This document shows positions 1 to 64,000 of a DNA stretch of 64,000 nucleotides, piece by piece; position 1 is the first letter of the stretch; each line of letters starts with the position of its first letter. The notes beneath the pieces were generated by a model, which saw only the letters and a list, made by a program, of their open reading frames with translations, ran no database searches and was not told the DNA's origin. The position numbers and the translations under genes were made by a program. Source of the DNA: Elusimicrobiota bacterium. Its GTDB lineage: Bacteria; Elusimicrobiota; Elusimicrobia; UBA1565; UBA9628. The DNA lies in contig CP096137.1 of NCBI GenBank assembly GCA_023213235.1, positions 71,587 through 135,586 on the forward strand. Reading direction: 5' to 3'.

Positions 1-716
1 GCGGCGGCCCGCGTCGTGCAGGAGGCCGGCCGTGCGCGCGGCGTCCGGGCTCGCGCCGTGGCGGCGCGCGAGGGACTCGGCGAGGGCGGCGACGTGGACC
101 GTGTGTTCGAAGCGCGCGGGCGACAGGTCCTCGCGCAGCCTTTCGAGCGTCCGGAGGCCGTACAGGCGGCGCTTTTCGATGAAGCGGGCGACCGCCGGAG
201 CGAGCAGCCCCGACACGTCGCGCCCGAGCGCCAGCGCGGAACGGACCTCCGTCGAGGAGACGTCTCTCGGGCTGCCCGGCAGGGCGCGGAAGTGGGCCGG
301 CGGCCGCCCTCGGCGCCGGGGCGGCGCGCGTACCACCACGTCGCCATGCGCGCGAGCTTGCGCGCGTCCTTCCAGCGCGGAAACGAGCAGGCCGAGTCCT
401 GGCCGCACGCGAAATGCAGTTCGCCGTGCAGCGCCGAGAGGGTCTCGTACGTGTAGACCTGGCGGCGCGCGCGGACCTCGGTCAGGTTGAGGCGCGCGAC
501 CCGGCGCCAGTGCGCGGGCAGGCCCTCGAGCACGCCGGCGCGCGTCATCGCGACGCGTTCCGCGGTGCCGGCGGTGGCAGTCCCCTTGAACGGGGAACGG
601 AACGCCGGCACGATCTCGATGCGGTCGGGGCGCACGCGCTGCGCCGCGGCGTGGAGCACCGCGGAGTGGCCGAGATGCGGCGGATCGAACGAGCCGCCGA
701 ACACGAGAGTCTTCAC
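1..716 (-). CDS. nadD: Nicotinate-nucleotide adenylyltransferase (NadD) continuing in-frame into an HD-domain (YqeK-like) region. The 3' end runs off the window, and there is one apparent 1-nt frame break near 340-350.
   Basis: Absent from the ORF track because it has no stop inside the window. My minus-strand translation from GTG at 716 reads VKTLVFGGSFDPPHLGHSAVLHAAAQRV..IEIVPAFRSPFK. In the -1 frame it continues ..VVVRAPP..PRDVSSTEVRSAL..FIEKRRLYG and then ..RFEHTVHVAALAESLARRHG..AGLLHDAGRR (HD motif). Confidence 0.75.
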   Translation of the reverse strand, partial: MKTLVFGGSFDPPHLGHSAVLHAAAQRVRPDRIEIVPAFRSPFKGTATAGTAERVAMTRAGVLEGLPAHWRRVARLNLTEVRARRQVYTYETLSALHGELHFACGQDSACSFPRWKDARKLARMATWWYARRPGAEGGRRPTSAPCRAARETSPRRRSVPRWRSGATCRGCSLRRSPASSKSAACTASGRSKGCARTCRPRASNTRSTSPPSPSPSRAATARARTPRARPASCTTRAA

Positions 717-722
717 GGCGTC

Positions 723-764
723 ATTTTACCTCATCTTGACAACTCCCGACGGAAACGGGATGAT
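723..764. promoter_or_regulatory. Back-to-back divergent core promoters for nadD (-) and the DUF1015 gene (+).
   Basis: Plus strand: TTGACA (736-741), 17-nt spacer, GATGAT (759-764), 6 nt, ATG at 771. Minus strand: TAAAAT (728-723), 6 nt, GTG at 716. Confidence 0.45.
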
Positions 765-770
765 GGCTCC

Positions 771-1929
<1,159 letters not shown>

Positions 1930-1933
<4 letters not shown>

Positions 1934-2619
1934 AGTTCTCCGTCGTCGTCGCGGCGCGCAACGAGGGACCGCAGATCGGCTCCTCGCTCAAGCGCCTGCG
2001 CCAGATCTCCCAGACGAGCCCGATGGAGGTCATCGTCGTCGACGGCGGCTCCGACGACGGCACCGTCGAGGCCGCGCGCGAGTGGGCCGACGAGGTCGTC
2101 GCGCTCGGCAAGCCCAATCGCGGCGCGCAGTGGCACGCGGGCGCCGAGAAGGCGACGGGCGACCTGCTCTTCTTCCTGCGCGCCGACGCCCAGCCTCCGG
2201 GCAACTGGCAGCAGGCCCTCGAGCACTTCTGGCTCGCGACGCCGACGGGCGGACTCGCGGCGACGGCGTTCTCCGTCTCATACGGGAGCGGACTCGGCCT
2301 CAATATGCTCTCGATGTGGTCCAACGCGCGCGTGCGCTCGGGCCTCGCCTCCTCCGACCACGGGATCTGCACGACGCCGGAGATCTACAAGGCCGTCGGC
2401 GGCTTCCCCGAGTTCCCCGTGCTCGAGGACCTCGAGTTCTCGCGCCGCCTCACGGCGCGCGGCCGCATCGCGCTGCTGCCCGAGCGCGTCCGCCCCGCCG
2501 CCCGCCACGTGCACTCCGGCGGGCCGGTGTCCTACATGCTGCGCCGCCTGTGGCTCGAGACTCGCTACAAGGCGGGCGCCAAGCCCGAAGCCCTGCTGGC
2601 CGACGCCGCGTCCCTCTAG
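1930..2619 (+). CDS. Family 2 glycosyltransferase.
   Basis: GTG at 1930 overlaps the upstream stop (GTGA). VKFSVVVAARNEGPQIGSSL..VIVVDGGSDDGT..GDLLFFLRADAQPP is a GT-A fold with DxD-like motifs. It lies in frame within ORF 1693..2619. Confidence 0.8.
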
Positions 2620-2628
2620 AATCGTTAG

Positions 2629-2708
2629 AGGGTGTCAGGCCTAACAATTAACGATTCCAATGGATGCGCGCATTCCGGGGAATCGTTAATTGTTAGGCCT
2701 GACACCCT
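2629..2708. repeat. Hairpin element E1 of the GGTGTCAGGCCT family: 30-bp perfect stem with a 20-nt loop.
   Basis: Left arm is AGGGTGTCAGGCCTAACAATTAACGATTCC (2629-2658). The right arm is its exact reverse complement (2679-2708). The loop AATGGATGCGCGCATTCCGG contains the palindrome ATGCGCGCAT. I checked the pairing base by base. Confidence 0.9.
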
Positions 2709-2712
2709 ATAA

Positions 2713-3736
2713 CTATTCGGCCAACAAGACGGGCACGGTGGGGGAGGCGCGTCGGCGGGGAGCTGATCGAAGAAGTCCGAGATCAGCTTGGCGATGAGGT
2801 CGCAGTCCATCGTGTTGCACACGGCCACGCGCATCACCTTGTTGTGCGGCAGGCCCTGCGTGTACCAGACGGTGATGCGGCGCATGTTGAGCGCGGCGCC
2901 GCGGTCGCCGATCAGGGAGCGCTCGAGCGCGAAGTGCTTGAGCAAGGTCTCCTTTCTTTCCGCGACGGAGGGGACGTAGGGAGCGTCGATGCGTCCTTCC
3001 AGCCCGTCGTCGAGGTTCTTGTAGATCCACGGGTTGCCGAGGCCGCCGCGGCCGATCATGACGCCGTCGCAGCCGGAGACCTCGCGGATGCGCTTGGCGT
3101 CGGCGGCGGTGAGCACGTCGCCGTTGCCGATGACGGGGATCTTGACCGCGGCCTTCACCTTTCCGATGGCCTCCCAGTCCGAGCGGCCGGAGTAGCCCTG
3201 CGCCTGGGTGCGGCCGTGGATCGTGACGGCCGAGAGTCCCGCGGCCTCGGCCCGCTTCGCCAGCTCGACGGCCTCGTCGCCCGACGGGTCCTTGAAGCCC
3301 TTGCGCGTCTTCATCGTGACGGGAATCCTCGACGGGACGGCGTCGCGGACGGCGCGAAAAACCCTCTCCGCGCCGGCGGGATCCTTGAGCATCGCCGAGC
3401 CCTCGCCGTTGCCGACGACCTTCTTCACCGGGCAGCCGAGGTTCATGTCGATGAGGTCGAAGCCGAGCTCGACGAGGATCACGGCCGCGTCGGCCATCAT
3501 CTTGGGATCGCAGCCCAGCAGCTGCGCGCCGAGCGGCTTGTCGGCCTCGGTCGTGTTCAGCATGCGGCGCGTCTTGACGTTCTCGCGCGTCAGCGACTGC
3601 GCGGACACCATCTCGAGGTAGCACATGCCCAGCCCCTTCTCGCGCCCGATCAGCCGGAAGGGCAGATCGGAGCACGCGGCGAGGGGGATTGGATGATTCG
3701 CGACGGCAGCTCGAGGCTGCCGATCTTCAACGGCAT
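2713..3736 (-). CDS. dusB: tRNA-dihydrouridine synthase (DusB-like). There is a frame break at the G5 run 3683-3687. The 3' end is either 2713 (if the G5 run 2740-2744 is also undercalled) or 2625 as assembled.
   Basis: ATG at 3736 gives MPLKIGSLELPSRIIQSP, then after one added base ..LAACSDLPFRLIGREKGLGMCYLEMVSAQSL.. joins ORF 2625..3626 (DLIDMNLGCPVKKV, TIHGRT, IPVIGNGD). As assembled, the C-terminus reads through hairpin E1. The alternative frame ends ..PTVPVLLAE* at 2713. Confidence 0.8.
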
Positions 3737-3742
3737 GACCTT

Positions 3743-3830
3743 ATTTTAGCAATTCTCCGTCGAGGAATCAGCCCGCGCGAGCCGAGCTCAACGTTGAACT
3801 TTTGTGGATAACCCGGGCGAAAGCTATAAT
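3743..3830. promoter_or_regulatory. Divergent promoter region between dusB (-) and the 2-hydroxyacid dehydrogenase gene (+).
   Basis: Minus strand: TAAAAT (3748-3743), 6 nt, ATG at 3736. Plus strand: TATAAT (3825-3830), 6 nt, ATG at 3837. A 10-bp palindrome, TCAACGTTGA, also lies at about 3788-3797. Confidence 0.45.
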
Positions 3831-3836
3831 CGGCGC

Positions 3837-4798
3837 ATGAGCAAGCCGAAGATCCTCGTCACGCGCCGCGTCCCCAGGAGTGCCTCGACCTCCTGAAGCC
3901 CCATTTCGACATCGAGCACTACAACAAGGACACGGCGATCCCGCGCGCCAAGCTCTTGAAGTCGCTCAAGGACAAAGACGGCCTGCTGTGTCTGCTCACC
4001 GACAAAGTCGATCACGAGCTGCTGGACGCCGCGCCGAAGCTCAAGGCCGTGTCGACGTTCTCCGTCGGCTTCGATCACATCGACGTCCCCGCCTGCACGG
4101 CGCGGAGCGTCGCCGTGACCAATACCCCGGGCGTGCTGACCGAGTCGACGGCGGACTTCACGTGGGCGCTCTTGATGGCGGCGGCGCGCCGCGTCGTCGA
4201 GGGCGACGCGTACATGCGCGGCGGCAAGTATAAAGGCTGGGACCCGCTGATGATTCTCGGCACCGACGTGGCGGGCAAGACCCTCGGCGTCGTCGGCTTC
4301 GGCCGCATCGGACAGGCCGTGGCCAAGCGGGCGACCGGCTTCTCGATGAAGATACTTTACTACGACACGCGCCGCGCCGATCCGGCGCACGAGGCCGCGC
4401 TCGGCGCGAAGTTCGTCTCGATGGACGAACTGCTCGCCGAGTCCGACTACGTGAGCCTTCACACCGTGCTCGACGCGAGCACGCGTCACTTGATCGACGC
4501 GAAGGCCTTCGCGAAGATGAAGCGCTCCGCGTACCTGATCAACGCCGCGCGCGGGCCGATCGTCGACGAGAAGGCGCTCGTCAAGGCGCTCAAGACGAAC
4601 CGCATCCGGGGTGCGGCGCTCGACGTCTACGAGTGGGAGCCGAAGATGGCGCCCGGCCTGGCGTCCTGCAGAAACGCGGTGCTCGCGCCGCACCTGGCCT
4701 CCGCCACGCTCGAGACGCGGACCAAGATGGGGCAGATGTCGGCCCAGGGCCTCATCGACAGCTTGGCCGGAAGGCGCTCGCCGTACCGCGTGGCCTAA
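3837..4798 (+). CDS. D-isomer-specific 2-hydroxyacid dehydrogenase (glyoxylate/hydroxypyruvate reductase-like), with a frame break at the C4 run 3872-3875.
   Basis: MSKPKILVTRRVP.. needs one extra C to read ..QECLDLLKPHFDIEHYNKDTAIPRAKLLKSLKDKDGLLCLL, which joins ORF 3956..4798. NAD-binding motif GVVGFGRIGQAV. Catalytic region is INAARGPIVDE..DVYEWEP..LAPHLASAT. Confidence 0.85.
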
Positions 4799-5435
4799 AG
4801 AAAGCGCAACAAAGCGGCGATCGCGGCCTCGAGCCGCGTCAGCACGAACAAGGTGACGTCGTCGCGCAGGCCTTCCTCGCGGCGCGCGACCGATAGGAAC
4901 TCCCCGAGGTTGCGCCGGGCGCGCCGCACGATGTAGGCCCGGCGCCGTTCGCTGTTCTCGCCCCGCTCGAGCAGGGCCTTGAGCTCGTCCAGCCGCAGGC
5001 GCCCGGAGGTCTCCGCGACGAGCGACTCCCAGGGCTTGCCGCGCCGCTCCGGGGGAGCTTCTCGACGTCGAAGAGCGTCTTGGGCCGCGCCGCCGCGAGC
5101 ACCGCGGCGATCACCTCGCGGCGCGCCGCGGGATCGCCGCCGGGGGCGAGGTTGAACGAGAGGTCGGCGAAGTCGGCCGGGGTCAGGAGCTTCTCGAAGG
5201 TCTCCTTGTGGTCGAGGACCGCGCCCGGCTTGAGGAAGGAGTCCTGGAGGTCGCGCAGAAGCGCCGCGCAGGCTTCATCGTAGAGGGTCCGCTTGTAGGC
5301 GCGCAGAGGGTCCTCGCACTCGCCGAGCTTGCGGCGCAGGTAGCTCCAGGGGTCGCTCTCGTAGGCGCGGACGGCTTTCGGGAAAGTCGCGGCCTCGGCG
5401 AGGCGCGCGAGCAGGGGCAGGGCCCCGGCGCTCAC
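4795..5435 (-). CDS. Hypothetical protein, with a frame break at the run 5051-5055.
   Basis: ORF 4839..5435 degenerates after ..LFDVEKLP. Adding one C restores ..PERRGKPWESLVAETSGRLRLDELKALLERGENSERRRAYIVRRARRNLGEF..LEAAIAALLRFL* ending at 4795. Its start overlaps the upstream gene's stop (ATGA at 5432-5435). Confidence 0.5.
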
Positions 5436-6145
5436 TTCTTCTCCGCTTTGTCGGGGAGGTGGTGGTTGAAGTACTCGGCGGGGAAGCGGCCGCCGGGGGA
5501 GCTCTCGTCCCAGGCGGTGAAGGTGTAGACGTTGGGGCGGCCGTCGGCCCAGGGATCGAAGACGAGGCAGACCTTGGGATCGTCGACGGGCGTGCAGGCG
5601 ACGGCGGCGGTGTGGTACGGCCGCGCCGTTCTGCGCTCGTCTCGCACGGCCCAGTGCTCGAGCTCGAGCGCGACGAATTCCGACCAGACGAGGTCGGACC
5701 AGTCGCGGCAGATGCCCTTCTCGCGCTTGTTCTTCGACAGGAGGCGGGCCAGCTCCGCCTTCCTCTCGACGAGGACGGCGCTGATGCGCCGGTGGTTGTA
5801 GGGGTCGTCGTCGGCGACCTTGGCCAGCGCGGCCTGGACGCGCTCGACCTCTTTGCGGCGGCGCGCGATCATGTCGTCGACGAGGCGCGCGGGCTGGAAC
5901 GGCTCGTCGACGCCCTCGATGACCGCCTCGCTGAGCAGGCCGGTGGCCCAGCCGGCGTCGAGCTTCTTGGGGACGATCTCCTTGTAGCGCCGGTACATGC
6001 GCTTGAGCTCGACGCGGGCCTCCACGGGCTGCTCCTCGAGGATGTCGCGGGCCTTCTGCGCCCGGACGCCGACGTCGGGGTCGGTCGTCAGCTCGGCCGC
6101 GGCCGCGGAGCCGGCGAGCAGGGCGGCGAGCAGGAGGGGGCGCAC
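5432..6145 (-). CDS. Hypothetical secreted protein.
   Basis: ORF 5432..6232. I prefer GTG at 6145 because (V)RPLLLAALLAGSAAAAE is a signal peptide and a TTGACT-17-TATCCT promoter ends 6 nt upstream of it. Confidence 0.55.
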   Translation of the reverse strand: MRPLLLAALLAGSAAAAELTTDPDVGVRAQKARDILEEQPVEARVELKRMYRRYKEIVPKKLDAGWATGLLSEAVIEGVDEPFQPARLVDDMIARRRKEVERVQAALAKVADDDPYNHRRISAVLVERKAELARLLSKNKREKGICRDWSDLVWSEFVALELEHWAVRDERRTARPYHTAAVACTPVDDPKVCLVFDPWADGRPNVYTFTAWDESSPGGRFPAEYFNHHLPDKAEKK

Positions 6146-6151
6146 GACGAG

Positions 6152-6213
6152 AGGATAACGCGGTCCTCCGTCGGAGTCAAGCCCTTGGAGCGCCTTCCCA
6201 TAATAGGTAGAAT
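6152..6213. promoter_or_regulatory. Back-to-back divergent promoters.
   Basis: Minus strand: TTGACT (6180-6175), 17 nt, TATCCT (6157-6152), 6 nt, GTG at 6145. Plus strand: TTGGAG (6185-6190), 17 nt, TAGAAT (6208-6213), 8 nt, ATG at 6222. Confidence 0.5.
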
Positions 6214-6221
6214 GCTCGTCT

Positions 6222-8364
6222 ATGGTCACCACCGATTCCTACAATGAATGGCACCTCCCGGGCCGCCTCTCGCGCCTGAAGGATCTGGCGTACAACCTCT
6301 GGTGGAGCTGGCACCCCGAGGCGCGCGCCCTGTTCAAGGAGATCGACCGCACGCTCTGGGCCGAGACCCACCACAACCCCGTCTCGATGCTGCGCGCCGT
6401 GCCCCCGCGCGCCTGGAGGGCCTGTCGAAAGACGAGGCCTTCCTCGGGCGTCTCGACGCCGTCATCGGCGCCTTCGACAAGTACATGACGACGGACCAGA
6501 CCTGGTTCGCGAAGTCGCATCCGGAGATGAAGGGCAAGTCGATCGGCTACTTCTCGGCCGAGTTCGGCGTGCACAACTCGCTGAAGATCTACTCCGGCGG
6601 CCTCGGCATCCTGGCCGGCGACCACTGCAAGTCCGCCTCCGACCTCGGCGTGCCGCTCGTCGGCGTCGGCTTCATGTACCCCGAGGGTTACGTCGTCCAG
6701 AAGATCTCCTCCGACGGCTGGCAGCAGAACGTCTATGAGACCGTGAACTGGAACGTCTCGCCCGTGCGGCCCGTGTTCGGCCCGACCGGCGGGCGCGTGC
6801 TGCTCGACATCCCTCTCGGCCGCGGCACCGTCAAGGTCGCCGTGTGGAAGGTGCAGGTCGGCCGCGTGCCGCTGTACCTGATGGACACCAACGTCGACGG
6901 CAACTCGCCCCAGGACCGGGAGATCTCCGGCCGACTTTATGGAGGAGATCGTACGATGCGCCTGCGCCAGGAAATCCTCCTCGGCATCGGCGGCGTGCGC
7001 GTGCTGCGCGCGCTCGGCATGCACCCCGCCGTGTTCCACGCCAACGAGGGCCACTCCTCGTTCCTGTTCCTCGAGCTCGCGCGCGAGAAGGTCGCGGGCG
7101 GCTCCTCGCTCGACGACGCCCTGCGCCAGGTCGGCGAGAACGCCGTGTTCACGACGCACACGCCCGTCGAGGCCGGCCACGACGTGTTCGCCGAGGAGAT
7201 GATCGCGGAGTACTTCTCGTCGTATTGGCCGCAGCTCGGCGTCGACCGCGAGCGCTTCATGGAGTTCGCGCGCGTGCCCGGCCACTCCGGCTGGAACATG
7301 ACCGTGCTCTCGCTGAAGATCGCCCAGCGCCGCAACGCCGTCAGCCGCCGCCACGGCCAGGTCTCGCGCCAGATGTGGAAGGCGCTGTGGCCCTCGACTC
7401 CGGAGAACGAGATCCCGATCGGCCACGTGACCAACGGCGTGCACCTGCCGACGTGGGTGAACCAGGAACTGGGATCGCTGTACGACCGCTACCTCGGCGC
7501 CGACTGGCGCGAGCGCCAAGACGACCCGAAGATCTGGGAGAAGGTGACCGCGATCCCCGACGAGGTGCTCTGGCTTCAGCACAACCGCAACAAGAGCGCG
7601 CTGCTGCAGATGATGCGCGCGCGCGCCGCGCGCGCTGGATGAAGGAGAAGCACGACCCGGCGCAGGTGTTGGCCAGCGGCGCCCTCTTGGACCATCCCGC
7701 TCTCGTGATCGGCTTCGCGCGGCGCTTCGCCTCCTACAAGCGCGCGACTTTGATCCTCAGCGACGTCCCGCGCCTCAAGAAGCTCTTGTTCGACCCGTGG
7801 AGGCCCGTCCAGCTGGTGTTCGCGGGCAAGGCCCATCCCGCGGACGACGGCGGCAAGGCGCTGATCCAGCAGGTTTACCAGCTCGCGAAGAATCCCGAGT
7901 TCGGCGGCCGCATCGCCTTCATCGAGGACTACGACATGCACGTCGCGCGCTACCTCGTGCAGGGCGTCGACATGTGGCTCAACAACCCGCTCGCGCCTCT
8001 CGAGGCGTGCGGAACCTCCGGCGAGAAGGCCGGCGCCAACGGCGTGCCGAACTTCTCCGTGCTCGACGGCTGGTGGGAAGAGGGCTACAACGAGAAGAAC
8101 GGCTGGCCGATCGGCCAGGCCGGCGGACGCGGCTCCGGCCCCGAGGCCGACGCGGCCGACGCCGACGACATCTACCGCACGCTCGAGCAGAAGATCGTGC
8201 CGCTCTACTACGACCGCGACGACGTCGGCGTGCCGCGCGGCTGGGTCAAGGTCATGAAGGAGTCCATCCGCTCGGTCGCGCTGGAGTACGGCGCCGACCG
8301 CATGGTCAAGGACTACTCCAACATGCTCTACGCGCCGAAGCGGGAGGCCGTCGCCTCGCGGTGA
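6222..8364 (+). CDS. glgP: Alpha-glucan (glycogen/maltodextrin) phosphorylase, GT35, with two frame breaks: the C5 run 6402-6406 and the GC-repeat region at about 7612-7636.
   Basis: Three track ORFs (6222..6488, 6248..7642, 6844..8364) form one protein. Its sequence is MVTTDSYNEWHLPGRLSRLKDLAYNLWWSWHPEA.. / ..GGLGILAGDHCKSASDLGVPLVGVGFMYPEGY..FTTHTPVEAGHD.. / ..FAGKAHPADDGGK..EACGTSGEKAGANGVPNFSVLDGWWEEGY. Confidence 0.9.
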
Positions 8365-8372
8365 CCCAGGCC

Positions 8373-10544
8373 ATGGCCGTCGACCTCGACAAGCTCAACC
8401 CCGAGCAGAGGGCCGGGGCCACCCATCTCGACGGAGCGCTGCTCGTGCTCGCGGGCGCGGGCACCGGCAAGACGCGCGTGATCACGTACCGCATCGCGCG
8501 CCTCATCGAGACCGGCGTGCCGCCCGAGAAGATCCTCGCGGTCACCTTCACGAACAAGGCCGCCGGCGAGATGCGCAAGCGCATCGAGGAGCTCGCGCCG
8601 GGCAAGGGCGCGCTCGTCTGGGCGTTCACGTTCCACTCCTTCTGCGCGCGCATGATCCGCGAGCACCACGAGAAGCTCGGCCTGCCGCGGCACTTCACGA
8701 TCTACGACCAGAGCGACCAGAAGAAGCTCGTCTCCGAGTCGATGAAGGAGCTCGGCCTCGAGGACCAGAAGAGCAAGGCCGGCCTCTACGTGAGCATCAT
8801 CTCGCGCGCGAAGGACGACCTGCTCGACGCGGGGTCCTACGAGATCCACGCGATGAACTCCATCGACCAGTCGCGCCAGGTCGCCGCGCGCATCTACAAG
8901 CTCTACCAGGCGAAGCTCGACAAGGCCGGGGCGCTCGACTTCGGCGACCTCATGCTCAAGAGCTGCCAGCTCCTGCGCGACAACCCGGAGATCCGGGCGG
9001 CGTGGCAGGAACGCTTCACGCACATGCTCGTCGACGAGTACCAGGACACCAACCACGCGCAGTACATCCTGACGAAGACGCTCGCCCACAAGCACAAGAA
9101 CGTCTGCGTCGTCGGCGACGACGACCAGTCGATCTACTCCTGGCGCGGCGCGAACATCCGCAACATCCTGGAGTTCGAGCGCGACTTCCCGAACACGAAG
9201 GTCGTGACCCTCGAGCGCAACTACCGCTCGACGGGCCGCATCCTCGACGCCGCGGGCCTGGTCATCCACCACAACAAGACGCGCAAGCCGAAGAAGCTGT
9301 GGACCGAGGCCGCCGCCGGCGACGAGGTGCGCGTCCAGGAGCTCCCCAACGAGATGGAGGAGGCCACCTGGGTGGTGCGCCGCATCCAGGAGGAGATCGA
9401 CCTCGGCCGCTCGCTCAAGGACGTCGCGGTCTTCTACCGCACGAACGCGCAGTCGCGCTCCTTCGAGGAGTCGATGCGGCGCGCGCGCATGGCCTACAAG
9501 ATCGTCGGCGCGATGCGCTTCTACGAGCGCAAGGAGATCAAGGACGCGATGGCGTACGCGCGCGTCATCGTCAACCGCCGCGACTCCGTCTCGCTCGGGC
9601 GCGTCGTCGATTCCTTCCCGCGCGGCCTCGGCGCCAAGAGCCTCGAGCTCGCGGAGAATTACGCCAACCAGCACGGGCTGTCCTTGTGGGACGCCTTCTG
9701 GGCGCACGGGCAGATCGAGGGGCTCGGCGCCAAGGCGCACAGCGCGCTGGCCGAGCTGACCGCCACGTTCGACAAGATGACGGCGGTCGTCGAGAAGCTG
9801 CCGGCCGGCGGCGCGATGGCGCTGATCCTCGAGATGTCGGGCTACTGGGCGCACATCGAGGCGGAAACCGACCACGACCCCGAGGCCGCCGGGCGCCTGG
9901 CCAACCTTCAGGAGCTCCTCAACGCGATCAAGGAGTACGACGAGAAGGAGAAGGCCGCGGGCCGCGAGAGCACGCTCGCGCGCTACCTCGAGGAGATCGC
10001 GCTCGCCGCGAGCCTCGACGACTACGACGAGAGCGTCCCGGCCGTGACCCTGATGACGATCCACCTCGCGAAGGGCCTCGAGTACCCCGTCGTGTTCCTG
10101 ACCGGCCTCGAGGAGGGCCTCTTCCCGATCGGCGGCGGCAACGCCACGCCGGAGGACCTCGAGGAAGAACGCCGCCTCTGCTACGTCGGGATCACGCGCG
10201 CGCGAGAGCGGCTGTACCTGACCTACGCCGCGACGCGCCGCCTCTTCGGCCAGGTTCAGGCGAGCCTGCCGTCGCGCTTCATCATCGAGGCGAAGCTCTT
10301 CGGCTCGCGGCGCGAGCCCGTCCCCGGCGGGCCGCCGGCCGGCCGCCCGGGAATTCCTTCGGCGCCCGTGCGCCTCGTCGCGCAGGGCTTCAAGAACGGC
10401 CAGCGCGTCAAGCACCCGCAGTTCGGGCGCGGCGTCGTGGCCGACGTTTCCGGCGCCGGCGACACGATGAAGGTGACCGTGAGATTTGACGACGGGCGCG
10501 TGGCCAAGCTGCTCACCCGCTACGCGCCGCTGGAGCCAGCATAG
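8373..10544 (+). CDS. uvrD: UvrD/PcrA-type ATP-dependent DNA helicase (superfamily 1).
   Basis: In frame within ORF 7797..10544. ATG at 8373 (alternative GTG at 8361 overlaps the glgP stop). Motifs: AGAGTGKT, FTNKAAGEM, VDEYQDTN, TIHLAKGLEYPVVFL, ERRLCYVGITRARERL. Confidence 0.9.
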   Translation: MAVDLDKLNPEQRAGATHLDGALLVLAGAGTGKTRVITYRIARLIETGVPPEKILAVTFTNKAAGEMRKRIEELAPGKGALVWAFTFHSFCARMIREHHEKLGLPRHFTIYDQSDQKKLVSESMKELGLEDQKSKAGLYVSIISRAKDDLLDAGSYEIHAMNSIDQSRQVAARIYKLYQAKLDKAGALDFGDLMLKSCQLLRDNPEIRAAWQERFTHMLVDEYQDTNHAQYILTKTLAHKHKNVCVVGDDDQSIYSWRGANIRNILEFERDFPNTKVVTLERNYRSTGRILDAAGLVIHHNKTRKPKKLWTEAAAGDEVRVQELPNEMEEATWVVRRIQEEIDLGRSLKDVAVFYRTNAQSRSFEESMRRARMAYKIVGAMRFYERKEIKDAMAYARVIVNRRDSVSLGRVVDSFPRGLGAKSLELAENYANQHGLSLWDAFWAHGQIEGLGAKAHSALAELTATFDKMTAVVEKLPAGGAMALILEMSGYWAHIEAETDHDPEAAGRLANLQELLNAIKEYDEKEKAAGRESTLARYLEEIALAASLDDYDESVPAVTLMTIHLAKGLEYPVVFLTGLEEGLFPIGGGNATPEDLEEERRLCYVGITRARERLYLTYAATRRLFGQVQASLPSRFIIEAKLFGSRREPVPGGPPAGRPGIPSAPVRLVAQGFKNGQRVKHPQFGRGVVADVSGAGDTMKVTVRFDDGRVAKLLTRYAPLEPA

Positions 10545-10832
10545 ATGAGCGTTTCAGATGCCGACGTCAAGAAGATCGCCAAGCTCGCGCGCCTGCGCCT
10601 GACCGACGCCGAGGTCGCGCTGTACGGCGGCCAGCTGACGAAGATTCTCGACTCGATGGCCGAGCTGTCCAAGGCCGACACGAGCGCGGTCGCGCCGACG
10701 ACCTCGGTGCTCGGCGCCGTCAACGTGATGCGCGAGGACGAGCCGAAGCCCTTCGAGGACGTCGAGGCCCTGCTCGCCAACGCGCCCGAGCGCGACGGCC
10801 CCTACTTCAAGGTCCGGAAGGTCATCGAGTGA
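10545..10832 (+). CDS. gatC: Asp/Glu-tRNA(Asn/Gln) amidotransferase subunit C.
   Basis: 95 aa: MSVSDADVKKIAKLARLRLTDAEV..GGQLTKILDSMAEL..VNVMREDEP..FKVRKVIE. Confidence 0.9.
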   Translation: MSVSDADVKKIAKLARLRLTDAEVALYGGQLTKILDSMAELSKADTSAVAPTTSVLGAVNVMREDEPKPFEDVEALLANAPERDGPYFKVRKVIE

Positions 10833-12055
10833 GGTCCCTGCTCGCGGCGGGACTGCTGCTCTGCGCCCCGGCCGTCCGCGCCGCGGCGCCGGACGCGAAG
10901 GCCAAGCGCTCGCTCGCGGCCGCGTCCCGGCTGTACCACCGGCTCGACCTGGCCGAGGCCTCCGCGCGCTTCGACGAGGCGCTCGACGCCGCCCCCGGCT
11001 GGAAGACGGCCGCCGGCTTCCGCGCGACGTGCCGCTGGACCCTCGGCGACGCCGCCGGCGCCGCCGAGGACGCCCGCCTCGCGGCGAAGCTCAAGCCCAA
11101 CGACGCGCAATCGCACGCGGCCCGCGGCAAGGCCCGGCTGGTGCTCAAGGACCACGACGGCGCGCTGGCCGACTTCAAGGCGGCCAGCGAGGCCGATCCG
11201 CGCTCCATCGAGGGGCCGCTCGGCGAGGGCAGCGTGCTCTCCGCGCTCGGCAAATCCAAGGAGGCCTTGTTCCCGCTCAACGCGGCGGTCAAGCGCGACC
11301 CGAACTCGGCCGCGGCGCTGCTCATGCGCGGCTCGGTCAAGGACCGCCTGCGCGACTTCCGCGGCTCCGTGGAAGATTACGGCTCCATTCTGGAAATCAA
11401 CCCGAAGTTCTCGTGGGCGCGCTACTACCGCGGCAAGGCCCAGCGCGAGCTCAAGGACTACCGCGCCGCCGAGTCCGACTTCGCGGGCTTCATCGAGGCC
11501 AACCCCGACCACGAGGACGCGCACTACCTGCGCTCGAACGTGCGCTTCCTGCTCGGCGACTACCGCGGCGCCGTCGCCGACCTGACGAAGGTGATCTCGG
11601 TGAATCCGCGCAAGGGACTCGCCTACTCGAACCGCGGCCAGACGAAGGCGCTCCTCGGCGACAAGCCCGGCGCGATCGCCGACCTCAAGAAGGCGCTCGA
11701 GCTCGACCCTCAGCGCCGCGACAAGATCCAGGGGGCGATCGCCGCGCTCGAGTCCGACGAGGCTCCGGCCCCGGAACTCGAGCCCGAGCCCGCGCCGGCG
11801 CCCGAGCCGGCGCCCGCCCCGCGCCGCCGCGCGGAGGACCGCGACGCGCCGTCTTTCTCCGACGACGGGCCCGCCGTCTCCGTGCAGAAGGAGGGCTCGA
11901 TGCTGCCGCCGAAGAAGGTCAAGGCGCCCGAGCTCGACATCGACGACCTGCCGGCGAAGGAAAAACCCGAGCCGGGTCCCGCCCGCCGCGGCCGCAAGGA
12001 CGCGCCCGTCGAGCGCACCAGCGGCGAGGAAGAGCCTCTTTTTATAGACCGATAA
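10829..12055 (+). CDS. Secreted TPR-repeat protein with a Pro/Ala/Glu-rich C-terminus.
   Basis: ORF 10829..12055. Signal peptide is MRSLLAAGLLLCAPAVRAAA. Repeated 34-aa TPR-like units are present (..AHYLRSNVRFLLGDYRGAVADLTKVISVNP..). The GTG start overlaps the gatC stop. Confidence 0.75.
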   Translation: MRSLLAAGLLLCAPAVRAAAPDAKAKRSLAAASRLYHRLDLAEASARFDEALDAAPGWKTAAGFRATCRWTLGDAAGAAEDARLAAKLKPNDAQSHAARGKARLVLKDHDGALADFKAASEADPRSIEGPLGEGSVLSALGKSKEALFPLNAAVKRDPNSAAALLMRGSVKDRLRDFRGSVEDYGSILEINPKFSWARYYRGKAQRELKDYRAAESDFAGFIEANPDHEDAHYLRSNVRFLLGDYRGAVADLTKVISVNPRKGLAYSNRGQTKALLGDKPGAIADLKKALELDPQRRDKIQGAIAALESDEAPAPELEPEPAPAPEPAPAPRRRAEDRDAPSFSDDGPAVSVQKEGSMLPPKKVKAPELDIDDLPAKEKPEPGPARRGRKDAPVERTSGEEEPLFIDR

Positions 12056-12056
12056 C

Positions 12057-13507
12057 ATGGACTCCACGAAACTCTCCGCCGCACAGATCGCCGCCGCCGT
12101 CGCCAAGGGCGAGCTCTCCGCCGAGGCGGTCGCGCTCGCGCACTTCTCCCGGATCGAGAAGCTCGACGGTACCGTCAAAGCCTTCCTGACCGTCACGAAG
12201 GACTCCGCGCTCGCGCAGGCCAGGACCGTCGACGACAAACGGAAGAAGGGGAGACGCTCGGGCCGTTGGCAGGCGTCCCCGTCGCGCTCAAGGACAACAT
12301 CCAGGTCAAAGGCGTCGAGACGACCTGCGCGTCCAAGATTCTGAAGGGGCAGATCGCGGCCTATGACGCGACGGTCACGGAGCGCCTCAAAGGCGCCGAC
12401 GCGATCCTCATGGGCAAATGCAACCTGGATGAGTTCGCGATGGGCTCCTCCACGGAGAACTCCGCCTTCCAGAAGACCACGAACCCGTGGGACGCGGCCT
12501 GCGTGCCCGGCGGCTCCTCCGGCGGCTCCGCGGCGGCCGCCGCGGCGCGCTTCTGCTCGTTCAGTCTCGGCTCCGACACCGGCGGCTCGATCCGCCAGCC
12601 CGCGGCGTTCTGCGGCACGGTGGGCCTCAAGCCGACCTATGGCCTCGTCTCGCGCTTCGGCCTGGTCGCCTTCGCCTCCTCGCTCGACCAGATCGGCCCG
12701 TTCACGCGCACCGTCGAGGACGCCGAGCTCGCGCTGTCGGTGATCGGCGGGCACGACCCCAAGGACACGACGTCGGCGACCAACGAGCCCGCTCCGGTGT
12801 CCCAGACCCCGAAGGATCTCAAAGGCCTGCGCATCGGGCTTCCGCGCGAGTACTTCATCGACGGCCTCGACCCCGAGGTCGAAAAGGCCGTGCGCGCGGC
12901 CGTCGACGTCCTGAAGTCCATGGGCGCCGAGATCAAGGAGATCAGCCTCCCGCACACGAAGTACGCGATCGCGACGTACTACATCATCGCTCCGTCCGAG
13001 GCCTCCTCGAACCTCGCGCGCTTCGACGGCATCCGTTACGGATACTCCGACAAGGGCGCGACGAACCTCCAGGAGGTCTACGAACTGACCCGCGGCGCCG
13101 GCTTCGGCCCCGAGGTCAAGCGCCGCATCATGCTCGGCACTTACGCGTTGTCCTCCGGCTACTACGACGCGTACTACTCGAAGGCTCAGCGCGTGCGCAC
13201 GCTCATGGCCGACGACTTCAAGAACGCGTTCAAAGAGGTCGACCTCATCGCGGCGCCGACCACGCCGACGCCGCCGTTCCGCTTCGGCGAGAAGACGAAC
13301 GATCCGATCGCGATGTACCTGTCCGACATCTTCACGATCCCGTCGAACATGGCCGGCAACGCCTCGGTTTCCATCCCCTGCGGCACGAGCGCCAAGGGCA
13401 TGCCGCTGGGCCTGCAGCTGATCGCCGACGTGTTCCAGGAGAAGCGCATGCTCTCCGTCGCCAAGGCGTATGAGGCGGCCAAGCCGTTCGCTTTGCTGGA
13501 GAAATGA
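12057..13507 (+). CDS. gatA: Glu-tRNA(Gln) amidotransferase subunit A, with a frame break at the G4 run 12248-12251.
   Basis: ORF 12057..12344 and ORF 12266..13507 join when one G is added: ..[24 protein letters not shown]... Amidase signature: [29 protein letters not shown]. Confidence 0.9.
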
Positions 13508-13911
13508 GAGAGGCGAAGGAATACGCCGCCGGCGGGATCGTCGAGAAGAACGGGAAAGTCCTGCTCGTGCAGGTGACGAACCTCGAGGGGAAGGTCGTGT
13601 GGTCCTTCCCGAAGGGGCATCTCGAGAAGAAAGAGACTCCGCTGAAAGCGGCGCTGCGCGAAGTCGAGGAAGAGACGGGCTGGAAGTGCCGCAGCATAGG
13701 GCCTTTGGCGTTGATCCGTTATCGGTTCAACAGAAACGGCAGGCCCGTCGCGAAGAAAGTACGCTGGTACCGGATGGAGCCGATCGAGAAGACCGGGAAA
13801 CCCGACGCGGTCGAGATCATGAAGACCAAATGGGTCGCGCGGAGCATGGCCGATCGATCATTGACGTATCCAAGCGACCTTCGCCTGTTCCGCCGTTATA
13901 TAGGGAAGTGA
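13504..13911 (+). CDS. NUDIX hydrolase.
   Basis: Nudix box [26 protein letters not shown] overlap with the gatA stop. GC is visibly lower than in the flanks. Confidence 0.85.
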
Positions 13912-13960
13912 CCGTAGTCGCCTGGAAAAGACGCGGAATACGAAGAATAATGGGGATCGC

Positions 13961-15399
13961 GTGAAACAATACGAGCTCGTCGTCGGCCTGGAAGTCCACT
14001 GCCAGCTGGCGACCAAGACCAAGCTGTTCTGCTCCTGCGCCACCGACGGCTTCGGCACGACGCCGAACAGCCGCGTGTGCCCCGTGTGCACGGCCCAGCC
14101 CGGCGTCCTCCCGGTGCTCAATCGCCGCGCCGTCGAGCTCGCCTACCAGGCCGCGCTCGCGCTCGAGTGCCAGATCGCGCCGCAGTCGATTTTCGCGAGA
14201 AAAAATTACTTTTATCCGGACCTTCCGAAGGCCTATCAGATCTCGCAGTACGATCAGCCGTACTCGCAACATGGCAAATTGACCATGACGGTCAACGGCT
14301 CCCAGAAGACCGTCGGGATCACGCGTATTCACATGGAGGAGGATGCCGGCAAATTGGTCCATGATCAGGGCTCGGGGTCGTTGGTCGACCTGAACCGGGC
14401 CGGTATTCCGTTGATGGAGATCGTCAGCGAGCCGGATATCCGTTCCTCGGAAGAAGCCTACGCCTATCTGACGGCCTTGAAAGAGGTCATCCAGTTCGTG
14501 GGCTCCTCGCGCTGCGACATGGAGAAGGGCGAGATGCGCTGCGACGCCAACGTCTCCGTGCGGCCCGCCGGAACGAAAGAGTTCGGCACCCGCACGGAAA
14601 CCAAGAACCTCAACTCCTTCAAGAACGTCAAGGACGCCATCGACGCCGAGTTCCGCCGCCAGGTGGAGATCATCGAGTCCGGCGGCAAGATCGTCCAGGA
14701 GACGCGCCTCTGGGACGCCAACACCCAGTCCGGCCGCTCGATGCGCTCGAAGGAAGACGCGCACGACTACCGCTACTTCCCCGACCCCGATCTCGTCCCG
14801 CTCGTCGCCGACCCGCACTGGCTCTCCGGCCTGCAGGCGAATCTGCCGGAACTGCCGGCCAAAAAAGGGCTCGCTTTACCGGGGAATTGGGGCTATCCTC
14901 CTATGACTCCGAGGTTCTGACGGGCGACAAGACGTTGGCCGACTATTTCGAGAAGGCCGTCGCTTCCGCCCCCTCGGGCTCCGCGAAAACCGTGTCCAAC
15001 CTGCTGACCACCGAGATGCTGGGCCGCCTCAACGCGGAAGGCAAGTCCGCCGCCCAGTCGCCCGTTCCGGCCGCCCACCTGGGAGGCCTCGCCGCGCTCG
15101 TCGCGGGCGGCACCCTGTCGTCGAAGGGCGCCAAGGACGTGTTCGCGAAGATGTGGGAGACGGGCAAGGACCCCAAGGCGCTCGTGGCCGAGCTCGGGCT
15201 GGCCCAGGTCTCGGACGACAAGCAGGTGCTGGAGTGGGTCAAAGAGGCGCTCGCCGCCAACCCGAAGGCCGCCGCCGACCTCAAGGGCGGCAAGGACGCC
15301 GCGATCGGCTCGATCGTCGGCGCCGTCATGAAGCTCTCCAAGGGTAAGGCCAATCCCGCCCTCGTCAACAAGCTCATCAAGGAGGCCGTAAAAGCATGA
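13961..15399 (+). CDS. gatB: Asp/Glu-tRNA amidotransferase subunit B, with a frame break in the A6G3 run 14861-14869.
   Basis: ORF 13961..14920 ([45 protein letters not shown]) joins ORF 14887..15399. Adding one A gives ..[26 protein letters not shown]... Confidence 0.9.
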
Positions 15400-18300
15400 A
15401 TCGTCTGGTACCCCTCGCTCTCGCCGTCCTGCTCGCCGTCCCGGCGGGAGCCTACGACACGATCCGCTTTCTCGAGCCCATCAAAGGCGACGAGATGGCC
15501 AAGCCCGTCGCCGCGGCCGCGGCCTCGGACCGGCTCTACGTCGTCGACGAAAAGAAGAACATGCTCTTCCTGTACGACATGGGCGGCAAGCTCATCAAGT
15601 CGACGGGACGCTCCGGCGCCCAGACGGGGGCCTTCAACTCGCCGCGCGGCGTCGCGGTCGGGCCGAAGGGCAACGTGTACGTCGCCGACACCGGCAACCA
15701 CCGCGTGCAGATCTTCGACCGCGACGGGAACTTCGTCTACTCCTTCGGCGAGAAGGGCTCCGAGCCCGGCAAGCTGAAGTCGCCGGAGTCCGTCTCCATC
15801 GGCGCCGACGGCCGCATCTACGTCGCCGACACCGGCAACAACCGCATCCAGGTCTTCACGAACGAGGGCATCCTGCTCTTCCTGTTCTCCCGCTACGGCA
15901 AGGAGCCGGGCCTGCTGACCAACCCGACGCGCGTCGCCGTCGATCCGTCGGACAACGTCTTCGTCCTCGACAAGGGCAACGAGCGCATCCAGAAGTTCGA
16001 CTCCTCGGCCAAGTTCGTCAAAGAGTTCGCGCTGCTCGGCAACGACTTCACCGTCGACCAGTACGGCTTCCTGTACGTCCTCGACGGCCGCAACGGCAAG
16101 GTCATCGAGCAGAGCGGCGACGGCTTCATCATGGGCCGCTTCGGCTCGCTCGGTTCCGGCGTCGGGCAGATGAAGAAGGCCGAGGGGCTCGCCGTCACTC
16201 CCGAGGGCCTGATCGTCGTCCTCGACACGGGCAACGGGCGCATCCACCGCGTCGAGCTCGCGAACAAGCTCAAGATCCGGACGCTGCCGCTGAACCTGCA
16301 GACCAAGATGTCCGTCTCCGGCCCGTCGCGCGCGTGGCCGTACTCGGCCTCCGTGCTCGCGCCGTTCGGCGACGATCTCTACGCCTACCTCCCGAAGGAG
16401 GCCCAGTTCGTCATCATCGACGACAAGGGCAAGGAGAAGTCCCGCTTCGGCGCCTCGAAGGGCAAGGGCGGCGACGTGACGCGCGGCGTCGGCGGCATGG
16501 CCGTGGCCAAGACCCCCAAGGTCGACGGCCTCTACGTCACGGACAACCCGAACCACCGCCTCCAGCAGTTCGAGACCGACGGCAAGTGGAAGTCCAACGT
16601 CGGCGAGGCGCAGGGCTTCTTCGACAGCAAGAAGCGCGAAGGCCGCATGAAGAATCCCAACGGCGTCGCCATCAACGGCGAGGGCGTCGTCTACGTCGCC
16701 GACACCGGCAACCAGCGCATCGACGCGTTCAGCCCCGAGGGCGTGTTCCTGTTCGGCTTCGGCCCGAAGGTCGGCAACTACATGCTGCTCGAGCCCGTCG
16801 CCGTCGCCTGGGACAAGGCCGGCTTCATCTACTTCGTCGACAAGGGCCTCAAGCGCGTGTTCAAGTGCGAGCCTTCCGGCGCCTACATCGCCTCGTGGGG
16901 CGAGGACGGCGACGGCCCCGGCGAGTTCAAGTCGCCCGTCTCGATCGCCTTCGACGGCCAGAACTACCTCTACACGCTCGACTCGATCCTGCGCCGCGTC
17001 AGCGTCCACACCAAGGACGGCAAGTGGCTCGCGGACTTCTTCGCGGGCGGCAAGCAGGAGCGAGAGCTCCTGGATCCCGTCGCCGTCTCCGTCCAGGGCG
17101 ACAAGCTCGTCATCGCCGACAAGGGCAAGGCCCGCCTGGTCAGCTACGATCTCCACCCGATGCTGACGGCGCCCGCCTCCGTCTCGACGACCACCAAGGA
17201 CGGGATCGTCGCCATCTCCTGGGAGCCGGTCGCCGACCCGTGGACGGGCGGCTACGTCGTGACCCGCGCCACGAGCCCCGCCGGCCCGTGGGCGACCGCC
17301 GGCGAGACCAAGACCGAGACGTTCCAGGACTCCGAGGTCACGCCGTACGAGAAGTACTGGTACCGCGTCGCGACCAAGGCCAAGACCTCCGACGTCGGCC
17401 CCGCGGGCCGCTCGATCGACGTGTTCGTCTCGGGCTCCTTCAACCGGTCGCCCGTCGAGATCTCGACGGTCACGCTCGGCGACATCTTCGCGGCCAACTA
17501 CAAGTGGTACCTGCGCAACCCGATGGGCGTCGCGACCCTGACGAACAACGTCAACGCGCCCTTCGAGAACGTGAAGCTCACGTTCAAGCTCAAGGACTAC
17601 ATGGACTTCGGCTTCGACACCGAGATCAAGAAGCTCGCGGCCAAGCAGTCCGTCGACGTGCCTCTGATCGCGACGCTCAACAACAAGGTCCTCGAGATCT
17701 CCGAGGACACGCCGATCCAGGCCGAGTTCACGATGACGTACTTCGAGAGCGGCAAGCAGCAGACGGTCTCGATCACCAAGCCCCTGCGCCTGTACTCGAA
17801 GAACGCGATCACGTGGCAGGACCCGCGCCGCATCGCGAACTTCGTGACGCGCAAGGACCCGCCGGTGCGCGACTTCGTGCGCTCCGTCTCGACGCTCGAG
17901 TTCAAGAACCGCAAGGCGAGCGCGCTGAACACGCCGGCGCTCAAGGCGATGCGCCTGTGGAACGCGCTGTCGGAGTACGGGCTGAAGTTCGTCGCCAACC
18001 CGGCCAACCCGTTCGAGGCCGCGCACGACGACCCCAACTTCCCGGTCGACTACACGCAGTTCCCGCGCGAGACGCTGCGCAGCAAGTCCGGCCAGTGCTC
18101 GGACCTGACGTCGCTGTACGCCGCGATGCTCGAGGACAGCGAGGTCCGCGTCGCGATCCTCGACTACCCGGGCCACATGACGCTCATGTTCGACACCGAG
18201 GCCGAGGACGCGGCCGAGGCCGGCATGCCCGCCGACCTGCTCGTCGAGCACGACGGCACCATGTGGGTGCCCGTCGAGGTCACCTACATCGGCAAGCCGT

Positions 18301-18899
18301 TCATCGACGCGGTGTCGAAGGCGGCCTACGCCTACAAGGCCGAGGCCGACAAGGGCCGCGTGAAGTCCTACAGCCTGCACAAGGCCTGGGGCACCTACGA
18401 GCCCGTCACGATGCCGCCGACCGACTTCTCGCCGAAGTTCCCGGAGACGACGGGCCTCGAGCGCCGCTACGACGACCAGGTCAACGTGCTCGCCAAGGAC
18501 CGCTACAACTTCCTCAAGAAGCAGTATGAGTCCGACATCCGCCGCAACGGCAAGGATATCGAGGCTCAGCTGCAGCTCGGCATCATCGAGTACCAGTTCG
18601 GCAACCGCGAGGCGGCCGTCACCGAGTTCAACAAGGTGCTGTCCCTCGACCCGTCGAACTCGTCGGCGCTCAACAACCTCGGCTCGGTCGCCTTCCTCGA
18701 GGGCGACAACGTCGAGGCCGAGAAGCGCTTCACGCAGGCCTCCGAGGCCGAGCCCGAGGACCCGATGATCTGGCTGAACCTCGTGAAGACGTCGCTGCGC
18801 CTCAAGAAGGCCGACAAGGCGAAGGCGATGGGCGAGAAGGCCGTCGCGCTCGCCCCGTCGTTCAAGCCGGCCGTCGACAGCCTGATCAAGGGAAGCTGA
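15396..18899 (+). CDS. Large exported multidomain protein: about 12 NHL repeats, an FN3-like module, a transglutaminase-like Cys-His core, and C-terminal TPR repeats.
   Basis: ORF 15396..18899 (1167 aa) is intact. Signal peptide is [19 protein letters not shown]. The NHL signature recurs (P.GVAV...G.IYVADTGN.RIQ.F). The transglutaminase-like segment is SGQCSDLTSLYAAMLED..YPGHMTLMFD..WVPVEVT. The TPR tail is ..QLGIIEYQFGNREAAVTEFNKVLSLDPSNS... Confidence 0.8.
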   Translation: MNRLVPLALAVLLAVPAGAYDTIRFLEPIKGDEMAKPVAAAAASDRLYVVDEKKNMLFLYDMGGKLIKSTGRSGAQTGAFNSPRGVAVGPKGNVYVADTGNHRVQIFDRDGNFVYSFGEKGSEPGKLKSPESVSIGADGRIYVADTGNNRIQVFTNEGILLFLFSRYGKEPGLLTNPTRVAVDPSDNVFVLDKGNERIQKFDSSAKFVKEFALLGNDFTVDQYGFLYVLDGRNGKVIEQSGDGFIMGRFGSLGSGVGQMKKAEGLAVTPEGLIVVLDTGNGRIHRVELANKLKIRTLPLNLQTKMSVSGPSRAWPYSASVLAPFGDDLYAYLPKEAQFVIIDDKGKEKSRFGASKGKGGDVTRGVGGMAVAKTPKVDGLYVTDNPNHRLQQFETDGKWKSNVGEAQGFFDSKKREGRMKNPNGVAINGEGVVYVADTGNQRIDAFSPEGVFLFGFGPKVGNYMLLEPVAVAWDKAGFIYFVDKGLKRVFKCEPSGAYIASWGEDGDGPGEFKSPVSIAFDGQNYLYTLDSILRRVSVHTKDGKWLADFFAGGKQERELLDPVAVSVQGDKLVIADKGKARLVSYDLHPMLTAPASVSTTTKDGIVAISWEPVADPWTGGYVVTRATSPAGPWATAGETKTETFQDSEVTPYEKYWYRVATKAKTSDVGPAGRSIDVFVSGSFNRSPVEISTVTLGDIFAANYKWYLRNPMGVATLTNNVNAPFENVKLTFKLKDYMDFGFDTEIKKLAAKQSVDVPLIATLNNKVLEISEDTPIQAEFTMTYFESGKQQTVSITKPLRLYSKNAITWQDPRRIANFVTRKDPPVRDFVRSVSTLEFKNRKASALNTPALKAMRLWNALSEYGLKFVANPANPFEAAHDDPNFPVDYTQFPRETLRSKSGQCSDLTSLYAAMLEDSEVRVAILDYPGHMTLMFDTEAEDAAEAGMPADLLVEHDGTMWVPVEVTYIGKPFIDAVSKAAYAYKAEADKGRVKSYSLHKAWGTYEPVTMPPTDFSPKFPETTGLERRYDDQVNVLAKDRYNFLKKQYESDIRRNGKDIEAQLQLGIIEYQFGNREAAVTEFNKVLSLDPSNSSALNNLGSVAFLEGDNVEAEKRFTQASEAEPEDPMIWLNLVKTSLRLKKADKAKAMGEKAVALAPSFKPAVDSLIKGS

Positions 18900-18921
18900 T
18901 TTCCGTCGGAGGAGAAACATC

Positions 18922-19383
18922 ATGAAAACGCTGATCATCGCCGTGATCCTCGCCGCCTTGGCCGTGACGTCGCACGCCCAGGCGCAGGAGGCCAAGAAGA
19001 CCGGCTGGGGCGACTTCTTCAAGAATCTGAAGAACTCGCTGTCGCAGTCCGCCGTCAGCAGCGAGCGCAAGCGCGGCCGCAACGCGCAGGGCGTGGCCGC
19101 CGTCCGCGGCGACGACCAGTCCAAGAAGAACTTCGCCGATCCCAACGAGCCCGGGCTCAAGGGCGACGCCAAGAGCGCGAAGGTCCGCCGCGAGATGGCC
19201 TACGACCAGGAGCTCGAGGCCGCCATCGACCTCGTGAACAAGGGCAAGCTCGACGAGAGCCTCAAGGCGCTCGAGAACTTCAAGACGGCCCACCCGAAGC
19301 ACAAGACCGCCGACGTCGACAAGGCGATCGAGGGCGTCAAGGCGATGCAGGCCGAGAAGGCCGCCGCGCCCGCCGCTCAGTAA
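18922..19383 (+). CDS. Small secreted hypothetical protein (153 aa).
   Basis: ORF 18922..19383. A GGAGGAG Shine-Dalgarno lies 8 nt upstream. Signal peptide is MKTLIIAVILAALAVTSHAQA. No family recognised. Confidence 0.55.
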   Translation: MKTLIIAVILAALAVTSHAQAQEAKKTGWGDFFKNLKNSLSQSAVSSERKRGRNAQGVAAVRGDDQSKKNFADPNEPGLKGDAKSAKVRREMAYDQELEAAIDLVNKGKLDESLKALENFKTAHPKHKTADVDKAIEGVKAMQAEKAAAPAAQ

Positions 19384-19403
19384 GCCGCCGCTCCGCCGGA
19401 CAA

Positions 19404-19438
19404 CGGGCCCCCGCCGCGAGGCGGGGCCCGCTATTTTC
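19404..19438 (+). terminator. Rho-independent terminator.
   Basis: CGGGCCCCCGCC-GCGA-GGCGGGGCCCG gives 11 bp with one bulged C and a GNRA loop, followed by CTATTTTC. It lies 21 nt after the stop at 19383. Confidence 0.65.
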
Positions 19439-19481
19439 GCCGTATCCGGCGAGCGGCTCGACTTAAACACAGGCGCTCCGC

Positions 19482-19509
19482 TCTCAACTGTTGTCGACAA
19501 CAGTTGAGA
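19482..19509. repeat. 28-bp perfect palindrome with no loop.
   Basis: TCTCAACTGTTGTCGACAACAGTTGAGA. It is made of two sub-palindromes, CAACTGTTG and CAACAGTTG, around a central TCGA. Confidence 0.9.
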
Positions 19510-19543
19510 AGGACTTCCCGGTGAATAACACGGAGGCGTGGGG

Positions 19544-19572
19544 TTGACCTCGCTTCAGTTCGAGGCTACACT
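19544..19572 (+). promoter_or_regulatory. Sigma-70-type promoter of the islet operon, with leaderless geometry.
   Basis: TTGACC (19544-19549), 17-nt spacer, TACACT (19567-19572), 6 nt, ATG at 19579. Confidence 0.55.
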
Positions 19573-19578
19573 GTCGAA

Positions 19579-20163
19579 ATGCGACCATCAGTCGTATTGA
19601 CCCTGTTATTCGTCACTTCAGCTTCGGCTGCCGACGTAAAGCCGAACCTTTTGCGCGTCGGGTCGGACGTATATACTCTGAGTAGCGCGAGCAAAGGCCA
19701 GGGTCCCGTGACCGTGTCGAAGCAAGACGCCAGGGATAAGGCGCGCGTCTTCAAGAATTATCGCCTCGGCGTCGCCGCCGACGGGACGATCTCGGAGCTC
19801 GCGAATTGCGCGGAAACGGCGCTCGGTCCGAACTGCGTGGAGATCGAGACAGGCGGCGGCAAGTACATGCTTCCTTCCCTTGAATCCCTCTTCATCGGGG
19901 ATGAAAAGCCCTGGATCGCCGTCATGATCAGAGGCAAGCGCACGAAGATTCCGCTTCCGATGGACGCCGGAAGAATCCGATCCGTTGCGGCGACCTCGGG
20001 CGGAATACGCCTCGTCGTTTTTGCGCAGAAATCGCTCGGCCGCCGCAGCGAGGGCGGACGTGAGATGTTCGGGGTGGCGCACGGCGGCGTCTATAAGATC
20101 GTTGAAATAGCTGCCGACGCGGTCAAATCGGAATCGATCGCCAAGACGGAGCCGCGGCCATGA
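19579..20163 (+). CDS. Secreted hypothetical protein (194 aa).
   Basis: ORF 19579..20163. Signal peptide is MRPSVVLTLLFVTSASAAD. No recognisable family. It lies in the lower-GC islet. Confidence 0.55.
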   Translation: MRPSVVLTLLFVTSASAADVKPNLLRVGSDVYTLSSASKGQGPVTVSKQDARDKARVFKNYRLGVAADGTISELANCAETALGPNCVEIETGGGKYMLPSLESLFIGDEKPWIAVMIRGKRTKIPLPMDAGRIRSVAATSGGIRLVVFAQKSLGRRSEGGREMFGVAHGGVYKIVEIAADAVKSESIAKTEPRP

Positions 20164-20366
20164 AGCCGCACGGAAGAATTCTCATCCTAACCGCCCTGAC
20201 GGCGGCGACGATCTCAGCACTCAGTGTTAAGGCCGGCGAAACGAAAGAGGACTGCGCGAATTGCCAATACCGGCCGGGCGATCCTCCCTGCGCGTGTCTC
20301 GGCAGGATAGATCCAAACGGCTGTTGGTATTATCGCTGCGACTGCTGCATCGCGCGGAAGCCTTAG
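20160..20366 (+). CDS. Secreted cysteine-rich micro-protein (68 aa, with 8 Cys in a mature part of about 43 aa).
   Basis: ORF 20160..20366. ATGA overlap with the upstream ORF. MKPHGRILILTALTAATISALSVKA | GETKEDCANCQYRPGDPPCACLGRIDPNGCWYYRCDCCIARKP. Confidence 0.5.
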   Translation: MKPHGRILILTALTAATISALSVKAGETKEDCANCQYRPGDPPCACLGRIDPNGCWYYRCDCCIARKP

Positions 20367-20367
20367 G

Positions 20368-20841
20368 CTAGCGCTTGCCCTGTAGACGCTTGATCAGGCC
20401 CGTCGTCGAGTAGCCCTGCTTCAGCGAGACGATCACGACCTTGCCCGCGTATTTCGCTTCGGGAAGGTCTTTGGGCTTGTAGTCGCCGCCCTTCACCTGG
20501 ACGTCGGGACGCAGGCGCGACATGAGCTTCTCGGGCGTCTGCTCGCCGAAGGCGACGACGGCGTCGACGCAGGAGAGCGCGGCCAGGACCTCGGCGCGGT
20601 CGCGCCACTTGTTGATGGGCCGGCCCGGCGCCTTCTCCAATAAACGGACCGAAGAGTCGGTGTTGACGCCCACGACGAGCAGGTCGCCCTGGGCTCGCGC
20701 CTTCTCGAGCACCTTCACGTGCCCGGCGTGCAGGATGTCGAAGACGCCGTTGGTGAACACGACCGCGCGGCCCTCGAAGCGCCACAGCTCCCGCAGCGTC
20801 AAGAGCTTCTTGAGCGGGACGATCTTCGAGGAGGAGTTCAT
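20368..20841 (-). CDS. hldC: D-glycero-beta-D-manno-heptose-1-phosphate adenylyltransferase (RfaE domain II type).
   Basis: ATG at 20841 within ORF 20368..20973. MNSSSKIVPL..VVFTNGVFDILHAGHVKVLEKAR..VGVNTDSSV..VKGGDYKPKDLPE..STTGLIKRL. Confidence 0.85.
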   Translation of the reverse strand: MNSSSKIVPLKKLLTLRELWRFEGRAVVFTNGVFDILHAGHVKVLEKARAQGDLLVVGVNTDSSVRLLEKAPGRPINKWRDRAEVLAALSCVDAVVAFGEQTPEKLMSRLRPDVQVKGGDYKPKDLPEAKYAGKVVIVSLKQGYSTTGLIKRLQGKR

Positions 20842-21439
20842 CAGCCGTGGGCGAGCGGCGCGTTCGGGAACAGAGCGTCCTCGAGGATGCCGCACCAGAT
20901 CTGGATCACCGTGATGTGGGCCTCCTGGATGCGGGCGGTGGAATCGGAGGGAATGCAGACGCAGTGGTCGCACAGCGCCTTGAGCTTGCCGCCGGAGCGG
21001 CCCGTCAGGCCGATGACGGTCATGCCGAGCTCGCGCGCGGCCATGGCGGCGTTGAGCACGTTCTTCGAGTTCCCGGAGGTCGAAATCGCGACTGCCACGT
21101 CGCCGGCGCGGCCGAGCGCGCGCAGCGGGCGCTCGAAAACGAACTCGAAGCCGAAGTCGTTGGCGATCGAGGTCAGGTCGCCCTGGTTGGCCGCGAGCGA
21201 GATCGCCGGCAGGCCCGGGCGGTTGCGCCGGTAGCGGCCGGTGAGCTCGTCGGCGAAGTTCGAGGCGTCGCAGGAGGAGCCGCCGTTGCCGAAGGAGAGC
21301 AGCTTGCCGCCGTTGCGGTAGGAGCGCAGGAGGTCGGCCGCCGCCGCGTCGATGACGGGGAGAGCTTGGCCGTCGCGTTGAGGACCTTCGCCGATTCCCT
21401 CAGCTGATCTTGGATCGTCTTCTTGAAGTTGTCAGGCAT
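20841..21439 (-). CDS. gmhA: Phosphoheptose isomerase (SIS domain), with a frame break at the run 21357-21360.
   Basis: ORF 21173..21439 ([20 protein letters not shown]..) joins ORF 20841..21098 (..VAISTSGNSKNVLNAAMAARELGMTVIGLTG..). Adding one base restores ..SPVIDAAAADLLRSYRNGGKLLSFGNGGSSCDASNFADEL... Confidence 0.85.
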
Positions 21440-22792
21440 GAGCGGGCTTTTTCTCCACGAGGATGTTGTTCTTCTCGATGAAATGCGTGTCGAAGTCCCC
21501 GCCGATGAAGACGGGGTGCGCGACGACCCGGGCGTGCAGGCCGGCGGTGGTCTTGAGTCCGCCGACCTTGAGCTCCGACAGCGCGCGCAGCGAGCGGCGC
21601 AGGGCGGAGGGGCGGTCTCCGGCGGAGATGATGAGCTTGGCGATCATCGAGTCGTAGTAGCTGGGGATCGTGTAGCCGGCGTAGACGTGGGTGTCGACGC
21701 GCACGCCGGCGCCGCCGGGCAGTTCGAGCGACTCGATGCGGCCGGGGCAGGGCATGAACCCGTTGTCGGGGTCTTCCGCGTTGATGCGATGTTCGATCGC
21801 GTGGCAGCGGATCTCGCTGGCGCGCGTCTGATCGAACGGAAGCTTCTCGCCCGCGGCGACCTTGATCATCAGCTCCATCAAGTCGACGCCCGCGACCAGT
21901 TCGGTGACGGGGTGCTCGACCTGCAGGCGCGCGTTGACCTCGATGAAGTAGAACTTGCCGTCCTGGAAGAGGAACTCGACGGTGCCGACGTTGGAGTAGT
22001 TCGCGGCCTTGGCGAGGCGGATGGCGGCGGCCTGCATCTCCTTGCGGATCTCGGGCGTGAGCGCGGGGGACGGGGACTCCTCGACGAGCTTCTGGTGGCG
22101 GCGTTGGACCGTGCAGTCGCGCTCGGGGAAGGCGACGACGTTGCCGTGCTTGTCGGCGATGATCTGGATCTCGACGTGGCGCGGACGCTCCAGGAGCTTT
22201 TCGATGAAGACGGAGCCGTCGCCGAAGGCGGCCTTCGCCTCGTTGGCCGCGGCCTCGAGCTGCGGCTTGAGCTCGTCGGGAGTTCGGACGATTCTCATAC
22301 CCTTGCCGCCGCCGCCGGCGGAGGCCTTGATGAGGACGGGGTAGCCGATCGCGGCGATCTCCTTGGGATCGACGGTCGAGATGTCGCCCTTCGTGCCGGG
22401 CACGCACGGGACGTTGGCGGCCGTCGCGACGGCTTTGCCCGCGCTCTTGAAGCCGAGCTTTCGGCTGGCCTCGGGGGCGGGCCGATGAAGGTGATGCCGC
22501 GCTTGGCGCACAGCTCGGAGAAATCGGCGTTCTCGGAGAGGAAGCCGTACCCGGGATGAATCGCGTCGGCGCCGGTGTTCTTGGCGGCGGAAAGGACCGC
22601 GTCCTGGTCGAGGTAGGAGAGCTTGGAGGGGCCGGGGCCTATACAGACCGCCTCGTCCGCCATGAGGACGTGGCGGGACTCGCGGTCGGCCTCGGAGTAG
22701 ACGGCGACCGTCTGGATGCCGAGCTCGCGCGCGGCGCGGATGACGCGGACGGCGATCTCGGAGCGGTTGGCGATCAGGATTTTCTTGAACAC
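21432..22792 (-). CDS. accC: Biotin carboxylase (acetyl-CoA carboxylase subunit), with a frame break at the run 22473-22477.
   Basis: ORF 22295..22792 ([37 protein letters not shown]) joins ORF 21432..22511 (..[35 protein letters not shown]..). A GAGGA Shine-Dalgarno lies 8 nt before the GTG. Confidence 0.9.
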
Positions 22793-22802
22793 GGGGTTGT
22801 CC

Positions 22803-24283
22803 TCATTGGGGCGGAGCGTTGAGCTCGCGGCGGAGCTTCTCGATGTAGACTTGGTCCTGCGGGCGGACGCAGAGCTGGGAGGCGCGGTTGGCGTCGGCGA
22901 GGGCCTCGCCAGGGCGGCTCAAGGTGATGTAGGCCTCGGAGCGCGCGAGAAGGATCTCGCACTGGTCGGCAGGCGAGATGCTGGGGAAGGCGAGCATCTG
23001 CGCGAACTGGTCGAGCGCCAAGTCGGGCTTCTGCAGGGCGTTCTTGTACGTGTCGGCGAGGATCGCGTGGAGGTGGTAGAGGCTCTTGAGGTCGAGGTTC
23101 GACGGGTACACGCGCGCCAGGTCGATGGCGGCGAGGCACTGGCGCTCGGTGTCGGCGGCGGATTTGCGGTAGTAGGCGGCCTCGCAGAGGTAGCCGCGCG
23201 CCATCGGGTCGCGCGGGTTGACCGAGGCCGCGGCCTGCGCGAGCACGAGGCCCATGTCGGCGTTGTTCTTGTCGAAGTGCTCCTCGATCTTCTTGAGCAG
23301 CGCCCAGCTGTACGGGCGGACCCACTTGCCGTTCTCCTCGACGAAGAGGACGCGGTCGGTTTTCGGCGCGGAGCCTTCGACCTTGAGCTCGTAGGCCAGG
23401 AGGATCGCTCCGGGCTCCTGGTGCTCGATGCGCAGGTCGGACCAGGTCCAGGTCGAGGAGTCGCGCGTCGCGACGAACTCGTCGAGCGTGCAGTACTTGC
23501 GCGCGGCGTCGGAGAACTGGGCGTAGGCGGCCGGATAGTCTCTGCGGCGAAGCGACTCGAGGTACTGGACCGCCGCGCGCTGGACCGCGCTCTCGGGCTT
23601 GGCGTTCTCGTTGAAGTACCACGCGCCGATGACCGAGGCCATGACCGCGAAGGTCACGAAGGCCGCCGTCAGCGCCCGGCGCAGCGGGCCGATCCACGCG
23701 GGGACCTTGGGCGCGTCGTCGACGGGAGCGACGGGCGGAGACCACAGGTCGCCCGAGACCGGAGCGGCGAAGGGGTCCGGCGCCTGGCGGCCCGCGGACG
23801 GCAGCGGAGAGGCGGAGAGGCCGCCGGGGGCGGCAAGGTGTTGCCGAGGCTTTGGCCGGGCTCGAAGGCCTTGATCTTGGCGGGCGGAAGGACGGGGGCG
23901 GGCTCGGGGGCGGGCGGCGGCGCGGGCTCGGAGGCCGGCTTCGCCGGTTTGGCGCCGAGCTTGGCGGCGGCCTTCGGCGCGGCCGCGGGTTTATCGGCGG
24001 GCTTGTCCTTCTTCTTTCCGCCGAAGAGCCGCTGGACGATCGTCTTGGGGATTTCGGCCTTCGGCGCGCCTTCCGGAGCGGGCTGAGTCGGCGGGGCGAT
24101 GACGGGCGCCAGCTCCGCGACCGGGTTGCCGCACTTGTCGCAGTAGTTCTTGGCCAGCGAGTTCTGGAACCCGCAGCCGCCGCAGACGCGCGCGTTCTTG
24201 CCTCCGCATGCGGCGCACAGCGAGAGCGGGGCCGCCGAGGCGGCCCTGCACTGCGTGCACAGGATGGAGGCGTTTGCGGCCAT
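22803..24283 (-). CDS. Double zinc-ribbon / Pro-rich linker / single TM / TPR-like domain protein, with a frame break at the run 23827-23831.
   Basis: [46 protein letters not shown].. (tail of ORF 23669..24481) joins ORF 22803..23657 (TM segment [16 protein letters not shown]) after one added C. Confidence 0.65.
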
Positions 24284-24675
24284 CAGTCCTCGAGCAGGAG
24301 GAGCGGCTGGCCGTACTCGACCGCCTGGCCCGCGTCGATGAAGAGCTTGGCCACGCGGCCGGCGGAGGGCGCCTTCACCGGCTTCGACGCGCCGGAGCCG
24401 GTGACGATCACGCCGAGCACGTCGCCCTCGGCCACGCGCGCGCCCTCGTCGGCCTTGCGCGCCTTGCCCGGCTCCGACCACTGGAACACGCCGACGGCCT
24501 CGCTGGCCACGGGCGTGTAGCGGCCCGCCGGCATCGGCGGGGCGGCGAGCGTCGCGGGATCGTTCGCGCCGGCGGCCGTCAGCGCGAAGCCGCGGCCCTC
24601 CTTGCGGTAGACGACCTCGGCGAGGTCGGAGGACTTCATCCAGTCGGCGACGGCTTTGAGGTCGGGGGCGTTCAT
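24283..24675 (-). CDS. Biotin/lipoyl-attachment-like domain protein (BCCP-like). I do not see the canonical AMKM biotinylation motif.
   Basis: MNAPDLKAVADWMKSSDLAEVVY..GDVLGVIVTGSGASKPVKAPSAGRVAKLFIDAGQAVEYGQPLLLLED (tail of ORF 24283..24987). Confidence 0.55.
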   Translation of the reverse strand: MNAPDLKAVADWMKSSDLAEVVYRKEGRGFALTAAGANDPATLAAPPMPAGRYTPVASEAVGVFQWSEPGKARKADEGARVAEGDVLGVIVTGSGASKPVKAPSAGRVAKLFIDAGQAVEYGQPLLLLED

Positions 24676-25166
24676 CGGCGGCTCCTCTTCTTGGTCTTGG
24701 CGGCGCGGCTGCGCAGCAGATTGCGCGGGTTGGCGGGCAGCAGGCCCGAGGCGAGCGGATCGAAGGCCAGCGGCAGCAGCTTCCAGACGGTGGTCTTCAG
24801 CGTCTTGCGGCGGCCCGTCGTGGGATTGAGGTCGACGAGGTAGAGCGCGGTGTCCTTGTCGCTGAACTCGAACATGACCTGGCGGCACGCGCCGCAAGGC
24901 TTGGCGGCCGCGCCGACGACGGCGACGGCCGCGATCGAGTCCGCGCCCGAGGCGACCGCGTGGTAGATCGCGGAGCGCTCCGCGCACATCGCCAGGCCGT
25001 AGGACGCGTTCTCGACGTTGCAGCCGGGGAACACGCGCCCGCCGTCGGTGATGACGGCGGCGCCGACGGGGTAGCGCGAGTACGGGCAGTAGGCGCGCTT
25101 CTGCGCCTGGACGGCCGTCTCGATCAGGCGCTCGACGGCGCGCGCGGCTTTCTGGGTCTTGGCCAT
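24672..25166 (-). CDS. cdd: Cytidine deaminase.
   Basis: MAKTQKAARA..AYCPYSRYPVGAAV..NVENASYGLAMCAERSAI..PCGACRQVM (zinc-ligand motifs CAE and PCGxCR). Tail of ORF 24672..25553. Confidence 0.85.
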   Translation of the reverse strand: MAKTQKAARAVERLIETAVQAQKRAYCPYSRYPVGAAVITDGGRVFPGCNVENASYGLAMCAERSAIYHAVASGADSIAAVAVVGAAAKPCGACRQVMFEFSDKDTALYLVDLNPTTGRRKTLKTTVWKLLPLAFDPLASGLLPANPRNLLRSRAAKTKKRSRR

Positions 25167-26042
25167 TACAGGTATTTCCTCACGAGCAGATCCAACTTCT
25201 TGAGAGTCGTCTTGTTCCGAGCCTCGGGAGCCGTGAAGAGCGCCCCCTTGAGCGCCTCGGAGAAGGCGGGCTCGAGCGGCTGGGAGGCGATGAGGGGGAC
25301 GGCCGCGCGCATGAGCTTCTGCGCGTTGGCGGAGTTCGCGTGGAGGTTGGCCACGACCATCTCGGTGTGGACCTCCTCGCCCTCCTTCCAGCAGTCGTAG
25401 TCGGTCACCATCGCGACCTGGGAGTACACCAGCTCGGCCTCTCGGGCGAGCTTGGCCTCGGTGGCGGCGGTCATGCCGATCAACGACCAGCCGAAGGAGC
25501 GGTGCATCTCGGACTCCGCCTTCGTCGAGAACGCGGGGCCCTCCATGCAGCAATAGGTGCCGCCGAACACGGCCTTGATCCCGAGCTTCACGGCGCAGTC
25601 GAAGACGAGCTTGTTCTGCACGGGCGCGAACGGGGGTTCAAGGCGACGTGGGCGACCACGCCGTTGCCGAAGAAGGTCTGCACGCGGTCCTTCGTGCGGT
25701 CGACGAGCTGGTCGGGGAACACGAAGGTGCGCGGGGGCAGCTCCTCTTTGAGGGAGCCGACGGCCGAGAACGCGAGCACCCGTTCCACGCCGAGGGACTT
25801 CAGCGCCCACATGTTGGCGCGCTGGTTGATCTCGGTCGGGGTCACGACGTGGCCCTTTCCGTGGCGCGGGAGGAACGCGCACGGGACTCCCTCGAGCTCG
25901 CCGAGGACGATCGGGCCGGAGTGGGCGCCGAAGGGGTCTTCAGGCGCAGCTCGCGCGGGTTCTTGATCGCGTCGGAGCTGTAGAGGCCGCTGCCCCCGAT
26001 GATGCCGACCTTCGCGTGGTTCTTGGGCGTCTTCTTCGTCAC
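25166..26042 (-). CDS. mtnP: S-methyl-5'-thioadenosine phosphorylase, with two frame breaks at runs 25933-25936 and 25632-25636.
   Basis: ORFs 25842..26042, 25588..25845 and 25166..25882 join into one protein. Its sequence runs [114 protein letters not shown]. Confidence 0.85.
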
Positions 26043-26422
26043 GGGCAGTAGCCTCCGAGAGGGAGCAGTTCCTTGATGACGGCCTCGAGCGACTCGAGGT
26101 TGACGGGCTTCTGCACGAAGCGCGTCTTGGGATCGTTCGGCAGCAGCTTCGCGAGCTTTTCGCGGTGGTGGGCGGACATGAAGATGACGGGAATGCCCTT
26201 GGTCTTCTCGTCCTTCTGCAGCACCGCGTACGCGGAGTTGCCGTAGGCGCCGGGCATCTGTATGTCGGTGATGATCAAATGCGGAATATATTCGCCCGCC
26301 TTCTGCGCGAGCTGGAATCCGTCGTTGACGACGACGATCCGGTGGCCCTTGCTCGACAGGTAGTCGTTGAGCAGGCCCGTGATGTCCGGGTTGTCGTCGG
26401 CGATGAGGATTTGCGCGATCAT
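26039..26422 (-). CDS. Stand-alone response-regulator receiver domain (CheY-like).
   Basis: [43 protein letters not shown]. Tail of ORF 26039..27496. Confidence 0.8.
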
Positions 26423-27687
26423 CTCTGGGCGAGCAGCTTCTCCATCGTTCCGGGATAGATCGGGAAGCGGCGGCACAGCGCGGTGACGCCTTCCTTGACG
26501 CGCTTGAGGGCGGCGTCGTCCCCGCGGACCTTGAGGGCTTCGTCGATGAAGGTCGCGACCTCGTCCATCTCCTTCTCGCCCATGCCGCGCGTGGTGATCG
26601 CGGGCGCGCCGATGCGAACGCCGGAGGCGATGAAGGGCTTCTGGGGGTCGTAGGGGATCGCGTTCTTGTTGACCGTGATGCCGGCCTTGTCGAGCGCCTC
26701 CTCGGCCTCCTTGCCCGTCGCGTTCTTGGGGCGCAGGTCGAGGGAGAACACGTGGCAGTCGGTGCCGCCGGCGACGATGCGGAAGCCGCGGTCCTGCAGC
26801 GCCTTGGCCAGGCGCCGCGAGTTGGCGAGCGTCTTCTGCTGGTAGACCTTGAACTCGGGCTTGAGCGCCTCGCCGAAGCAGACCGCCTTCGCCGCGATCA
26901 CGTGCATGAGCGGGCCGCCCTGCTCGCCGGGGAACACGCTCGAGTCGAGCGCCTTGGCGTGCGCCGTCTTGCACATCACCATGCCGCCGCGCGGGCCGCG
27001 AAGGGTCTTGTGCGTCGTGGTCGTCGTGAAATCGGCGAGGCCCACGGGAGAGGGGTACACGCCGGCCGCGATCATGCCCGCGTAGTGCGCGATGTCGGCC
27101 GCGAAGAGCGCTCCGATCTCGTCGGCGATCTTCTTGAGGCGCGCCCAGTCGATGACGCGCGAGTAGTTGGAGGCGCCGACGAAGAGGATGCGCGGCTTGT
27201 GCTCGCGCGCGTCCTTCTCGGCCTTCTCGTAATCGATCAGCTCGTCGTCTTTGCGGACGTCGATCGGGATGATCTTGTAGTACTTGCCGGAGAAGTTCAT
27301 CGGGTGGCCGTGCGACAGGTGGCCGCCGTGCGCGAGGTTGAGGCCCATCACCCCGTCTCCGGGCTTGAGCACCGAGAGGTACATGGCCATGTTGGCCTGC
27401 GAGCCGGAATGGGGCTGGACGTTGACGTGCTCGGCGCCGAAGAGCTTCTTGGCGCGGTCGATGGCGAGGACTTCCACTTGGTCGACAAATTCGCATCCGC
27501 CGTAGTACCGCTTGCCCGGGTAGCCCTCGGCGTACTTGTTCGTGAGCAGGGAGCCCTGGGCCTCCATGACGGCCTCGGAGGTGTAGTTCTCGGAGGCGAT
27601 CAGCTCGAGGTTGTCGGATTGGCGGCGCGCCTCGCGGGCGATGGCGGCGTAGAGCTCGGGATCCAGATCGGCGAGGGTCTTAGACAT
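26419..27687 (-). CDS. glyA: Serine hydroxymethyltransferase.
   Basis: ORF 26419..27687 is intact. [46 protein letters not shown]. Confidence 0.95.
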
Positions 27688-28120
27688 GGGATTGACTCCG
27701 TGCGGAGATGATGTTGAGAGCCTCTTCGATCGAAGAGGCGCAGGCTTGATACTCCGCGGGGCCGGCCCCGACGGGGTCGGCGACCTCCGCGGGGGTGAGG
27801 CCGGCGGCCTCGCGCAGCAGGAAAATCTTGGCGGCGGACTCGGGGAAGCGCCGCGCGAGCTCGTCGCGGTGCGCGCGCTCCATCACGTACACCGCGGAGG
27901 CGTCCTTGAGCATGGCCGCGTCGACGCGGCGGGCGCGGTGCGCCGGCAGGCCGAGGCCGCGCGCCTCGAGGACGGCCGCCGCGCCGCGCGACAGCGGCAT
28001 GCCGGCCGCGGCGGCGGTTCCGGCGGAGGAAGCCCCGCCCTTGCCGAGGGCGTTGTAGAGCGCCTCGGCCATCGGCGAGCGGCAGGTGTTGCCCGTGCAG
28101 ACGAAGAGGATATTCCTCAA
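27680..28120 (-). CDS. Low-molecular-weight protein-tyrosine phosphatase family protein.
   Basis: (M)[18 protein letters not shown] carries the CX5R(S) P-loop, and ..DPVG.. follows. I propose a TTG start at 28120 overlapping the upstream stop. The start is uncertain. Confidence 0.7.
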
Positions 28121-28715
28121 ATCTTCTGGATGTCCTCGGCGGGGATCAGGCCGACCTTGGTGACGCGGGCCTTCTCGCCCGTCGCGTCGACGAGCGTCGG
28201 GTCGCCCGCGGGGACCGTTCCGCCGTCGACGACTCCGTCGAGCGCCGCGCCGAGCTCGGCGGCGACGCCGGCCGCGTCCGTCTTCGGCGGCTGGCCGGAC
28301 TTGTTGGCGCTCGTGTAGACCCACGGCACGCCGGAGGCGGCGATCATCGCGCGCGCCCCTCGTGGCCCGGCACGCGGATCGCGACGGTCGGGTACTCGGG
28401 AAAGGTCAGCAGCCGGCCCTGGGCCGTCGGCTTGAGCAGCAGCAGCAGCGGGCCCGGCCAGAACTTGGCGGCGAGCTTGTCGGCCAGCGGCGTCCACTCG
28501 ACCCACTTCTTGGCCTCGTCGACGGAGGCGACCATGACGGCCAGCGGCTTGAGCGTCGAGCGCTCCTTGATCTGGAGGACGCGGCGCGTCGCGGCCTTGA
28601 TCAGGCCGGTCGAGCCGACCGCGTAGGAGGACTCGGTCGGGAAAGCGACGATCTTGCAGGCCTTGCCGAGGGCTCCGGCCTTCGCGGCGTCCGACGGGGT
28701 CAAAGTCTCAGGCAT
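28117..28715 (-). CDS. tsaC: L-threonylcarbamoyladenylate synthase (TsaC/YrdC/Sua5 family), with a frame break at the run 28356-28359.
   Basis: ORF 28344..28715 (..VAFPTESSYAVG..KFWPGPLLLLLKP..AIRVPGHE) joins ORF 28117..28506 (..PWVYTSANKSGQPP..). Confidence 0.8.
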
Positions 28716-29391
28716 GGGAGGGCTCCGGGTCGGGATGGAACAGGATGACGAACTCGCCGAGTATCTCGGCGCGCGCCGCGAGGTTCGCGCGGACCGAGGC
28801 GACGGTCCCGCGCAGCCACTCCTCGTGGAGCTTGGAGAGTTCGCGCGCGGCGACGCATTGCGCGGCGGGGCCGAGCGCGGCCTCGGCGTCCTCGAGCAGT
28901 TCGACGACGCGGAACGGAGACTCGTAGACCGCGATGGTCCGTTCGAGCGCCTTCGCGGCCTCGAGCGCCTTGCGGCGCTTGGAGGCGGTGCGCGGCAGGA
29001 AGCCGAGGAAGACGAACGAGTCGCCGGGCAGGCCGGAGCCGGCGACGGCGGCGGCCACCGCGCAGGGTCCGGGGATCGTCGTGATCGGCAGGCCCTCGCG
29101 GCGGGCGGCGGCGACGGCCTTGCGTCCCGGGTCGGACACTCCGGGCAGGCCGCCGTCGGAGACCAGGCTCACCGCGTCGCCGCGGCGCACGCGCTCGAGC
29201 AGCTTCTCCACGGAACGGGGATCGTTTTCATCATACCGCTCGAGCGGCGCCCCGAGCCCGAAGTGGCTCATGAGGTTGCGCGTGCGGCGCGTGTCCTCGC
29301 AGAACACGACCTTCGACTCCTTGAGCGCGCGCAGGGCGCGCGGCGCCATGTCCTCGAGGTTGCCGAGAGGCGTGGGGACCACGAACAGCAT
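28708..29391 (-). CDS. rsmI: 16S rRNA (cytidine1402-2'-O)-methyltransferase.
   Basis: MLFVVPTPLGNLEDMAPRALRALKESKVVFCEDTRRT..LVSDGGLPGVSDPG..IPGPCA..FLGFLP. Tail of ORF 28708..30357. Confidence 0.85.
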   Translation of the reverse strand: MLFVVPTPLGNLEDMAPRALRALKESKVVFCEDTRRTRNLMSHFGLGAPLERYDENDPRSVEKLLERVRRGDAVSLVSDGGLPGVSDPGRKAVAAARREGLPITTIPGPCAVAAAVAGSGLPGDSFVFLGFLPRTASKRRKALEAAKALERTIAVYESPFRVVELLEDAEAALGPAAQCVAARELSKLHEEWLRGTVASVRANLAARAEILGEFVILFHPDPEPSHA

Positions 29392-30722
29392 CAATGGGCC
29401 GCCGGTTCCTTGGACCACTCGGACAGCTCCAGGCGCATGAAGACCTCGACGACCTTCGGGTCGAACTGGGTGCCCGACCCCTTCTTGAGCTCGCCGAGCG
29501 CGATGTCGCGCCCGAGGGACTTGCGGTAGGGCCGGTCGCTCATCATCGCGTCCCAGGCGTCGAGGCAGGCCACGATGCGCGCGCCGAGCGGAATCTGGTC
29601 GCCCTTGAGGCCCTCGGGGTAGCCGCGGCCGTCGTACCACTCCTGGTGGTAGAGGACCATCTGCGCGACGGGGCCGAGGTATTTCACGGGCGCGAGGATC
29701 TGGTGGCCGATGATCGGGTGCTTCTTCATCTCCTCGTACTCCTCGGGCGTGAGCTTCCCGGGCTTGAGGAGGATCGCCTCGTCGATGCCGATCTTGCCGA
29801 TGTCGTGCAGCAGCGCGGCGTACTCGACGTGGCGCACCATCGGGTCGGGCAGGCCCATCTCCTGCGCGACGCGGCGCGCCTTCACGCGGGCGCGGTCGCT
29901 GTGCTCGTGCGTGTAGGCGTCCTTGCTGTCGACGGCGCGCGCGAGCGTCTGGACCATCTCGAGGTAGAAGGTCTGCAGGTTGTCGAACATGTCCATGTTG
30001 TGGAGCATGACGGCCGCCTCGCCCGCGAGGATCGACAGGAACTTGACGTTGTAGTCGGAGAACGGCTCCGCGCCGTCCTTGGCGTGCAGGTTCAGCACGC
30101 CGATCGGCTTGCCTTTGACGAGCAGCGGGATCGAGACGAAGGGTTCGACGTCGCCCTTGGACGGCGCCACGTAGCGCGGGTCCTTCGAGGGCTCGGCGAT
30201 GAAGATCGGGGTGGCGGAGGCGAACGCCTTGCCCGCGACGCCCTGGCCGGGCTTGAGGAAGAGCTTCTGCGCGTCCTCGCCGACGAGGCTGCGCGCCGCG
30301 ACGATCTTCAGGCAACCCTCGCGCTCGTCCCAGGTCATCACCGAGCCGCGGTCGCACTTCATGAGCCCGCAGGCGCAGTCGAGCACCGCGCGGCCGAACT
30401 CCTCGCGCGAGATCGCCCCGGAATGGGAGACGCCGTTCTCCTGAAGGGCCAGCAGCATCGTCAGCAGCTCGTCGAGCTTGGTCCAGCCCTCCGGGGCGCG
30501 GGCCGCCGGGGCCTGCTCCCGGCCCGGGCGCGACGCTTCTAAGGAATAGAGCCGGCGCAGAGTCAGCGCCAGAGCGGCCAAAGGGCGGCGCAAAGCGCCG
30601 CGGCGCACCAGAATAAGGCTGCCATAGGCGGCTATTTTACTTCTTTTTTCGCCGTCGATGAGCGCCTGGGCCTCGGCTTCCCCGAGCATGTCGGCGAGCT
30701 GGCCGGCGGCGCCCCGGCTCAT
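29391..30722 (-). CDS. GAF-domain / HD-GYP-domain protein (putative c-di-GMP phosphodiesterase).
   Basis: ATG at 30722 within ORF 29391..31202. The GAF-like segment is ..VAGKAFASATPIFI..VSIPLLVKGKPIGVLNLH... The HD-GYP motifs are HSDRV.., LLHDIGKIG, HHPIIGH and HQEWYDGRGYPEGLKG. Confidence 0.85.
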   Translation of the reverse strand: MSRGAAGQLADMLGEAEAQALIDGEKRSKIAAYGSLILVRRGALRRPLAALALTLRRLYSLEASRPGREQAPAARAPEGWTKLDELLTMLLALQENGVSHSGAISREEFGRAVLDCACGLMKCDRGSVMTWDEREGCLKIVAARSLVGEDAQKLFLKPGQGVAGKAFASATPIFIAEPSKDPRYVAPSKGDVEPFVSIPLLVKGKPIGVLNLHAKDGAEPFSDYNVKFLSILAGEAAVMLHNMDMFDNLQTFYLEMVQTLARAVDSKDAYTHEHSDRARVKARRVAQEMGLPDPMVRHVEYAALLHDIGKIGIDEAILLKPGKLTPEEYEEMKKHPIIGHQILAPVKYLGPVAQMVLYHQEWYDGRGYPEGLKGDQIPLGARIVACLDAWDAMMSDRPYRKSLGRDIALGELKKGSGTQFDPKVVEVFMRLELSEWSKEPAAH

Positions 30723-31653
30723 GACGGGGTCGGAGGTCTTTGGGCGTAGCGGACGAGGAGAGGGACGGCCTTCGGGCTGCGGGAGACGAACACGGCGGTC
30801 GCCCAGTACAGGCGCTCCGCGTCGTTGGGCGCGGCGTCGTGCTTGACGATCAGCTCCTCGATCTCGTCCTGGCTCGAGGAGAGCCCGATCTTGAGCGCGA
30901 GCTGGCGGCGGATCTCGGTGTCGGCCTTGGAGTCGCCCAGAATCGCGATCATCTGGTCGCGCGTATCGCGCGCGTCGGCGACCTCGATCGGCGCGGCCGC
31001 GGCGACTGCGGCCCTTTCGGCGTCGCCGAGCTTTCCGGACGTGGACCATTCCCGCAGCCGCGGCAGAGTCCTCTTCCAGTAGTAGCGGCCGAGCAGTTCG
31101 GCCACGCGCGGGCTCTCCTGCGCCTTGGCCTCGACGAGCGCTTGCGATTTCTCGTTTTCCCACTGCGCCAGCACCGAGAGCGCCTCGTACTGCGTCCACC
31201 ACGAGTTGCGCTCGGAGAGCATGCCGGTCTCGCTGCCCTCCTTCGTCTTCATCGGGCGCGAGGCGATCTCGCGGATGGCCGGCAGGGCCGCGCGCGAGCG
31301 CAGGCGAAAGGCGCCGTTGACGCCGAAGATCTGGGAGTCGGGCTCGGGCTGCTTGAGATAGGTCAGAAACAGCGGCTCGAGCTGGGGGCTGCTGGGGTGA
31401 TCCTCGCCAGCGAGTCCATGATGCTCCGGCGGGTGAAGGCGTCGGAGTAGCGCGAGAACAGGTCGAGCAGGTTGGCGACGTCCTGACCCGTGCGCGGCGC
31501 CGTCTTGGCGAGCTCGCCGAGCAGCGCGGTCTTGTGGGCGTTGCTCGTCGTCTCGAGGAATCGCTCGGTGAGCTGCGAGACCGTGCCCGTCGAGACGGCG
31601 GGCGTCTGCGCGGCGGCGGGCAGGGACAGGACGAGGAGCAGGGCGGCGATCAT
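30719..31653 (-). CDS. Hypothetical secreted protein (possibly HEAT/ARM-like helical repeats), with a frame break at the run 31384-31388.
   Basis: MIAALLLVLSLPAAAQ.. (tail of ORF 31363..32271) joins ORF 30719..31252 after one added C: ..ITPAAPQLEPLFLTYLKQPEPDSQIFGVNGAFRLRSRAALPAIREIASRPMKTKEG... Confidence 0.5.
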
Positions 31654-33111
31654 GATTTTCTCCGGGCGAGGACGCGGTCGAGCGCGGCCTTCAGGCTGAC
31701 GAGGCGGTAGCCGCCCGCGTCGACGACGGTGGTCTCCTTCGGCAGGAGCTCGAGATCCCACGACGAGCGGATCAGCACGGCGACGGTCTTCGCGGCGTGC
31801 CGCGAGAGCGTCTTGAGGGCGGCGGCCTGCCCGGGGAAGCGGCGGGCCTCGAAGCACAGGAAGACGATCCGGTCGGCGGCCTTCGCCCGCGCGGCGAGCG
31901 CGGAGGCGTCCGTCGACGCGACGGGCGCCGCGGCGACCGCGCAGCCGCGCGCCAGCCGGCGGATCAGCGCGAGCGGACCGGCGTGGCCTCCTCGAAGGTG
32001 AAGCGCTCGCGGACCTCGGCGAAGTCCGGGACGACGACGAGGGTGCCGGTACCCGCGGGCACGGGCAGGGACGTCCTTCCGCGGCGCGCGACGACGACGG
32101 CCTTCGCCGCGATCGCGGCGGAGAGGCGCTCGCCGGCGGCCAACGTCGTCTTGGGGCCGCGGCGGCGCGCGAGCAGGCGCGTGATGCGCGCGTCGGCGGC
32201 GGCGAGCTGGGCCTCGGGCGCGCCGGCCTCGCGCAGCAGGTCGACGGCGTCCTCCATGCCCTGCTCGTCATGAGCGATCATCAGCATGTCGTGCCCCGCG
32301 TCGAGGCACTTGAGCGTCGCCTCCGCGACGGGCCAGCGCCTGGTGATCGCGCCCATGCACAGGTCGTCGCTGACGACGAGGCCGTCGTAGCCGAGCGTCC
32401 CGCGCAGCACGTCGCCCACGGCCTTGCGCGAGAACGTCGCGATCTCCCTGTCGTAGGCCGGGAAGCGAACGTGGGCCGTCATCACCGAGTCGACGCCGGC
32501 GGCGCAGGCGTCGCGGAAGGGGGCGAGATGGGTCTTCTCGAAGGGGGCGCGGGGGAGCTTGATCGTCGGCAGATCGACGTGAGGATCGACGGAGGCCGCG
32601 CCCATGCCCGGGAAGTGCTTCGCGCACGCGGAGACGCCGGCGTCCTGCATGCCGCGGATGAACGCCGCGCCGAGACGGCCGGCGAGCCGCGGGTCGGAGC
32701 CGAAGGACCTGATGCCGATGCCGGGATTGTAGGTCTTCGCCGCCACGTCGAGCACGGGCGCGAGGTTCATGCGGATGCCGAGGGGGCCAGTTCGCCCGCC
32801 ATGTGCCGGCCCACGGCGTACGCCAGCTTCGGGTCCCTCGCCCGGCCGAGCGCGATGTTCCCGGGAAAAGGCGTGATGCCCGTCTTAAATCGCAGGACCC
32901 AACCGCCCTCGTGATCGATCGCGACGAGAAGCGGCCGTCCGAGGCGCTGCTCGAGCTCGTCGACATAGGCCTTGGTCTGCGCGGGAGTGTCGATGTTGCG
33001 CGACAGCAGCAGCACGCCCGAGGCTGCGGAGCGACGGAAGAGGGACACGGTCTTGGCCGACGGCTTGAGGCCGTAGACGCCGAACATGAACAGACGGCCG
33101 GGGTCGGTCAC
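31650..33111 (-). CDS. nagZ: Glycoside hydrolase family 3 beta-N-acetylhexosaminidase (NagZ-like), with two frame breaks: run 32782-32786 and about 31976-31984.
   Basis: ORF 32767..33111 (..LLVAIDHEGGWV.RF..) joins ORF 31964..32770 (MNLAPVLDV..KHFPGMGAASVDPH..LVVSDDLCMGAI) and a third-frame tail ending ..LKAALDRVLARRKS*. The start is GTG at 33111. Confidence 0.8.
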
Positions 33112-33117
33112 GCCGGA

Positions 33118-33152
33118 AGTTTAACAAAGCCCGGCGTCGCTTTTGTTAAAGT
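33118..33152. promoter_or_regulatory. Inverted repeat carrying the two divergent -10 boxes of nagZ (-) and the first cNMP-domain gene (+).
   Basis: TTTAACAAAGC-N8-GCTTTTGTTAAA (33120-33150). The arms differ by one A/T in a homopolymer. Minus strand: TAAACT (33123-33118), 6 nt, GTG at 33111. Plus strand: TAAAGT (33147-33152), 6 nt, ATG at 33159. Confidence 0.5.
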
Positions 33153-33158
33153 ACGCCG

Positions 33159-33566
33159 ATGGACGCGTTGACCTTCCTCCGCGATCACACGCCCCTGTTC
33201 GCCGGCGTGCCCGAAGACCAGCTCACGCCGCTGGCGGTGAGCTCGGCCGTGGAGCAGTTCAAGAACGGACAGACGATCATGTTCAAAGGCACGACCGTCG
33301 ACGGCCTGCACGTCATGTGCGCGGGCTCGGCGGGCGTGTGGGTCAAGACGCCGAAGGGCGTCGTCCAGGTCGCCGAGCTCGGCGCCGGAGACGTGTTCGG
33401 CGAGACCTCGATCTTCGAGATGGGCACCGCGGGCGCGACGATCAAGTCCGCCGCCGACGGCACCGTCGTGCTGACGATCCCCCAGGACTCCTTCCGCGGC
33501 CTGCTTGCCGGCAATCCCGAGTTCGTGGCGCGCGTCCAAGCCTTGATCGCCGCCCGCAAGGCCTAG
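33159..33566 (+). CDS. Stand-alone cyclic-nucleotide-binding (CAP effector) domain protein, copy A.
   Basis: ORF 33159..33566 (135 aa): ..LFAGVPEDQL..FKNGQTIMFKGTTVDGLHVM..ELGAGDVFGETSIFEMGTAGATIKS.. No DNA-binding or catalytic domain is attached. Confidence 0.75.
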   Translation: MDALTFLRDHTPLFAGVPEDQLTPLAVSSAVEQFKNGQTIMFKGTTVDGLHVMCAGSAGVWVKTPKGVVQVAELGAGDVFGETSIFEMGTAGATIKSAADGTVVLTIPQDSFRGLLAGNPEFVARVQALIAARKA

Positions 33567-33622
33567 GCCTCCGGGGGACCAAGGGCCCTCGTCTTCTCGC
33601 CGGGACGTGCTACCATAAGGAC

Positions 33623-34057
33623 ATGGACGCCATGACCTACCTGCGCGAGCGGGTCGCCCTCTTCGCCGGAGTCTCCGACGAGAACCTCGCCTCCCTGGCG
33701 CAGACCTCCGAGCTCCTGACCTTCTCCGCGGGCCAGACGATCCTCTTCAAGGGCGCGACCGTCGACGGCCTCCATGTCGTCGCGTCCGGCAAGGTCGGCA
33801 TCGTGATCAAGGTCCCGAACAAGCCCGCCGCCCAGGTCGCCGAGCTCGGCGCCGGCGAGGTCTTCGGCGAGATGTCGATCGTCGAGATGGGAACCGCGGC
33901 GGCCACGGTCAAGTGCCTCGCCGACGACACGATGGTGCTCGTGATCCCGCAAGAGTCCTTCCGCCGCGTCCTGCAGGAAGACGAGGCCTTCGCCGTCCGC
34001 GTCAACGAGCTGATCGCCTCGCGCCGCGCCGCCGCTCCCGCGCCCGTCACTCGCTGA
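33623..34057 (+). CDS. Stand-alone cyclic-nucleotide-binding domain protein, copy B (tandem paralog).
   Basis: ATG at 33623 within ORF 33143..34057, preceded by TACCAT (33611-33616) and 6 nt. MDAMTYLRERVALFAGVSDENL..ELGAGEVFGEMSIVEMGTAAATVKC.. By eye it is about half identical to copy A. Confidence 0.75.
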   Translation: MDAMTYLRERVALFAGVSDENLASLAQTSELLTFSAGQTILFKGATVDGLHVVASGKVGIVIKVPNKPAAQVAELGAGEVFGEMSIVEMGTAAATVKCLADDTMVLVIPQESFRRVLQEDEAFAVRVNELIASRRAAAPAPVTR

Positions 34058-36352
34058 AGGCGACCTCGACGTCCCGCGCGTCCGCGCGTCCCTGATCGTC
34101 GACCACTCTCACCGTGCTGCGTCCCGGCCGCGGCGTCCAGAAGAACGGCTTGCCCGACGCGGATTTCCCGATCAGCGCCCCGTCGGAGAACCACCACAGC
34201 TCGCGCGCGTCGGCGTCGGCCACGGCCGACAGCGCGATCGCGCCGGGATCGGCCGCGCTCGCGTGGTACGTGACGCCGGCCAAGGGCGACGTGATCTTCG
34301 GCGGCAGGCCGCGCCCCGAGCGGTCGGTCAGGCCGCACGCGGGGTCGTAGGGCGGCGGCGATCGGCGCGGAATCCCCGCCATGCGGAAGATGCGCAGCAG
34401 GTCCGAGGGCCAGAACTCGTAGGTTTCGGCCCGCGCGCCGTCGCGCGCGCAGGCGCGCCTGCCGGTCTTCGCGTCGACGAGGATCTCGCGGTGGACGTCG
34501 CAGGCGGCGATCGGCGAGACGCCCGGGATGAACCAGGTCTTTCCGCGCGGGCAATGGGGGCCCGGAGCGGCGCCCGAGACGGCGCAGACGTCGAGCCGGA
34601 CGACGCCGAGGCCTTCCTGGCCGAGCGCGTAGGCGTCGCGCAGAGGGCCGCGGGCGGCGACGGCGTCGACGACGTCGAAGAACAACGGGGCGGCCGCGTC
34701 GGCTCCCACGTAGGCCGGGTTGCCCTCGCCGCGGAAATCGCCGATCCACACGACGAGCGCGTATTTGCCGAACACGCCCGCGGTCCACGCGTCGCGGAAC
34801 GCCCACGAGGTGCCCGTCTTCCAGTAGACCGGCGGCCCGCCGGCCCGCCACTCGTCGCGAAACGTCTGGCGCGGGCGCGGGGCGGACTTGAGCGCGTCCA
34901 TCGTCAGGAACACGGCGTCCGCCGACAGCAGGCGCGCGCCGGGCTCGCGGGGCGCGGAGGCGAGCAGCCTCAAGGGCTTGAGCAGTCCCCCGTTGCCGAG
35001 CATCGCGTACAGCCGCGCGAGGTCCTCCATGCTCGTCTCGCCCGTGCCGAGGACGAGGCCGAGCCCGTAATGCTCGGCCGGACGGTCCAGTCCGACGCCG
35101 GCGGCCCTCAGGAATCCGTGAAGACCCGGAGCGGCAAGCCGGGAGGCCAGGGCCACCGCCGGCACGTTGCGGCTCCTGGTCAGGGCCTCCCGCGCGGACA
35201 GCGGGCCGGCGAAATCTCCGTCGAAATTCTCCGGGTCGTAGGCGCCGAAGGCCGTCGGCGAGTCCTTGAGCAGGGACGCGGGGTGGATCAATCCCTGCTC
35301 GAAGGCCAGCGCGTACGCGAACGGCTTGAGTGCCGAGCCGGGGAGCGGCGCGCCGTCAGCGCGCTGACCTCGCCCTGGATCGACGCGTCGCGCCAGTCCG
35401 CGGAGCCGACGGCCGCGACGACCTCCATCGACGTGAAATCGACGAGCATCGCGGCGGCGTTGCGGATTCCCTGGTCGCGGCGCCGCTCGACGTAGCGGCC
35501 GACGAGGCGCTCAAGGAGCCGCTGGAGGTCCAGGTCGAGCGTCGTGACGACGCGCCCGTCCCTCGTCGCCGCCAGCGCGCGGCGCGCGAAGTGCGGCGCC
35601 TCGACCGGCAGCGCGCCGCGGGCGAGAACCTCCCAGGGCGCCTCGATCGCCGCGCCGCGCCCCGCGTCCTCCGGATGCGCCGCGAGCCAGCGCTTGAACA
35701 GCCTTTTGCGCGCCTCCTGGAGGTCCCGGCCGGCGGCCTTCGCGCCGCCGGTCATCGTGCGGCGCAGCGGGTTCTGGGGGATCACGCTCAAGGTGATCGC
35801 CTCGCTCAAGTCGAGGCGGCCGACGTCCTTGCCGAAGTAGACGAAGCTCGCCGCGCCCGCGCCCTCGATGTTGCCGCCGTAGGGCACGAGGTTCAGGTAC
35901 GCGGCGAGGATCTCGTCCTTCGTGTAGAACAGCTCGAGCTGGAGCGCGCGGAGGATCTGCAGCGCCTTGCCGCGCGGGCGGCTGGAATCCATGCCGTAGC
36001 GCAGGCGCGCCAGCTGCATCGTGATCGTCGAGCCTCCGCGCCGCCGCTCGCGCGAAACGTAGGTCGTCCAGACGGCCTTAGTCAGCGACGCGGGATCGAC
36101 GCCGGGATGCAGCCGGAACCGGCGGTCCTCGTTGAGCACGGTCGCCTCGACGAGGAGAGGCGACATCTCGTGGAGCGGCACCCAGAGGCGGTGCCGGCCG
36201 TCGGGAGCGAGGATCACCCGCAGCAGGCGCCCGTCGCGCGCGTAGACGGCGCGCGAGAAGGCGACGCCCTCGCGCAGCGGCTCGGGGCGCAGGAGAGGGA
36301 AGCACGCGGCGAGCGCGGCGAGCGCGGCCGCGGCGAGAGGCGCCCGCCTCAT
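34047..36352 (-). CDS. pbpC: Penicillin-binding protein 1C (bifunctional transglycosylase/transpeptidase), with a frame break at the run 35340-35343.
   Basis: MRRAPLAAAALAALAACF..NEDRRFRLHPGVD..GGSTITMQLARL.. (glycosyltransferase 51 motifs, read at the end of giant ORF 35288..41998) joins ORF 34047..35291. Adding one C gives ..RRSPGSALKPFAYALAFEQGLIHPASLL.. (SxxK). The ATG overlaps the alpha-2-macroglobulin stop. Confidence 0.85.
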
Positions 36353-39300
36353 CGGACCTCGATCGTTCCGGGCGCGCCGAACGCGGAGTAGGAGCGGTCG
36401 TACATCGACTCGGCGTAGGCGGGGGGACGGCGAACTTTCCGCGGCTGGACGCCTTGATCTTGTAGTCGAGTTCGAGCGCCCGGCCGCCCGCCGAGCCGAA
36501 GAAGAGGACGCGGTCCTCACGGACATCCTCGTAGTCGGCGCCGCGCGGCCCTCGCTCTCGCCGGACTTCTCCTTCCACACCGGCTCGAAGCCGCCGGGGA
36601 CGAGGTCGACGACGGCGAGGTTGGGCGCGTGGTCGCCGACAAGCGTGCGCAGGCGCAGGCGCACCGTGTAGTCCTTGCCGAGCTCGGCGACCGTCACCGG
36701 GCTGCCCTTCTCGTCGACGATCTCGCGCCAGACCTCGAGCTTGCTCTTCACCGGCTCCTGCGGCGCCTCCATGTCGAAGCCGCTCTGATTGGTCTGCCAG
36801 AACAGGCGCCGCTCGGAGAGGTTCTCGATCGAGATCGCGTCCGCGGCGGGCGTGAACTCCGCCTTCGAGAACATCCCCGGCGGCATCACGAGCGCCGCGC
36901 GGCCGCCGTCCTCGCGGACCTCCTCGACGCGCGACTCCCCGGGTCGCAGCTCCCCGGCCGCCGTCGCGTAGGCGTCGAGCGCCAAGATCGAGTAGGCGGA
37001 GGACAGCGAGTTGTAGCTTCCCTGTTCCAGGGGCCCGACGACGCGCAGGATCGCGTCCGCCTCGAGAGCGGCGAGCCTCTTGGGGAAGTGCAGGGCCAGC
37101 AAGTAGACGTACTGCGCCTCGTGGATCGCGCCGTCGTAGAACCAGTTCCAGTCGGCGAGGACGGGCTCTCCGGTCGCGACGCCGCCGATCAAGTCCTGGG
37201 CCTCGGCGTCGAGGTGCAGGAGCGAGTACGAGGCGGCGAGATAGGCGCCGGTGAGGTCCTTGCGCCAGAGCTTATCCTCGGCCTTCTCCAGGCGCGCGCG
37301 CAAGGTCCGGATGAGCGGCGTCGTCACGCGGCCGTTGCGGGTCAGGATGTAGATCGCGTAGGCCTGCACGCGCGGGGGCGCCTCCGCTTCGGGCGCTGCC
37401 AGCGCGACCTTGTTCAGGTAGGCCAGGTCGCGGTCCAGCAGCTCCGCGGGTATCGAATACCCCTGTTCTTTGGCCATGGTCATGAAGTGCGCGGCGTAGA
37501 CGGCCTGGAACGGCGAGACGTGCGAGTTGGACGCCCACATGCCGAAGGCCCCGTCGTCGTTCTGTCGGGAGCGCAGGACGTCGATCGCGGCGGCGAGGCT
37601 CGTCTCGACGGTCTTCGGCGCGTAGCCGAACTCCGGGCGCTTGCGCAGAATGAGGGCGGGGAACGCCTGGCTTATCAATTGCTCGGTGCAGCCGTACGGG
37701 TACTCCTGAAGATATTTCAGAAGGCCCTTGGCCAGGCCCAGCGGCAGGGGCGAGAGCGAGGCCTCGAGCGTTCGGTACGCGGGGTACATCCGGCGCGGCG
37801 TCGGCGACGCGACGCGCCCCTTCTTGAGGCTCCCGGTCTTGAGGCGCACCATGTACGGCGTCGGCGGGCGCACGCTCAGCGAAGTTTCGCGCCGGGCGGT
37901 CTCGGAGGAAATCCGCGTCTCGAAGGCGATCGTCGCGGCTCCGAGCGACCGGCGGGACTTGAAGCGGAAGACGGCGACCGACTCGCGGTTCTCGCCGACG
38001 GGGATCGTCTTGACCCCTTCCCCGACGAGCTCGAGATGGCCCGAGGTCTTGGCCTCGACGCGCGCCGCCGCCCCGGGCCCCGAGCCCTTGACCCCGTTGG
38101 CGACGGCCACGCTGGCTTCGAACTCGTCGCCGGGCGCGACGAACAGCGGAGCGTTGGGATTCAAGACGATGTCCTGACGCACGAGCACCTTCCGGTCGGC
38201 CGTCCCGATCGAAGCGGGCTCCGCGCCGACGGCGGTGATCCGCAGCGTCCCGGCGAAGGAGTCGGGAACCGGAATCATGATCTCCCTGCCCTCGGGGCCG
38301 ACGTCGAAAAGGCCGGACCAGAACACCGCGGGCTTGTCCCGCTTGCGCTTGAACGGGTTGAGGTTTTTGCCCGCCGCGTCCCAGCCCTTGTCTCCGCCGG
38401 GCGCCATCAGCGCCATCGACAGCCGGTACTCGGGCAGGAGCAGGTCGAGGATCTGGTAGGTGCGCACCTCGAGCGCGCGCTTGCGCAGGAAGTGCGCCAG
38501 CGGGTCGGGGAGCGTCCAGCCCGCGACCTGCAGGATGCCCTCGTCGGCCGCGAACACGACGACGCGCGCGCGGCGCGCCGCGGAAACGCGGACGCGGCAG
38601 GGCGTCCCCGGCCGCATCGTCTCGGGAGCCTCGAGCGTCAGCGGCAAGGTGCGTCGCGAACGGGAGACCGTGAACGGAGCCACTCCGTGGCTGAGCGGGC
38701 TCATGAAAATCTCGCGAGAGCCCGGGTCGCGCAGGAAGCTGACGGTCACATACGCGTTGCCCTCGACGCCCTCGGGCAGGCGGATGCTCTGCGTCGACGC
38801 CGTCACCCCCGAGCGAAACCACTTGTGCGCGTAGACCTTGTCGCGCTCGATCGAGATCAGGCCGGCGCCCGCGTAAGGCGCCTTGATCTGCAGCTCGATC
38901 AGCGAGCCGGGCGCGTAGTCGGACTTCTCCAGGCGCACCTGCAGCTCGGCGTTCTTATCCAGGCTGCGCGAGATGTTGCCGTGGCCGGCCACCGAGTAGC
39001 GCGCGCGGTTGAGCTCGACGCCGGCGGCGTCGCGCAGCACGAGCGCGAAGTCGCCGGGCGCGGAGGTGTCCAGGCGCAGGGAGCGCGGCGCGGCGGGGAA
39101 GCTCAGCGTCCTCGACGACACGAACAGCTCCTTGAGGACGGACTGGTAGCGGTACAGCCCGTCGGGACCTTTCACGATCGCGGAGACCCAGCGCTGCTCG
39201 AGCAGCTGGACCGCGATCGAGGACGCCGCGACGGCTCGGCCGTCGGGACCGACGGCCGCCGCCGTGATCGAGCGCGAGCTGCCCTTCGTCACGTAGTTCA

Positions 39301-41998
39301 GCGCGCCGTCCGACTTCCAGCCGATCAGGTACGGCCGCGGCGAGACGAGCACGGCGGCTCGCGCGACGACGCCGCGCCCGCCTTCGGCCTCGTAGCCCTC
39401 GGCCGTCAGCTCGAGGCGGTAGGTGCCCTCGGCGAAGCGCTCGAGCGGCATGTCGAAGGAGGCGGAGCCGTCCGCGTCGGTCGTCGCGTCGTCGAGCGCC
39501 TCGGAAAAGCTCTTCTTCGCCTCGAGCGGATCGTGGAACGACCAGTCCGCGAAGTCCTTGAACCGCGGCGCCGCCGGCGTCAGGCGGATTCCCGCGGCGA
39601 CGCGCCGGTTCTCGGCCGGCGTGCCGAACAGGTTGCGCAGGCTGACGGAGGCCTTCAGTTCCTTCGGCGAGACCCAGCCGCCGCCTTCGGCTTCTTCCCT
39701 CGAGAAGCGGGCGTCGATCCGAAGGCGGTCGGGGAGAAATTCCTCGACGCGCGCCGAGGTCGAGCCGAGCAGGTGCGCGCGGCGGCCGTCCTTGACGAGA
39801 TAGACGGAGACCGAGTAGCTCCCGGTCGGGCCGTTCTCCTGCGTCCGGTACTCGACGGCCTCGAAGGCGGCCGACGACAGCGCGAGCTTGAACTTCTTGA
39901 CCTCCATGCCGCGCGGGTCGTGCACCGAGACCTCGACCGGCACGCCGGCCAGGTCCTGGCCCCACACCATCGGGCGCACGAAGAAGCCGACGTGAAACGT
40001 CTCGCCGGGCCGGTAGATGCCTCGATCGGTGAACGCGTACGCCGACAGTTCGCGCTCGCGGCCCTGCGTCGTCTCCCCGCCGACGTCGAAGCGCGAGACG
40101 TCGAGGCGGCGGTCATCGCGGTCGAACGGAAGGAAGGCGAGGTCCTCGTCTTTGCGCACGACGACGGCGGTCGGCCGCCTCTCGCGCGTGTAGCCCGTGA
40201 AGTCGGGCAGCCGCGCCCGCCCGGCGCCGTCGGTGAAGGCGCTGGCGACCGGCACCCCGTTGAGGCCGACGGCCTCGACGCGCGCGCCGGCCACGGGCGA
40301 GCCGTCGGCCAGCGACTGCACGAACACGTCGCGCGTCCGATCGGCGTTCTCCTTGATCAGCACGCCGAGGTCGGTGATCAGGAGGAAGCGCGTGTCGGCG
40401 CCGCACGTCGCGCGGTTGTTCTTGATGTCCCAGCCCTCGGCGCGCAGGAAGAACAGGCCGTTGCGCGTCCCGGAGCCGGGGGCCTGCAGGCGCGGGGCGA
40501 AGTCGTAGGAGAAGAACTTCAGGCGGTCGGGCTCAACCTTTCCGAAGTCGCGCACCTCCTCGAAGCGCTCGGTGATGTTGTCCTGGCCGAACGACCAGCC
40601 CTGGAAGCGCGGATTCGAGAAGTCCCCGGCCGTCTGGCTGGCGAGGTCGTTGATCTCGCCCGGGCGCACGCGCCCGACCTCGAGGCGGACGGCGCTCTCG
40701 CCGAGAGAGTACAGCGACAGCTTCTTGTCGCCGGACAGGCGCAGCAGGGCGCCCTCGTGCAGGATCTTGATCTCGCGCGGGAACGCCGGCAGGGTCGTGA
40801 TCGCGTCGAACTCCTTGGCCTGCACGTAGCCTCCGTACGCGACGAGGCCGCGCGGGATGCGCGCGTAGAGCCTGCGTCCCTGCGGCGCGCGCAGCTTGAA
40901 CGTGTGCACCGCGGGATGTTCGCGCTCCGCGGGGACCGGCGTGAGCGCCACGGGCGTCGAGAGCGCGATGACCTCCTTGCCGACCTCGGCGGGATCGCGC
41001 CAGCCGTAGTTCTTCACGGCCTCCTGGCGACCGATCTTCGGCTTGTCCAGGGGCAGCAGCCAGACCTTCAGCGCGGCGGCGAGATTCTTCTCGGACACGC
41101 CGCCCGACGCGCGGATGATCAGCACCTGCTCGGGCTCGAGCCGCTCGTTGCGCACGAGCGCCGCGTCCGCCTCCTCCACGCGGAAGTAATCGTACATCCC
41201 GGGTACGCGCACGGAGGCGACGTGGTCCCCGCCGGTCGGCGGCCCGCCGCGCAGCGGCTTGATCCCGCGTCCGGCGCGGATCTCGAGCATATAGGGCTCG
41301 AGCGGGATGCCGAGCGGCTCGGAGACGACGTAGGCCTCGCCGTGAAACTTGTCGTAGGACACCGTGAAGCGGCGAAGCTTGTTTCCGCTGCCGATGATCC
41401 CGCGCTTATTGGGCCCCAGTTCGACGACGGTCAGCGCCTTCTCGAAGGAGTCCGTGTCGACGGCGTGGCTGAATTTGAAGGTCGCCGCGGCCCGCTTGAG
41501 GGACGGGTCCTTCGGGTCCACGTGGAACTCCGACGAGGCCAGCGACGCCGAGAACCCGGGCGTGCGGAAGGTTCCGGCGGCTTTCTCCGGACGCAGGTGC
41601 TTCGGGAAGAACGCGGGGGCGAAGCGGACCGTGTATTCGGCGCCCGCGGGCCAGTCCTCGGAGGGAGTGAAGGTCAGCTCCGAGTCGCCGGTCCACGTCC
41701 AGCCGCCTTGGATCCGCGGGGAGAGAACGACGCCCTTCTTGACCGGCTTGCCGATGTCCTCGAGCTTGGCGGCGGAGTCGTTGAACGTGATCCGCAGCGG
41801 GTCCGGACGCGCCCCGTCGACGAGCGCCGCGGACGCCGGCGACGACGGGTTCCAGGTGACGACGCGCGGCTTGGGTCGCGACGCGTCCCATTCGTGGAAC
41901 GCGACGATCGCCAGGAACAGGAAGAGGAGGCTCGCGAGCGAGCGGAACGGGCCGCGCGGTCCTTGGAACCAACGGCGCAGCCCGTCGAGCTTGTCCAT
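36349..41998 (-). CDS. Bacterial alpha-2-macroglobulin (thioester-containing, membrane-anchored), with two frame breaks near the 3' end: about 36541-36556 and the G6 run 36421-36426.
   Basis: ORF 35288..41998. N-terminal anchor is FRSLASLLFLFLAIVAF. Thioester motif is YPYGCTEQLISQ. The true C-terminus is recovered from two other frames: ..SGESEGRGADYEDVREDRVLFFGSAGGRALELDYKIKASSRGKFAVPP / AYAESMYDRSYSAFGAPGTIEVR*. Confidence 0.9.
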
Positions 41999-42087
41999 GT
42001 GGCGTCCCCCTTTCGGGATACGCCGGCGGCCCGGTTTAACTTACAGCCAAAAAAGGGGCGCGTGCCGGAGCTATCCTGCGTAGCCCG

Positions 42088-44742
42088 TTGGACGCGCGTC
42101 GAGAAATTGTATATTCGTTTAATTCGCGTCCCTGCGGCATGCGCCTAAGATCAAAAGCGACGCTGGCCTTTTTGCCCTTGGCGGCCGCTTTTATCGTCGT
42201 CGTCACGGTCGCGTCGCGGCGCGGCATCGAGGGCATCGTGCTCGAGGAGGCCGTCAGCCGCGTCCGTCCGCAGGCCGTCGAGCTGGCCGCGCGGTTGGCC
42301 CCGCATTTCGCCGCGCGCAGCGAGAGGTCGCTGCTGCCTCCGCTGCAGGCGGCGCAGTCGCAGACGGGCGCCGAGTTCGCGGCGGTGCTCGACGCCGCGG
42401 GACGCGTCCTCGCCCACACCAATGTCCTCGAGGTCGGCAAGATCGCGGACGCGTCGCCGCGGGCGGACGGCCCTCAGTCGGACTCCCAACGAGTTTCTGT
42501 CCGAGGCGTCGAGTGCCTGGTGCTGTACGTGCCGATTCGGGAGCCGTTGGGCGACTTACTGCTGGATTCCCGCCCGGGCCGGCGGTTGGGGGAGCTGCGC
42601 ATCGGCCTGCCGATCGCGCACTCGCTGAACTCCGCCCGCCGGATCGCGGACGTCGTCGCGGCGCTCGTCGCGCTTTTCTGCGTTCTTTCGCTTGCTGCGG
42701 CGCTCGGGGTGCTGCAGTGGCTGCTGGGGCCGGTCCGGCAGATGTCGGACGCCACGGTCCGGGTCGCGAGCGGGGACTACGAGGTCTTGGTCCCCGTCGA
42801 TACGAACGACGAGGTGGGCGAGCTCGCGGCCTCCTTCAATCGGATGAGCGCGACGCTCGCGCGGACGACGGTCTCGCGCGACCAGCTCGCGCGCGCTCTC
42901 GGAATCGCGAGCGCGACGATCGAGGCCTCCTCGGACGGCATCCTCGTCTACGACCTGGAAGGATCCGCCTTGACGCACAACCGCCGTTTTCTCGAGATGT
43001 GGGACCTCACGCCGGAGCTCGTCGCCCAGGGCCGCGCGGCGATGATGGCCCATGTGGTCGACCGCGCCGCGGATCCTCAGGCCTTCCGGGAGCGCGCCGA
43101 CGAATTGAGTCAACTGCTCGACCAGGAGCACGTCGATGAGATCCGCCTCAAGAGCGGCCGGGTCTTCGAGCGAACCGTGCGGCCGCTGCTGTTGAACGGA
43201 GCCGTCTTCGCGCGCGTGCTGAGGTTTCGAGACATGACCGCGATCAACGAAAGCGCTCAGGTGCTCGAGCGCGCGCGCGACGCGGCCGTCCAGGCCGCGC
43301 GAATCAAGTCGGAGTTTTTGGCGAATATGAGCCACGAGCTGAGGACGCCGCTGAACGCGGTCGTGGGTTCGGCGGAGCTCCTGCGCCATAGCGAGCTGTC
43401 GCCGGACCAGCGCGAGCGGGTCGAGGTCGTGTCGAAGTCCGCCGGCGCGCTCCTCGATCTGGTCAACGGGGTCCTGGACTTCTCCAAGATCGAGGCGGGT
43501 CGCATGACGGCCGAGCGCATCCCGTTCCGTCTCCGGGAGCTGCTCGAGAACGCCGCGACGATCGCCCGCTCGCGCGCCGCCGAGAAAGACCTTGAGCTCG
43601 CGTGCGATCTCGTCGTGGACGCCGGCGAGGTCCTCCTCGGAGATCCCCTGCGCCTGCGTCAGATCCTGCTGAACCTGCTCGACAACGCGGTCAAGTTCAC
43701 CGAAACGGGCCATGTCCGGCTCGGCGCGAAGCTCGCGGAGGTCGAAAAAGGCGTCCTCCTCGAGATCGCCGTCGAGGACAGCGGCATCGGGATCGATCCC
43801 GAGGCGCTGCCCCGCCTCTTCACCGCGTTCACCCAGGCCGACAGCTCGACGACGCGGCGCTACGGCGGCACCGGGCTCGGGCTGACGATCAGCAAGAGCC
43901 TCGTGGAGCTGCTCGGCGGGAGCATCGGCGCCGAGAGCGCTTTGGGCGTCGGCTCGACCTTCCGGCTCCGCATTCCGTTCGAGCGGGCGGGGCCGGGGAC
44001 CGTTCCGGGAGGCGTACCGTCGCGCGCGGGGGCCGCCGCCCGCCGCGACCGGCAGCGCGTGCTCGTCGTCGAGGACAACGCGATCAACCGGAATCTGCTG
44101 CTGATGCAGATCGAGAAGCTCGGGCGCCCGGTCGCGGCGGTCTCGGACGGAGCCGCCTTCCTCGAGGCTCTGGGGCGCGAGGACTACGGCATGGTGCTCA
44201 TGGACTGCCAGATGCCGGGGCTGGACGGCTATGAGGCCACGCGGCGGGTGCGTGAGCGCGAAGGCGGCAAGAGGCGCGTCCCGATCGCCGCGTTCACGGC
44301 CCACGCGGGCGAAGCGGATAGGGCGATGTGCCTGGCCGCGGGCATGGACGACTACCTCGCCAAGCCCGCGACGCTCGAAGACTTGGCCGTGATCCTCGAT
44401 CGCTGGGACCGGCCGTTCGACGAGGTCGCCTTCCGCGCCTACGCCGGCCTGGCCGCTCCCGACCCCGCCGCGCTGCGCGCGCTCGTCGACGGATTCGTGC
44501 TCGACGCTTCCGCGCGGCTCGACAGGGCGCGCGCGGCGTACGCGTCCGGCGATCGCGCGTCGGCCGACGCGGAGGTTCATGCTCTCAAGGGCGCGGCGGC
44601 GTCGCTCGGCGCTCGGGGCCTGCGCGAGCTCTGCCGCCGGCTCGAGGCTTCCGCTTCCGGGACGGAGACGGGCCTTCTCTTGAGCCAAGCGGACGTCGAG
44701 CTCGACCGGATCCGCCGCGCCGTCCCCTCGATGCATGCGTAA
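42088..44742 (+). CDS. Hybrid sensor histidine kinase (TM-HAMP-PAS-HisKA-HATPase-REC-HPt).
   Basis: ORF 42088..44742 is intact. The start is TTG at 42088 or ATG at 42139. Motifs: FLANMSHELRTPLN (H-box), DSGIGI, GGTGLGLTISK, REC VLVVEDNAINR..VLMDCQMPGLDG, HPt HALKGAAASLG. Confidence 0.85.
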   Translation: MDARREIVYSFNSRPCGMRLRSKATLAFLPLAAAFIVVVTVASRRGIEGIVLEEAVSRVRPQAVELAARLAPHFAARSERSLLPPLQAAQSQTGAEFAAVLDAAGRVLAHTNVLEVGKIADASPRADGPQSDSQRVSVRGVECLVLYVPIREPLGDLLLDSRPGRRLGELRIGLPIAHSLNSARRIADVVAALVALFCVLSLAAALGVLQWLLGPVRQMSDATVRVASGDYEVLVPVDTNDEVGELAASFNRMSATLARTTVSRDQLARALGIASATIEASSDGILVYDLEGSALTHNRRFLEMWDLTPELVAQGRAAMMAHVVDRAADPQAFRERADELSQLLDQEHVDEIRLKSGRVFERTVRPLLLNGAVFARVLRFRDMTAINESAQVLERARDAAVQAARIKSEFLANMSHELRTPLNAVVGSAELLRHSELSPDQRERVEVVSKSAGALLDLVNGVLDFSKIEAGRMTAERIPFRLRELLENAATIARSRAAEKDLELACDLVVDAGEVLLGDPLRLRQILLNLLDNAVKFTETGHVRLGAKLAEVEKGVLLEIAVEDSGIGIDPEALPRLFTAFTQADSSTTRRYGGTGLGLTISKSLVELLGGSIGAESALGVGSTFRLRIPFERAGPGTVPGGVPSRAGAAARRDRQRVLVVEDNAINRNLLLMQIEKLGRPVAAVSDGAAFLEALGREDYGMVLMDCQMPGLDGYEATRRVREREGGKRRVPIAAFTAHAGEADRAMCLAAGMDDYLAKPATLEDLAVILDRWDRPFDEVAFRAYAGLAAPDPAALRALVDGFVLDASARLDRARAAYASGDRASADAEVHALKGAAASLGARGLRELCRRLEASASGTETGLLLSQADVELDRIRRAVPSMHA

Positions 44743-44749
44743 AGACCGC

Positions 44750-46669
44750 ATGAAGGTTCCCCGTCTCGCCGCCCTGCTCGTCCTGCTGGCCGCCTCCACG
44801 ACCGCGGCCGCGGAGCCGCCCTCCGGGGAGGCCGAGGCCTTCCGCTTCTTCGCGGAGGAAGGCCGCTCGTCGACGGCGCTGCGCCGCGTCGCGCCGACGC
44901 AGGGCTCTCCCGTGCCGGTCGACGTCGTCACCGCCGAGGAAATCCGCGCCTCGGGTGCCGTGAACCTCTGGGACCTGCTGCGCTTCCGCGTAGGCCTCGA
45001 CGTGATCGAGGGCCGCTCGAGTGCCGGCTCGAATCGAGCCGTGGTGTCCGTGCGCGGCATACCGCGCGACAACACGCACGAGCTCCTCGTGCTTCTCGAT
45101 GGACGCAGCCTGTACGATCCGCTCTCGGGCGTGACGCTTTGGGAGCGCATCCCGGTCCAGCTGCAGGATATCGAACGCATCGAGATCGTGCGTGGCCCCA
45201 ACGCCGCGCTGTACGGGTCCAACGCCGGGCTCGGCGTCATCAACATCATCACGCGCCGGCCGTCCGCGCGCGCGGCAGGAGATGTCTCTTTCCGCGGCGG
45301 CACGGGACGCCTGGCGGAGGGCTCGGTCGCGGCGGAGACGGCCCGGGAGCGCGCGGGCCTGCGGCTGAGCGCGACCTCGAGGACGCAGGCCGGCGCGCCC
45401 ACCGCCGCCGACCCGAAGACCGAAGGCCAAGACTTCTTGCGCGATCATACGGGCGGCTTGAGCGCCTGGATGAAGGCCGGAGAGAGCACGATCGAGCTGC
45501 TCGCCGGCGTCACGCGCAACGACTTCGGCAAGCCGATCGCCGGCAATCCGCAGGGCCACGTGTTCACGCACTTCCAGTACGCGCGACTCGAGCGCGCGAC
45601 CGGGCCGGACTCGAGCGTCGAGTTCAAGGTTTCCCGCAACGACGCGATCTCGATCGACACCCCGGGCCCGGCGGGCCTCGATACCTCCGCGCGCTTCTGG
45701 CAGTACGACGCGGAGGGCCTGCACACCGTGGTGTGGGGCAACGGGCGCATGCACACCACCTACGGCGCCGCGTGGCGCTATGCGGCGGCCTCCTCGAGCT
45801 ACCTCTTCGGCGCGAGCCCGCTGCAGACCAACCGCACCGTGCGCGGCTATCTGCACCAGTCGATCGAGATCCTGCCGACGCTCAGCATCATGGGCGGACT
45901 CAACCACGAGACCGCCAACGCGGGCGGCTATCACAAGGACTTTCAGACCGCCCTGCTCTGGGCTCCGGCGCCCGAGCACGCGCTGCGGCTCTCCTACGCG
46001 CGAGCGAACACGAAGCCCCAGCTGCTCCACCGCTACTCAAATTTCAACGCGAACGCGTTCGTGCACGTCGCGGGAAACCGAAACCTTTATCCCTCGCCGC
46101 TGACGAGCTATGAGGCGGGGTGGCGGGGCCTGTTCGCCGAAAGCGCAGTCCAGCTCGAGCTCACCGGCTTCTATACCGAGATCCGCGACCATATCAATCT
46201 CGACAGGACCTCCGGCCCCGCCCCGGTCAGCCTGACCTACGACAACACCAATACCGTGATCCTGCGAGGGCTCGAGGCCGCGCTGCGCTGGCGCTTCGCC
46301 CCCGGCCGCACGGTCTATGCGAATTATACTCAGGAGACCGTCGCCGACCAGGACGCGCACGCGATCTACCTGAACACGACTCCGCGCCACAAGACGAACG
46401 TCGGCTTCGACTGGGCGTTGCCGCTGCACTTGCGCGCGTCGATGAACGCCGGCTGGAAGGACGCCTACATGGCCGATTCCACGTCCGGCGCCGCGCAAGA
46501 GGCCGTGCCCGCGTTCTGGCGCCTGGACGCGCGCGTCTCGTGGTCCCCGGCCGCGTGGCTCGAGATATTCGTGGCGGGCCAGAATCTCGAGCAGCCCTAT
46601 CGACGGGAGTTCGTCGACGGCTTGGTCGTCCCGCGCCGGGTCCAGGCCGGCGCGGTGATGAGGTTCTGA
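44750..46669 (+). CDS. TonB-dependent outer-membrane receptor.
   Basis: Within ORF 44735..46669. Signal peptide is MKVPRLAALLVLLAASTTAAA. The plug region is ..VDVVTAEEIRASGAVNLWDLLR..IEIVRGPNAALYGSNA. The protein has a beta-barrel-like body and ends ..GAVMRF with a terminal aromatic residue. Confidence 0.85.
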   Translation: MKVPRLAALLVLLAASTTAAAEPPSGEAEAFRFFAEEGRSSTALRRVAPTQGSPVPVDVVTAEEIRASGAVNLWDLLRFRVGLDVIEGRSSAGSNRAVVSVRGIPRDNTHELLVLLDGRSLYDPLSGVTLWERIPVQLQDIERIEIVRGPNAALYGSNAGLGVINIITRRPSARAAGDVSFRGGTGRLAEGSVAAETARERAGLRLSATSRTQAGAPTAADPKTEGQDFLRDHTGGLSAWMKAGESTIELLAGVTRNDFGKPIAGNPQGHVFTHFQYARLERATGPDSSVEFKVSRNDAISIDTPGPAGLDTSARFWQYDAEGLHTVVWGNGRMHTTYGAAWRYAAASSSYLFGASPLQTNRTVRGYLHQSIEILPTLSIMGGLNHETANAGGYHKDFQTALLWAPAPEHALRLSYARANTKPQLLHRYSNFNANAFVHVAGNRNLYPSPLTSYEAGWRGLFAESAVQLELTGFYTEIRDHINLDRTSGPAPVSLTYDNTNTVILRGLEAALRWRFAPGRTVYANYTQETVADQDAHAIYLNTTPRHKTNVGFDWALPLHLRASMNAGWKDAYMADSTSGAAQEAVPAFWRLDARVSWSPAAWLEIFVAGQNLEQPYRREFVDGLVVPRRVQAGAVMRF

Positions 46670-47442
46670 TGAGCCTCGCCTTCGTCCTCCTCTTGGCCGC
46701 GGCGCCCTTGCCCGCGCGGGCCGCGAAAATCCTCGTGGTGGCGAGCGAGCCGATCTCGGTTTCGTCCGAAGAAGCGATCGAAGGGCTGCGGTCCGGATGC
46801 ACGGAGGCGATCACCGTCGTCTCCGCCGGACGGCCGCTCCCGCCGGGTCCGCACGGCGTGATCGTCGCGTTCGGCGGGCGCGCCGCGCGACGGGCGCGCG
46901 AGGGCGCGGCGCCGACGGTGGTCGCTCTGGCGCCCGCGTTCCGCGATGAAGGGCCGAGTCTCGTTCGCGTGGCGATGACCCCTTCACCCGAGCGCTTCAT
47001 CGAGCTCCTGCAGGCGGCGGGAGCGCGTCGCCTGCTCGCGGTCCGCGGGACGCCCGCGGATTCGGATTTCGTCCGGCGGGCGGCCATCGCGGGCAAGGCC
47101 GCCGGCATCGTGATCGACGACAGGCTTCTCTCGTCTCCGGACCGCCTTCCGGGCCTGCTGCGCCGCGTCGGTACGCTCGCCGACGCGGTCTGGCTCGCTC
47201 CCGATCCGGCCGCGGTGACGCCCGAGACCTACGGCGTGATCAGGGAGTTCTCCCGCGCGCGCTCGATCCCTTTCTTCGCTCCCACGGAGGGCCTCGTGGC
47301 CGACGGCATCCGCTCCGACCTGACGGTCTCCTTCCGCGAGTGCGGACGCGAGGCGGCGCGCGCCGCCGTAAATCTTCTCGCCGGCCGCTCCGTGCCGAAG
47401 GTCGTCTACGCGGACCCGCGCCTCGTCAGCGAGGCGCGGTAA
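46669..47442 (+). CDS. Secreted periplasmic-binding-protein-like protein (ABC_sub_bind-type fold suspected).
   Basis: ATG at 46669 overlaps the receptor stop (TGATG). MSLAFVLLLAAAPLPARAAKILVVAS.. Tail of ORF 46120..47442. The family call is tentative. Confidence 0.5.
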   Translation: MSLAFVLLLAAAPLPARAAKILVVASEPISVSSEEAIEGLRSGCTEAITVVSAGRPLPPGPHGVIVAFGGRAARRAREGAAPTVVALAPAFRDEGPSLVRVAMTPSPERFIELLQAAGARRLLAVRGTPADSDFVRRAAIAGKAAGIVIDDRLLSSPDRLPGLLRRVGTLADAVWLAPDPAAVTPETYGVIREFSRARSIPFFAPTEGLVADGIRSDLTVSFRECGREAARAAVNLLAGRSVPKVVYADPRLVSEAR

Positions 47443-48483
47443 GCCGGCCGAGGCGCCCGTCGTCCGTGCTGAAGTAGAGGAAGCCGTCGGGGCCGGAGCG
47501 CACCATCCGGAAGCGCCAGCCCCGGTCGTCGAGCAACGACTCCTGCGCGCCGGGCTTGCCGCCCTCGAAGGACACGCGCCGCAGTTCCGAGCCCGAGAGG
47601 CAGGCCAGGAACGCCGAGCCGCGCCACGCCGGGAACGCCTTGCCGTCGTAGAACGCGAGCCCCGAGGGAGAGATCGAGGGCACCCAATGGACGGCGGGCG
47701 GCTCCGTGCCCTCTTTGAGCGGCGGCGCGATCTTGGGTCCGTAGTACTCGCGCCCGTAGGTCGCGACGGGCCAGCCGTAGTTGGCGCCCTTCTTGACGAG
47801 GTTCAGCTCGTCGCCGCCGCGCGGGCCCATCTCGGCGTTCCACAACTCCTTCGTGCCGGGGCGCATCGCGAGGCCCTGAGGGTTGCGGTGGCCGAGGCTC
47901 CAGACCTCGGGCGGCGCGCCCGGGATGGCCGCGCCCGCGGGCTTTCCGTCGTGCGTCAGGCGCACGATCTTTCCGTTGTGGCGCGAGGGGTCCTGGGAAT
48001 CCTCGCGCCGGCCGCGCTCGCCGAGCGAGAGATACACGTGGGGACCGTCGAAGACGATGCGGGCGCCGAAGTGCTCGCCCCTGCCGCCGCCGGCGTTGGA
48101 CAGGAACAGGCGCTCGAAGCCCGCGAGCGCTCCGCCCTCGAGGCGCCCGCGGCCCAGCGCCGTCGCGGCCCCGTCCTCGACGGGGTGCGACCACGCGAGA
48201 TACACGAGCTTGTTCTTCGCAAAGTCCGGGTGCACCTTCACGTCGAGCAGGCCGCCCTGGCCGCGAGCCCAGACGGCGGGGGCGCCTGCGATCGCGACGG
48301 AGTCTCGCGTCTTCGGGTCCCAGGCGGCGAGCCGGCCCCGCGCTCGGTGAAGAGTATGCGCCCGTCGGGCAGGAAATCGAAGCCCCAGATGACGTCGGTC
48401 CGTTTGGCCAAGGTCTCGACCTCGAAGCGCGCGGACGGCGCCGCCTGCGCGGAGAGCGCGGCCGCGAGGAGCAGGGAGAGCAT
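47426..48483 (-). CDS. PQQ-dependent soluble sugar dehydrogenase (YliI/GDH-B-like beta-propeller), with a frame break at the run 48336-48339.
   Basis: MLSLLLAAALSAQAAP..DFLPDGRILFTERG (tail of ORF 48238..49041) joins ORF 47426..48241 (..GHRNPQGLA..GPRGGDELNLVKKGANYGWP..). Confidence 0.8.
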
Positions 48484-49202
48484 CAGCGCTTCGGCGGCGC
48501 CGGCGCCTTCGGAGCGGGAGGCGTCAGCTTCGCGGCGGCGATCCAGTCGAGCACGCGCTTGCGGGTGCCGGCGTCGGCGAGCATGCGCACCCCGTGCCCG
48601 GTGGGCGCGTAGTGGACGGCGGCGGTCTTCTCCGCCTCGGCGCGGCGCGCGGCCATGTAGGCGTAGCCGTCGTCGGGGGCGGCGGCGACGAGCGCGGGCA
48701 GCCCCTTGCGAAAGGACATCGGCACGCCGCGGTAGTTCTCGGCGGGCGACAGCATGAGGACGAAGGGCGCGGACTTGCGCTCGACGGCGACGGCCGCGGC
48801 CAGGTTCGCGCCGATCGAGGCGCCGCCGAAGGCGATGCGCCAGTCCGGGACGCCCTTTCTGCTCAGCCAGGCGGCCGCCGCGCGCAGGTCCTCGGCGGAG
48901 CCGGGCCAGGAGCCCGTCGCGTCGAACCCGGCCCAGCCCGTCGAGCCCGGAGGACCCGAGAGGCTGCCGGCGTGGCCGCGCAGGTCGACGGCGAGCGTGC
49001 CGATCCCGCGGCGCGCGAGGTCCTCGGCGAGGCCGTTCCACTCGTCGCCCGCGCTCCCGACCCCGTGGGCGAGCACGACGACCGCCTTGCCGGAGGCCGC
49101 GGGACGGTACTTGGCCTGGATCGTCCAGCCGTCCTTCGTCGCGAACGAGACGGCCTGCGCGGCCGCGAGCGCGACGGCGGCCGCCGCGGCGGCTACCGGC
49201 AT
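48483..49202 (-). CDS. Alpha/beta-fold hydrolase.
   Basis: Tail of ORF 48483..49760: MPVAAAAAAVALAAAQA..VVVLAHGVGS..IAFGGASIGAN (GxSxG)..TGHG. Confidence 0.7.
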   Translation of the reverse strand: MPVAAAAAAVALAAAQAVSFATKDGWTIQAKYRPAASGKAVVVLAHGVGSAGDEWNGLAEDLARRGIGTLAVDLRGHAGSLSGPPGSTGWAGFDATGSWPGSAEDLRAAAAWLSRKGVPDWRIAFGGASIGANLAAAVAVERKSAPFVLMLSPAENYRGVPMSFRKGLPALVAAAPDDGYAYMAARRAEAEKTAAVHYAPTGHGVRMLADAGTRKRVLDWIAAAKLTPPAPKAPAPPKR

Positions 49203-49837
49203 CGCATCGCGAGCTCGTAGCCCGCGTTGTAGACGGAGAAGACGGAGTCCTGCACGCGCACGACGGAGCGCATGAGCTCCTCGGTCTTGTGCGTGAAGTG
49301 CTTGTCGTTGGCCCACTTGTTCTCGCCGACGACGCCGCGCACGGAGGTCGTGTCGAGGTAGAGCGCGTTGAGCGTGAGCTGGAGCTGCTGGACCTGGCCG
49401 AGGATCAGAAGGCCGGCCTGGTACATCTCGGGATCCGGCAGCGCCTGCGACTGCGCGATGCGCTGGCGCGCCGTCAGATAGTAAAGGTTCTGTCGCACCT
49501 GGTCGCAGCCGGTCGTCAGGGTCTCGAAGTTGTTGAGGATCGTGTCCAGGCTCGGCTGGGGATCGGGCTGGGCGTAGGCGTAGCGCAGGTTGTCGCCCTG
49601 CGCCTTGACGTACTGATGGATCTGCCCGAGGTTGGCCACCTGCTGGGCGACCTGCCCGGCGATGGCCTTCATCACCGGGATCATCATCGGGTCGCTCTGC
49701 TGGCGGGCGAGCCGGTCGCGCGCGGTCAGCAGGGCGTCCCAGAAGAAGCGCTCCTGCCACAGCGTCGGGGCCTGGTCGATGGCGGCCGCCGGAAGGGCCG
49801 TGCCGGCCAGGAAGAGGACGAGGAGCGCGCGCCGCAT
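49193..49837 (-). CDS. Hypothetical secreted protein (214 aa).
   Basis: ORF 49193..49837. Signal peptide is MRRALLVLFLAGTALPAAA. TATACT (49849-49844) lies 6 nt upstream of the ATG. Confidence 0.55.
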   Translation of the reverse strand: MRRALLVLFLAGTALPAAAIDQAPTLWQERFFWDALLTARDRLARQQSDPMMIPVMKAIAGQVAQQVANLGQIHQYVKAQGDNLRYAYAQPDPQPSLDTILNNFETLTTGCDQVRQNLYYLTARQRIAQSQALPDPEMYQAGLLILGQVQQLQLTLNALYLDTTSVRGVVGENKWANDKHFTHKTEELMRSVVRVQDSVFSVYNAGYELAMRCR

Positions 49838-49856
49838 TCCTTTAGTATACCCGATC

Positions 49857-49934
49857 TGGTGTCAGGCCTCCCACTTTCCCACTTTTCTAGGGGGAGTATT
49901 CTGGAAAAGTGGGAAAGTGGGAGGCCTGACACCA
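49857..49934. repeat. Hairpin element E2 of the GGTGTCAGGCCT family: 31-bp perfect stem with a 16-nt loop.
   Basis: TGGTGTCAGGCCTCCCACTTTCCCACTTTTC (49857-49887) pairs exactly with 49904-49934. The loop is TAGGGGGAGTATTCTG. I checked the pairing base by base. Confidence 0.9.
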
Positions 49935-49949
49935 CAGGGCGTCTTTTGG

Positions 49950-49955
49950 TACCAT
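49950..49955 (+). promoter_or_regulatory. -10-like hexamer of the DoxX gene, with leaderless geometry.
   Basis: TACCAT, 6 nt, ATG at 49962. CTGACA (49926-49931, inside the E2 right terminus) lies 18 nt upstream. Confidence 0.4.
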
Positions 49956-49961
49956 CCGCGA

Positions 49962-50338
49962 ATGGACACCGACGACGCGCTGGCCCTCGTGGGACGCCTG
50001 TTCGTCGCGATCATCTTCCTGGCGTCCGCGTTCGGCAAGATCACGAACTTCGACGGGACGCTCCAGTTCATGGAGTCCCACGGGATGCCGGCGGCCAACC
50101 TGCTCTGCGTCGCGTCGATCGCGATCGAGGCCCTCGGGGCGATCTCCATCATTCTCGGCTACAAGTCGCGCTGGGGGCCGCCGCGCTGGCCGCCTTCCTG
50201 ATCGCGGCGACGTGGGTGTTCCACACCGCGCCCGACCAGCGCATCCAGCTCCTCAAGAACCTCGCGATTCTCGGCGGCCTGCTCAACCTCATCGCGCACG
50301 GCCCCGGCGACATCAGCCTCGAGGGGAGGAAGGCGTGA
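49962..50338 (+). CDS. DoxX family membrane protein, with a frame break at the G5 run 50173-50177.
   Basis: MDTDDALALVGRLFVAIIFLASAFGKI.. (tail of ORF 49632..50201) joins ..GAAALAAFLIAATWVFH..LKNLAILGGLL.. (tail of ORF 49289..50338) after one added G. Confidence 0.75.
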
Positions 50339-52022
50339 GCGAGAAGAAGACCGCCGCGCACCAGGTTCTCGCTCGCAAGTACCGCCCGCAGGGCTTCGAG
50401 GAGCTCGTCGGCCAGCCGGCCGTCTCGCAGACCCTGTCGAACGCGCTGACGACCAAGCGCGTCCACCACGCCTACCTGTTCACCGGCCCGCGCGGCTGCG
50501 GCAAGACGACCTCGGCCCGCATCCTCGCGAAGGCGCTGAACTGCGAGAAGGGGCCGACGCCGACCCCGTGCGACGAATGCACGTCGTGCCGCGAGATCGC
50601 GCTGTCCTCCTCGCTCGACGTGCTCGAGATGGACGCCGCCTCGCATACCGGCGTCGACGACGTCCGCCAGGTGATCATCGAGACCGTCGCGCTCGCGCCC
50701 TCGCGCGACCGCTACAAGGTCTTCATCATCGACGAGGCGCACATGCTCTCGAACTCGGCGTTCAACGCCCTGCTCAAGACCATCGAGGAGCCGCCGCCTC
50801 ACGTCGTGTTCATCCTCGCGACGACCGAGGTGCACAAGGTCCCCGCGACGATCGCCTCGCGCTGCCAGCGCTTCAAGTTCCGTCCGGTGGCGCCGGAGCC
50901 GCTCGCCGAGTATCTGGCGGTGATCGCGAAGAAGGAGAAGGTCGCCGTCGAGCCGGAGGCTCTGTCCCTGCTCGCGCGCGCGGCCGAGGGCTCCCTGCGC
51001 GACGCGATCAGCCTGCTCGACCAGTGCCGGTCCGCCTCCGACGGCAAGGTCACCGTCGAGAGCGTGCGCGAGATGTTCGGCTTCGTCCCTCAGGACCTGC
51101 TCGTCGGCGTCGCGAAGGCCCTGCTCGACCAGGACGCGAAGGCGCTCGCGAAGTGGCTCAAGACGATCTATGAGGAGGGTGTGGAGCCCGCCCAGCTGCT
51201 CAAGGACCTGCGCGCCGCGATCGAGAGCGTCTACCTCGAAAAGCTCGGCGCCGGAAGCGGCGCGGAGCCGGCCTGGCAGAAGGCGCTGTCCGGCGCCTCC
51301 GCCGAGAGCCTCGGCTTCCTGCTCAAGCGCCTCAACCGGGCGCTCGAGGAGCTCCGCTACGGAGACTCCCCGAGGCTCGCGCTCGAGCTCGGCCTGTTCT
51401 CCGCGCTCGAGGCGGCGCACGACCTCGGCGCCTGGGTGGCGCGCCTCGAGGCCCTCGAGAAGCGCCTGGTCGCCGGCGGCGGGGAAATCCCCTCGCGCCC
51501 GCGCCGTCGGTCTCGCCGTCGCCGCGCCCCGCGGCCGCGCCTTCGGCGCCGGTCCCGGCTCCGTCCGCGGCGGAGCGTCCGCTCGACGTGGTCGCCTCGG
51601 GGCCCGTGTCTTACTCCGCTCTCATCGAGGCGGTGTCGCGACAGAAGATCACGCTCGGCTCCGCGCTCGAGAAGGCGAAGGGAGAGGCGCGCGGCTCCGG
51701 CTACGTGATCCGCTTCGCGAAGGCCTTCGACCTCGACATGGCCAAGCGCTCCGCCGCCCTCCTCGAGGGCGCGCTCCAGGCCCTCGCCGGACGTCCCGTC
51801 GCGCTCGAGCTCGAGCTCGGCGCCGCGGAGGCGCCGCCGACCGACATCGTCGACGCCGGCGCGCCCGAGCCCGTGACGGGCGCCGAGGCCCCGCCCGGCA
51901 CGCGCTGGAAGGACATCGCCGAGCCCGCGCCCGGCGGCGCGCCCGCCGCCGGCGCGCTCAAGAGCGCCGAGGGCGTCTTCGGCGGCAAGGCGCGGATCGT
52001 CAAGAAGAAGAGCGGCGAATGA
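50335..52022 (+). CDS. dnaX: DNA polymerase III subunit gamma/tau, with a frame break at the G4 run 51481-51484.
   Basis: GTG at 50335 within ORF 50212..51708. YRPQGFEELVGQ..HAYLFTGPRGCGKTT..IIDEAHML..ATTEVHKVPATIASRCQRF. The C-terminal part continues in ORF 51588..52022. Confidence 0.9.
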
Positions 52023-52605
52023 AGGGCTTCGAGCGTCTGATCGGGGCGCTCAAGCGCCTTCCCGGCGTCGGCCCGAAGCAGGCCGAGCGCTTCGCGATCC
52101 ACCTGCTGCGCGCGCCGCGCACCGAGGTCGAGACCTTGGTCGAGGCCCTTCGCGAGGCGAAGGCCGCGATGCGTCTGTGCGCCCGCTGCTTCGATTTCGC
52201 GGACCGCGAGGTCTGCCGGCTGTGCTCGGACGCGGGCCGCGACGCCTCCATCCTCTGCGTCGTCGAGGAGACGCAGGATCTCGCGGCCATCGAGCGCTCG
52301 CGGTCCTTCACCGGCCACTACCACGTCCTGCACGGCTCGCTCTCGCCCCTCGACGGGATCGGCCCGGACCGCATCAAGGCCAAGGAACTCGTCGACCGCG
52401 TCGCCGCCGGCGGGATCAAGGAGATCGTGCTCGCGACCGATCCCGACACCGAGGGCGAGGCCACCGCGCTCTACCTCGCCCAGATTTTGAAGCCCTATCC
52501 GGTCAAGGTCACGCGCATCGCTCACGGCGTGCCGCTGGGGGCGATCTCGACTACCTCGACGAGCGCACCTTGTCGTACGCGCTGTCGGGACGGCGCGAGG
52601 TCTAG
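52019..52605 (+). CDS. recR: Recombination protein RecR, with a frame break at the G5 run 52537-52541.
   Basis: MKGFERLIGALKRLPGVGPKQAERFA..CARCFDFADREVCRLC..Toprim ILCVVEE..ATDPDTEGEATA... Adding one G gives ..[26 protein letters not shown]. Confidence 0.9.
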
Positions 52606-52615
52606 GAGAAAAGTC

Positions 52616-54008
52616 ATGCGCTACGAAAACGTGCTCGAGGCCATCGGCAACACGCCGCTCATCAGGATCAACGCGCTCGCGAAGGGGCTCAAGCCCAAGA
52701 TCTACGCGAAGGCCGAGTTCATGAACCCCGGCGGCTCGGTGAAGGACCGCATCGGCGTCGCGATGATCGACGCGGCCGAGAAGTCCGGCCAGCTCAAGCC
52801 CGGCGGCACGATCGTCGAGGGGACCTCGGGCAACACCGGCATCGGCCTGGCGCTCGTCGCCGCGCTGCGCGGCTACAAGCTCATCTTCACGATCACCGAC
52901 AAGCAGTCGCGCGAGAAGATCAACCTGCTCAAGGCGCTCGGCGCCGAGGTCATCGTCTGCCCGACCAACGTCGAGCCCGAGGACCCGCGCTCCTACTACT
53001 CCGTCGCCGACAAGATGACCGAGGAGATCCCCGGCGCCTTCCATCCGAACCAGTACGAGAACCCGGAGAACCCCAAGGTCCACTACCGCACGACGGGCCC
53101 CGAGATCTGGAAGGACACCGAGGGCAAGATCACGCACTTCGTCGCCGGCATGGGCACGGGCGGCACGATCTCGGGCGTCGCGAAATACCTGAAGGAGAAG
53201 AACCCGAAGATCAAGATCATCGGCGCCGACCCCGTCGGCTCCCTCTACTACGACAAGATCGTCCACAACCGCATCGGCGTGGCCAAGCCCTACGTCGTCG
53301 AGGGCGTCGGCGAGGACTTTTCCCGGGCACGATGGACCTCAAGTGCGTCGACGACGTGATCGTCACGCCCGACAAGGACTGCTTCCAGATGACGCGCAAG
53401 CTCGCGACGATGGAGGGCATCCTCACCGGCGGCTCCGGCGGCTCCGCGGTGTTCGCCGGCCTGCAGTACGCGAAGAAGCTGACCGAGAAGGACTACATGG
53501 TCATCCTCGTGCCGGACACCGGCATGCGCTACCTCTCCAAGATCTACAACGACGAGTGGATGAAGGAAAACCAGTACTTCGAGAGCGAAGTGCACCTCAA
53601 GGTCGCCGACATCCTGTCCGCCAAGCGCAAGCACAAGGCCCGCGGCAACGGGAAGCTCGCGACGGCCAAGCCGACCGACACGCTCTTCGGCGCGATGGGC
53701 GTCATGCGCAAGAACGACATCTCGCAGCTGCCCGTCTTCGAGAAGAACAGGGTCGTCGGCACCGTCATGGAGGACGCCGTCCTCGGCATGATGCTCAAGG
53801 GCCGCGACATCAAGAAGATGATCGTGCGCGAGGCGATGACCCAGCCTCTGCCGGTGATGACCCCCGAGGCGCGCGTCGAGTCCGTGCTGCGCTATTTCAC
53901 CCCGACCGCCCCGCCGTCCTCGTCAAGACGGGCAAGTCCTCGTTCGACATCGTGACGAAGTACGACGTCGTCAACGCCGTGTCCCGCGCCTCGGAGGCCC
54001 GTAACTAA
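52616..54008 (+). CDS. Cystathionine beta-synthase-like enzyme (PLP cysteine-synthase fold plus tandem CBS domains), with two frame breaks: 53318-53327 and 53900-53913.
   Basis: An AGGAGA Shine-Dalgarno lies at 52604-52609. MRYENVLEAIGNTPLIRI..MNPGGSVKDRIG..GTSGNTGIGLA.. (in ORF 51170..53359) joins ORF 53332..53955 and the tail of 53343..54008 (..VLVKTGKSSFDIVTKYDVVNAV..). Confidence 0.85.
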
Positions 54009-55466
54009 ATGAAGACCCCTCTTCTTCTGCTCCTGCTCGCCGTTCCCGTTCTCGCGCAGGAGGAAGCGCCCGCTTCCGCCGACAGCGCTCCCGCCGCCGC
54101 TCCGGCCGCGCCTCCCGCCGACGTGATCGAGGCGCCGAAGGCCGAGCCCAAGAAAGAGGAACCGAAGGAAGAAGCCCCGAAGGCGTTGCCGAAGCCGTCT
54201 CTCGCGCCCGAAGAGCCGAAGCCGGAGCCGAAGCCGGAGCCTAAGCCGGAGGCGAAGCCCGAGCCGAAAGCCGCCGCCAAGGCCGGCCCCTCCGACGAGT
54301 TCGCCTTCGCCAAGTCCGCCGCCGAGGACGCCGACGGCAAGGTCTCCGAGGCGTCGATGGAGGAACTCGCCGTCTTCGTGCGCCGCCACCCGAACTCCGC
54401 CCAGGCCCCCGAGGCGATGCTGCTGCTCGCCGGCCTCAAGCAGAAGAACGGCGACTGGCAGCCCGCGACGGCGTCCTTGCTGCGCCTGCTCTACGAGTAC
54501 CCGGAGACGAAGATCGGCCTGCGCGCCAAGTCCGACTACCTGACCCTCGTCGACAAGAAGGCCTCGCGCAAGCACCGCCAGACGCTCAACGACCTCGTCA
54601 GGCTCCCGGAGACCGCGGACAAGGCCGACCGCCTCTCCGCGCTGTGGCGCAGGGTGGCCGAGCAGGCGCCCGACGCCCTCTACGAGCCCGTCGCCGCGGA
54701 GATCCGGGACTTCTCCGTGCGCTTCCCCGAGCACAAGGACGGCGACAGGCTCCAGGCCGCGCTGGCCAGGCTTCACGCCGCCAACGACAAGCCCGCCGCG
54801 GCGATGCTGTCGTGGCGCAAGCTGCTCGCGCTCTTTGCCGACAGCCCTCTTCGCCCCGAGGCGCAGATGGCCGTCGGCGACCTGTACGCCGACGCCCTTC
54901 GCGACCCGAAGAAGGCCATCGACGCCTACCAGGAGCTCGTCGAGAAGTACCCGAAGGCGCCCGAGGTCCAGGCCGCGCTCGAGCGATCCGCCCAGCTCTT
55001 CGACGACAAGCTGCGCCAGTACGCGCTCGCCGTCGAGATGCACGAGCGCGTCGTGACCCTGTTCCCGAAAACGCCCGCGTCGCTCAAGGCCCTCAAGTCG
55101 GTCGCCAAGCTCCAGCGCGACCGCCTCGGCTCGCCCGGCGACGCGGTCAAGACGCTCCAGCGCCTGTCCTCCATGCACGGCGGCCAGGACGGCGTCGACG
55201 CGCTGCTGCAGGCGGCGGACTTCGCCAAGAGAGATCTCAAGGATCCGGCGCGCCAGGCCGAACTCCTGCGCAAGGTCAGCGACGACTACGCGGGCGCCAA
55301 GGAGGCGCCTCAGGCGCTGTACGATTCCGCGGAGGTCTACGAGAGCACGCTCAAGGACAACGCGAAGGCGATGGAGCTCTACAAGGAAGTCGTCAGCAAG
55401 TTTCCGTCCCACAAGCTCGCCAAGCGCGCCGGCGACCGCGTCGCCAAGATCGAGCAGGCGAACTGA
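54009..55466 (+). CDS. Secreted protein with an EPKP-rich linker and TPR-like helical repeats (YbgF/BamD-like architecture).
   Basis: ORF 54009..55466. Signal peptide is MKTPLLLLLLAVPVLAQE. Repeat-like helices are present (..AIDAYQELVEKYPKAPEV.., ..AMELYKEVVSKFPSHKLA..). Confidence 0.6.
   Translation: MKTPLLLLLLAVPVLAQEEAPASADSAPAAAPAAPPADVIEAPKAEPKKEEPKEEAPKALPKPSLAPEEPKPEPKPEPKPEAKPEPKAAAKAGPSDEFAFAKSAAEDADGKVSEASMEELAVFVRRHPNSAQAPEAMLLLAGLKQKNGDWQPATASLLRLLYEYPETKIGLRAKSDYLTLVDKKASRKHRQTLNDLVRLPETADKADRLSALWRRVAEQAPDALYEPVAAEIRDFSVRFPEHKDGDRLQAALARLHAANDKPAAAMLSWRKLLALFADSPLRPEAQMAVGDLYADALRDPKKAIDAYQELVEKYPKAPEVQAALERSAQLFDDKLRQYALAVEMHERVVTLFPKTPASLKALKSVAKLQRDRLGSPGDAVKTLQRLSSMHGGQDGVDALLQAADFAKRDLKDPARQAELLRKVSDDYAGAKEAPQALYDSAEVYESTLKDNAKAMELYKEVVSKFPSHKLAKRAGDRVAKIEQAN
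54213..54269 (+). repeat. In-frame 12-nt tandem repeat, (GAGCCGAAGCCG)n, about 4.7 units.
   Basis: gagccgaagccg gagccgaagccg gagcctaagccg gaggcgaagccc gagccgaaa, encoding EPKPEPKPEPKPEAKPEPK. Confidence 0.85.
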
Positions 55467-55520
55467 CGGCCTAAAGCCTGGCACCGGGGCCCTATTGAGG
55501 GGGGCCCCCGATTTCCTAGA

Positions 55521-56579
55521 ATGGCGCCGATGCCCACCGCGAAGTCCGCCCCCAAGCCCGCCGCCTCCGGCGACGCCTACAAGAAACTCGGCGCCGCCAA
55601 GCTGCTCAAGATCCACGAGCTGATGGTCCGCGCCCGCCTCCTCGAGGAGCGGCTCATCAAGATGAGCAAGGGCGGAGACGGCTTCTTCTGGATCGGCGGC
55701 CCCGGCGAGGAGGCGTTCAACGTGCCTCTCGGCCTTCAGGTCAAGAAGGGGCACGGCGTGAACTTCGACTTCCTTCACCTCCACTACCGCTCGGCCGCGA
55801 TCGTGCTGTCGATGGGCGCCAAGCCGATCGACTCCCTGCGCCAGATGCGCTCGGTCGCGACCGACGTCTACTCCAAGGGCCGCAACTTCGTCAACCACTA
55901 CGCGATCCCCGAGCACAACGTCGTGCCCGTCTCCCCGACGATCGAGACGCAGTACGCGACCGCGATCGGCACGGGCATCGCGCAGGCGCGCGCCAAGACC
56001 GACGCGATCACGATCGTCAACGGCGGCGACGCCGGCACCGCCGAAGGCGACTTCCACTCCTGCCTCGTCTGGTCCAATCGCCCCGTGCGCCCCCTGCCGG
56101 TCCTCATGATCGTCGTCAACAACGGCTGGGGCATCTCGACGAAGGGCGAGACCCAGCACGGCGAGAAGAACATTTCCGACTGGGCCAAGCCCTTCCCCGA
56201 CATGCCGGGCCGCACGATCGACGGCAACGACGTCGCCGAGTCGTGGGCGGCGCTCGAGGAGGCCTTCGCGTACGTCCGCAAGAACCGCAAGCCCTACCTG
56301 CTCGAGGCGCGCTGCTCGCGCCTGTACGGCCACTCCTCCTCGTCGGGCGCCAACCGCCTCGCCGAGCCCGACTGCATCGAGATCCTCGAAAAGAAGATGA
56401 TCGAGCGCGGGCTCGCGAAGGCCCCCGATTTCAAGAAGGTCTGGGAGCGCGAGGCCGCCGAGCTCGACGCCGCCCACAAGCAGGTCAAGGCCGAGCCCTT
56501 CCCCGAGACGAAGACGGTCTGGGAGGACGTGTTCGCCGACGGCCTGCCGCCCTCCTACCCGACGAAGGGAGGCTCCTGA
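55521..56579 (+). CDS. Thiamine-diphosphate-dependent 2-oxoacid dehydrogenase E1 component, alpha subunit.
   Basis: ORF 55521..56579. The TPP-binding region is ..IVNGGDAGTAEGDFHSCL..MIVVNNGWGIST... Confidence 0.85.
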   Translation: MAPMPTAKSAPKPAASGDAYKKLGAAKLLKIHELMVRARLLEERLIKMSKGGDGFFWIGGPGEEAFNVPLGLQVKKGHGVNFDFLHLHYRSAAIVLSMGAKPIDSLRQMRSVATDVYSKGRNFVNHYAIPEHNVVPVSPTIETQYATAIGTGIAQARAKTDAITIVNGGDAGTAEGDFHSCLVWSNRPVRPLPVLMIVVNNGWGISTKGETQHGEKNISDWAKPFPDMPGRTIDGNDVAESWAALEEAFAYVRKNRKPYLLEARCSRLYGHSSSSGANRLAEPDCIEILEKKMIERGLAKAPDFKKVWEREAAELDAAHKQVKAEPFPETKTVWEDVFADGLPPSYPTKGGS

Positions 56580-56580
56580 C

Positions 56581-57636
56581 ATGGCCAACATGGCGCAGGC
56601 CATCCGCATGGCCCTCCACTACGGCGAGAAGAACCTGGGCGTCACCGAGATCTTCGGCGAGGACGTCGGCGCGCCGCTCGGCGGCGTGTTCACCGCGACG
56701 CAGGGCTTGGACAACGCCTGGAACTCTCCGCTCGATGAGCGCGGAATTATCGGAGCAGCCCTCGGCTTGGCCTGGGCCGGCGGCCGCCCCGTCGCCGAGA
56801 TCCAGTTCGTCGACTACATCTTCAACGTCGTGGACATGCTCAAGCTGTGCGCCAACGGCCACTGGGGCTCCGGCGGGCGTTACAAGACGCCGATGGTCGT
56901 GATGACCCCCACCGGCTCCGGCATTCACGGCAGCATGTACCACTCCCACTCCTTCGACTCGATCGCGACCAAGCTGCACGGCATGAAGGTCGTCTGCCCC
57001 TCGACGCCGCTCGACGCGTACGGCCTCATGATCGCCGCGATCAAGAGCGACGACCCGGTGCTCTATCTCAAGCCCAAGGCGCTGCTGCGCTCGAAAGGCG
57101 AGGAGCTCATCCCGGGCGAGCCCGACGAGAAGACGCTCCACGACATGATCGACGCCCCGCTCGGCGACCGCACCAAGTGGAAGGCCAAGTGGCCCAAGCT
57201 TCAGGAGTACGTCGTCGAGATCGGCAAGGCGAAGATCAGCCACCCCGGCTCCGACGCGACGGTCGTGACCCACGGCCGCATGGCTCCCATCTGCCTCGAC
57301 GTCGCGCGCCGCTTCGCCAAAGAGGGCAAGGGTGCCGTCGAGGTGATCGACCTGCGCTCCCTCGTGCCCTACGACTGGGACGCGATCAAGGCCTCGGTCA
57401 AGAAGACCGGACGCGTCCTCTTCGTCAACGAGGAGACCGAGATCACCAATTTCGCCGAGCACCTGATCCGTCGCCTCGTGGACGAGTGCTTCTACGAACT
57501 GAGAGTCCGCCCGCGCCTTCTCGCGGGCAAGGCGACGCCCGGCATCGCGCTGTCGCCGAACCTCGAGTACTTCATCCAGCCGCAGACGAAGGACGTCGAG
57601 CGCGCGCTGGGCGAGCTGCTCTCCGACCCGGCCTAG
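56581..57636 (+). CDS. 2-oxoacid dehydrogenase E1 component, beta subunit.
   Basis: ORF 56581..57636: ..FGEDVG.PLGGVF..EIQFVDYI..HSHSFDS..VIDLRSLVPYDWD... Confidence 0.9.
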   Translation: MANMAQAIRMALHYGEKNLGVTEIFGEDVGAPLGGVFTATQGLDNAWNSPLDERGIIGAALGLAWAGGRPVAEIQFVDYIFNVVDMLKLCANGHWGSGGRYKTPMVVMTPTGSGIHGSMYHSHSFDSIATKLHGMKVVCPSTPLDAYGLMIAAIKSDDPVLYLKPKALLRSKGEELIPGEPDEKTLHDMIDAPLGDRTKWKAKWPKLQEYVVEIGKAKISHPGSDATVVTHGRMAPICLDVARRFAKEGKGAVEVIDLRSLVPYDWDAIKASVKKTGRVLFVNEETEITNFAEHLIRRLVDECFYELRVRPRLLAGKATPGIALSPNLEYFIQPQTKDVERALGELLSDPA

Positions 57637-58424
57637 CGCCGCTCCCCGCGCCGCTCGTCGCCCGGCCAGGGGCGCGTCACTCCGACCCACGCGCGCGCGA
57701 TCTCGGCGCTTTCGAGCGGCCGCATCTCGGCTCCGACCTCGAAGCGCCCTCCGCGCAGCAGCTCATACGCGGGCGTGGCCGAGTACACGACGGCGACCTT
57801 GCTCTTCTCGTAGTCGCCGTGAGGACGCACGCGCACGCGCAGGCGCCGCGCCGTCGAGGAGACGGTCGGCTGGGCGGCCGTTCCTCCGCGGCTCGAGCCG
57901 CGGAAGCGGTCGCGGAAGAAGTCGTCGACGTCGGCGCCGAGCAGGTCGAACTGGCCGCTGTCCACCTTTTCGGCGAGCTCCATCGTGCCGACGAGATAGG
58001 AAACGAGGCGACCGGTGAGCGGCAGCCTCTCCACGGTCCGGGTTCCGTTGAGCGGAGTGATGACCGCGTCGAGCATGGCGGCGGCGACGCGGCCGTTCAT
58101 CTTGCCGAGATAGGCGGCCTCGTTGTCCTTGTACTTGAGCCTCAGGCCCGGGTCCTCGTTCCAGCGCCGGTACAGCTCGGCGTGGCGTTCGAGCGCCTTG
58201 CGCGAGAGCGTCATCGTCAGGTTCTTCTCATCATCTTCGAAGTCCCAGCGCAACGCGTCTTCTTCGGAGACGGCGGGGCGAAGCTTCTTGTCCTCTTCAA
58301 AGCGCTTGGCCCAGTACGCCCGGCGTTCCGGATCCGAGAAGTCGCGCGAGAGGGCCTCCCGCCAGCCGTCGGCGGAAGCGGTCAGCGGCAGGAGGAGCAG
58401 GGCGGCGGTAAGAGAGTTCTTCAT
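57633..58424 (-). CDS. Hypothetical secreted protein.
   Basis: ORF 57633..58466. I prefer ATG at 58424 (MKNSLTAALLLLPLTASA) because TATCCT (58436-58431) lies 6 nt upstream. Its stop overlaps the E1-beta stop (CTAG). Confidence 0.55.
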   Translation of the reverse strand: MKNSLTAALLLLPLTASADGWREALSRDFSDPERRAYWAKRFEEDKKLRPAVSEEDALRWDFEDDEKNLTMTLSRKALERHAELYRRWNEDPGLRLKYKDNEAAYLGKMNGRVAAAMLDAVITPLNGTRTVERLPLTGRLVSYLVGTMELAEKVDSGQFDLLGADVDDFFRDRFRGSSRGGTAAQPTVSSTARRLRVRVRPHGDYEKSKVAVVYSATPAYELLRGGRFEVGAEMRPLESAEIARAWVGVTRPWPGDERRGERR

Positions 58425-58597
58425 GGAGACAGGATAGCGCGCCGGCGCGCGCGCCGCCTGGGGCAAGGGCTCCAGACCGCCGCCCGGCGTAAGCCCGCGG
58501 TTTAGCGGCCGGTCCGGTTGCTAGCGTGCCCAATGTCACGTCGCGCGCCCTGCCGCAGAAGGTCCAAGAAAAGGAGAAGTCCAAGCCCTAGGACAGT

Positions 58598-58630
58598 CCA
58601 TGGGCGGACATGGCATAATGTCCGCCATGG
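58598..58630. promoter_or_regulatory. Inverted repeat overlapping the promoter and start of the cystathionine lyase/synthase gene.
   Basis: CCATGGGCGGACAT-GGCATA-ATGTCCGCCATGG (14/13 nt arms, differing by one G in a run). The extended -10 TGGCATAAT (58611-58619) lies within it and is followed 7 nt later by ATG at 58627. Confidence 0.5.
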
Positions 58631-59796
58631 ACGACAAGGACCTCGGTTTCTCGACGCGCGCCGTGCACGCGGGCCAGCAGCCCGATCCCTCGACGGGCGC
58701 GATCATGACGCCGGTCTACCTCACCTCGACCTACGTCCAGGAGTGGCCCGACAAGCATAAGGGCTACGACTACGCGCGCACGGTGCATCCCACGCGCGAT
58801 GCCCTGCAGAAGAATCTGGCGTCCCTGGAAGGCGCCGCCTTCGGTCTGTGCTTCGGCTCCGGCATGGCCGCGACGTCGACGATCATCGAGGCGTTGAACC
58901 CCGGCGACCACGTGGTCTGCGGCAACGATCTCTACGGCGGCAGCTACCGCGTGTTCACCAAGGTGTTCGCCCGCTTCGGAGTGAAGTTCACGTTCGTCGA
59001 CTCGACGGACCTCAAGGCCGTGGAGGCGGCGTTCACGTCCGCCACCAAGCTCGTCTGGATCGAGTCCCCGTCGAATCCTCTCCTGCGCATCACCGACATC
59101 CGCGCGATCTCCAAGCTCGCCCATTCGAAGAAGGCCAAGGTCGTCGTGGATAACACGTTCGCCTCGCCGGCGCTGCAGCGTCCGCTTGAACTCGGCGCCG
59201 ACGTGGTCGTGCACTCGACGACGAAGTACATCGGCGGCCACAGCGACGTCGTCGGCGGCGCGATCCTGACGAGCGACGAGGCCCTGCACAAGGAGTACAA
59301 GTTCCTTCAGAACGCCGTCGGCGCCGTGCCCGGCCCGCTCGACTGCTTCCTGCTGCTGCGCAGCACGAAGACGCTCGCGCTGCGCGTTCAGCGCCACTGC
59401 GAGAACGCGGCCGTCGTCGCCAAGCACCTGCTCGCCCACCCCGAGGTCGCCAAGGTGCACTACCCGGGCCTGCCCCAGCACCCGGGACACGAGATCGCGA
59501 AGGCTCAGATGTCGGGTTTCGGCGGGATGATCTCGCTGGAGCTCAAGGGCGACCTCGAGCGCGCCAAGCGCATGATCTCCTCGTGCAGGATCTTTTCGCT
59601 CGCCGAGAGCCTCGGCGGCGTGGAGTCTTTGATCAGCCACCCCGCGTCGATGACGCACGGCAGCATCCCGCGCGAGGAGCGCCTGAAGGCCGGCCTGCAG
59701 GACGGCCTCATCCGCCTCTCCGTCGGCGTCGAGGACGCGAAGGACCTGATCGCGGACCTCGACTCGGCCCTGACGAAAAGCCTGACGGCGAAGTAG
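58627..59796 (+). CDS. Cys/Met-metabolism PLP enzyme (cystathionine gamma-lyase / gamma-synthase family).
   Basis: ORF 58600..59796. In-frame ATGs lie at 58600, 58618 and 58627, and I prefer 58627 on promoter geometry. ..FSTRAVHAGQ..SNPLLRITDI..VVHSTTKYIGGHSDV (PLP lysine)..ESLISHPASMTH. Confidence 0.85.
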   Translation: MDDKDLGFSTRAVHAGQQPDPSTGAIMTPVYLTSTYVQEWPDKHKGYDYARTVHPTRDALQKNLASLEGAAFGLCFGSGMAATSTIIEALNPGDHVVCGNDLYGGSYRVFTKVFARFGVKFTFVDSTDLKAVEAAFTSATKLVWIESPSNPLLRITDIRAISKLAHSKKAKVVVDNTFASPALQRPLELGADVVVHSTTKYIGGHSDVVGGAILTSDEALHKEYKFLQNAVGAVPGPLDCFLLLRSTKTLALRVQRHCENAAVVAKHLLAHPEVAKVHYPGLPQHPGHEIAKAQMSGFGGMISLELKGDLERAKRMISSCRIFSLAESLGGVESLISHPASMTHGSIPREERLKAGLQDGLIRLSVGVEDAKDLIADLDSALTKSLTAK

Positions 59797-60713
59797 CTAC
59801 CAGCTCCCAGACGCCCCGCCGCCGCCGAAAGACCCGCCGCCGCCGGAGAAGCCGCCCCCGCCGCCCGACGACCAGCCGCCGCCTCCGCCTCCGCCCGAGT
59901 CGTGGGTGGAATACAGGAAGGTCTTGCCCCAGTACACCTTCTTCTTGCGGATCACGATCTTGCGCCCCCAGTCCGTGTTCGAGAGGAGGTACTTGAGCAC
60001 CGGGACGCCGAAGAGATGGAGGAGGATCGCGGGGACCGCGTGCTCGGCTCCGATGGTCATGGCGCAGACGAGCAGCCAGCCCGGGATGAGCATGAAATAC
60101 ATTCCCAGCTGGTCCGGCTCGATGATCGCGCGGACCTCCATGAAGAGGACCATCCAGATGATGAACAGCATCCCGAGCCAGGACTTCACGCCTTCCCAGG
60201 GTCCCTCGTCGAAGTGCGTGCGCCACGGGGCGCGCGGCCCGGGCACGGAGTAAGTTCCCGCCGCGGAAGCGAGGATCGCGTCGACGCCCGCGTTCACGCC
60301 GCCCGAAAAATCACCCGCGCGCAAGCGCGGGGCCATCTCGTCCGAGATGATGCGCCCGGCCAGCGCATCGGGCAGCGCGCCCTCGAGCCCGTGGCCGACC
60401 TCGATGCGGACCCGGCGGTCGTCCTTGCTGATGAGCAGGAGGACGCCGTCGTTGACGCCCTTGCGGCCGAGGCCCCACGCGCGCGCGACCTTCAGCGAGT
60501 AGGCCTCGAGGTTCTCGCCCTGAAGCGACGGGATGATGAGCACGGCGACCTGCCGGCCGGTCTTCGCCTCGTCGGCGGCGAGCTTGGCCGTGAGGTCGTC
60601 GGCCTGGGTGGCGGTGAGAAGCCCGTGGCCGTCGACGACGCGCGCGGCGGGGGGACGTCGAGCGCGGTCGCCGGGGCCGCGGCGAGGAGGACGGCCGCTA
60701 CCAGCTTCCGGAT
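59797..60713 (-). CDS. TPM-domain protein (YgcG-like) with TM segments and a Gly-rich C-terminal tail, copy B. There is a frame break at the G6 run 60649-60654, and the start is uncertain.
   Basis: C-terminal third of composite ORF 59797..62283: ..VVDGHGLLTATQADDLTAKLAADEAKTGRQVAVLIIPSL..GVLLLISKDDRRVRIEVGHGLEG..GGGGGFSGGGGSFGGGGASGSW*. The signal-peptide-like ..RKLVAAVLLAAAPATALDVPP is in another frame and lacks a clear ATG/GTG. Confidence 0.65.
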
Positions 60714-61629
60714 GAGCCGCCCCCGCCGAAGGATCCGCCGCCGCCGGAGAAGCCGCCTCCTCCTCCCGACGACCAGCCCGAGGACGAGGAGCCGCCCGAC
60801 GTCTGCGTGAACAGCAGCGAGTCGCCGTAGTAGGTCTTGTTCCCGACCGTCCGGAACTTCTTGCCGAACGCGGTGTGGGGAGAAGGCTCTTCACCATCGG
60901 GAAGCCGATCAGGTGCGTCAGCAGGCAGCCCATCCCGATCTTGGCGCCCCAGATCGCCATCGGGAAGGCGGCCCAGAACGGGATCAGGAAGAAGTAGAGG
61001 AACCAACCCATGCCCGGGGTCAGCACGCCGATGATCTCGAAGAGGCCGAGGATGCCGAAGACGAAGGCGCTGATGAGCAGGCGCTCGAGGATGCTGTCGC
61101 CGAGGCCGTTGAAATTCTCCTTGTTGCCCTCGAACGGCGAGGACGGCGCGGGAGGCGGGGTGTAGGCGCCCTCGCCGGCGGCCATGATCGCCTCGGCGCC
61201 CGCGATGACGCCGCCCTCGAAGTCGCCGGCGCGGAAGCGCGGCACGACCTCGTTCGAGATGATGCGTCCGGCGAGCGCGTCCGGGATCGAGCCCTCGAGC
61301 CCGTGGCCGACCTCGATGCGCAGCTTGCGGTCGGCCTTGCTGACGAGGAAGAGGACGCCGTCGTTGACGCCCTTGCGGCCGAGCTTCCACGTGCGGGCGA
61401 CCTCGAGCGAGAACTCCTCGAGGGACTCGCCCTCGAGCGAGGGGATCGTCAGCAGCACGACTTGATGGCCGGTCTTCGCCTCGTACTGCTTGAGCTTGGC
61501 GTCGAGGGTGTCGGCGGCCTGGGGAGACAGCAGCCCGGCCTGGTCGTTGACGCGCCCGCCGAGGTACGGGACCTCGAGGGCCGCCGCGGGCGCGCAGAGA
61601 ACGAGCGCGAGGGCGAGGGCGCGCGTCAT
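60698..61629 (-). CDS. TPM-domain protein (YgcG-like), copy A, with a frame break at the run 60877-60880.
   Basis: MTRALALALVLCAPAAALEVPYLGGRVNDQAGLLSPQAADTLDAKLKQYEAKTGHQVVLLTIPSL..GVLFLVSKADRKLRIEVGHGLEG... After one added base it reads ..MVKSLLPHTAFGKKFRTVGNKTYYGDSLLFTQTSGGSSSSGWSSGGGGGFSGGGGSFGGGGSSGSW*. Confidence 0.75.
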
Positions 61630-62264
61630 CGCCCGTGCCCCGTCAGCGGGTCGTCGCCGAGTTCGTTGGCGTCGGATGCGCCGCCGGAGAAGCCGGCGGC
61701 CTTCAGGGTCGCCGAGACGCTCGCGATCGCCGCGCACAACCCGCCCGGCACGTCGCCCTTGGCGGCGAGCGTCGTCATCGCCGCGGCCGCCTCGTCCCAC
61801 TTCGAATCGGGTATCTTGCCGCGCACGCCCTCGTCGGCGAGCACGACGACCCGCCGCTCGAGCAGGCTCGCGAAGATCAGCACGCCGCGCCGGGTCGCGG
61901 CCCGCGCGACGCCGTGGTCGAAGAAGACCTCCTTCGCCCGCCGCTCGACGGCGGCCTTCATGCGGGTCCCTCCGATCAGCCCGCGCTTGAGCGGCGCGAA
62001 CCAGCGCCCGAGGAGGGCGCCCGCCAGGCCGGCGGCCGGGACCCACAGGATCTGCCGCGCCAACGGCTGCCACGGAGGCGCGTACACGTCGGCGAGGAAC
62101 AGGACCGCGACGGCGAGGCTCATGCCCACGCCCGCGCCCGCCCAGATCGACTCCGGGTAAGGGCTGCTCTGCGCGAACACGCAGGGCACGATCTCGGCGG
62201 CCAGCCCCGCCTCCGCCTTCTTCACGGCATCCTTCACCCGCTCCCGTTCTTGATCGGTCAGCAT
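61626..62264 (-). CDS. Membrane protein with a split TPM/DUF477-like domain.
   Basis: ORF 61626..62264: MLTDQERERVKDAVKKAEAGLAAEIVPCVF.., two TM segments, then ..RRGVLIFASLLERRVVVLADEGV... Confidence 0.55.
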   Translation of the reverse strand: MLTDQERERVKDAVKKAEAGLAAEIVPCVFAQSSPYPESIWAGAGVGMSLAVAVLFLADVYAPPWQPLARQILWVPAAGLAGALLGRWFAPLKRGLIGGTRMKAAVERRAKEVFFDHGVARAATRRGVLIFASLLERRVVVLADEGVRGKIPDSKWDEAAAAMTTLAAKGDVPGGLCAAIASVSATLKAAGFSGGASDANELGDDPLTGHGR

Positions 62265-62271
62265 GTCGTGA

Positions 62272-62300
62272 AGGATGCCTCATGGCGGCGACCCCGTCAA
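62272..62300 (-). promoter_or_regulatory. Candidate promoter of the TPM operon, abutting hairpin E3.
   Basis: Minus strand: TTGACG (62300-62295), 17 nt, CATCCT (62277-62272), 7 nt, ATG at 62264. Confidence 0.35.
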
Positions 62301-62384
62301 GGTGTCAGGCCTTGCACTCTTGCAAACTTGGCCGCTCCGTTCCGCATAAGACCGGAACTTTGCAAGAGTGCAAGGCCTGACACC
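62301..62384. repeat. Hairpin element E3 of the GGTGTCAGGCCT family: 26-bp perfect stem with a 32-nt loop.
   Basis: GGTGTCAGGCCTTGCACTCTTGCAAA (62301-62326) pairs exactly with 62359-62384. The loop is CTTGGCCGCTCCGTTCCGCATAAGACCGGAAC. Confidence 0.9.
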
Positions 62385-62394
62385 GAGAGGGGAC

Positions 62395-62403
62395 TGGTAT
62401 AAT
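62395..62403 (+). promoter_or_regulatory. Extended -10 promoter element of the ABC exporter operon, with leaderless geometry.
   Basis: TGGTATAAT, 7 nt, ATG at 62411. CTGACA (62377-62382, inside the E3 right terminus) lies 15 nt upstream. Confidence 0.5.
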
Positions 62404-62410
62404 CGACCGC

Positions 62411-63238
62411 ATGGCGGTGCTCGAGGCGCGCAATCTCTTCAAGCGGTATCCGAAGGCGAAGGTCAACGCCGTCGACGGGCTGTCGCTGTCGGTGGGGGAG
62501 GGGACGTGCTTCGGGCTGCTCGGGCCCAACGGGGCGGGCAAGACGACGACCGTCGAGATGATGATGGGCATCTCGCGGCCGGACAAGGGCGAGATCCTCT
62601 ATAGAGGAAAGCCGGCCGGCGCGGAGTTTCGCGAGCGCACGGGCATCCAGTTCCAGGACACCGCCCTGCAGGATCACTTGAAGGTCGGCGAGCTGCTCGA
62701 TCTCTTCGGAGCCCTGTACCCGCGGCGCCTGCCGACGGCCGAGCTCGCCAAGCTCTGCGATCTGGGCGAGCTGCTCGACAAGGACCCGGAGAAGCTGTCC
62801 GGCGGCCAGCGCCAGCGCGCGCTGCTGGCGCTCGCCCTCGTCAACGATCCCGACGTCGTCTTCCTCGACGAGCCGACGACCGGCCTCGACCCGCAGGCGC
62901 GGCGAAACTTCTGGGGCCTGGCGCGCTCGATCAAGGCGCGCGGCAAGACGTTGATCCTCACGACGCACTACATGGAGGAGGCCTACGCGCTGTGCGACGA
63001 GGTCGCGATCGTCGACCGGGGGCGCATCATCGCGCAGGGCCGGCCCGACGCGCTGCTCAAGGAGCACTTCGACGGCGTCACCATCGAGCTCGAGGGAGAA
63101 GAGATCATGACGAGCGACGTCGAGGCGACGCTCGACGAGCTGCGCCGGAAGGGGCGCAGCCTGGCGCACCTGCGCGTGCGTCCCCGCACGCTCGAGGACC
63201 TGTTCCTGCGGCTGACCGGCCGGGAGCTGCGCGAGTGA
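62411..63238 (+). CDS. ABC transporter ATP-binding protein (ABC-2 / DrrA-like exporter type).
   Basis: ORF 62411..63238. Walker A is GPNGAGKTT, the signature is LSGGQRQR, and Walker B is VVFLDEPTTGLD. Confidence 0.9.
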   Translation: MAVLEARNLFKRYPKAKVNAVDGLSLSVGEGTCFGLLGPNGAGKTTTVEMMMGISRPDKGEILYRGKPAGAEFRERTGIQFQDTALQDHLKVGELLDLFGALYPRRLPTAELAKLCDLGELLDKDPEKLSGGQRQRALLALALVNDPDVVFLDEPTTGLDPQARRNFWGLARSIKARGKTLILTTHYMEEAYALCDEVAIVDRGRIIAQGRPDALLKEHFDGVTIELEGEEIMTSDVEATLDELRRKGRSLAHLRVRPRTLEDLFLRLTGRELRE

Positions 63239-64000
63239 TCCGCCGCTTCTGGGCCGTCCTGATCGGACGCAACAAGGAATTCCTGCGCGACCGCGGCGCG
63301 CTGAGCTGGAATCTCCTGTTCCCGTTCTTCGTCGTCTTCGGCATGGCCTTCGCGTTCTCCGACAAGGGGCAGGACGTGTTCAAGGTCGGCGTCGCGGGCG
63401 AGGTGTCCGCCCTGCCGCCGGGCTTCGCGGCGACCAGGCATCTGAAGTTCGTCCCGATCTCGGACGAGGGCGAAGCCCTCGGCAAGCTGCGCCATCACCA
63501 GCTCGACATGCTCGTGCGCCCCGGCCGGCCGCTTTCCTACTGGGTCAACGAGAACGCCCCGAAGGGCTACCTCGTCGAGAAGATCATGCTCGGCACCGAC
63601 GCGGCCAAGCCCGCGCCGGAGCGCAAGGCCGTCGAGGGCAAGGCGATCCGCTACGTCGACTGGCTCGTCTCCGGCCTGCTCGGGATGAACATGATGTTCT
63701 CCGCCCTGTTCGGCGTGGGCTACAACCTCGTGCGCTACCGCAAGAACGGGGTCCTCAAGCGCCTGAAGGCGACGCCGCTGCGCGCCGCCGAGTTCCTGAC
63801 CGCGCAGATCGTCTCGCGCCTGATCCTGATCATGGGGGTGTTCACCGTGGTCTACCAGGGTTCGGACTTCTTCCTTCACTATCAGCGGCTCGGTTCCCTG
63901 CTCGACCTCTACCTGATCTTCGCGCTCGGCTCGGCGAGCATGATCGCGCTCGGCCTGCTCGTGGCCGCGCGCGTGACGAGCGAGGAGCTCGCGGGCGGCG
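63235..64000 (+). CDS. ABC-2 type transporter permease. It is partial, with the 3' end beyond the window.
   Basis: Not in the ORF track because it has no stop in the window. GTG at 63235 overlaps the ATPase stop (GTGA). My translation reads VIRRFWAVLIGRNKEFLRDRGALSWNLLFPFFVVFGMAFAF..VDWLVSGLLGMNMMFSALFGVGYNLVRYRKNGVLKRLKATPL... Confidence 0.8.
   Translation, partial: MIRRFWAVLIGRNKEFLRDRGALSWNLLFPFFVVFGMAFAFSDKGQDVFKVGVAGEVSALPPGFAATRHLKFVPISDEGEALGKLRHHQLDMLVRPGRPLSYWVNENAPKGYLVEKIMLGTDAAKPAPERKAVEGKAIRYVDWLVSGLLGMNMMFSALFGVGYNLVRYRKNGVLKRLKATPLRAAEFLTAQIVSRLILIMGVFTVVYQGSDFFLHYQRLGSLLDLYLIFALGSASMIALGLLVAARVTSEELAGG

Follow-up and report, generated by a model that had tools for sequence, protein, structure and literature searches.

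Classical REPs carry a 5' GT[AG]G tag and each of them folds into a small imperfect palindrome, a REPIN being a pair of inverted REPs. The ends of IS200/IS605 elements are formed by dissimilar subterminal hairpins, with no terminal inverted repeats; tnpB is frequent in these elements, which move by a single-strand 'peel and paste' route. The REPIN-RAYT systems were reportedly described by Nunvar et al. in 2010 and by Bertels & Rainey in 2011.

A less familiar variant is the TIRtron. Di Nocera, De Gregorio & Rocco (2013; BMC Genomics 14:522; PMC3733652) describe RAYT-like genes that are flanked by long inverted repeats, not by REPs, and introduce the names TIRtrons and TIRYTs for them. According to the same text, the motif GGGGWSAS is common to the terminal inverted repeats (TIRs) of TIRYT genes, the gene and its repeats overlap at the 3' end, and some of the repeats make up moderately abundant families, often as dimers; Stenotrophomonas maltophilia K279a and Koribacter versatilis are given as example hosts. 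Quentin et al. (2018; BMC Genomics 19:475; PMC6006769) place most TIRYTs in TnpA_REP subclass 2.1 and list Bac_DnaA_C, HTH_23 or HTH_28 domains at their C-termini. In the literature that we searched, the term TIRYT is used only in these two studies and no biochemical study of a TIRYT was found, while searching for the hairpin motif described below returned only unrelated primer sequences. Here we analyse E3, a hairpin within a 64-kb stretch of DNA (the whole of which is referred to as the window), and argue that it is a miniature non-autonomous TIRtron derivative, namely, a head-to-head dimer of the TIRs of a TIRYT (RAYT/TnpA_REP subclass 2.1), a reading to which we assign a probability of roughly 0.85.

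Anatomy of the E3 hairpin

E3 is located between the genes for a TPM-domain protein (start at 62264, minus strand) and an ABC ATPase (start at 62411, plus strand). The initial annotation had described it as a perfect 26-bp stem with a 32-nt loop at 62301-62384, placed in a divergent gap. Both ATGs are present as quoted, 62301-62326 pairs without interruption with 62359-62384, and the structure is confirmed by shuffling and by folding: the 26-mer arm found no match in any of 100 shuffles of the window, and the single-stranded DNA fold of 62291-62394 has an energy of -42.6 kcal/mol versus -15.0 +/- 2.7 kcal/mol for shuffled sequences (z = -10), a stability that no shuffle reached. The features of the locus and of the two other members of the family in the window are as follows.

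62301..62384, no strand: E3, a complete hairpin, probably a non-autonomous element of two TIRs head-to-head around a spacer (direct reading and folding)
62301-62326: E3 left arm, GGTGTCAGGCCTTGCACTCTTGCAAA
62301..62312, plus strand: left conserved foot, GGTGTCAGGCCT, invariant in E1, E2, E3 and the copies fetched by pattern
62311..62326, plus strand: lineage-specific inner arm of E3, read as two tandem 8-mers, CTTGCACT and CTTGCAAA
62327..62358, no strand: E3 spacer (loop) of 32 nt, unconserved in the family, with a 6-bp stem of its own (62339-62344/62353-62358)
62359..62384, minus strand: E3 right arm, the exact reverse complement of 62301-62326
62373-62384: terminal foot of the right arm, AGGCCTGACACC
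62262..62300, minus strand: putative host promoter and start of the TPM gene, from sequence reading only (TTGACG at 62300-62295, CATCCT at 62277-62272, ATG at 62264)
62395..62413, plus strand: putative host promoter of the ABC ATPase gene, outside the element, inferred from sequence (TGG and TATAAT at 62398-62403, 7 nt, ATG at 62411)
2631..2706, no strand: E1, family member between convergent gene ends
49858..49933, no strand: E2, family member in a divergent promoter gap, with an arm that matches the last codons of UPT72973.1

The window contains exactly six occurrences of GGTGTCAGGCC, in three inverted pairs corresponding to E1, E2 and E3, which bears out the three-member family proposed previously; no solo arms of the GGTGTCAGGCC family were found in the 64 kb. 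The sequence common to the three hairpins is confined to their 12-nt ends, GGTGTCAGGCCT and AGGCCTGACACC.

A family of two-part hairpins in uncultured phyla

Scanning the GTDB representative genomes with the pattern GGTGTCAGGCC-N40-70-GGCCTGACACC yielded at least 108 stretches, with the family design recurring more than 100 times in Elusimicrobiota, Omnitrophota, Planctomycetota and Acidobacteriota. Among the GTDB matches listed, most come from high-GC Elusimicrobiota MAGs, and the others from Omnitrophota, Acidobacteriota, Planctomycetota, Chlamydiota and further phyla. Feature counts were made on 109 extracted copies with sufficient flanking sequence.

In these 109 copies, the arm is about 29 nt long and consists of the conserved foot and some 17 variable but always compensated positions. 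Arm positions 1-11 are invariant, as the search pattern demanded; Watson-Crick pairing amounts to 73-100% across positions 1-29 and to 73-97% across positions 12-29, all four pair types occur at positions 13-29, and pairing falls to the chance level past position ~30. The inner arm is lineage-specific, with one type repeated across many copies of a single MAG, and tends to hold two tandem 7-9-mers; the tandem periodicity of the arms, measured as the mean best self-match, is 0.498 compared to 0.417 +/- 0.010 in shuffled arms. The spacers are hypervariable and change in both length and sequence from copy to copy within a MAG; the loops are unconstrained spacers.

Target-site duplications are absent: flanking direct repeats are lacking in 73 of the 109 copies and measure only 1-2 nt in 34, which is the chance level. 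The five bases that flank the elements on each side are 67% A+T, compared to ~35-40% A+T farther out in the same genomes. Apart from E3 itself, the 26-nt E3 arm has no second copy in the window, among the 108 GTDB stretches listed or in the JGI metagenomes, so that E3-type arms may be single-copy or orphan.

Hairpin arms bracket Y1 transposase genes

A link between the arms and a transposase is found in L064, a planctomycetotal locus, where the same ends occur once more as a pair set far apart, GGTGTCAGGCCTTGTTTTTTGTTTT... and ...AAAACAAAAAACAAGGCCTGACACC, with an identical foot, and enclose a 336-aa ORF. Its product matches Y1_Tnp (E = 8.5e-11) and the NCBIfam model REP_Tyr_transpos (75.2 bits, just below the 80-bit cutoff) and has a weak DnaA C-terminal match. 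An 82-nt short hairpin with the same arms lies 1.3 kb from the transposase gene on the same contig, and its spacer visibly derives from the inner ends of the neighbouring TIRtron. When the window and the 108 listed GTDB stretches were searched by tblastn and with a purpose-built transposase HMM, the L064 gene was the sole match; the window itself encodes no partner transposase.

Homologues of the L064 protein number more than 4,400 at E <= 1e-10; JGI names them 'REP element-mobilizing transposase RayT', and Bac_DnaA_C is present in many. With this protein as the query, we fetched loci from three Planctomycete genomes and 80 metagenome loci. Inverted GG(G/T)GTCA(G/A).. arms flank the gene in ~60 of the ~70 assessable metagenome loci, and tandem 7-8-mers commonly come next. 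As a rule, ~50-70 nt separate the left arm from the transposase ATG downstream of it, and the right arm is at the stop codon, overlaps it or lies shortly downstream; at several loci, the stop is the TGA within GGyCTGA, so that the last residues of the transposase are encoded by the repeat. The T variant of the foot flanks Y1 genes in L064, L140, L155, L157, L158, L173, L197 and L198. Significant Y1_Tnp matches were obtained for P0241, P0340, P0345 and the L064 protein, of which the first three score 83.0, 78.3 and 72.8 bits, respectively, with REP_Tyr_transpos. The C-terminal domain is recognisable as Bac_DnaA_C in the L140 protein (33.8 bits), whereas the C-terminal matches of the Elusimicrobiota transposases, to HTH_28, HTH_23, HTH_38 and Bac_DnaA_C, are all weak. 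No second gene was found inside the transposase-carrying elements examined.

Within the Elusimicrobiota, L197 and L198 have an arm related to that of E3, CTTGCAGATTGCAG, on the flanks of their transposase genes; in both loci, GGTGTCAGGCCTTGCAGATTGCAG... precedes the Y1 gene and ...CTGCAATCTGCAAGGCCTGACACC lies at its 3' end. The arms are identical to that of E3 over the first 16 nt and then diverge, with the TTGCA repeat unit being common to both. Translated in one frame, the E3 arm reads SARPDT, a peptide present in the tails of P0338 (L198) and P0340 (L197). These two loci are the closest found; no transposase gene with the exact E3 inner arm is present among the loci fetched. Using the transposase of a third Elusimicrobiota locus, L195 (see below), as the query returned many Elusimicrobiota transposases, and dozens of RAYTs of the Elusimicrobiota type end in in-frame translations of the arms of short-hairpin subfamilies seen in nzgw213, Co_metawrap_2019, STA_59 and other MAGs. 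The possibility that such a repeat-encoded C-terminal tail is a co-evolving recognition peptide was set aside: all three reading frames, counted from the foot, are represented among the tails (...EV*/EA*, ...GLTP... and ...RPDT...), which argues against constraint on the tail peptide.

The genome that contains E3 has a resident transposase of the TIRYT type. The ABC ATPase of the window is 100% identical to UPT74315.1, which is encoded on a 3,802,950-bp Elusimicrobiota MAG contig, and the transposase UPT72973.1 (P0345) is encoded on the same contig. The C-terminus of the latter, ...KVGKWEV, is an in-frame translation of the E2 arm, AAAGTGGGAAAGTGGGAG. UPT72973.1 and E2 are thus a matched enzyme/hairpin pair, a ready substrate for biochemical work. 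The foot of the UPT72973.1 repeat, as inferred from the ...EV* tail, would be ...TCAGACC and not ...TCAGGCC. The partner of E3 may be a second enzyme, or E3 may be cross-mobilised by UPT72973.1, or it may be an orphan.

Occupied and empty insertion sites

Comparison of the TPM-ABC gap in relatives reveals both empty and occupied states of the E3 site. In L194 (86% identity of the ABC protein), the gap is only 25 nt long and the site is empty, and in L196 (80% ABC identity), TGG-TATAAT-7 nt-ATG is present with no element. By contrast, L195 (84% ABC identity) carries a full TIRtron at this site, with the arms GGGGTCAGACCTCCCGTTGTTGCGTTGTTGA ... TCAAACAACGCAACACCGGGAGGTCTGACCCC enclosing a 250-aa Y1_Tnp gene. 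The ends of the two elements lie at nearly the same distance upstream of the same TATAAT, 11 nt in L195 and 13 nt for E3, and the segment ggTATAATcgcc..ATG of the ABC gene is also present in L195 and L196. Together with the link to Y1 transposases, the empty and occupied states of the site support the earlier proposal that the hairpins reflect an intergenic insertion preference rather than a dedicated regulatory site.

The E1 and E2 sites are occupied in other genomes as well. The E2 site carries an element in NC_groundwater_1675 (L087, ~80% nucleotide identity), with junctions identical to the nucleotide, and at the E1 site, STA_59 (L104, ~76% identity) has an element with a different interior between the same two gene ends, the window having 7 extra nt on each side that lengthen the E1 palindrome. 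In both pairs, E1/L104 and E2/L087, the 11-nt foot is identical, whereas the inner arms of ~18 nt are wholly different, and each inner arm matches the hairpin subfamily or the transposase repeat of its own genome; for instance, the interior of the STA_59 element matches the transposase tail of P0346. Such reuse of sites could result either from strong target specificity combined with repeated insertion or from replacement in situ. A speculative and, in our view, rather unlikely extension is that the hairpins are fixed 'slots', the interiors of which are rewritten to match the resident transposase. If this were the case, the Y1 enzyme would perform site-specific exchange or homing at the conserved foot, that is, a cassette-like replacement of single-stranded DNA with the tandem 7-9-mers serving as a specificity code read by the C-terminal helix-turn-helix (HTH), and would amount to an HUH recombination system with natural re-targetability. 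Of the points raised here, the recurrence of elements with exchanged interiors at the same sites is the most interesting.

Alternative explanations

Given its location, E3 could be a host regulatory module, the ends of which provide -35-like boxes (CTGACA) to divergent promoters or which acts as an insulator or a protein-binding site. The hexamers on which this reading relies are all present as quoted in the initial annotation: CTGACA at 62377-62382, 15 nt from the TATAAT box with its TGG, and, abutting the left end, the minus-strand TTGACG, separated from CATCCT by a 17-nt spacer. The presence of elements between the same gene pairs as E1 and E2 in diverged genomes also speaks for this explanation, as do the family flanks, where extended -10 boxes cluster 13-18 nt from the element end and where TANNNT-N5-9-ATG, the leaderless type of promoter, is found within 45 nt of that end in 12.7% of cases versus 1.1% in random windows, a control that includes coding DNA. 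For the latter reason, however, part of the enrichment stems from mere intergenic location. Furthermore, extended -10 promoters need no -35 box, and the TGG-TATAAT-7 nt-ATG arrangement exists in a relative devoid of the element; judging from this comparison, the ABC gene has its TATAAT and TGG from an ancestral state. The distance from the element end to the -10 box varies (13-18 nt), so that there is no need for the element to donate a -35 box, and E1 lies between convergent 3' ends. A consensus sigma-70 scan of 62150-62550, with a spacer of 16-18 nt required, detected no promoter, and no intrinsic terminator was detected in the same interval. We consider a regulatory module distinctly improbable. 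An explanation closer to the TIRtron reading is that E3 never moved as a miniature and is instead an in situ relic of a full TIRtron upstream of the ABC gene that lost its transposase gene by internal deletion. The complete TIRtron at the same promoter-proximal place in L195 and the TIRtron-derived spacer of the short hairpin in L064 are in line with such an origin. But the inner arms of the L195 element, CCCGTTGTTGCGTTGTTGA, are unrelated to those of E3, so this TIRtron is not the E3 ancestor, and the E3 spacer, when aligned to the closest TIRtrons at their inner ends, showed no convincing similarity. Hairpins also far outnumber transposase genes, a gene being present in one of the 108 listed GTDB stretches. 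The relic explanation therefore strikes us as quite implausible.

The stable hairpin with its variable interior would also be compatible with a guide-like or otherwise structured small RNA, in which the inner stem or the loop pairs with foreign or genomic targets, as the initial annotation had suggested. This suggestion found no backing. Besides the lack of matches to the E3 arm in the JGI metagenomes and elsewhere in the window, the E3 region (62295-62390) had no blastn match at E <= 1 in GenBank phages or PLSDB plasmids, and scanning the IMG/VR viral contigs with the family pattern gave 0 matches. The interiors match the repeats of transposase genes and not targets, and the loops are free to vary in length and sequence. 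At the gathering score, Rfam yielded no match in the whole window; at E <= 1, the only matches around E3 were to animal miRNA hairpin models, with 17-30 bits versus gathering scores of 81-100 bits. A guide function is, in our judgement, highly unlikely. Conserved ends, a variable centre and folding in the single-stranded state are, likewise, traits that E3 has in common with the attC-type hairpins of integrons or other sites of site-specific recombination. Integron attC sites are defined by R''/L''-L'/R' boxes (RYYYAAC ... GTTRRRY) and extrahelical bases and occur in cassette arrays beside intI. The E3 stem is perfect, with no extrahelical bases, its ends hold no GTTRRRY/RYYYAAC core, the copies are dispersed singly and not in cassette arrays, and the associated gene encodes a Y1 HUH transposase and not an integrase. 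An attC identity of E3 is contradicted by these features, and the chance that it is a recombination hairpin of this kind is negligible.

A model for E3 mobility

The interpretation of E3 as a miniature TIRtron derivative can be phrased as a model. A TIRtron is a single-gene element, in which the gene for a Y1 HUH tyrosine transposase (a TIRYT, with a C-terminal HTH) is placed between terminal inverted repeats of ~29 bp. Each repeat comprises an outer conserved foot, GG(G/T)GTCAG(G/A)CC(T), and an inner lineage-specific part, usually with two tandem 7-9-mers, and E3 would be two such TIRs joined head-to-head around a 32-nt unconstrained spacer. By analogy with the IS608 TnpA and the TnpA-REP of E. 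coli, the element could form its hairpin when the DNA is single-stranded, as on the template of the lagging strand; the Y1 catalytic domain would recognise the conserved foot and cut at it, and the C-terminal HTH would read the tandem 7-9-mers. Reading of the 7-9-mers by the HTH would explain why the hairpins of each genome match its own transposase. The hairpin would be excised or copied and would re-insert, with no duplication of the target, at AT-rich places between genes, frequently immediately upstream of -10 boxes.

If the TIRtron interpretation is correct, a single explanation covers all three odd hairpins of the window, and E1-E3 drop off the list of candidate regulatory RNAs and guide systems. 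For annotators, the family can be summarised in the search pattern GGKGTCAGRCC ... GGYCTGACMCC, and for experiments, the elements offer a clean anatomy, in which the foot is invariant, the 7-9-mers are paired and the spacer is free. More generally, the TIRYT branch of the REP-type tyrosine transposases appears to have large hairpin families in uncultured phyla, namely, Elusimicrobiota, Omnitrophota, Planctomycetota and Acidobacteriota.

Comparison with known systems

Several known types of elements resemble E3 in part. Like promoter-proximal bacterial MITEs such as the Correia/NEMIS elements of Neisseria, E3 is a short inverted-repeat element beside promoters, with ends that can resemble promoter hexamers, but those elements have DDE-type partners and target duplications, whereas E3 is linked to a Y1 partner and shows no duplication. 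Assignment of E3 to the MITEs of DDE transposases was rejected more generally, given the absence of target-site duplications among the 109 copies. The resemblance to IS200/IS605 elements (IS608, ISDra2) consists in the Y1 HUH enzyme, the lack of target-site duplication and the presumed recognition of ends in the form of DNA hairpins; nevertheless, the ends of E3 are inverted repeats of each other and there is no second gene in the elements examined, so E3 was not assigned to this group. With the REPIN-RAYT systems, the E3 family shares a partner transposase of the RAYT type, which is usually single-copy, as well as the form of extragenic, non-autonomous hairpin doublets, in which the complementarity of the arms is kept by paired changes. 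It differs from classical REPs and REPINs in that neither end has a GTAG or GTGG tag and in that the arms tend to carry tandem direct repeats and only the pair of arms forms a hairpin. Lacking GTAG and with arms that are not palindromic, E3 is not a classical REP or REPIN.

The correspondence with TIRtrons and TIRYTs is much closer and extends to a Y1 gene within long inverted repeats that overlap its 3' end, dispersed dimers and a C-terminal HTH. The foot and an E3-like arm bracket a Y1 gene (L064, L197 and L198); the HTH is represented by Bac_DnaA_C in the L140 protein and many homologues and is weak in Elusimicrobiota; and the dimers form a dispersed family, with three in 64 kb and at least 108 GTDB stretches. 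The E3 sequence GGTGTCAG matches GGGGWSAS at 7 of 8 positions, with G3 replaced by T, and relatives carry the exact GGGGTCAG. Apart from this one-base variant of the motif, E3 fits the TIRYT class in every feature tested. The differences are the foot itself, in which the third base is T (GGTGTCAGGCC), and the hosts: Elusimicrobiota, Omnitrophota and others lie outside the coverage of the two TIRYT papers. From the counts made here come further traits that were not found in the accessible parts of Di Nocera et al. (2013) and Quentin et al. (2018), namely, the division of the arm into an invariant foot and tandem 7-9-mers, a hypervariable spacer and the repeated use of the same sites in diverged genomes. 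Overall, E3 is a new member of the known but little-studied TIRtron/TIRYT class.

Hairpins at apparently shared sites

In two instances, hairpins from different MAGs have near-identical flanks and apparently occupy the same sites (L016 1149-1216 versus L040 4865-4944, and L074 182-261 versus L101 1495-1574). Within each pair, both arms differ by compensating, paired substitutions, for instance, GGTACTTACAGTATT/AATACTGTAAGTACC versus GGTATTTGCGGTATT/AATACCGCAAATACC, and the spacers are partly or wholly different. Judging from these paired changes at apparently the same sites, the two arms seem to be kept complementary where they stand.

The palindrome of the hairpin element E1 reaches about 8 nt past the conserved foot, the outer end of each arm, with 6 of the 8 positions being complementary (GTTAGAGG ... 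CCTATAAC; window flanks 2619-2630 and 2707-2714), and 9 nt of its inner arm recur in the left flank (GAATCGTTA at 2619-2627 and 2680-2688). Seven extra nucleotides on each side of E1 are absent from the element found between the same gene ends in STA_59 (L104). This arrangement could reflect the nesting or the duplication of an insertion.

Putative promoters and gene starts

Several of the genes adjoining the elements carry a -10-like hexamer just 7 nt 5' of the ATG, in the arrangements TATAAT-7-ATG, CATCCT-7-ATG and TACCAT-6/7-ATG, at the following positions:

Window 62398-62413
Window 62262-62277
Window 49951-49965
L195 (the E3 site with a full transposase-carrying element) 2991-3004
L196 (the E3 site lacking an element) 2990-3004

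The short distance between the -10 and the ATG suggests that this Elusimicrobiota lineage produces leaderless or near-leaderless transcripts from extended -10 (TGn) promoters.

The 212-aa TPM gene (61626-62264, -) is overlapped in another frame by an 828-aa ORF (59797-62283, -), in which strong TPM-domain matches start at residue 245. The long ORF probably represents the second TPM gene with a spurious addition at its 5' end, and the start of the TPM operon placed at 62264 by the initial annotation is probably correct.

The minimum of the cumulative GC skew (-0.30) lies near 20 kb of the window (feature at about 18000-22000), and the AT skew passes from about +0.1 to +0.2 over 8-20 kb to negative values over 20-32 kb. 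This change could mark a switch in gene orientation or a replication landmark.

Transposase-gene loci

At L113, the left repeat (GGGTCAGGCCCGG...) is present in three tandem partial copies (2836-2930) 5' of a Planctomycete transposase gene, with IS21-like genes (IstB, rve) located 2-4 kb downstream. In L140 (2940-3190), the right repeat and the final stretch of the transposase gene, about 190 nt long, form a tandem duplication; the two right repeats lie at 2980 and 3173, with the same C-terminal coding segment in front of each. The transposase gene is found at the same locus in two Elusimicrobiota MAGs (L197 and L198), where its 3' end runs 14 nt into that of a 377-aa TPR gene in convergent orientation (L197 2958-2971, L198 2705-2718). 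This common locus is consistent with a single-copy transposase that is inherited vertically, as RAYTs are reported to be.
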